A stretch of 27,190 nt of DNA, taken from positions 1 to 27,190 of the IMG/VR virus record IMGVR_UViG_3300020045_005998. One strand, given 5' to 3'. Below are positions 1 to 27,190 of this stretch, piece after piece. Positions within the stretch are counted from its first letter, which is position 1, and each line of letters begins with the position of its first letter. Under the pieces are notes generated by a model that saw only the letters and a list, made by a program, of their open reading frames with translations, was not told the DNA's origin and did no database searches. The position numbers and the translations under genes are program-made. Origin of the DNA: a virus. Its lineage: Duplodnaviria; Caudoviricetes.

Positions 1-406
1 TAACGCAGAACCTTTCGCCTTGGGTCTTCGCGCTGTCTTCCAAGTTGAGAACGAGAACTCCTGTTGCTGAAGTATTGGCGATGATATGCTTCTTCGCAGT
101 GACGGCAGTAAGAATCGTTCCGGTCGTGGCCGTAAGAGCACCAGAAGCGGAAGTCGCTGTTAGACCATTGCCGTCTGCATCATCGGACACGTAGACGTTC
201 AGGGTGTGAATACCTGTTACGGCATTTCCGGCTTCATCTTTTACCGATATAGTGCAAGCCACTTTGTTCGTAGTCCCCGCTGCGAGTGCGGCAATAGAGA
301 CACTTCGAACTTTGCTGTAGAGTTCCGTGAACATAGTGTTCTCTGCCAGATACTCCGTCTTGTCAATTACTCCACCTCTAATGTGTGTAATGTTCTCCCT
401 TGCCAT
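1..406 (-). CDS. Ig-like (Big_1/invasin-type) virion protein, truncated at the window edge
   Basis: Not in the ORF track. My translation from the ATG at 406 (GGAG/GAGG upstream) gives MARENITHIRGGVIDKTEYLAENTMFTELYSKVRSVSIAALAAGTTNKVACTISVKDEAGNAVTGIHTLNVYVSDD..., open to the edge. 'TISVKDEAGNAVTG' resembles the bacterial Ig-like motif (T-V-K-D-A-x-G-N-x-V-x-G). Confidence 0.65.
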   Translation of the reverse strand, partial: MARENITHIRGGVIDKTEYLAENTMFTELYSKVRSVSIAALAAGTTNKVACTISVKDEAGNAVTGIHTLNVYVSDDADGNGLTATSASGALTATTGTILTAVTAKKHIIANTSATGVLVLNLEDSAKTQGERFCV

Positions 407-419
407 CCTCTTAATCTCC

Positions 420-1244
420 TTAAAGTTTTAATTTCACTGTTTTGAATAACAACGCCGCTCCCGCTGAGGAGGTATCAAGTTTGAACTGCCTGGTAGATAC
501 AAAAGGAGTCAATTTGAATATTGAATAATTATAGTACCCCCAAGCTAATATGTTCGTATCTGTATTTGAGCCAGCAAGGCATACCTGAAAATTCTCGAAA
601 TTTGTCCCATCTAAAGAGGATAATATGTATACCGCCGCTCCAGAAGAACTCTTTCCTCCATACTCTATAAGATCGAGAGCATCAACATCGAGAAGATCTG
701 AATGATCCACCGTGGCAAAGAGGTTTGTTAAACTGACTGTTGATACGCACTGAGAAGACTTCCCGAAGGTGAGATAGTTCCCCGTGAGAACGGCGAGAAC
801 AGCGGCCCCATCTGTGAACGTCCTCCAGAAGGTACGATAACGGTAATGGGTAATCTCGGCATCTTCTTCTGGACTTCCTGCTCCAGTCTTCGCCGTATAA
901 GCTCTGAACTCGCAGGAGCCATCAGAATCAAGTTTGACAAGGTAGATGAAGTAAAGGATCTGCGTAGCAGATACCGTCTCCGGAAGGTCTACATCCGTAT
1001 CCGCCGTTGTCTCAAGAAGGATCAGCCTGGTGGAGTCCCAGGCTGTGCAGGGGGTAAAGGTTAAGGTATTCCCTGATACAGTAGCGTCCCCACCGAGGAT
1101 GTCATTGTGGTGACCAGTAGAGTAACTGGCAGTCTCGTAACCGTTCTCACCACTGTTGACAACCAGTGCTTTCCCAGCCTCACCAGAAAGCGAAGCGGGG
1201 TGCCGCTTGTCGTAGTTTATGTATGTTCTCGGATCAATCGCCAT
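420..1244 (-). CDS. putative second tail fibre / receptor-binding-associated protein
   Basis: 274 aa, beta-rich and Thr/Ser/Gly-rich, directly downstream of the tail fibre. The N-terminal 'LSGEAGKALVVNSGENGYE' is a typical fibre segment. Function is inferred from position. Confidence 0.5.
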   Translation of the reverse strand: MAIDPRTYINYDKRHPASLSGEAGKALVVNSGENGYETASYSTGHHNDILGGDATVSGNTLTFTPCTAWDSTRLILLETTADTDVDLPETVSATQILYFIYLVKLDSDGSCEFRAYTAKTGAGSPEEDAEITHYRYRTFWRTFTDGAAVLAVLTGNYLTFGKSSQCVSTVSLTNLFATVDHSDLLDVDALDLIEYGGKSSSGAAVYILSSLDGTNFENFQVCLAGSNTDTNILAWGYYNYSIFKLTPFVSTRQFKLDTSSAGAALLFKTVKLKL

Positions 1245-1263
1245 GTCTTATCCTATTGGAAAA

Positions 1264-3264
1264 TTAGCTTGTTTTAATCAAAGAATTTAACTTTTGTTCT
1301 AACTCGGAAATTATCTTCTGCTGCTCCTGAATAGCCCTAACTAGAGGTGCTATGAACTCGGTATAGCCAAGAGACATTACATCTTTACCACCATTTAGTG
1401 AGTGGTTCTGAAAGCCGCCAAAAAATTCCGGCACTTCCTGGGCGATAAACCCATGGTGAAATCGTGTCCTTTTTTTACTCCCGTCTCTTACTTCAGAATG
1501 GTAGTCGTCTCTCATGTCCCACTTAAAATCTACGGGCCTTAAAGACATTACGAACGATAAACCGAGAGAAGTATCGCGTATATCTGTCTTATCCCTCTTG
1601 TCTGATCTGTTTTGAACAGCCCCAAAAGCGTATGTTGTTGTTGAAGAGTTTCCTAGCTGTACTTGGTTGTCTCCAGTAACTACACTTGCATACCCTAAAG
1701 CCGTGCTATTTGTCCAATTACCTGACAACATAGCTTGATAGCCGACAGCGGTATTGTGATTTCCTGTTGTTATCGCGTATCCTGCTGCTCTCCCAATAAG
1801 ACAATTGTACGATCCTGTCGTGCAAGAGGCCCCTGACACAGCACCTAGAGCCGTATTGTTTTGCCCCCCATTTGAAACGAATAATGACTGATTCCCGATA
1901 GAAGTATTACCGTCCCCAGTCTGACTAGTGCTAAACGCAGATTCCCCTACTACAGTGTTACTTCCACCTGTAGTAATTTTACATCCAGATTTGTGACCTA
2001 TTAAGGTGTTGTTACCGCCTGTTGTTGCAGACGCTCCCGCATCGTATCCAACAGCCACCATAGAACCACCAGTAAAAACTTTTGCAGCATTAGTCCCCAC
2101 CGCGGTATTTTCTAAATACGTTGACGTTAGAGAAGAAAGAGCCGAATATCCTACGGCAACATTCCCGCTACTTCCCGTGCAAGAGCCTAGAGCACCATTC
2201 CCAACCGCAACATTGTTTGTCGCGGTAGTTGTAGAATCTAAAGCTCCAGTTCCAACAGCTACAGAGCCTATGTCATCGTTAAGGCCCTTATTAACAAGTA
2301 CCTCTATCCCACTTTGGGCCGCTTCAGCAGCAGCTTGTGCAGCCTCAGCGTTTGTCTCTGCTGTCTCAGCAGCAGCTTGCGCGGTCTCGGCATCCGTAAC
2401 TGCAGTAGCTAAATCTTCAGCAAGTCCTGTAAGGTCGTAGGTGTTGAAACTGATAATATCCAACTCATCCCCCGCTGCCGCTCCTGAATTGAGAGTCAAG
2501 ACACTGGCCGCCGTTGTCGAGTTCAAGGTATAGTCTTCGGTAAGACGAAGTTTACGAGTGTTAAGGAAAACGAGTATGTTCTCTTGCTTGGTTGGTTGAG
2601 TTATGGTAAAGGCTGTTTGACCTGTGGTTGCTGTGTAGTGGTCTGTCTTTATCGCATCCGATCTCTCACCAATTGCCGTCATATTGTCGGCTACGTCTTC
2701 CATCAGGTCACGGGCTTCGTCATAGATCGAAGCGATGTCGAGAACCAATCGCCATTTACTACTGGCAAGATCCGTAGCGAAAGTCCCAGAAGTATGTGTC
2801 TCCAAACAGGCATACCAGTTGGTATCGTATTCAACAAAGTCTTTAAGGGTATAATCGGTATCCGTGGCCCAAAATCCTCTCCAGTTAGAGGCGCTGGTAT
2901 TCCCTTCTAGCTTGTCGTTAAGCTGTTGGAGTATCATAATGTTGCGGTCGAAAGCGGTCTCAAGGGTGTCCATGCTGAGCGGGCCTTGGTTCTCAAGAGC
3001 AACACTTTGCGTAATAGGAAGAACTCGGGAGATTTCAAGAGTTCCTGTGGTGGGAGCGTAAACCGATGTTACTGATCCCCCCACATTATCAGAGTCACGG
3101 ACTAAAGTATAATCTGTCCCCTCGGAGAGAATCGTCACGTTCCCAAAGGCGTCGAGATAGGAGATCGTTATATCTGAATTGAGGTAGGCTTTGAAGGAGT
3201 AAGAGTAAATCCCCGGACCTGTGTAGAGGAAGGTAACAACAGAGCTTGTCGATTCAACGGTCAT
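1264..3264 (-). CDS. tail fibre/tailspike with C-terminal intramolecular chaperone (peptidase S74)
   Basis: Domains in order: T7 gp17-like N-terminal anchor (YTGPGIYSYSF...LETAFDRNIMILQQL), CBM5/12-like segment (WRGFWATDTDY...WRLV), Ala-rich coil, ~17-aa repeats (NxAVGxxA), then S74 motifs SDKRDKTDI / LRPVDFKW / HGFIAQEV / APLVRAIQEQQ. RBS AGGAG. Confidence 0.9.
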   Translation of the reverse strand: MTVESTSSVVTFLYTGPGIYSYSFKAYLNSDITISYLDAFGNVTILSEGTDYTLVRDSDNVGGSVTSVYAPTTGTLEISRVLPITQSVALENQGPLSMDTLETAFDRNIMILQQLNDKLEGNTSASNWRGFWATDTDYTLKDFVEYDTNWYACLETHTSGTFATDLASSKWRLVLDIASIYDEARDLMEDVADNMTAIGERSDAIKTDHYTATTGQTAFTITQPTKQENILVFLNTRKLRLTEDYTLNSTTAASVLTLNSGAAAGDELDIISFNTYDLTGLAEDLATAVTDAETAQAAAETAETNAEAAQAAAEAAQSGIEVLVNKGLNDDIGSVAVGTGALDSTTTATNNVAVGNGALGSCTGSSGNVAVGYSALSSLTSTYLENTAVGTNAAKVFTGGSMVAVGYDAGASATTGGNNTLIGHKSGCKITTGGSNTVVGESAFSTSQTGDGNTSIGNQSLFVSNGGQNNTALGAVSGASCTTGSYNCLIGRAAGYAITTGNHNTAVGYQAMLSGNWTNSTALGYASVVTGDNQVQLGNSSTTTYAFGAVQNRSDKRDKTDIRDTSLGLSFVMSLRPVDFKWDMRDDYHSEVRDGSKKRTRFHHGFIAQEVPEFFGGFQNHSLNGGKDVMSLGYTEFIAPLVRAIQEQQKIISELEQKLNSLIKTS

Positions 3265-3304
3265 TGTTGACTCCTATGAAAGGGGTTTATTGCAAACGGT
3301 AGCA

Positions 3305-6300
3305 TTATTTTGTTAATTTATCAACTTTTTTATCAGATGCGCCGGTAAGTGTCAAAAGAAATCTTCCTAACTCGCCTTCAGTCAGATCGTTCGCCGCTGA
3401 GTAGGTAATCCTCTGACTGAGAAGCAGGGGAACCGGAGTAACCATCTGTGCTCCGGCAAGGAGCCCTTTACCCCATTTCTCGAAAGGTTCCCCGTTGACC
3501 GCCTGAACTGTCGCCCGAGTGAGTTCCCCAATTACCTCCGTTGCCAGATCCTGATTCCCTGGGTACTGCTTGAGACCGAGAAAACCACGGACAACACTTT
3601 CCAATCCCGGCCCCAGAAAAGGTACTCCCGCCAGTGGTCCGACAACTCCCGCAGCGATCATCTCTTCCGTGTCCCAGACTCCGTAGTTAGAAGCAAGGCT
3701 GTAGAGCATACCGGAGAGGGTGTGAGCGACGAACATTGTCTTGGCAGTCTGTCCTACCAGCCCCAACTTCCGAGCCTTCAGAGCGTCAATTTTGGACCCT
3801 TGAGCGGCAAGTTCTTCAGCCGGTGCGCCTTTCTCCCTGAGAGTATTGTAAACGTCTCCTTCCTTGCCGATCTGCTCGTAGAATTTGACAACATCGAATA
3901 CCGCCTCATGGCTCATTCGCATAAGTGAGAAGACCCCTGTGCTGAAAGTCGAAGCGAGTTTCGATACCGGGTTCTGGGACTTCTGGAACGGTGTCTGGTA
4001 AGAGACTTCCGAAGTCTGCTGTGACCGGTTCATCGCCGCCTCAACTCGAAGCCCCGCCTCTTCCACGGTCATCTTCCCTGCCTCGACCTGCTTGAGAAGT
4101 CCTCGGTAAAGTGAATACCCACCAAGATAGACAGAAGCCTTATCACCTGCCACAATCGTCATGGAGAGGTACTTGTTCGCAAGATACTCCTGATCGGCGT
4201 AGAGTTTGGAGAGTTTCTTCGACAACGGGGGACGGGAGACAAGAGCCGTGTGAGTAAACACCGGGTCGATACCCTCAACCCCCCTCGCCTTGATAGTCGG
4301 GGACATCTCGTCCATAACTTTCATGGCGTGTTGCGGATCCGCCAAGGCCTCAATAACTCCACTGGCGAACTCTCTTGCCGACATCCCGTTCTCAACCGCA
4401 AAGTTCACGAAGGAGTTTACCTGCTTGATGCCGACCATCGCTTTGCCGAAGAGGGAACCACGAACCACGTTCGACCGGATGAAGTCAACAACCGTCGGAG
4501 TCTCAAAAGTAACCCGGCCCCGACCGATGTCTTTCATGTGGGCGAGGATCGCGTTGTTAATCTCTCCGGCTGTCTGCTTGTCGAATCGGGTATTCACTCC
4601 CTGAATGAATTCGTTGTCGAGCAGAACCTTCCGCCAGTTGTCAACCTTATCAGCGAAAGATGTGTAGTGGGCGGTGTCCGAGGCTTCACTCTCAAGACCG
4701 GCAAGCAAGTTTTGTATAAGAATCGGTTTGTCAGAGCCTTCTGTTGCCTCCATAAGGGAACGAAGGTTGCTGGCCGAAGGTTTGGCGTCCCCCATGTTCC
4801 GAAGAAGGGGATCAACATTCATGTCGGCGTCGAACCCTTCCCGGTGAATCGTTCCTGCGTAGCTCTCCTTCAAGGGAAGGTCGTACCCGTTCTGCCTACG
4901 GAATACTTCGTTCTTCAGTCCGTGCGTCTTACGATAGAAGGAAAGGGTAAGCTCCTTCATTACTTGGTCTTGCGGATCAAGGTTCTGAATGGCGGCGATC
5001 ATCTCGTCTGTGTAACCTTTCACTCTCTGGAAATGTGCTCGGATGTCCTTGTTATCCAGATCGGCTGCGTGACGGATGCGCTCGAATCTGTTAAGCATTA
5101 TAAACTTTTTATTTCCTACCTCATCAACTGTGTAAATGGGTTCCCCCGCAGCATCAAGAATCGTCTGTCCCTCGGCATACAGTTCACGACGTTTGAAGTC
5201 GTACAACTGCTTATCGGTCATGGTTCCGTTCTCGCCGTAGGTGGTCTTCAACATACTGTCCACCTCGTTCGAGAGTTCGCGGTGAAGGACTCCTCGGTTG
5301 CGCTCCTCCTGGGTTGAATCAAAGACCTTGTAGATTTCAGACTCTTGAAAGGCCTTGTTCATATCCCGCATGAGGATGCGAGCTATACCCATCCAATTCC
5401 CGGTAACGAAGTACCCCGGCTTGTTGAACAGGCGCATGAACAGATCCTTGGGACCTCGGGGGATCTTTGTGGTAGCATCTCCCACCTCCTTACCCTTCGA
5501 CTTGATCTGGTCAAGAGGTCGGTCACCAAGAAGTTCGGTAAGAGCTGTCCTGCGGGAACCAACGGCTCGTACCTCGTCAGCGAGGAGTTGCTCGAACCTT
5601 TTCTCGGTTCCCAGTTCCAGAAGCTCCGTAACCGCCTCATGGACTTTACGCAATCCTCCTAGGGTATTCTGCCGCTTGTCCTGACGGATGCGGAGAAGGC
5701 CTTCCAGGATCGTTCTGTTGACCCCTTCCGGAAGTTCCTTGGTTCCATCAAGGTATCCAGCAAGAGCTTCCTTGTCGGGCTTGATAAACAGCTTGATTGT
5801 CCGGAAGATCCCGGTCGTATCTGCGTCCTTTATCCCGTCCTTCTTTGCCCCTTTACGAATCGTGTCATTGATCTGAGCGATCAACTTATTACGTTCGGCG
5901 GTTATATTCTGCTCCCGCCTACGCTCGTCTACCATCTGACGGACGAGAGCCTTACCTCTGGCAAGACCGTTCTTGTCTCCCTGCCGTTCCGCTTTCTTGG
6001 CTTGGGACACAACCTCTCGGATCTTCTCCCGGAACAACTTGTTGCTCTCAGCGGTCATCTCCGGCACATCCGGCCCCGGTTCCAACCAGCCCGGCTCGGC
6101 AAGTTCCTGCGCCTTCTCAGCGGCAAGTTGCGCTCGTATGAGAGCCTCTTCGGAACCTGTCACAGTTGGGTCTTTCGCCATCTGCTCAAGTTCTTTCAGT
6201 TCGGCAGAGAGGGCTTTCTTCTCGTTGACCTTCTGCCGCCACAAACTTTTGAGAACCTTGGCCTCTTTAATGGCCGCAGCCCGTTCCGGGTCAGTGGTTT

Positions 6301-8044
6301 TCTGTCCGGCTTCCTTCAGTTCTTTCTCTCGGGCAATGGCGCGGTTCTTCCGCTCAACAATACCTGCGGGACGGGGAGCGTTCGGTTTTGGTTCCTCTCC
6401 AGCCTTCCTTGCTTCACGAACGGCTTTCGAGGCTTCCTTCCACTCAGCCGTCGCTTTCATAACCTCGGGATCGGTGAAGGGTCGTCCCTCGTCATCCAAG
6501 GCTTTGACCGCGGCCTTGGCTGCGTCCTGTCTGGCGATCAGTTCAAGCGGAACGGTTCCCTCAACCTTGGGCGCCGGTTGGTCGATTCGCTGTTGAGCTG
6601 GGGTCTCACCATCCAACTCGAAGACAACCTCCTCCGGCCCCGACTCTTTGCTGTTAAGCTGCTTCTCAAGTTCATAAAGTTTCTCTTGGAGAACGGTGAC
6701 CTTTTGTTCGTGCTCACTGATCGGAATACCTGAGTCCTTACCTCCTCTGGTTATGATCGTTCGCTCGATTACAGAATCAAGGTTTTCCTCGGGTACTTTG
6801 AACAGTTCGTCAGTCAAGACCTCCCGCTCTTTGTTCTCTTTGAAACTGAGCCGTTCAGTGAGTTCGTCATTCGGGCTTATATCAAGTCTGGAACCTTCTT
6901 CGTTTTTCACGTTGAGGTCCATCCCAGTCTTCTCTTTTTCTTTCAACCTTGCGAGATACCCGTCCACACTATCTTCACGGGTGAGAAGTTTCTTCTTTCC
7001 AGTGTTAAGAAGTCTTAACCCCTTACCTGCGGCGATAGCCCCTCCACCAAGCATCAGGCCTAATATCCCCCCAGTGACAGCCTGGCCCTTGATCCGGTTA
7101 ATCATGTGACCAATGCTCGGGTGCTCAAACTCGGTACCATATACGGCGTTGTTGGTCTCCTTCGCCAGCTCCTCAAAGAAGATATTGCTTACTTCGATTG
7201 CCCCCATCGTCCCCGCTGCAGTAACTGCCCCAGTAGCAACTGCTCCGGTGGCCGACTTGGCTATGACTTGCGCGGTTGCGCTCGATATAACTCGCTCAGT
7301 AACCTCCCGCTTAACAGCCGGAGCAAGTGCACCCGCCACCTTGCCAATACCTGCCCAACCAAGAGCTGTACCGATAAGGCCACTAAAAAAAGACGAAGCC
7401 CGAACTATCCCAGGTTCGACGCCTACTTGGTGAAGCGTGGCGGCGGTCATACCCGCTAAAGAGTCGGCATCATAACCCCCAGTCATCCCTATGAAGAAAT
7501 TCGGGGCGTAAGAAACTGGGTTGAACATATTCATCCGTACCGCGTCAATTCCCGCTTGAATACGATCTCCTGTGAAGATCGTGGCCGGAAAAGAAGAAAC
7601 AACCTCAAGAACTTTGTCCATCCCTCCCTCACTCTCTTGCATGGGTGGGAGATTAATGATTTTTGTCATTACCTCTTCCCTGGCTTGGTTGTTTCCTTGC
7701 CGTTCCGCTTTTCCGAGTAAGTAATAGAGATGCCCTACTTCCGCCGACTGCTCGTAGAACTTCTTACCCCGTTCGCCCGTGTTTACGGCCCATTCTTTGG
7801 CCTCCGCCAATCCGAATGGTGAATCAGAGAGGCCCTGCTGCGGTTCCTCACGAAGGGGAACTACGGGTTCGTCCGGTTCGGCCATGAGAGTTGCAAGGTC
7901 TATACCTTCTGGCTCGTCCGGTTCCGCCATGAGAGAAGCGAGGTCAATACCTTCTGGCTCGGTGTCCATCTCCAAAGGCCGGGGCCACTCCACATCTTCA
8001 GTTGATACTTCGTTCGTCATGTCTGGGTTAAGCGGAGTAGCCAT
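3305..8044 (-). CDS. large internal virion (ejection) protein, T7 gp16 position
   Basis: 1579 aa, helical and charged, with Gly/Ala hydrophobic segments. It is the last of three genes between tail tubular B and the tail fibre. No enzyme motif was recognised. Confidence 0.7.
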   Translation of the reverse strand: MATPLNPDMTNEVSTEDVEWPRPLEMDTEPEGIDLASLMAEPDEPEGIDLATLMAEPDEPVVPLREEPQQGLSDSPFGLAEAKEWAVNTGERGKKFYEQSAEVGHLYYLLGKAERQGNNQAREEVMTKIINLPPMQESEGGMDKVLEVVSSFPATIFTGDRIQAGIDAVRMNMFNPVSYAPNFFIGMTGGYDADSLAGMTAATLHQVGVEPGIVRASSFFSGLIGTALGWAGIGKVAGALAPAVKREVTERVISSATAQVIAKSATGAVATGAVTAAGTMGAIEVSNIFFEELAKETNNAVYGTEFEHPSIGHMINRIKGQAVTGGILGLMLGGGAIAAGKGLRLLNTGKKKLLTREDSVDGYLARLKEKEKTGMDLNVKNEEGSRLDISPNDELTERLSFKENKEREVLTDELFKVPEENLDSVIERTIITRGGKDSGIPISEHEQKVTVLQEKLYELEKQLNSKESGPEEVVFELDGETPAQQRIDQPAPKVEGTVPLELIARQDAAKAAVKALDDEGRPFTDPEVMKATAEWKEASKAVREARKAGEEPKPNAPRPAGIVERKNRAIAREKELKEAGQKTTDPERAAAIKEAKVLKSLWRQKVNEKKALSAELKELEQMAKDPTVTGSEEALIRAQLAAEKAQELAEPGWLEPGPDVPEMTAESNKLFREKIREVVSQAKKAERQGDKNGLARGKALVRQMVDERRREQNITAERNKLIAQINDTIRKGAKKDGIKDADTTGIFRTIKLFIKPDKEALAGYLDGTKELPEGVNRTILEGLLRIRQDKRQNTLGGLRKVHEAVTELLELGTEKRFEQLLADEVRAVGSRRTALTELLGDRPLDQIKSKGKEVGDATTKIPRGPKDLFMRLFNKPGYFVTGNWMGIARILMRDMNKAFQESEIYKVFDSTQEERNRGVLHRELSNEVDSMLKTTYGENGTMTDKQLYDFKRRELYAEGQTILDAAGEPIYTVDEVGNKKFIMLNRFERIRHAADLDNKDIRAHFQRVKGYTDEMIAAIQNLDPQDQVMKELTLSFYRKTHGLKNEVFRRQNGYDLPLKESYAGTIHREGFDADMNVDPLLRNMGDAKPSASNLRSLMEATEGSDKPILIQNLLAGLESEASDTAHYTSFADKVDNWRKVLLDNEFIQGVNTRFDKQTAGEINNAILAHMKDIGRGRVTFETPTVVDFIRSNVVRGSLFGKAMVGIKQVNSFVNFAVENGMSAREFASGVIEALADPQHAMKVMDEMSPTIKARGVEGIDPVFTHTALVSRPPLSKKLSKLYADQEYLANKYLSMTIVAGDKASVYLGGYSLYRGLLKQVEAGKMTVEEAGLRVEAAMNRSQQTSEVSYQTPFQKSQNPVSKLASTFSTGVFSLMRMSHEAVFDVVKFYEQIGKEGDVYNTLREKGAPAEELAAQGSKIDALKARKLGLVGQTAKTMFVAHTLSGMLYSLASNYGVWDTEEMIAAGVVGPLAGVPFLGPGLESVVRGFLGLKQYPGNQDLATEVIGELTRATVQAVNGEPFEKWGKGLLAGAQMVTPVPLLLSQRITYSAANDLTEGELGRFLLTLTGASDKKVDKLTK
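7869..7960. repeat. 45-bp tandem duplication encoding (EPEGIDLAxLMAEPD)x2
   Basis: TCGTCCGGTTCGGCCATGAGAGTTGCAAGGTCTATACCTTCTGGC is followed by TCGTCCGGTTCCGCCATGAGAGAAGCGAGGTCAATACCTTCTGGC. Confidence 0.9.
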
Positions 8045-10179
8045 TATTTACCACCTTTATTCTGGAGGGCTTTCATAATCTTCTGGATTATAGCGGCTTT
8101 CGCTTCAGGAGTTTTGGCGTCATCCCATATCTTCTTGTTCGTCGCAGAACCGTTTATAATTTTCATTATCTCGGGAGGAACCTCGGCGGGTTTAGCCGGT
8201 TCCGCAGTCTTGGCCGGGGTGGCCTCGGTTTTGTTAAAGGTGAACTTTTTCTGTTCTGCCGGTGCGCCTGTCGGACTGGCTGCGGGTTCTCCTCCAGACT
8301 TGGTGAGTTTCTCCGTAGTTCCAAACCCAAACATACCTCCGATCTCTTCTTTCAGTTGTTCCTCTCTTTCTTTGCGCCATTGGCTCGAACGTCCGTTAGG
8401 GTTTTTACGTAACCAAGAATCAAGAAGATCATTCTCTCGGGCAATCGCTATTGTAGATTCCCTATCAAGTTCACCTTTCTTATATACTCCTCCAAAAGAC
8501 TGCGGATCTTTATTCTTCAACTTTTTGGAGTACAACCCCATTAAAGCGTTCTGCGTTATTGACTCCCGTACTTCCTGAGTTTCATAATCTTTGTCTTTCT
8601 CAGGTTTCGACTGGGTATCTACCATCTTCAGAACTTCCTCGGCATCTTGAGCTTTCAAGGCCTTGTTCGGGTCACGATTTTCAACAAGCCAATTTTTGAA
8701 CCCCTCAGAGCCATACGTCCACCCTTCTTGCCTTGCTTGTCCTTTAGTCTCAAGAAGTCTTTCGGTATATTCTGTATCCGTTCTTTTCTCAATATCCCTC
8801 TTAACTCCGCCAGCCAGAATCCCGAGATGGTATTTCGTGGCACTCGAAGACAATCCTGCCCCCTTTATCTCTTGTTCTGTGGCGGTTGTTTTGACTTCCC
8901 CCGTGAGTTCATCAATAGTTATCTTTGAAGTTAATCGAGCCTCTGCTACCGTCTGCCCTAAGGTCTTCTTCTCTTCTCGGTCTTTCCGGATATTGTCAAG
9001 TTCCTCAATGCCGACGTTATAGAGGGTAGCCCCCATTGATTTCTGAACGCTTTCTCCTTGAGCGTAAGCGGTATGCCATTGTGCTTCAAGAAGTTCCACT
9101 GGAACATTGTTATTATAACCAAATCGGAGAGTGTTACGAACCGCCTCTTCTTGATCCTTCTGAACTTTGTCACTCTCGCCTTTGGGACGGAGACCTTGCA
9201 TCTTAGAAAGGGTTTCTGAGAGTATGACACCATTCCCTTTACCGAGATTATCGGAAAGGGACCGCATTATGTCCGGCATCATCTCGACTCTTCGCCGGTC
9301 AGTTACCTCTTTCTCCTCGCTTTCTCTCTTGGTTTTGGCCGCTGATTCTGCAATAGCAATCTTCTTATCCATCGTGTTAAGAGCTTCTTTACTTAACGCC
9401 ATCCTGGAATAAACAGTTGAGAAGGCCTTTGCTTGGATAGGTCCATTTATCGGATCTTTGGCTACCAGACTGTCAACGATAAAGGAGGTTATATCCTCCT
9501 CTGCTTTTACCGCTTTCTCCTTGTCTGGGTGCATACTCAAAAATTTATGTATCCTACCTTCCTGCAATGTTCCGAAAGGATCTTCATAGAGATCCCGTTT
9601 AAGCTCCTCCCCTGTCCCATACACCACTTGGCCATTAAACCACTCTTGCTGCTTTACGTGGTGATCTGCCATCTTATTGAGGTTGGAGTTGTGGCGATCG
9701 CTGGACTTGGCAAGGAACTTGGCTCTGGCGTTTTCACCAAGTGAACCGGCTATCTCGTCCCGAGTAGCCCTTAACCTCTCTTCGTAAGTCCCTCTTGAAT
9801 CAATAGCGTCTTTTCCGTTAAGCCGTAAGAACCCCGGCTCTCCTGCTTCTCCTTGCTGCGGAACTTTCTCAAGAAGGTCCCTTGCTTGTATGCTGTATCG
9901 TAGGTTCGCATCTTCAGCGTAAAGCTCGTCAGTCCTATCTTGGTAACTTATCGCCGCACGAGTTATCTGATCGAATCCGGCCTGAACAACCCGCTGGTCA
10001 AGGATCGGAACTCCGCCCTTGGGGGTCGGTAAGGTCGTGGCCTCCTGCATCGCCGGACGGATCTGGGGGGCGTTCATGTTCGAACTCTCCCCACCTCGGA
10101 GCATAGGCGCGTCAAGACCTCCTGGCGCTCCCCCGGTGTTCAGTTTCTCAGATGACAAATTGAAAGATATTCTCGGCAT
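8044..10179 (-). CDS. internal virion protein, T7 gp15 position
   Basis: 711 aa, helical, with the MPRI N-terminus common in this class. The stop overlaps the next start (TAATG). Assigned by synteny. Confidence 0.65.
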   Translation of the reverse strand: MPRISFNLSSEKLNTGGAPGGLDAPMLRGGESSNMNAPQIRPAMQEATTLPTPKGGVPILDQRVVQAGFDQITRAAISYQDRTDELYAEDANLRYSIQARDLLEKVPQQGEAGEPGFLRLNGKDAIDSRGTYEERLRATRDEIAGSLGENARAKFLAKSSDRHNSNLNKMADHHVKQQEWFNGQVVYGTGEELKRDLYEDPFGTLQEGRIHKFLSMHPDKEKAVKAEEDITSFIVDSLVAKDPINGPIQAKAFSTVYSRMALSKEALNTMDKKIAIAESAAKTKRESEEKEVTDRRRVEMMPDIMRSLSDNLGKGNGVILSETLSKMQGLRPKGESDKVQKDQEEAVRNTLRFGYNNNVPVELLEAQWHTAYAQGESVQKSMGATLYNVGIEELDNIRKDREEKKTLGQTVAEARLTSKITIDELTGEVKTTATEQEIKGAGLSSSATKYHLGILAGGVKRDIEKRTDTEYTERLLETKGQARQEGWTYGSEGFKNWLVENRDPNKALKAQDAEEVLKMVDTQSKPEKDKDYETQEVRESITQNALMGLYSKKLKNKDPQSFGGVYKKGELDRESTIAIARENDLLDSWLRKNPNGRSSQWRKEREEQLKEEIGGMFGFGTTEKLTKSGGEPAASPTGAPAEQKKFTFNKTEATPAKTAEPAKPAEVPPEIMKIINGSATNKKIWDDAKTPEAKAAIIQKIMKALQNKGGK

Positions 10180-10188
10180 ATTAATTCC

Positions 10189-11172
10189 TTAGTTCTTCAA
10201 AATGGGGCCGTACATACCAGAGTTAGTTTCAGAGGAAGATGGCGCCCGGAAGGAGGATTGCGCGGAAGAGGATCTGTTCTGGTTAGACATGCCAGAACCT
10301 GACGATCCCGACATCGCGGTACTTCCTGCCTGGAACAGACCGGAGGCCAGAGCTTGACGATCTTGCGACTTCCACGATTCATGCTGGAAGATTCCCCCCA
10401 TACTTATCTTGTTCGCCCCTACGGAAGCGTTGAACGCCGTCATATTGGCGTTTATACCTGCTTGTGTCGTAACCCCTGCAGCATTGAGTACCGCGTTCCC
10501 GGCTGTCCCTGTGGCGTTCATCAGCCCTTCAAACATTATCGAACTGGCGGCCATGTTACCCTCCCACCTTGAACGAGCAGCAGAGTCGAGTAGCTTCTTG
10601 GAGCGAATGTCAGCCCCGTGACGGACGATCATTACATCCATCTCGTGCTGCGTTTTGGCGTCAAGCTGCACCTGTTGCGGGGTATCCTGGTTCATCATAA
10701 CCCCGGAAGCGCCATACCCTACCTGCAGTTGTCCGAACTCCCGAGCGAAGACGTTTTCCATCTGCTCAAGTTCGAGTTCAAACGCCTCCCATTCAAGTCT
10801 TGCTTCTTCTTCGAGGAGGGAAGCATTGTAATCCCCGAGGAAACTTTTCAGGTTGGCGTTGTATGAATCGAGCCGGAACTGGTTCTCAATGTTGAACCCC
10901 GCTGCTCCCATTATCATACTGGCGTTCGCCGCAGCCGCTCCCCGTATCGCCTTGGCGTTTATAAGTCCTGACCGTGCGGTCTGGATAGCATTGTACTGGG
11001 AATAGATGGAATTGAGCCTGTCAGAAGTTCCGTCATCCCCCATGAAATACCCAGCTACCCCGCCAACCAAACCTCCCACAATCGTTCCGTAAGGGCCGAA
11101 ATACGAACCGGCTACAGCACCACTTGCGGCACCTGACGCCATGCTCCCTGTTTGAGATCCTGTCATCGCCAT
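10189..11172 (-). CDS. internal virion protein, T7 gp14 position
   Basis: 327 aa with an N-terminal Gly-zipper (GAASGAVAGSYFGPYGTIVGGLVGG) and 'YGASGV' motif, immediately after tail tubular B. Confidence 0.7.
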   Translation of the reverse strand: MAMTGSQTGSMASGAASGAVAGSYFGPYGTIVGGLVGGVAGYFMGDDGTSDRLNSIYSQYNAIQTARSGLINAKAIRGAAAANASMIMGAAGFNIENQFRLDSYNANLKSFLGDYNASLLEEEARLEWEAFELELEQMENVFAREFGQLQVGYGASGVMMNQDTPQQVQLDAKTQHEMDVMIVRHGADIRSKKLLDSAARSRWEGNMAASSIMFEGLMNATGTAGNAVLNAAGVTTQAGINANMTAFNASVGANKISMGGIFQHESWKSQDRQALASGLFQAGSTAMSGSSGSGMSNQNRSSSAQSSFRAPSSSETNSGMYGPILKN

Positions 11173-11175
11173 AGT

Positions 11176-13194
11176 CTACCCCTTCATTTCCACTTCATCT
11201 ACCAGACAAACTACCGTAAGAGGCAAAGGCTGCTCCTGCCTCACAAAAATATCCGAAACCCGATCATGCCCTGCGGCGAACGGGAACCGGATGAAACCAC
11301 TGAACAGAGGAACCGGGAGGGCAACATCATCCCCTGGTTTTCTGAACGGGATCTCCTCTGTTCCTTTTTCTCCTTCTTCCTGATCGTATCGTCCGAATGT
11401 CAACCCGAGTGAACGATACAACAAGACGCTGAGGTGATCGGTCCTTCTCATTCGAGAGAAAGTAGCACCATCCGTAATATCAAACTCTGGGAACTGTGGA
11501 ACTATCTCTGAGATATACCTGAGACCGCCGACAGCATAAGCTACCTCTATTGGAAGAGTAACTTCTCCCCCTGTCACAACGAGATTCGAGAAGACAAACC
11601 CGTCTCCAAACACATCAATCGTCTTACCTTCGAGGTGGTCAAAGCCGCTCAAGGTATCCGCCGCAGCCCCATCATAGATAAGGTGGCTATCGAGGAAAAG
11701 TGCGTCGTTTACATCGTCGGACTGAAACTCTGGGGCTTTCTTCTCAAGGTAGAACTTCACAACTCCACCTATAGTCCGGGTAACCACCGCCCAGACATCA
11801 TCTTCTCTCGTCCCTGGGATACAGGCTACATCCTTGAACAGGCCATCGGTATCATGTGGGTGCCATCCTACAACATTGTGCTCCCTCTTGAAGGTGAGAC
11901 CGAGGAGTTTCCCGTCGTCCCGCACCGCCCAAACTATGCTGTTCGGGGTCTGCTGATAGTCCCAGGAAACTATTGTTCCCGCATCTGTTAAGTGGGGGGC
12001 AAGTACTGTAAGGTCAACCGTGGTATAACTGTCAGAATTGAAGTCATAGATGAGCTGATTCACGGTCCGGCCAAGACGCTGAAGAAAGAGGACTACCGGG
12101 CCGATCATAAGCGGCTGCAGGTCCTCCCCTCCGTGGTTAGTGTGCCTACCGGCCTTGACAGATTGAAACGACAAAGGCTCACTCCCCGCTCCACTCATGG
12201 CCCACTCATCTCCAAGCGTTCCGATCGCAAGTTCCCTTGCGGAAATTATCCACTGGAACTTGTTCTGGAGGCCAGAATCAAGAGTGAATGTCATGCCGTC
12301 AGAAGCAACGACCGGACTCGACAAAGAGAAATCGTAGTAATCTCCAGACTTCGAGAACCATATTGTTTGCGGCCTTGAGGTGTTTGACGCATAGAACAGC
12401 CTTTGCTCATAGAACCCAACAAAGCGAGGATAGCCGAAAGCTGCGCTCCACTCCTGCGCGTACCACTGCGCCGTCGGATCAGCTACATCATCGCCAACGA
12501 GATCCGTCAGAACCGTTCCATCTACATGTGTCTCATCTGTGTAATCAGTGATCTCCACGATCCCTGCATAAATTTTTATCTTCTGGCCGACGTAATCCGC
12601 AGTAAAAAGATCGGCAGAAGCCGTAAGAGTTATGTCTCCTGTCGCCGCAGACGCGGTGAGGGTGATGTCGGTTTTGTTAATCCGGAAAGGAGGAGTCGTA
12701 ACAGCCACCTCGCTTGCGTCCCATTCGTCATGTGCCAAACGCCGGAACTCTATAGGCATCCGAGTTGGCTGGGTTATAAAAACAACATCTGCCGACTGGG
12801 CGTAGTGGAAATTTTCTATGTCGAGAGTTCCGGTGAACTCAAAGACGTAAGGTTGAGTGTTGTCGTCTGGGTCGAGGACAAGACCGTTACCTGTCCCGAA
12901 AACCACCCTCGTCCGTTTCGTATCCTTGTGCTTGAAGAACACCAAGACGTAAGCGTTCTCCTCATCAAAGATGAAAGGAACGAGTCTCGGATTTACGGAA
13001 GGGTCAATCAGCAAAGAGGAGAGGTCGTATATAAAGCGAAATCCAGAGCGGCGAACTGCCGGACCCTGGACAAGAACATGCATGTTTCTGAGGCTTTTAC
13101 AACCGTTTTTATAGCGGTCGTTGTCTACCCTGGCGTCCATCAACGGGCTTAACTCGCCGCTAGTGAAGTTCGATTTAAGCCGTTTTACACTCAT
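11176..13194 (-). CDS. tail tubular protein B / nozzle (Bbp13 / T7 gp12-like)
   Basis: Motifs NFTSGELSP, GPAVRRSG, YAQSADV, GYPRFVGFYEQRLFYA, WFSKSGDYYDF and VVGWHPHDTDG are typical of this family. Confidence 0.9.
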   Translation of the reverse strand: MSVKRLKSNFTSGELSPLMDARVDNDRYKNGCKSLRNMHVLVQGPAVRRSGFRFIYDLSSLLIDPSVNPRLVPFIFDEENAYVLVFFKHKDTKRTRVVFGTGNGLVLDPDDNTQPYVFEFTGTLDIENFHYAQSADVVFITQPTRMPIEFRRLAHDEWDASEVAVTTPPFRINKTDITLTASAATGDITLTASADLFTADYVGQKIKIYAGIVEITDYTDETHVDGTVLTDLVGDDVADPTAQWYAQEWSAAFGYPRFVGFYEQRLFYASNTSRPQTIWFSKSGDYYDFSLSSPVVASDGMTFTLDSGLQNKFQWIISARELAIGTLGDEWAMSGAGSEPLSFQSVKAGRHTNHGGEDLQPLMIGPVVLFLQRLGRTVNQLIYDFNSDSYTTVDLTVLAPHLTDAGTIVSWDYQQTPNSIVWAVRDDGKLLGLTFKREHNVVGWHPHDTDGLFKDVACIPGTREDDVWAVVTRTIGGVVKFYLEKKAPEFQSDDVNDALFLDSHLIYDGAAADTLSGFDHLEGKTIDVFGDGFVFSNLVVTGGEVTLPIEVAYAVGGLRYISEIVPQFPEFDITDGATFSRMRRTDHLSVLLYRSLGLTFGRYDQEEGEKGTEEIPFRKPGDDVALPVPLFSGFIRFPFAAGHDRVSDIFVRQEQPLPLTVVCLVDEVEMKG

Positions 13195-13203
13195 CGCGTC
13201 CCT

Positions 13204-13803
13204 TTAATCTTCAGGAGGAGTTACAAAGCTATCATATTCAGGGTCCTCATCAGGCAAACGCCACTCATCCCCCCTATTCGCGTCCTCAGCACTGTTCTCA
13301 AGCATGAGAACTCGGAGTTCCCCCCGGAGTTCTCCTACAAGTTTGCGGTCCTGCGTAAGAGGTATGCACATCCTCACCGCCATATCAAGTGCGAGGATGT
13401 CCGTGAATGAAGGGGAGAACAACGAAGTATCCGTACAGCGGAAAGTGTACTGCAAGTACAGGTCATATCCTAGAGGTTCACTTGCCTCGGTGCCGGGGAA
13501 CACCACCCGGCCACCTTCGATCTTGTAGTTCCTCCGAGCAAGCAACCTCGGAAGTATGTTAAGAGGAGTGAGACAGTCAGGAGGAAGTGCAAATACCGCA
13601 CCTTCGTAGTAGTCCTCGGAGAGTTGCTGGAGCTTCATCGTCTTCCTGGCGAAGGACCAATCCATCCTGGTGAGGTTCGAGTCACGAACAACCGGGTACA
13701 AAGTGTTACACAACCCCGCCCGACGATTCGATTCATCAAGGGAACGAATAGCCTCTTCCCCAAGGTACGCAAGAGCTACGTTACAGATGCTGACTTCCGA
13801 CAT
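13204..13803 (-). CDS. tail tubular protein A / adaptor (T7 gp11-like)
   Basis: Motifs SEVSICNVALAYLG, WSFARK and FALPPDCL; located just before tubular B. Confidence 0.88.
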   Translation of the reverse strand: MSEVSICNVALAYLGEEAIRSLDESNRRAGLCNTLYPVVRDSNLTRMDWSFARKTMKLQQLSEDYYEGAVFALPPDCLTPLNILPRLLARRNYKIEGGRVVFPGTEASEPLGYDLYLQYTFRCTDTSLFSPSFTDILALDMAVRMCIPLTQDRKLVGELRGELRVLMLENSAEDANRGDEWRLPDEDPEYDSFVTPPED

Positions 13804-13812
13804 TGGCTACTC

Positions 13813-14007
13813 CTACAGTTCCTCGTCTTTTACCCGGCCTCTTGTTTTCTTCGGTGGAGGAGCGGGACGGTCGGCGCACTCAAAGTTCGCCGGGATTCTG
13901 TCTCCCTCGTTCAACTCTACATCATGCACCTGTCCTGGTTCAACCCATAAAGGCCTTTCCCTACCAACTATTTTTGCCGTTCCGGCAATTATACATCGAC
14001 AAAGCAT
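13813..14007 (-). CDS. small hypothetical protein (64 aa)
   Basis: Start moved to ATG 14007 (MLCRCIIAG...), which has GGAG 6 nt upstream. The track's longer start runs through a hairpin. Confidence 0.6.
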   Translation of the reverse strand: MLCRCIIAGTAKIVGRERPLWVEPGQVHDVELNEGDRIPANFECADRPAPPPKKTRGRVKDEEL

Positions 14008-14019
14008 ATCGTCTCCAAG

Positions 14020-14047
14020 ATCCGGGAGGATTTTACCCCTCCCGGAT
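14020..14047. terminator. GC-rich hairpin after the capsid/cement genes (attenuator or terminator)
   Basis: ATCCGGGAGG-attttacc-CCTCCCGGAT is a perfect 10-bp stem. The position is analogous to T7 T-phi. The U-tract is poor on the coding strand (CUU) and TTT follows on the plus strand. Confidence 0.6.
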
Positions 14048-14058
14048 TTTATCAAAGG

Positions 14059-14409
14059 TTATCGAGCGGTCTGAACTCCGTCAGCAATACCGCAGTCCCA
14101 GGTGCCGCCAGTGGTGGCCCCCGTAAGAGAGATCGTCACGTACCGCTGAATGTTGTCCGGGAGATAAAACTCAATCGGACCTGCATTAAGAGCGGCGGCG
14201 GCGATAACCCAAGTCATACGGGTGGTTGCCGGGGAAGAGGTGGTGCCGTCCACAATGACAACGGCGGATACCGCAGTCAAACCGTGACCGGCGATGAAAC
14301 ACTTGATCGGGGTGCCAATACCCTTGCGAGTAGCCCCGAGGTCAACAACTTCTGCCGTGCCGTTATAAGCGAGGGCAGAAGCAAAAACTCCAGCATTATC
14401 TTTAAGCAT
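14059..14409 (-). CDS. capsid cement/decoration protein (Bbp16-like)
   Basis: 116 aa directly after the MCP, with motifs 'VVDLG', 'AAALNAG' and 'LPDNIQRYVTISLT'. Confidence 0.75.
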   Translation of the reverse strand: MLKDNAGVFASALAYNGTAEVVDLGATRKGIGTPIKCFIAGHGLTAVSAVVIVDGTTSSPATTRMTWVIAAAALNAGPIEFYLPDNIQRYVTISLTGATTGGTWDCGIADGVQTAR

Positions 14410-14422
14410 TTTTCAGTTCTCC

Positions 14423-15448
14423 TTAAGTGGTGTAAACCGCTTCAGCGAGGGTGATGGAATCGCTCTGGCGAATCGGGATTCCGTTGAGGCTGAGAATATT
14501 CTTCTCGCCATAAACCTCTCCAACCTGCAGTGCGAGATTGGTCTTGACGTAGGCCAACTTGGTCAAGAAGGACTTCACCTTGCGGTTTGCGTAGAAGCAA
14601 GGCTTGCAGTCATCCAGACTCGGGATGGCGTGGGTCATATCAATGAGGTTATTTAGCAACAGAAGAATTGCAGCATCGTTGACAGTCGCAGCTACATCGA
14701 TATTACAGAGACGGGCTACATAGCGCCAATCCTCAACAGCGAGACCATGCTGCATACGGAAATGCTCGGCATACCCTCGGAAGACCCCGCCGTCGGCGTC
14801 GTAAAGGTCGATGACGCCCAGGTCTTCCTGCTCAATTCCCATCGGGGAACCCTGCGGGTAGATACCATAAACCTTGCCCTCTCCCCAACCTACGAGGAAG
14901 ATAGAGGACATGGAACCACCAGTGCTACCACCGTTGCTGTAAACCTGAGACATGCCCATGTTGTTGGCGCCGAAGGTGTCAGCCTTAACACCGAGCTTAT
15001 CATACCGGGGATCGAAACCGTGGAACCGATCCGGGTAAGTAGCCGTGTCGCCATAGAAGAAAGTCGTCGCATCCTGATACGCCATACCTCGGATAACCCG
15101 GTCAGCTTTCTGCTTACGGAAGCGAGCGATGTCTTTCGACATACGAGCGAGAACAAGGTCACACTCCGCACGATTCTCAAGCAGACCAATGGTCTCATCG
15201 ACCTGCAGGGTGCCCGAATCGGTTGCTTTGATACCTTTGTTCAGAGTACGCCAAGTACCAGAGGGCATACCATCTTCCACAGTGATCCGGTGATAAGTGG
15301 GGCCGTTCGCTTCAAAGTAGGGAATGTCGTTGAGGATCTCCTCAGTTCGAGAGTACACCGCGCCAATATCTGCGAGTGCGCCGTCAGGGTCCATCTGCTT
15401 AGTAAGATTAAGCAGGGAGGGCCAGGTTCCAGTAGGATCGTAAGCCAT
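14423..15448 (-). CDS. major capsid protein (Bbp17-like, HK97 fold)
   Basis: 341 aa with EILNDIPYFEAN, PSGTWRTLNKG, FFYGD..YPDRFHGF, SSIFLVGWG, GLAVEDWRYVARLCNID and GIPIRQSDSI. Confidence 0.92.
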   Translation of the reverse strand: MAYDPTGTWPSLLNLTKQMDPDGALADIGAVYSRTEEILNDIPYFEANGPTYHRITVEDGMPSGTWRTLNKGIKATDSGTLQVDETIGLLENRAECDLVLARMSKDIARFRKQKADRVIRGMAYQDATTFFYGDTATYPDRFHGFDPRYDKLGVKADTFGANNMGMSQVYSNGGSTGGSMSSIFLVGWGEGKVYGIYPQGSPMGIEQEDLGVIDLYDADGGVFRGYAEHFRMQHGLAVEDWRYVARLCNIDVAATVNDAAILLLLNNLIDMTHAIPSLDDCKPCFYANRKVKSFLTKLAYVKTNLALQVGEVYGEKNILSLNGIPIRQSDSITLAEAVYTT

Positions 15449-15454
15449 TTTAAT

Positions 15455-16135
15455 TTACTCCTCAGAGTCAGTTTTGAACATTGTTGGGTAGCGAGCTTTC
15501 AGAGGATCGCCTTTGCCTTTTGCAGAGACATTGGGATTCTTCAAGAACCCGCCTTCCTGTAAGAAACTACCAAATTCGTGCAAGGCCTGAATAACCACGG
15601 GGTTTGCACCTTCCCCCGAGGTCTTTATAAACTGGGCAAGTTTCTGTCCAGAGGGAATAGCCAAAAGCGCGTTCTCAGCAATCTTGAGATTCTCCGCTTT
15701 CTTCTCTCCCCAGGAATCAAACAAAGTCTGACGACCTTGGGCATAGACGTTGGTTCGCACCGTGTTGCTGTATTGGGCCATCTGGTCATTCAAGGCCAAC
15801 ATAGCGTCCAACTGCTTTTGGGTGAGACCTGTGTCTTTCGCCCACTTGCCTACTTGTTCAGGCACTCCTTCAGGGACTTGGTAAGTTTCGGGAAGCTCCT
15901 GCGCGAGTTTGGCTTCTGCGTAAAGCCGAGCGAGCGCCTCTGGCGACCCAATATCCTTAAGCCGTTCGTGTCCTCTAAGGTCTTCGGGGAGCCATTCTGT
16001 GGGTTCCGCAACCCTTGTCTCCTCTGTAGCCTGTTCTTCTAACGGGTCGGCTACCTCAGTAACCTCTCCCGGTTCGACCGCTAAAACCCCCTCTGGTACA
16101 ACGGGAGTGGTTGTTTCAGTCTGTGTCCCTTCCAT
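15455..16135 (-). CDS. capsid scaffolding/assembly protein
   Basis: Acidic N-terminus, WLPEDLR, GLTQKQ, WGEK, GANPVVIQALHEFG and C-terminal YPTM; immediately upstream of the MCP. Confidence 0.8.
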   Translation of the reverse strand: MEGTQTETTTPVVPEGVLAVEPGEVTEVADPLEEQATEETRVAEPTEWLPEDLRGHERLKDIGSPEALARLYAEAKLAQELPETYQVPEGVPEQVGKWAKDTGLTQKQLDAMLALNDQMAQYSNTVRTNVYAQGRQTLFDSWGEKKAENLKIAENALLAIPSGQKLAQFIKTSGEGANPVVIQALHEFGSFLQEGGFLKNPNVSAKGKGDPLKARYPTMFKTDSEE

Positions 16136-16421
16136 AATCAGTCATCCTCAATTGCAATTTTGCGTACATGGCTGGGTCAGCATCGTGCATCAAACCAATG
16201 ATCCTTAACCCTACCTCCTTTAATCCCTGATTGAAGTACGCCAGTTCGCCGTTTACAAACCCTCCATCATATATACCACACTGTGAGAGGATATGCCACA
16301 AGACGTTTTTCCCGGCCTCTGTGTCAATTACTCGTACCAGATCGTTAAGTAGATCCTGATACTGTTTCTTCTCCAGAGCCTCGTCGTAAGCGGCTACTTC
16401 TTCATAATCATTGTAAGCCAC
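16116..16421 (-). CDS. Bbp19-like protein
   Basis: Motif TEAGKNVLWHILSQCGIY...YFNQGLKEVGLRI. Start reassigned to GTG 16421 behind GGAGGT, overlapping the portal end. Confidence 0.75.
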   Translation of the reverse strand: MAYNDYEEVAAYDEALEKKQYQDLLNDLVRVIDTEAGKNVLWHILSQCGIYDGGFVNGELAYFNQGLKEVGLRIIGLMHDADPAMYAKLQLRMTDYGRDTD

Positions 16422-18135
16422 CGGCACCTCCAAGGATGTCTGCCATATTAACTCCGGCCTCACTCAGGGTCTTGGCGGTGTTGGCTCTTGACTCCATACC
16501 CTGCTGCTGCATACCCTGGTTCATCATCGCCTCTTCCTTCATCCGTTGCTGCTGTTGCGCCTGGGCGCGGCCCTGACGGATCTGCTTGACCTCTTCCGGA
16601 TCACGAAGGATCGGAGAAGGTACGCCGGTGATGTCAGCAAATTCGGTGATGGTGTTATCAACGTTGATGTTGTCAAGCGCTGTAGGATCGACGGAGGCAA
16701 CGCCTCCGACGAACGAGACGAAATCCTGTATCGGTCGAACGCCAATTGCCTTTTGGGCCTGGGCGAGGACCGACACCAGTTTAATATCATACCCGGCCTG
16801 GTCAAGGAGCATCTGTGACTGCGGGTCGAGTTCTGCGAACAACCCCTTCCTCAGCATGATATTGAAACACCTTTCGAGGAGCGGCTGGAGGAACTCATAG
16901 TGCAGCCGTTCGATGACCGGCCCGAGCCTGAGCATCTTCTCTTGTTCCTTAACATTGACCTCTGCGGCCTTCATCGGTGAAGCGTTCGGATCACGCGAAG
17001 CGGTTAAGAAAATATCATTGAAAAAAGCGACCTGGATACGATGCACAACGCGATCAACAAAGGCAAGCACCCCCGGATAGTCAAATCGGGTGTCATACAG
17101 CGTCGAAACCTTTTCATTCATCGTGTTGCGTGAGTAATTCAAACCTCCAGGAAGAGTCTTGATTTTGGACTTCAGATGAGCCGGAACAAAAAGTGGGGGA
17201 TTGACCGACTTGTGAACCGCCATCGAGGCCGCTTTTTCCATCTCCTGCAAACGCATGACATCAGGGAGCGCCTCGGCGCCCGGCCCGATTCCATAAACGT
17301 CTGAACCAATTATGTCAAACCGGCCTGTCGGGTACGGGAACTCATAGAACCCCTTCTTCTCTAACAGGCATCCTGTCTCACTTTCCTCTTTTGAGAGTCT
17401 GAGATCCTTACTGTTCTTCGATCCGTAACCGATCAGGTACAGGCATTTCGTGAAGGGCTTGTTCTGGTACTTGACCGGGGTGGTAGCTTCAAGGCAGGTG
17501 AACCATTCGTTCAGCCAGTTCTTGTCCTTCTTTGTCTGGAACGATTCTGGGAGTTTCTCCTCATAATCGTCCATGAGCATTTGGCCTGTTCGAAAAATAA
17601 CCCGATAAAAACGATTAACCCTACCCTGGCTGTCGAGACCAATGCAATACTCTCCGAAAGTAAGGAGTTCAAAACGGAACGGGTCTCCATCCTCTCCAAC
17701 GTATAGAGGCGCGGTGCCGAACCCACAATACTCCGTATAGAAGGAGTGTATGGCGGAATAGAAGTTCGAAGCCGAAAGGGCGGCGTAGAGGCGTTTCTCG
17801 GAGTCATACATCCACCTCGATATTACTGGGTGCTGGTTTAACTGCGGATTGTTGAGCGCCAACTTGAACCATGGTCGTGCCGGAGAGGTGAGTCCCCCTT
17901 GCAGACCAGATGTGAGAACCCGCATAGCGTCTTTGGCTGCGGGATTTACGACTTTCGGAGAGGTTAATTTACGCTTGGTAGGACGATTGAGGTCATTGAA
18001 CACCCCCCGCCCTGGAAGTATGAACGAAGAAATCTTCCTTGCCTCGGTTTCCCATTCCGTACGTTCTTCGAGGAGGGCATTGTACTCCGTCATGTAATCT
18101 TTCAGAACCCACTCATCCCTTCCTTTCTTTGCCAT
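16408..18135 (-). CDS. portal (head-to-tail connector; Bbp21 / T7 gp8-like)
   Basis: Motifs LQGGLTSPARPWF, SNFY, FGTA, YGIGPGAEALPD, AAEVNVKEQEKMLRLGPVIERL and SVLAQAQK. The probable start is ATG 18135 (MAKK), next to the upstream stop. Confidence 0.93.
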   Translation of the reverse strand: MAKKGRDEWVLKDYMTEYNALLEERTEWETEARKISSFILPGRGVFNDLNRPTKRKLTSPKVVNPAAKDAMRVLTSGLQGGLTSPARPWFKLALNNPQLNQHPVISRWMYDSEKRLYAALSASNFYSAIHSFYTEYCGFGTAPLYVGEDGDPFRFELLTFGEYCIGLDSQGRVNRFYRVIFRTGQMLMDDYEEKLPESFQTKKDKNWLNEWFTCLEATTPVKYQNKPFTKCLYLIGYGSKNSKDLRLSKEESETGCLLEKKGFYEFPYPTGRFDIIGSDVYGIGPGAEALPDVMRLQEMEKAASMAVHKSVNPPLFVPAHLKSKIKTLPGGLNYSRNTMNEKVSTLYDTRFDYPGVLAFVDRVVHRIQVAFFNDIFLTASRDPNASPMKAAEVNVKEQEKMLRLGPVIERLHYEFLQPLLERCFNIMLRKGLFAELDPQSQMLLDQAGYDIKLVSVLAQAQKAIGVRPIQDFVSFVGGVASVDPTALDNINVDNTITEFADITGVPSPILRDPEEVKQIRQGRAQAQQQQRMKEEAMMNQGMQQQGMESRANTAKTLSEAGVNMADILGGAGGLQ

Positions 18136-18136
18136 C

Positions 18137-18478
18137 TTATGATCCTGTGAGTACCGACTCTGTGGTTTTAACCTTCTCATCCGTCAACGGGGAGGTGAGG
18201 ATCGTGCTTTCTCGTCCTCTCCTAGCTGCATTATCTGCAGTAACACTTGAAGCGATCTTCTCTCTCAAGGAGTCGGCTCTGGCCTTCCAGTCTGGTTCCG
18301 CTTGAACTTTGGGGGCAGCAGCTTGCATACTTGTCATAGCTGTCATAGCTTGAGCGTTCAAAGCGGCGTTCATTGCTGCCATTTGGTTCATGGCGTTATA
18401 CATGGCGGAATAATCCTGGACAGGTTCAGCTTCTATCTTCTGCTCTTTATTCGATGAGCTACCTTTCATGTCTCCCAT
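18137..18478 (-). CDS. small pre-portal virion protein (T7 gp7.3-like position)
   Basis: Start at ATG 18478 with AAGGAGG RBS. The 'ARRGRESTILTS' motif is typical of small genes preceding podovirus portals. Confidence 0.65.
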   Translation of the reverse strand: MGDMKGSSSNKEQKIEAEPVQDYSAMYNAMNQMAAMNAALNAQAMTAMTSMQAAAPKVQAEPDWKARADSLREKIASSVTADNAARRGRESTILTSPLTDEKVKTTESVLTGS

Positions 18479-18488
18479 GCTGTCCTCC

Positions 18489-19163
18489 TTAACCGAGAAC
18501 CGCCGCAGAACCAAGAGGGTCTTCCGCTTCGTTTACTTTAGCACCTTTGGTCTTCACTTTACCTCCGGCCTTCTTGCTCTCTGTCTTTTCGTCCTTTGTA
18601 GTCTCAGGAGTTCCCCGTTTCACTGGGAGATCCCATGTATACCCGTTGTCCCCCCACTGGCTCGTAAGTGAAGTGAGAGTCGAATCATCCCCTTCTCCCC
18701 AGTAGTTGGCAAATAGATTATTTATCCGAGCTTGCTTAGTGGCGTCGTCAATTGAGTAGTCAAGACCCACGACCTGGGCGTGGCCCATCTCGTCAGCCAC
18801 TTGCTGATTTATCTCTGCCGTAGCCTTCTCGGCTGCGTCGAATTTTCTGGAGTAGAGATCGGAAATCTGAGAGAGTGCCGCTTGTCGTCGGGCTTCTTCT
18901 TGCTGTGCGGCCATTACTGCGGCGTAATCAGTTTGCTGGTACATCGAACTGAAGTCCGGCATCTCAAACGACATACCCTCGCCTTGACTCTCGTAAGCTG
19001 CCCGTGCAGCTTGCCAACCTTTTATAGCGCCCTGATTGAGGTTGGAGTTCGAGGGACCGAGCTTTTGCATGTACTGTTCATCGGTCATATTTGGGTCAAA
19101 AGAGTTGTATCCGGTGTTATACCCCTGCGTTTGCCTATCGTAAGAACTTTGCTGTTGTCCCAT
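18489..19163 (-). CDS. hypothetical protein (224 aa, Gln/Ala-rich), probably virion-associated
   Basis: Co-oriented ORF in the late operon. Its start lies within the 3' end of the upstream GNAT-like ORF. Confidence 0.65.
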   Translation of the reverse strand: MGQQQSSYDRQTQGYNTGYNSFDPNMTDEQYMQKLGPSNSNLNQGAIKGWQAARAAYESQGEGMSFEMPDFSSMYQQTDYAAVMAAQQEEARRQAALSQISDLYSRKFDAAEKATAEINQQVADEMGHAQVVGLDYSIDDATKQARINNLFANYWGEGDDSTLTSLTSQWGDNGYTWDLPVKRGTPETTKDEKTESKKAGGKVKTKGAKVNEAEDPLGSAAVLG

Positions 19164-19705
19164 TCCTTCATGTCCTCTCGATGTAATTGAACAAGTACCC
19201 CGTCTACTACCTTATTATCCCTATACGCCAAAATAAAAGAATCTGTCAAGGTACATTTAACACTAAAGCCAATCTTTTTCAAGAAATTAATTGACAATCG
19301 GTTCGTGATCGGACTCAGGCCGCAGATCGTTGTCAACTTTTCTCCTAGAGGGGGCATTTTAAATTCGAAAATTTGCTGTAAGGCTTCTCGAGTCATTACC
19401 AAGTCTTTTCCTCCGTGGTAAAGAGGGTGAACCGAGTAGTGCATCATGGCCGACCTCCCGTTGAAGAAGTAGAGGGAGCACTCTCCGGCCACTCTCATAT
19501 CTTCCGTGTCCCAGACAGCGATATTGCAGTATGATGGGTCGTAAAGCGAGGTTATCACAGTCTGAATAGAGGCGTTTTTGGCTCCAGGGAATCGGTACTT
19601 TAGAAGTCCCGCAGTTATTAAGTCCTGCCAGTATTGGTAAACAACGGCGTACTCGAAGAGACCCTTCTTGTTGTCCAGTATGACCGGCACATATCGGAAG
19701 TCCAT
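19085..19705 (-). CDS. GNAT-fold acetyltransferase-like protein (RimJ/RimL-like)
   Basis: Motifs 'AMMHYSVHPLYHG' and 'NRLSINFLKKIGF' (N-x-x-S-x-x-x-x-x-K-x-G-F). RBS AAAGGAG. Confidence 0.7.
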   Translation of the reverse strand: MDFRYVPVILDNKKGLFEYAVVYQYWQDLITAGLLKYRFPGAKNASIQTVITSLYDPSYCNIAVWDTEDMRVAGECSLYFFNGRSAMMHYSVHPLYHGGKDLVMTREALQQIFEFKMPPLGEKLTTICGLSPITNRLSINFLKKIGFSVKCTLTDSFILAYRDNKVVDGVLVQLHREDMKEWDNSKVLTIGKRRGITPDTTLLTQI

Positions 19706-19886
19706 CAGTCATCTCCTTTGTTAAACTCCCTACCTTTAAAAATGTCTATCAGAGATCCACCATTATTAACGTGGTCAGCAAGCGACTTTCCATCTTTCTC
19801 ACTGAATTTTATAGTGAAATTTTTTCCTTTTCTTGTCACCTTTGTTTTTTGCTGTCTCTTTTCCATCAGTCGTCTCCTTTGTTGAA
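19701..19886. repeat. 25-bp direct repeat flanking the 53-aa gene
   Basis: 19701-19725 TCCATCAGTCATCTCCTTTGTTAAA vs 19862-19886 TCCATCAGTCGTCTCCTTTGTTGAA (23/25 identical). Confidence 0.9.
19705..19866 (-). CDS. small basic hypothetical protein (53 aa), absent from the ORF track
   Basis: MEKRQQKTKVTRKGKNFTIKFSEKDGKSLADHVNNGGSLIDIFKGREFNKGDD*. TGATG coupling at both ends and AAAGGAG RBS; it fills the gap exactly. Confidence 0.75.
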   Translation of the reverse strand: MEKRQQKTKVTRKGKNFTIKFSEKDGKSLADHVNNGGSLIDIFKGREFNKGDD

Positions 19887-21275
19887 GTAGTCGAGGCAGT
19901 TATAACCAGCCGATGCATCATAATCGTCTTCGTCCGTCAGTCTGTTCAGTTCGTCACGGAGCTTGCCGTAGTGTCCCACGTTCGTAGGCTTTATATTATC
20001 GTCATCTTCCTCTGCGAAGGTGAGTTTCACTGCGTCGAGGAGATTGGGAGAAGGAACTCCTCTCGACTTCATTGCTTTCTTGCTTTCCTGCTTCACCTTG
20101 TTGTCCATCCCATCATACTCGACCATCGGAGTTGACATCTCCCGTATCAACTTTTCGTCCTGCGGGACGTAGGGCCGGGGAACTTGCATCAGCCACTTCT
20201 TCAAACGGCCCATCATAAGGCTTGTCATGTTGGAATAAAGGTTGTCTGGGGAGGTTCCCCCAAAGTCGATCGGTATTACGATCTCCTTGTACCGTGAATC
20301 TATCTGCCAGAGCCTTGAATACACACCTTCTCCCCTTCCAGCGTCGATAAATATGAGGTCTGGGCGAAATTCCCGCGCCTCACGGTCGATAATCGAGGCA
20401 AAAGTCATATTATCCCGACCTTTGTAGGCCTGAACCGGGTGTAAGAGCCTTCCTTGCCTCTTGGCTATGGCCGCATCGTCACCATTCACTGCAAAAGCCA
20501 CATCAACACCCATAATTTTCTGCATGTGACTGACTTCATCGGGTGTTACATGCATCTGAGTGCAGGGTTTTATCAGTTCCAGAGGTATAAAGGTATCTTC
20601 TGTCGAGGCCAACCAATCATTATAGAACTCTTGCTTGATTAACGACTCCGGCATCCCGGCCAATCGTTCCTCTTCTATGGCTTCTAAGGTCGGTATTCCG
20701 GTGTCGTCCCTTGTCAGCAATTCATAAAACCACAAGGGGTTTTTCTGAGCCATCTGGGCCATGGTGTAGGCGTGATTCATTCCTCTCACAGTACAGTTAA
20801 AAACAGCCCAACCATTATTTTCAGCAAGTACGGGTCTTAGGATGTCCCAAGAGTACACCTTGCACAAAGACCATTCTGTATAGAGCAGTCCTACCGGGTT
20901 CCCACCAACCAAGGAGTCGGGCTTGTCAGCCCCGCCGAATCGTAGAATTGATCCGTTGATGAACTCGACAGACATTTTGGTTTCGTAGGTTTGCTTTATT
21001 ACCTGAGGAGGGATGTAGTCAAGGAACCGTCGGCCTTCTTTGTCCATGCCTTCCCATAAAGCTTTCCTGCATTGATCATAATAGGGTGCCACATAAAGGT
21101 ACAACCCTACTCTTTGCAGTGCTTTAGCGATAATGGCGTTCAGGCATATAAGGTCCTTCCCGTTGCGTCGAGGCCAAATTATGAATGATCTCGATATGTT
21201 ATCAATGACGAACGCTTTCCAAAAATTCTGCTGGTAAGGGCGCAGTGTTAAATTGTAAGGTAGAGTGATGTTCAT
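19866..21275 (-). CDS. terL: terminase large subunit
   Basis: Adenine-binding LRPYQ, Walker A WPRRNGKD, Walker B-like LLYTEW, coupling motif FNCTVRG, and RNase H-like nuclease motifs MGVDVA / DD / IFIDAG / SPNLLDA. Confidence 0.93.
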   Translation of the reverse strand: MNITLPYNLTLRPYQQNFWKAFVIDNISRSFIIWPRRNGKDLICLNAIIAKALQRVGLYLYVAPYYDQCRKALWEGMDKEGRRFLDYIPPQVIKQTYETKMSVEFINGSILRFGGADKPDSLVGGNPVGLLYTEWSLCKVYSWDILRPVLAENNGWAVFNCTVRGMNHAYTMAQMAQKNPLWFYELLTRDDTGIPTLEAIEEERLAGMPESLIKQEFYNDWLASTEDTFIPLELIKPCTQMHVTPDEVSHMQKIMGVDVAFAVNGDDAAIAKRQGRLLHPVQAYKGRDNMTFASIIDREAREFRPDLIFIDAGRGEGVYSRLWQIDSRYKEIVIPIDFGGTSPDNLYSNMTSLMMGRLKKWLMQVPRPYVPQDEKLIREMSTPMVEYDGMDNKVKQESKKAMKSRGVPSPNLLDAVKLTFAEEDDDNIKPTNVGHYGKLRDELNRLTDEDDYDASAGYNCLDYFNKGDD

Positions 21276-21890
21276 TTAAAGATACTCCAATTCATCAAAA
21301 TTTAAACATGCAAATTCCCCGTAATTCATCAAGGCAAACCGATCATAAGCTCTGGCGGCCTCTTCTGGAGTCGAGAACCTACCTATATTTATCCTCTTCT
21401 TGTCGAGCACACCTTGCGCCTTCCATCTCTTGCTTTCTTTCTCAAAATAAACACCTTTAAACCCCGAGGTACTGTCCTGTCTTGTTGACGCATTATACTG
21501 ATTCTGCTGTTTAGTTGTTTCCCTCAGATTAACTATCCGATTATCACTTCTATTACGATTTATGTGATCCAGTTCTCCTTTCGGCCACACCCCATGCGTA
21601 TAGAACCAAGCCAACCTGTGTGCCTGAAATACCCTACAATCTACTCCGATGCAGATATACCCATGAATTACCGTCCCTGCTGTACTCCCTACCTTTCGAC
21701 CTCCACGCACCGTCGTCCTCTTAAAATCCCCCGTTTCTGGGTCATAAGTCAGCAACTCCTTCAACCTTTCCAACGTCAACGGCTTTTCTTTTCTTCCGTT
21801 GCGGCCTATTCTTGTCGTACCACTTCCTACAGTAGCAACTCGGGCATTTGTTGGGGAGCTTATCTGTTCGTTGATACCAGTCATAACCAC
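21276..21890 (-). CDS. HNH homing endonuclease with C-terminal AP2 domain (true start uncertain)
   Basis: AHRLAW, DHINRNRSDNRIVNLRE (HNH_3-type) and SGFKGV...RWKA...GRFSTPEEAARAYD (AP2). Family-like sequence begins only at LTLERLKELLTYDPETG (TTG at 21779). The first 37 codons of the track ORF are the off-frame reading of a zinc-ribbon gene. Confidence 0.88.
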   Translation of the reverse strand: MVMTGINEQISSPTNARVATVGSGTTRIGRNGRKEKPLTLERLKELLTYDPETGDFKRTTVRGGRKVGSTAGTVIHGYICIGVDCRVFQAHRLAWFYTHGVWPKGELDHINRNRSDNRIVNLRETTKQQNQYNASTRQDSTSGFKGVYFEKESKRWKAQGVLDKKRINIGRFSTPEEAARAYDRFALMNYGEFACLNFDELEYL

Positions 21891-21912
21891 AATCCTCGCA
21901 ATGAAGTTTCAT
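21742..21912 (-). CDS. zinc-ribbon protein A (56 aa), absent from the ORF track
   Basis: AGGAGGT-aatt-ATG start. MKLHCEDCGYDWYQRTDKLPNKCPSCYCRKWYDKNRPQRKKRKAVDVGKVEGVADL*. Clear paralogue of 23148-23387. Confidence 0.85.
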   Translation of the reverse strand: MKLHCEDCGYDWYQRTDKLPNKCPSCYCRKWYDKNRPQRKKRKAVDVGKVEGVADL

Positions 21913-21934
21913 AATTACCTCCTAATTTACAAGG

Positions 21935-21963
21935 ATAGTACATTGGAATGGACTTATTGTCAA
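21935..21963 (-). promoter_or_regulatory. sigma70-type promoter for zinc-ribbon A/HNH
   Basis: TTGACA-17 nt (ataagtccattccaatg)-TACTAT, about 20 nt upstream of the start codon. Confidence 0.8.
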
Positions 21964-21971
21964 CAACTTTC

Positions 21972-22346
21972 TCACAGATCCTCCAAATCGTCGTGGTCTT
22001 CTTCTCCAAAAAATATCGTATCCGCAATCGCCCCTTTCAACCAGCCCATCAGGTAAGCAACCAACTCTTCATCTCTCTGCATCCCCCTCTGGTCACAAAT
22101 TCCGAACGCGACATGCACCAACTCGTGAAACACCGTGGAAGCAGTCTCTTTTGGATCTCTGACCCACACGTAAATGTTACTATCACCGCCCTTAATAATG
22201 CAACACCCCAGCCCATCTATGAACTCAACCACCGTTCGCAGTCCTTCCAGGTCATAGACGGCGGCATTGGCTTCATTTACGTCACAATCGTGGACGACGA
22301 CAATATCGTTTTCAAATATCGGCACCCGGACGGTGAATATCTTCAT
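21972..22346 (-). CDS. HExxH-motif (zincin-like) hypothetical protein
   Basis: TVFHELVHV followed by DEELVAYL; ATGA-coupled to terS with a GGAGG RBS. Confidence 0.65.
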   Translation of the reverse strand: MKIFTVRVPIFENDIVVVHDCDVNEANAAVYDLEGLRTVVEFIDGLGCCIIKGGDSNIYVWVRDPKETASTVFHELVHVAFGICDQRGMQRDEELVAYLMGWLKGAIADTIFFGEEDHDDLEDL

Positions 22347-22363
22347 AGATCCTCCAAATCGTC
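21972..22363. repeat. 21-bp direct repeat flanking the HExxH gene
   Basis: 21972-21992 TCACAGATCCTCCAAATCGTC vs 22343-22363 TCATAGATCCTCCAAATCGTC (20/21). A weaker copy lies at 21276-21296 (16/21). Confidence 0.9.
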
Positions 22364-22933
22364 TATAATGCCCGCCTGTGCGTCGTAAGTAATGGTGAAG
22401 GTGTCAGTAGCCTCTACATCCTGATCGATGACTTGTGAGGCGCTGAGGGCTTCTACGAGTGGTAAAGGGGCGCTTATCCCAAGAATGTTTATATTGAGCT
22501 GATTATCTTTCGCATTAAGAGTTTCCTGTAGTATTTTTTCACTTCTCCCAAAGTACGCACTCAGGAGGAACTTCAGGAACGCATGTGGTATCGTCTCCCT
22601 GAGACCGTTGTTGATATAGTAGTCCTCTATGTGCGTCCGTGCGACGTGGAGAACGTCCAGGCTTTCCTCCGGGTAAGCTGACGGGTCATCTTCCGCCACC
22701 TGCATTATGTGCAACAGTGCGTCGAAGGATCGTAGCCCAAGCGCCATGGCGAGGCCTGGGGGTGTCGGGTGCCTTCGATCTTCCGGGTCAGCCGTCAGCA
22801 TAGAGAAATAGTCCACGACCTTCATTCTCAGCTGGTTGGGGTCGGCCATGACCCGAGATGGGGGGTAGGCCCGTGGTAGCTTAACGAGGGTTGGGAGGTT
22901 TGTTGTAGCTTCGTTGTCTGTTTGTGTGTTCAT
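22343..22933 (-). CDS. terS: terminase small subunit (P22 gp3-like DNA-packaging protein)
   Basis: The pattern 'PNQLRMKVVDYF...PTPPGLAMALG...ARTHIEDYY...FLLSAYFGRSEK' fits the gp3-type TerS family; upstream of terL. Confidence 0.72.
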   Translation of the reverse strand: MNTQTDNEATTNLPTLVKLPRAYPPSRVMADPNQLRMKVVDYFSMLTADPEDRRHPTPPGLAMALGLRSFDALLHIMQVAEDDPSAYPEESLDVLHVARTHIEDYYINNGLRETIPHAFLKFLLSAYFGRSEKILQETLNAKDNQLNINILGISAPLPLVEALSASQVIDQDVEATDTFTITYDAQAGIIDDLEDL

Positions 22934-22945
22934 GGATATAGGGTA

Positions 22946-23326
22946 TCACAACTCGTCAAGTTCGTCAATGTCCGTTGGTGTTAAGTGGGTTTGTGGGGTT
23001 CGGCTTTTTGACTTGTGGTAGTTCTCATATACCTCTTTGAACTCGAACGCCCATCCTTTTAAACTGACGCACTTAACTCCTCTACCATTTACAAAAGTAT
23101 ATACCTTCGGTAGTCCGGGTTTAGAACAGAAGACCATACTGCGGCTGTCATAAGTCATCCAAGTCCGTAATAGTTCTGTAGTCAGGTGCTTGTGCCTCAG
23201 TTGTCCCTTTGGGAAAAGGTTGAGGAATTTGGCTTGTACCTTCTCTTCCCGGCGCAGTGCGTTTCGGAGTTCTGTTCGGGTCGTTCCATTTCTTACATCG
23301 GCATTTTGGGCAGCTTGCGGGATCAT
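22946..23326 (-). CDS. degenerate HNH-N-terminus-like protein overlapping zinc-ribbon B (start uncertain)
   Basis: LTTELLRTWMTYDSRSMVF aligns with LTLERLKELLTYDPETGDF of the HNH. It has no HNH catalytic motif or AP2 domain. Confidence 0.5.
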   Translation of the reverse strand: MIPQAAQNADVRNGTTRTELRNALRREEKVQAKFLNLFPKGQLRHKHLTTELLRTWMTYDSRSMVFCSKPGLPKVYTFVNGRGVKCVSLKGWAFEFKEVYENYHKSKSRTPQTHLTPTDIDELDEL

Positions 23327-23387
23327 CTTCTTTCCTCTTTATCCATGTGTGGTTGCAGTATCTACAGGTGAGCTTCGGTATAGTCAT
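23148..23387 (-). CDS. zinc-ribbon protein B (79 aa)
   Basis: CRYCNHTW...PASCPKCRCKKWND, with an AAGGAG RBS and a promoter directly upstream. Confidence 0.8.
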   Translation of the reverse strand: MTIPKLTCRYCNHTWIKRKEDDPASCPKCRCKKWNDPNRTPKRTAPGREGTSQIPQPFPKGTTEAQAPDYRTITDLDDL

Positions 23388-23411
23388 TGTTATAATCTCC
23401 TTATGCTTCCT

Positions 23412-23440
23412 GTTGTACTCTACGAAGTAGAGTGTGTCAA
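23412..23440 (-). promoter_or_regulatory. sigma70-type leftward promoter with palindromic spacer
   Basis: TTGACA-17 nt-TACAAC with an A-rich UP-like tract. The spacer holds ACTCTAC-TTC-GTAGAGT (23417-23433). Confidence 0.75.
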
Positions 23441-23510
23441 TGTTTATTTTTTGGTATCTGATGTGAGGGTGTAATTTTTTATGGTGCGGGTTGTAGCCAG
23501 GATGAGTGTT

Positions 23511-23631
23511 GAGTTAATTAACGTAGGATGTTGAAATCGTGCTAGTGTGTGAGTTAATTAACGTAGGATGTGGGAATGGTGCGATGTTGTAGTTAATTAA
23601 CATAGGATGTGGGAATGGTGCTAGTGTGTGA
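23511..23631. repeat. 3 x ~40-bp tandem repeat with palindromic core GTTAATTAAC
   Basis: Units start at 23511, 23551 and 23590; consensus GAGTTAATTAACGTAGGATGTGGGAATGGTGCTAGTGTGT. Confidence 0.9.
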
Positions 23632-23763
23632 ATCGACCTTTCGGGCGCCTCCGAACTTTCCAAATTCCCCCCCGGCACCCGTCTCAGCCTGGGATCATAG
23701 AAAGTTAGTTAATTGTTGCAGGCTAGGCGTGAGAATTAATTAATTAATTACCACATTTATAAC

Positions 23764-23836
23764 GTTAAGATTAGTTAAAGTGACACAATGCAGTACATTT
23801 TCATGTTAAGATTAGTTAAATTGCCACATTGTAGTA
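23764..23836. repeat. 2 x 41-bp-period direct repeat
   Basis: GTTAAGATTAGTTAAAGTGACACAATGCAGTA (23764) vs GTTAAGATTAGTTAAATTGCCACATTGTAGTA (23805). Confidence 0.85.
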
Positions 23837-23876
23837 TAAAAAATCAATTAATCCTTCCATTTTTGTTGATAGTTGA

Positions 23877-24093
23877 GAGGGTATCAATTTTCGGTGAACA
23901 CTCTTTCTTCAATAAATTGAGAAGGTTAAGGACTTTAAGAAAAAAATGCGACCTTCTATCTATTTTATATTTACATTTTTCTATAATTTTTTTTTTGTGA
24001 AATTTTTCGCTAAAAAGCCTTACCATTCTCAATTCATTACACTTTTTCACTATCCACCAGGGTATCAACCAAGGTGGTGAGGGTATCAATTTT
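23877..24093. repeat. dispersed AGGGTATCAA motif (3 copies)
   Basis: GAGGGTATCAATTTT at 23877-23891 and 24079-24093; AGGGTATCAA at 24059-24068. Confidence 0.75.
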
Positions 24094-24189
24094 GCCAATT
24101 TTCGTAACATTTTCATAAAATTTCGTGTTATCCTGACAAACGTCGAATCACTGAACAATGAAGGAAATGCGATAATTGTTAATTAATGG

Positions 24190-24217
24190 TTGCAATCCTG
24201 ATCAGGTGATGTATAGT
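24190..24217 (+). promoter_or_regulatory. putative sigma70-type rightward (early) promoter
   Basis: TTGCAA-16 nt-TATAGT. The spacer contains the palindrome CCTGATCAGG; upstream sequence is AT-rich. Confidence 0.55.
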
Positions 24218-24272
24218 TTGATTAACAGTAAACAATGTTTATTAATTAATTCTACCTTGGAGATTGAAAACC

Positions 24273-24449
24273 ATGAAAACGCCCACCACTAAAAAGTCCT
24301 CATTTAACCGTATCCCTCAAAAGAATTTGAGTATCCGTGACTGGAAGGAAATCAATCGCATTATGAACGAGCTGAAACTGGAAGATACCGCCAGTCTGGT
24401 TACTCTTATTGAAGGTCAAAGACAACAAAGAAACATTTTCTTTGATTAA
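24273..24449 (+). CDS. hypothetical protein (first early-type gene)
   Basis: GGAG lies upstream; ATG 24273 is preferred over TTG 24264 on RBS spacing. Confidence 0.55.
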   Translation: MKTPTTKKSSFNRIPQKNLSIRDWKEINRIMNELKLEDTASLVTLIEGQRQQRNIFFD

Positions 24450-24484
24450 TCGCTTAACAACAACTTAACAGGGAGAAAATTATC

Positions 24485-25144
24485 ATGGAAAGCATACTGA
24501 CAAAGAATCAAACAAAGACTATGTCAAAGGTAATCGGTAATGAGCGGCTATCCGTCGTTATCCGTTACGACGATGAATGCAACAATGGCCATAATTCTTT
24601 TGCGATTACGGCAACGTTATCGGAAAAAATACCCTACAAAACAAAATATACTACCTGGCGTAAAGTATCATGGGGTTGCCAACACGACGAAGTTAAGCGG
24701 TTCTTTCCTGAACTCGAACCATACCTCAAATGGCATTTGTGTAGTTCCGACGGTCCTATGCACTATACAGCTAACACCTTGTATTTTGCTAGCGACAAGG
24801 ATTATAATGGATTGAGGAAAGGGGAAAAGCGACAAATAATAAACGGCCGCACCAAATTACCGTCTTGGATACTGGCAACGATAGACGAAAACGGCGAAGA
24901 AGTTAAGCCGGATCGGTACCTTGACAGCGAAACAGAACCGACTATCACCTATACAACTAAGTATATCCCTTGGTGCAGAATAGGCGAAGGAAAAGAGCCG
25001 GAGCTCGAATTAGCCCGTTCTTCCGCTATTTGGCCGGATGCAACAATAGAACAATTGCAAGATAAAGATCTTCTCCTTGCCCGTTTACCAAAACTCCTAC
25101 AGGAGTTTAAAGAAGCTGTAGAAAGCCTGGGTTTTGTTTATTAA
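24485..25144 (+). CDS. hypothetical phage protein (219 aa, Cys/His motifs)
   Basis: GGGAG RBS; motifs YDDECNNGHNSF, GCQHDE and KWHLCSSDGPMHY. Function unknown. Confidence 0.8.
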   Translation: MESILTKNQTKTMSKVIGNERLSVVIRYDDECNNGHNSFAITATLSEKIPYKTKYTTWRKVSWGCQHDEVKRFFPELEPYLKWHLCSSDGPMHYTANTLYFASDKDYNGLRKGEKRQIINGRTKLPSWILATIDENGEEVKPDRYLDSETEPTITYTTKYIPWCRIGEGKEPELELARSSAIWPDATIEQLQDKDLLLARLPKLLQEFKEAVESLGFVY

Positions 25145-25204
25145 GTAGCTTATAAAGCGCAACAATTAACAATCCAATTGTTGCGCTTTGTTGGTTGTAC
25201 TTAA
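25141..25204 (+). other. long intergenic stem-loop (terminator or RNA processing site)
   Basis: Perfect 14-bp stem AAAGCGCAACAATT / AATTGTTGCGCTTT (25154-25189), extended by an outer TTAAGTA / TACTTAA stem. Confidence 0.75.
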
Positions 25205-25247
25205 CAAAGAAGCGAAAGGCAGAATATCAAACTAATGAGGTGAAAAG

Positions 25248-25514
25248 ATGAAAATTTTATCAATTGATGCATGGGGAAACAAAGAAGACGGATACGACTG
25301 GAATCAATGGTTCCATGTGGGCAACATAGGCAAAGCAGTCTTCGAAGCATTGAAAACAGACAAGCAAATCGCTCAATACTTCTTTGTCAATGGCTATACC
25401 ACTAATTCCGATATGCGCCGGATTACCGTCTATGATGATCAGCATAGTATCGTCCTGTGTGAGAAGAAAACAGGCCAACCATTGTTCGCCATTGAATACG
25501 GACCGGAATATTAA
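25248..25514 (+). CDS. hypothetical protein (88 aa)
   Basis: GAGGTG RBS; co-oriented in the early cluster. Confidence 0.8.
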   Translation: MKILSIDAWGNKEDGYDWNQWFHVGNIGKAVFEALKTDKQIAQYFFVNGYTTNSDMRRITVYDDQHSIVLCEKKTGQPLFAIEYGPEY

Positions 25515-25547
25515 GCAATTAACAATCAAAAACTGGAGAAAACGATA

Positions 25548-25820
25548 ATGAAAACCCATAAGTATATAATTAATCAGGTAAAACACGCTATACGTAATCC
25601 ATATGCCTGGCCGGGTGGGTATCCAGTATATACCCTTATGTCCGATGGTGAAATGCTATGCTCTACTTGCGCTCGTGATAACTTTCGACTGATAGTGCAG
25701 GCAACAAAGGATAACTGGCGGGACGGTTGGCAAGCAGAAGCTACAATGATAAACTGGGAAGATAACGACGCCTATTGTTGTCATTGCAACAAAAAATTAG
25801 AATCAGCCTATGGTGAATAA
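25548..25820 (+). CDS. hypothetical protein with CxxC...CxHC zinc ligands (90 aa)
   Basis: GGAG RBS; YAWPGGYP, LCSTCA and YCCHCNKKLESAYGE. Confidence 0.8.
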   Translation: MKTHKYIINQVKHAIRNPYAWPGGYPVYTLMSDGEMLCSTCARDNFRLIVQATKDNWRDGWQAEATMINWEDNDAYCCHCNKKLESAYGE

Positions 25821-25821
25821 C

Positions 25822-26373
25822 ATGCGAGAAATAATAACAGTAACAAAAGCCTATACTTTCGACGAATTGACTCCCGAGCAAAAGGAAAAAGCAATCGAAA
25901 ACCTTTATGACATAAACGTCTATTATGATTGGTGTGAATTCACCTACGAAGACGCAGAAAACATAGGCTTAACAATTACCTCGTTTTACCTCGATTATAA
26001 CACCATAGAGGGGAAATTTAACCTTTACCCATTGGATATTTGCAGAGCGATTTTCAAAGAGCATGGCAAGGATACTCCAACTTATCGATTGGCAATGGCA
26101 TACGTGAAAGAACGTGAGAATTTAATAGCGGGGCAATGCCAACATCAAGCTGATTGCTGGACATGGCCAGGAGAAAAAGACTGGGATTATTTGCAAGAAC
26201 AACCTTGGGATATAGACTACGAAGACCTTGATAATGAATTCCATCATTCTTTAAAAGAAGAATACCTTTCAATGCTCAGACAGGAGTATGAATACCTTAC
26301 CAGTAAAGAAGCCATAATCGAGACGATAAAAGCAAACGAGTATGAATTTAATGAGGAGGGTGAGTTGATATGA
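25822..26373 (+). CDS. acidic hypothetical protein of the YTFDEL...EYEYLTS...ANEYEF family
   Basis: Very Asp/Glu/Tyr-rich. From memory, the terminal motifs match a family often auto-annotated 'antitoxin of toxin-antitoxin stability system'; that function is unverified. The start is 25822 or 25810. Confidence 0.7.
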   Translation: MREIITVTKAYTFDELTPEQKEKAIENLYDINVYYDWCEFTYEDAENIGLTITSFYLDYNTIEGKFNLYPLDICRAIFKEHGKDTPTYRLAMAYVKERENLIAGQCQHQADCWTWPGEKDWDYLQEQPWDIDYEDLDNEFHHSLKEEYLSMLRQEYEYLTSKEAIIETIKANEYEFNEEGELI

Positions 26374-26627
26374 CACGGACACTGACACAAATTTACAAAA
26401 GGCAAGCTGCGTATGTGAGAAACTCCGGCTTTACTGTTACCGTAGACGAAAAATATTGCTATGTAGTCATTGAGAACAAAGAAACGGAACAGTGTTATTT
26501 TTTGCAAGGTGATGAGGGTTACGCCTATATAGACGAGTATCGGGACATATGGGAAAAAGCTGGTGATCTTCTAATGTGTGACGCAATTTATGGACACGCT
26601 CAACAATATATCGATTGTTTAGATTAA
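26370..26627 (+). CDS. hypothetical protein (85 aa)
   Basis: ATGA-type overlap with the upstream stop; GAGG/GGTG upstream. Confidence 0.75.
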   Translation: MTRTLTQIYKRQAAYVRNSGFTVTVDEKYCYVVIENKETEQCYFLQGDEGYAYIDEYRDIWEKAGDLLMCDAIYGHAQQYIDCLD

Positions 26628-26659
26628 ATAGATAACCAATAAAACAGAAGGAAATCGAA

Positions 26660-26848
26660 ATGAAAATGAAAAAATACTATTGGTACATGAATAATATAAA
26701 TGATCCAGTAGTAAAATCAAAAATACCAAACTGTTTCTTTCATACAATAAAGGCAAAGAGTTTATTCGAAGCAAAGAAAGCGGTGCGGGAGTTGTTATTC
26801 TGTAAAAGAATTGCACAAGAACATCTAACAGGAGGAAACAAACCATGA
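26660..26848 (+). CDS. small basic hypothetical protein (62 aa)
   Basis: AAGGA RBS; ATGA overlap with the next gene. Confidence 0.6.
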   Translation: MKMKKYYWYMNNINDPVVKSKIPNCFFHTIKAKSLFEAKKAVRELLFCKRIAQEHLTGGNKP

Positions 26849-27102
26849 AAGTTACTCAATTTCATTCCAAAAACCAATTTATCATCGACACACATGAAGG
26901 CACCTACTTCCAATCTTATAAAAGCATAATTGCATTTTTACCGCTAGACTGTTCGCCGATTATTCTTGACGAAGTTTACTGGGATTATTCACCCACCACG
27001 AGTAAATACCTCAACAAATTTTTACGGATCACTGGTGGACGAAAAGAGATTCTTGATGGTATCAAGTCCGGCAAGTATGTTTTAACCAATTTAAATCCAT
27101 AA
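26845..27102 (+). CDS. hypothetical phage protein (85 aa)
   Basis: AGGAGG RBS; FQSYKSIIA...WDYSPTTSKYLNKFL, a motif I recall from small phage early proteins. Confidence 0.8.
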   Translation: MKVTQFHSKNQFIIDTHEGTYFQSYKSIIAFLPLDCSPIILDEVYWDYSPTTSKYLNKFLRITGGRKEILDGIKSGKYVLTNLNP

Positions 27103-27148
27103 ACTCGTTTCATGCGATAACCGGAACAAGTCCTCCGGTATCGTTTCC

Positions 27149-27185
27149 AATCCCTTGTCACAGAACAAAGTGACAAGGGATTTTT
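27149..27185 (+). terminator. rho-independent terminator
   Basis: AATCCCTTGTCAC-agaacaaa-GTGACAAGGGATT is a 13-bp stem ending in TTTTT, downstream of the early cluster. Confidence 0.8.
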
Positions 27186-27190
27186 GCGTT

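Follow-up and report, generated by a model that had tools for sequence, protein, structure and literature searches.

To our knowledge, how free-standing homing endonucleases and incoming restriction-modification (R-M) systems spare their carriers is understood in only a few models (T4, PvuII). The controller (C) proteins of type II R-M systems are helix-turn-helix (HTH) proteins that bind C-boxes. The small gene for C.PvuII is the first behind its own promoter and overlaps the nuclease gene, which has an independent translation start (PMC2997769). In T4, I-TevI autorepression and the seg/mob genes illustrate two limits on endonuclease expression, an operator over the promoter and overlap with ORFs lying upstream (PMC2988022). 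Free-standing HNH-AP2 (IPA-HNH) homing endonuclease genes (HEGs) have been reported beside terminase genes (PMC10448857). Finally, CapR of the Vibrio satellite PLE, a DNA-binding protein of HEG descent without a nuclease, has a four-cysteine zinc finger and represses a morphogenesis operon (PMC8096241).

We compared these systems with a locus in a 27,190-nucleotide stretch of a Caudoviricetes genome (IMG/VR record IMGVR_UViG_3300020045_005998; hereafter the window). The locus holds two units, A and B, all parts of which lie on the minus strand. The two-unit layout described in the earlier note is real: there are two promoter-like sites with ribosome binding sites (RBS) and two related ORFs for C4 zinc ribbons (ZnR), each overlapped by an ORF in the +1 frame. 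Like the C proteins, ZnR is the product of a small promoter-proximal gene that precedes or overlaps a nuclease or R-M gene; it differs in being a C4 zinc ribbon rather than an HTH protein, and its overlaps span 140-180 nt rather than about 20. In the T4 cases, repression is by the nuclease and the overlaps with host genes measure 1-24 nt, whereas the units described here have a dedicated small gene that moves together with the promoter. The unit A nuclease resembles I-HmuI and shares the HNH_3 and AP2 domains of the free-standing IPA-HNH HEGs and their position beside terminase genes. It differs from them in the promoter-bearing ZnR gene that overlaps its 5' end, a leader not mentioned in the excerpted passages of PMC10448857. 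CapR is a precedent for unit B, with the differences that CapR descends from HEGs of the T5orf172/GIY-YIG kind and is a satellite product directed at another phage, whereas unit B would stem from an HNH gene, occupy two frames and act in cis.

Unit A begins with a promoter-like site (21935..21963), a consensus match only, which consists of TTGACA (21963-21958), a 17-nt spacer and TACTAT (21940-21935) and carries a TAC-N7-GTA dyad over the -10. A strong AGGAGG RBS (21918..21923; anti-SD duplex -10.8 kcal/mol) precedes ZnR A (21742..21912), a 56-residue ORF with the core CxxC-x3-W-x2-R-x4-P-x2-CPxC-x4-W, whose AF2 model has a pLDDT of 85.5. The last ~13 residues of ZnR A are a -1 shadow of the HNH gene. 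Inside the codons of its first CxxC, a nested GAGGA followed by ATG (21882..21897, ATG at 21884; duplex -5.9) is the likely start of the HNH gene; such a nested RBS and ATG has a background of 1/114 among viral ZnRs. The HNH gene (21276..21884), in the +1 frame relative to ZnR A, encodes a 202-residue endonuclease of the IPA-HNH type with HNH_3 (E 1e-16) and C-terminal AP2 (E 6e-11) Pfam domains, and matches the I-HmuI structure (PDB 1u3e, E 4e-8). The catalytic D-H, N and N residues of the HNH_3 domain are all present, and the nuclease is intact, as had been claimed. The large terminase gene (terL, 19866..21275; phrog_2, E 2e-31) begins directly after the HNH stop. On the other side, a 124-residue ORF (ORF124, 21972..22346; phrog_1365) lies between unit A and the probable small terminase gene (terS, 22343..22933; GP3_package, E 6e-5, under the cut-off). 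Unit A is likely to be a homing-endonuclease cassette that has inserted at the terS-terL junction. Searches for DNA-context relatives of terL among viral contigs, or of terS among phages, found no close one, and the distant podoviruses L599 and L600 have no annotated HNH before terL.

Unit B lies upstream of terS. Its promoter-like site (23412..23440), the first ahead of the minus-strand late operon, consists of TTGACA (23440-23435), a 17-nt spacer and TACAAC (23417-23412). Both TTGACA promoter-like sites of the earlier note are present at the 17-nt spacing, but the -10 of site B is poor, lacking the final T, and the consensus promoter scan did not call it. A 7-bp inverted repeat (23433-23427 / 23423-23417) with a 3-nt loop lies in site B. 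Downstream are a strong AAGGAGA RBS (23396..23402; anti-SD duplex -9.3) and ZnR B (23148..23387), whose 79 residues comprise a 39-residue core and a 40-residue tail that overlaps the second ORF. The latter (22946..23326; 126 residues) is in the +1 frame relative to ZnR B, has coding-like codon use and likely starts at a nested AGAGGA and ATG (23324..23338, ATG at 23326; duplex -6.0). Pfam and PHROG searches with it gave no matches, and it lacks a nuclease core and AP2 domain, as the earlier note had stated.

The zinc-ribbon core that had been proposed to link the units is indeed shared, with 16 of 42 columns identical between A and B, including all four ribbon cysteines. The protein collection for the contig contains the 202-residue HNH and the 126-residue B ORF but neither ZnR, so not ZnR A alone, as first thought, but both ZnRs are hidden from gene calling. 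The family is widespread: by scan estimates, viral contigs with a ZnR number in the hundreds and stored genome stretches with one roughly a thousand. Tblastn with the ZnRs on phage records gave weak rows only. The ZnRs of the window match named Pfam zinc-ribbon families at E 0.009-0.07, under the curated cut-off. No HTH family occurs among the 25 listed of the 40 Pfam families matched by 38 ZnR members, and none of the solved structures or Pfam families matched marks ZnR as DNA-binding; a fold search gave zero matches at E<=0.001. No published description of a ZnR leader was found in the literature searched, where coverage of subscription papers was thin, and Rfam had no matches in 19000-27190.

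Promoter-like sites are enriched in the family. Sigma70-like sites occur at 64 of 192 viral ZnR starts, whereas among 308 starts of control ORFs only 14 have one (p 1e-17), which supports the view that ZnR has its own promoter. The inverted repeat said to abut each -10 exceeds shuffles in unit B (p 0.016) but not in unit A (p 0.33), and the 71 ZnR promoters show no family-wide excess of inverted repeats (Wilcoxon p 0.24; 9/71 compared to 4/28 controls at p<=0.05). A TAC-N2-10-GTA dyad, defined post hoc, lies in both window promoters and is enriched upstream of viral ZnRs (32/168; shuffle mean 21.4, max 30) and of genome ZnRs (26/60; shuffle mean 12.4, max 18); with a stricter dyad, enrichment upstream of viral ZnRs was no longer clear (7/168, shuffle max 7). 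The most enriched motif, TATGAT, was rejected as an operator, being explained by an extended -10.

Inspection of the genes that follow ZnR showed that the family is mostly stand-alone and is linked to homing endonucleases. Homing-endonuclease Pfam domains (HNH_3, HNH, Endonuclease_7, NUMOD3, GIY-YIG and MUG113/T5orf172 families) lie downstream of or are fused to ZnR in 17 of 152 viral loci and upstream in 2 (Fisher p 5e-4). The association with HNH genes that the earlier note had proposed holds to this extent, the unit A HNH family included, but is not HNH-specific: 135 of the 152 loci have no such partner, and methylase and restriction genes also follow ZnR. Most viral ZnRs stand alone or ahead of replication initiators and antirepressors. 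R-M or nuclease genes follow ZnR in 8/71 genome loci (upstream 0), and DNA methylases of five Pfam families, all headed by one ZnR subfamily, in 15/50 metagenome loci (upstream 1), many of which are close kin, so that these counts are not independent. This position in cellular genomes and metagenomes is, by analogy, that of R-M controller proteins. ZnR is also fused to Sigma70_r4 (P0107) and to Fic domains, and in-frame fusions to nucleases recur (L015, L063, L065, L186). Within the HNH family of unit A, ZnR is fused in L063, overlaps in +1 in L071 and L083, and in +2 in L160. Since the registers are fused, +1 or +2, the +1 overlap does not define the pairing, contrary to the earlier proposal, but one of three registers.

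We lean, with modest confidence, toward a reading in which each unit is a promoter-like site with a ZnR leader overlapped by a +1 partner with a nested ATG, ZnR being the controller of its own promoter. Unit A would be a homing cassette and unit B an older, nuclease-less derivative heading the late operon. One transcript would carry both genes of a unit, with ZnR translated from the strong RBS and the partner from the weaker nested one, so that controller would be abundant and nuclease scarce. ZnR would bind near the -35/-10 and damp or time transcription, in the manner of C proteins at restriction enzyme genes. The B partner would have kept only the DNA-binding N-terminal domain, and the B promoter would now also feed terS and the downstream late genes. 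The regulatory role of unit B at the late operon is the weakest step, and one we regard as doubtful. Because the same tiny gene heads many unrelated nucleases and R-M genes, ZnR is likely to be a portable controller of such genes.

The overlaps themselves admit another explanation, programmed frameshifting to +1 within the Lys-rich run that ends the ZnR core, which would produce ZnR-HNH and ZnR-B-partner fusions equal to the natural in-frame ones, in the style of IS1 InsA/InsAB. The in-frame fusion of L063 within the same family fits this, as does GAAGAAAAGAAA, common to A and L071 just upstream of the conserved HNH start, where there is no ATG. But Lys runs end most ZnRs and do not discriminate, and frameshifting would not require an open upstream +1 frame with ATG. 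Such a nested ATG occurs in all four independent +1 nuclease cases without a start near the conserved N-terminus (A, L071, L089, L283/L193), compared to 22/114 viral ZnRs (p about 0.001 for cases picked by eye), and at the HNH start L083 and L160 each carry an ATG of their own. With a nested or own ATG in each case examined and three registers within one family, frameshifting is unlikely, and translation of the partners most probably begins at nested starts. In the overlaps, both frames have intermediate codon-use scores; an open +1 frame over ZnR was discarded as a sign of dual coding, being common in stand-alone ZnRs. The identical sequence at both ZnR stops, GACTTATGAC, is unique in the window to 21750-21741 and 23156-23147, as had been observed, but is a by-product of the T-Y-D codons of the second ORFs, which produce the stop. 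It was rejected as a recoding signal, a -1-frame stop at Y-D being present in 12/32 HNH relatives without any ZnR. Unit B alone raises a further alternative, compatible with the rest of the explanation, that its second ORF is unrelated to HNH genes, with B a stand-alone ZnR and an overlapping orphan gene that matches T-Y-D by chance. Every sequence test for descent from HNH N-termini, as the earlier note supposed, was non-significant (BLAST E 0.32; HMM 2.3 bits, matched by 54/2000 shuffles; hhalign probability 1.4%), and the AF2 single-sequence model has a pLDDT of 38, the fold search from it being uninformative. A search for relatives of the ORF found only itself, a degenerate DNA motif had 0 matches in metagenomes, tblastn on fetched loci gave nothing at E<0.05, and the phage search returned 3 rows at chance level. 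By feature search, the Atlas instead suggested an HTH family with no relation to HNH genes. Against a chance match stand the same register and frame as unit A and the exact 10-mer common to A and B, which 0/32 HNH relatives have. Of ten Atlas structure rows, all under the naming bar, seven belong to HNH/NUMOD4/AP2 clusters and align with residues 41-107. In addition, P0049, a relative of ZnR B with the same ending, has a tail that fits the B +1 frame at 13/24 positions (null max 12 in 8009 windows), and its genome probably encodes the same motif. These weak predicted-structure matches, the register and one database relative make the HNH link suggestive; residues ~41-107 are probably an HNH-type N-terminal (NUMOD4-like) DNA-binding domain, and we consider the unrelated origin possible but doubtful.

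For the family as a whole, ZnR could be a small gene in its own right with a good promoter, endonucleases and R-M genes inserting behind it for expression without being regulated by it. This is consistent with the many ZnRs that stand alone or head replication initiators and antirepressors, with the freely varying registers, with the lack of a clear family-wide operator, and with the rarity of ZnR among unit A HNH relatives (an overlapping zinc finger in 0/31 viral relatives and 1/4 phage records checked). We think it rather unlikely: a functional pairing fits the enrichment of nuclease and R-M genes immediately after ZnR but not before it, the repeated in-frame fusions and the single subfamily heading five methylase families. 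That ZnR acts instead at the protein or RNA level, as a nuclease inhibitor, cofactor or translational regulator, is improbable. Weak PDB matches include RNA- and protein-binding zinc ribbons of similar size, and the nuclease and Fic fusions fit a cofactor role, but a single small protein would have to recognize numerous unrelated folds (HNH, GIY-YIG, methylases, replication initiators), and what these cases have in common is a promoter-proximal position. Least probable, in our judgment, is that the HNH serves packaging as a cofactor, in the way of the HK97 HNH (precedent in PMC10448857), docked on terminase with terS, ORF124 and the B partner by a shared acidic-Leu tail. DEL(E/D)xL does end both second ORFs, as first noted, but it was dropped as a cassette hallmark, given the similar DDLEDL ends of terS and ORF124. 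The HNH sits between terS and terL, and the tail is kept in 7/7 aligned terS relatives, which are known as proteins only, and ends these four neighboring ORFs and 0/17 other listed window ORFs, two ZnR shadows aside. The HNH-AP2 architecture is, however, of the homing type, and the tail is explicable by capture of the terS 3' end and RBS at insertion, the terS and ORF124 3' ends being identical at 20/21 nt. Such capture leaves the tail of the B partner, upstream of terS, unexplained.

We tentatively put forward a broader interpretation of the controller reading, that the ~40-residue C4 zinc ribbon is an unrecognized portable prokaryotic transcription controller used in bacteria and archaea by homing endonucleases, R-M operons and phage replication modules, and that here one cassette lost its nuclease, its two overlapping remnants perhaps becoming a switch that heads the packaging/structural operon. 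For annotation, odd N-terminal extensions of HNH genes can conceal a ZnR, which gene callers drop. If ZnR is a controller, it would be a directly testable non-HTH one, notably for archaeal R-M systems, and unit B would offer a test case of domestication beside an intact copy in one genome.

The window is the entire contig (27,190 bases) of a podovirus-like phage, annotated with a single minus-strand late operon (terS, terL, portal, protease, capsid and tail) and with small plus-strand genes that begin at 24264. Units A and B flank terS, the small terminase gene, and unit B is the first element of the operon. Re-examination of the window sequence bore out the two-unit layout described in the earlier note: each unit contains a promoter-like site, a small C4 zinc-ribbon ORF (ZnR A, 21912-21742; ZnR B, 23387-23148; both minus strand) and a partner ORF that overlaps it in +1, namely the HNH-AP2 endonuclease (the HNH) in unit A and a 126-aa ORF (the B partner) in unit B. 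The two ZnR cores match at 16 of 42 alignment columns. As had been supposed for ZnR A, gene calling conceals these proteins, with both ZnRs dropped and both partners kept. An inverted repeat had been described at each promoter; that of B exceeds shuffles, while that of A does not. The unit B -10 lacks its final T, and a consensus promoter scan did not list the site. Further along the operon, a GNAT-like ORF lies between terL and portal (19085-19705), as it does in two distant podoviruses (L599, L600).

A profile built from the two window ZnR cores retrieved 657 representatives at E≤0.001. Searched as an exact DNA pattern, the 27-residue motif occurred at at least 121, at least 77 and at least 120 viral loci in three scans, and at 121 genome loci, many of them archaeal and others from Acidobacteria, Dehalococcoidia and Nitrospira, as judged by record title. 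A narrower DNA pattern gave 119 metagenome loci. The AF2 model of the ZnR is confident (pLDDT 85.5); comparison with the PDB gave no significant match, and the window ZnR proteins matched no Pfam family above the cut-off. One unannotated, stand-alone family member lies in a Nitrosopumilaceae spindle-shaped virus (BK067788.1; L002:2501-2617).

The viral neighbour set comprised 152 of 226 unique motifs (among the matches listed), each with at least 700 nt on either side, and segments of at least 60 codons were scanned (148 downstream or fused, 135 upstream). In 17 of the 152 loci a homing-endonuclease domain was on the downstream side, against 2 with one upstream (p 5e-4; L283 and L193 being kin). 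The proposed association of ZnRs with HNH genes stands as a preference of nucleases for the downstream side; the +1 register is one of several, the 17 cases comprising four in-frame fusions, seven in +1 and six in +2. Six further nuclease-like neighbours, recognized by eye, fall outside the count (L022, L208, L234, L178, L219, L038); in L208 the ZnR is fused in frame to a nuclease that looks LAGLIDADG-type by eye, with no match in the Pfam scan. The HNH family of unit A itself follows the ZnR as an in-frame fusion (L063), in +1 without a near start (A and L071), in +1 with its own ATG and an internal stop (L083), and in +2 with its own ATG (L160). An overlapping zinc finger was found in none of 31 viral HNH relatives and in one of four phage records inspected (MW427215), where it belongs to a different finger family, is unannotated and has a promoter-like site ahead. 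An HNH overlaps this 41-aa finger (L003:664-789, MW427215.1) in +1, and the annotated ATG of that HNH falls within the CxxCG codons, the same register as in unit A. Elsewhere, ZnRs stand directly ahead of replication-initiator-like genes or antirepressors (L012, L016, L045, L181, L184, L214, L216, L224, L021, L304), a Cro-like position in which several assignments were made by eye.

At genome loci, an R-M or nuclease gene lies downstream in 8 of 71 (65 segments scanned), and the 57 upstream segments scanned contained none. DNA methylases of five Pfam families lie downstream in 15 of 50 metagenome loci (43 segments), with one methylase and one PD-(D/E)XK upstream (39 segments); many of these metagenome loci belong to one archaeal-type subfamily, so that the p values overstate independence. 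ZnRs of this subfamily head all five methylase families (L481, L489, L496, L510, L515, L525, L538, L546, L552, L230, L056), many with a TACTATAGTA-like palindrome immediately 5' of a TATA-like box. A Fic domain is fused in frame to the ZnR in L366, L373, L429 and L511.

The unit A HNH has HNH_3 and AP2 domains, keeps every invariant residue of a 29-sequence alignment and matches I-HmuI. Fifteen genes of the window served to train a codon model (score per codon; coding frames +0.35, sd 0.13; +1 frames -0.43, sd 0.18), under which the HNH body scored 0.17 in its own frame versus -0.53, and that of the B partner 0.12 versus -0.42. In the ZnR cores and the B tail both frames scored near zero, which is what dual coding would give, albeit over short segments.

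Such an overlapping partner could be produced by a +1 frameshift or by separate initiation. The nested ATG of each partner comes with a usable SD (-5.9 for the HNH, -6.0 for the B partner). Viral ZnRs that lack a long +1 partner give the background: of 114, an open nested ATG is present in 22 and an SD that strong in one; the metagenome background is higher (31/60 and 4/60). An open nested ATG is present in all four independent nuclease cases that lack a start near the conserved N-terminus (A, L071, L089 and the pair L283/L193; p about 0.001 for cases chosen by eye). Set against this background, the four cases favour separate initiation at a nested start over a +1 frameshift, which is the less probable route. 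The common stop was also considered as a special signal; it is a by-product of Y-D codons, seen in 12 of 32 HNH relatives. The exact stop 10-mer common to both units is carried by none of these 32, which modestly favours kinship of the A and B partners.

The resemblance of the B partner to HNH N-termini did not hold up by sequence (BLAST E 0.32; hhalign 1.4%). An N-terminal HMM of 35 relatives gave 2.3 bits, reached by 54 of 2000 shuffles, with the alignment in the expected register. Of 10 structure rows for the Atlas model, 7 were from HNH/NUMOD4/AP2 clusters, aligned to residues 41-107; every row fell below the naming bar, and the Atlas feature search led to an unrelated HTH family. On balance, we consider descent from an HNH N-terminal domain fairly likely. 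Protein P0049, a ZnR, has the same ending as ZnR B. Of 24 positions in its tail, 13 are compatible with the +1 frame of B (maximum 12 in 8009 null windows), so that a second genome probably carries a B-type unit.

Sigma70-like pairs (score at least 9/12, within 100 nt) precede 64 of 192 ZnR starts versus 14 of 308 control starts. Inverted repeats at ZnR promoters showed no excess over shuffles or controls, and TATGAT, considered as an operator, is accounted for by an extended -10. Prompted by the palindromes before the methylase-linked subfamily, four patterns were tested post hoc with 100 shuffles. TAC-N2-10-GTA, present in both window promoters, exceeded all shuffles in viral loci (32/168) and genomes (26/60) and equalled their maximum in metagenomes (24/70), as did a stricter dyad in viral loci (7/168). 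This post hoc enrichment is only suggestive.

An acidic-Leu hexapeptide, conserved in terS relatives, closes four ORFs in a row: the HNH (tail at 21276-21296), ORF124, a 124-aa ORF between terS and unit A (tail at 21972-21992), terS (tail at 22343-22363) and the B partner (tail at 22946-22966). These ends could be docking tails or a captured RBS; for ORF124 and the HNH only, the terS 3' end with the RBS for the next gene may have been captured at insertion. A second duplicated gene end/RBS in the late operon is that of terL, the large terminase gene, and the following 53-aa ORF, which both end FNKGDD (92% DNA identity over 25 nt; 19701-19725, 19862-19886). Where the gene blocks diverge, an AT-rich non-coding gap (23505-23627, 23757-23836, 23911-24038) contains a tandem array of three 39-bp copies, a pair of 39-bp copies separated by 41 nt, three repeats of the GAGGGT(A/G)T type and an inverted repeat of 37 bp, possibly an origin, operator array or packaging region.

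The unit A nuclease is an ordinary example of IPA-HNH type genes near terminase (PMC10448857), and the ZnR-partner unit would work like the C-protein/R gene pair (PMC2997769) and serve the same purpose as I-TevI autorepression (PMC2988022), yet is a member of neither. A literature search for descriptions of the ZnR leader found none. The layout is confirmed, and its earlier interpretation, as a self-regulated endonuclease cassette with one copy possibly domesticated, is partly supported, the function of the ZnR being inferred from gene position. CapR (PMC8096241) offers a precedent for domestication, and a regulatory role of unit B over the late operon is conceivable, if rather doubtful.
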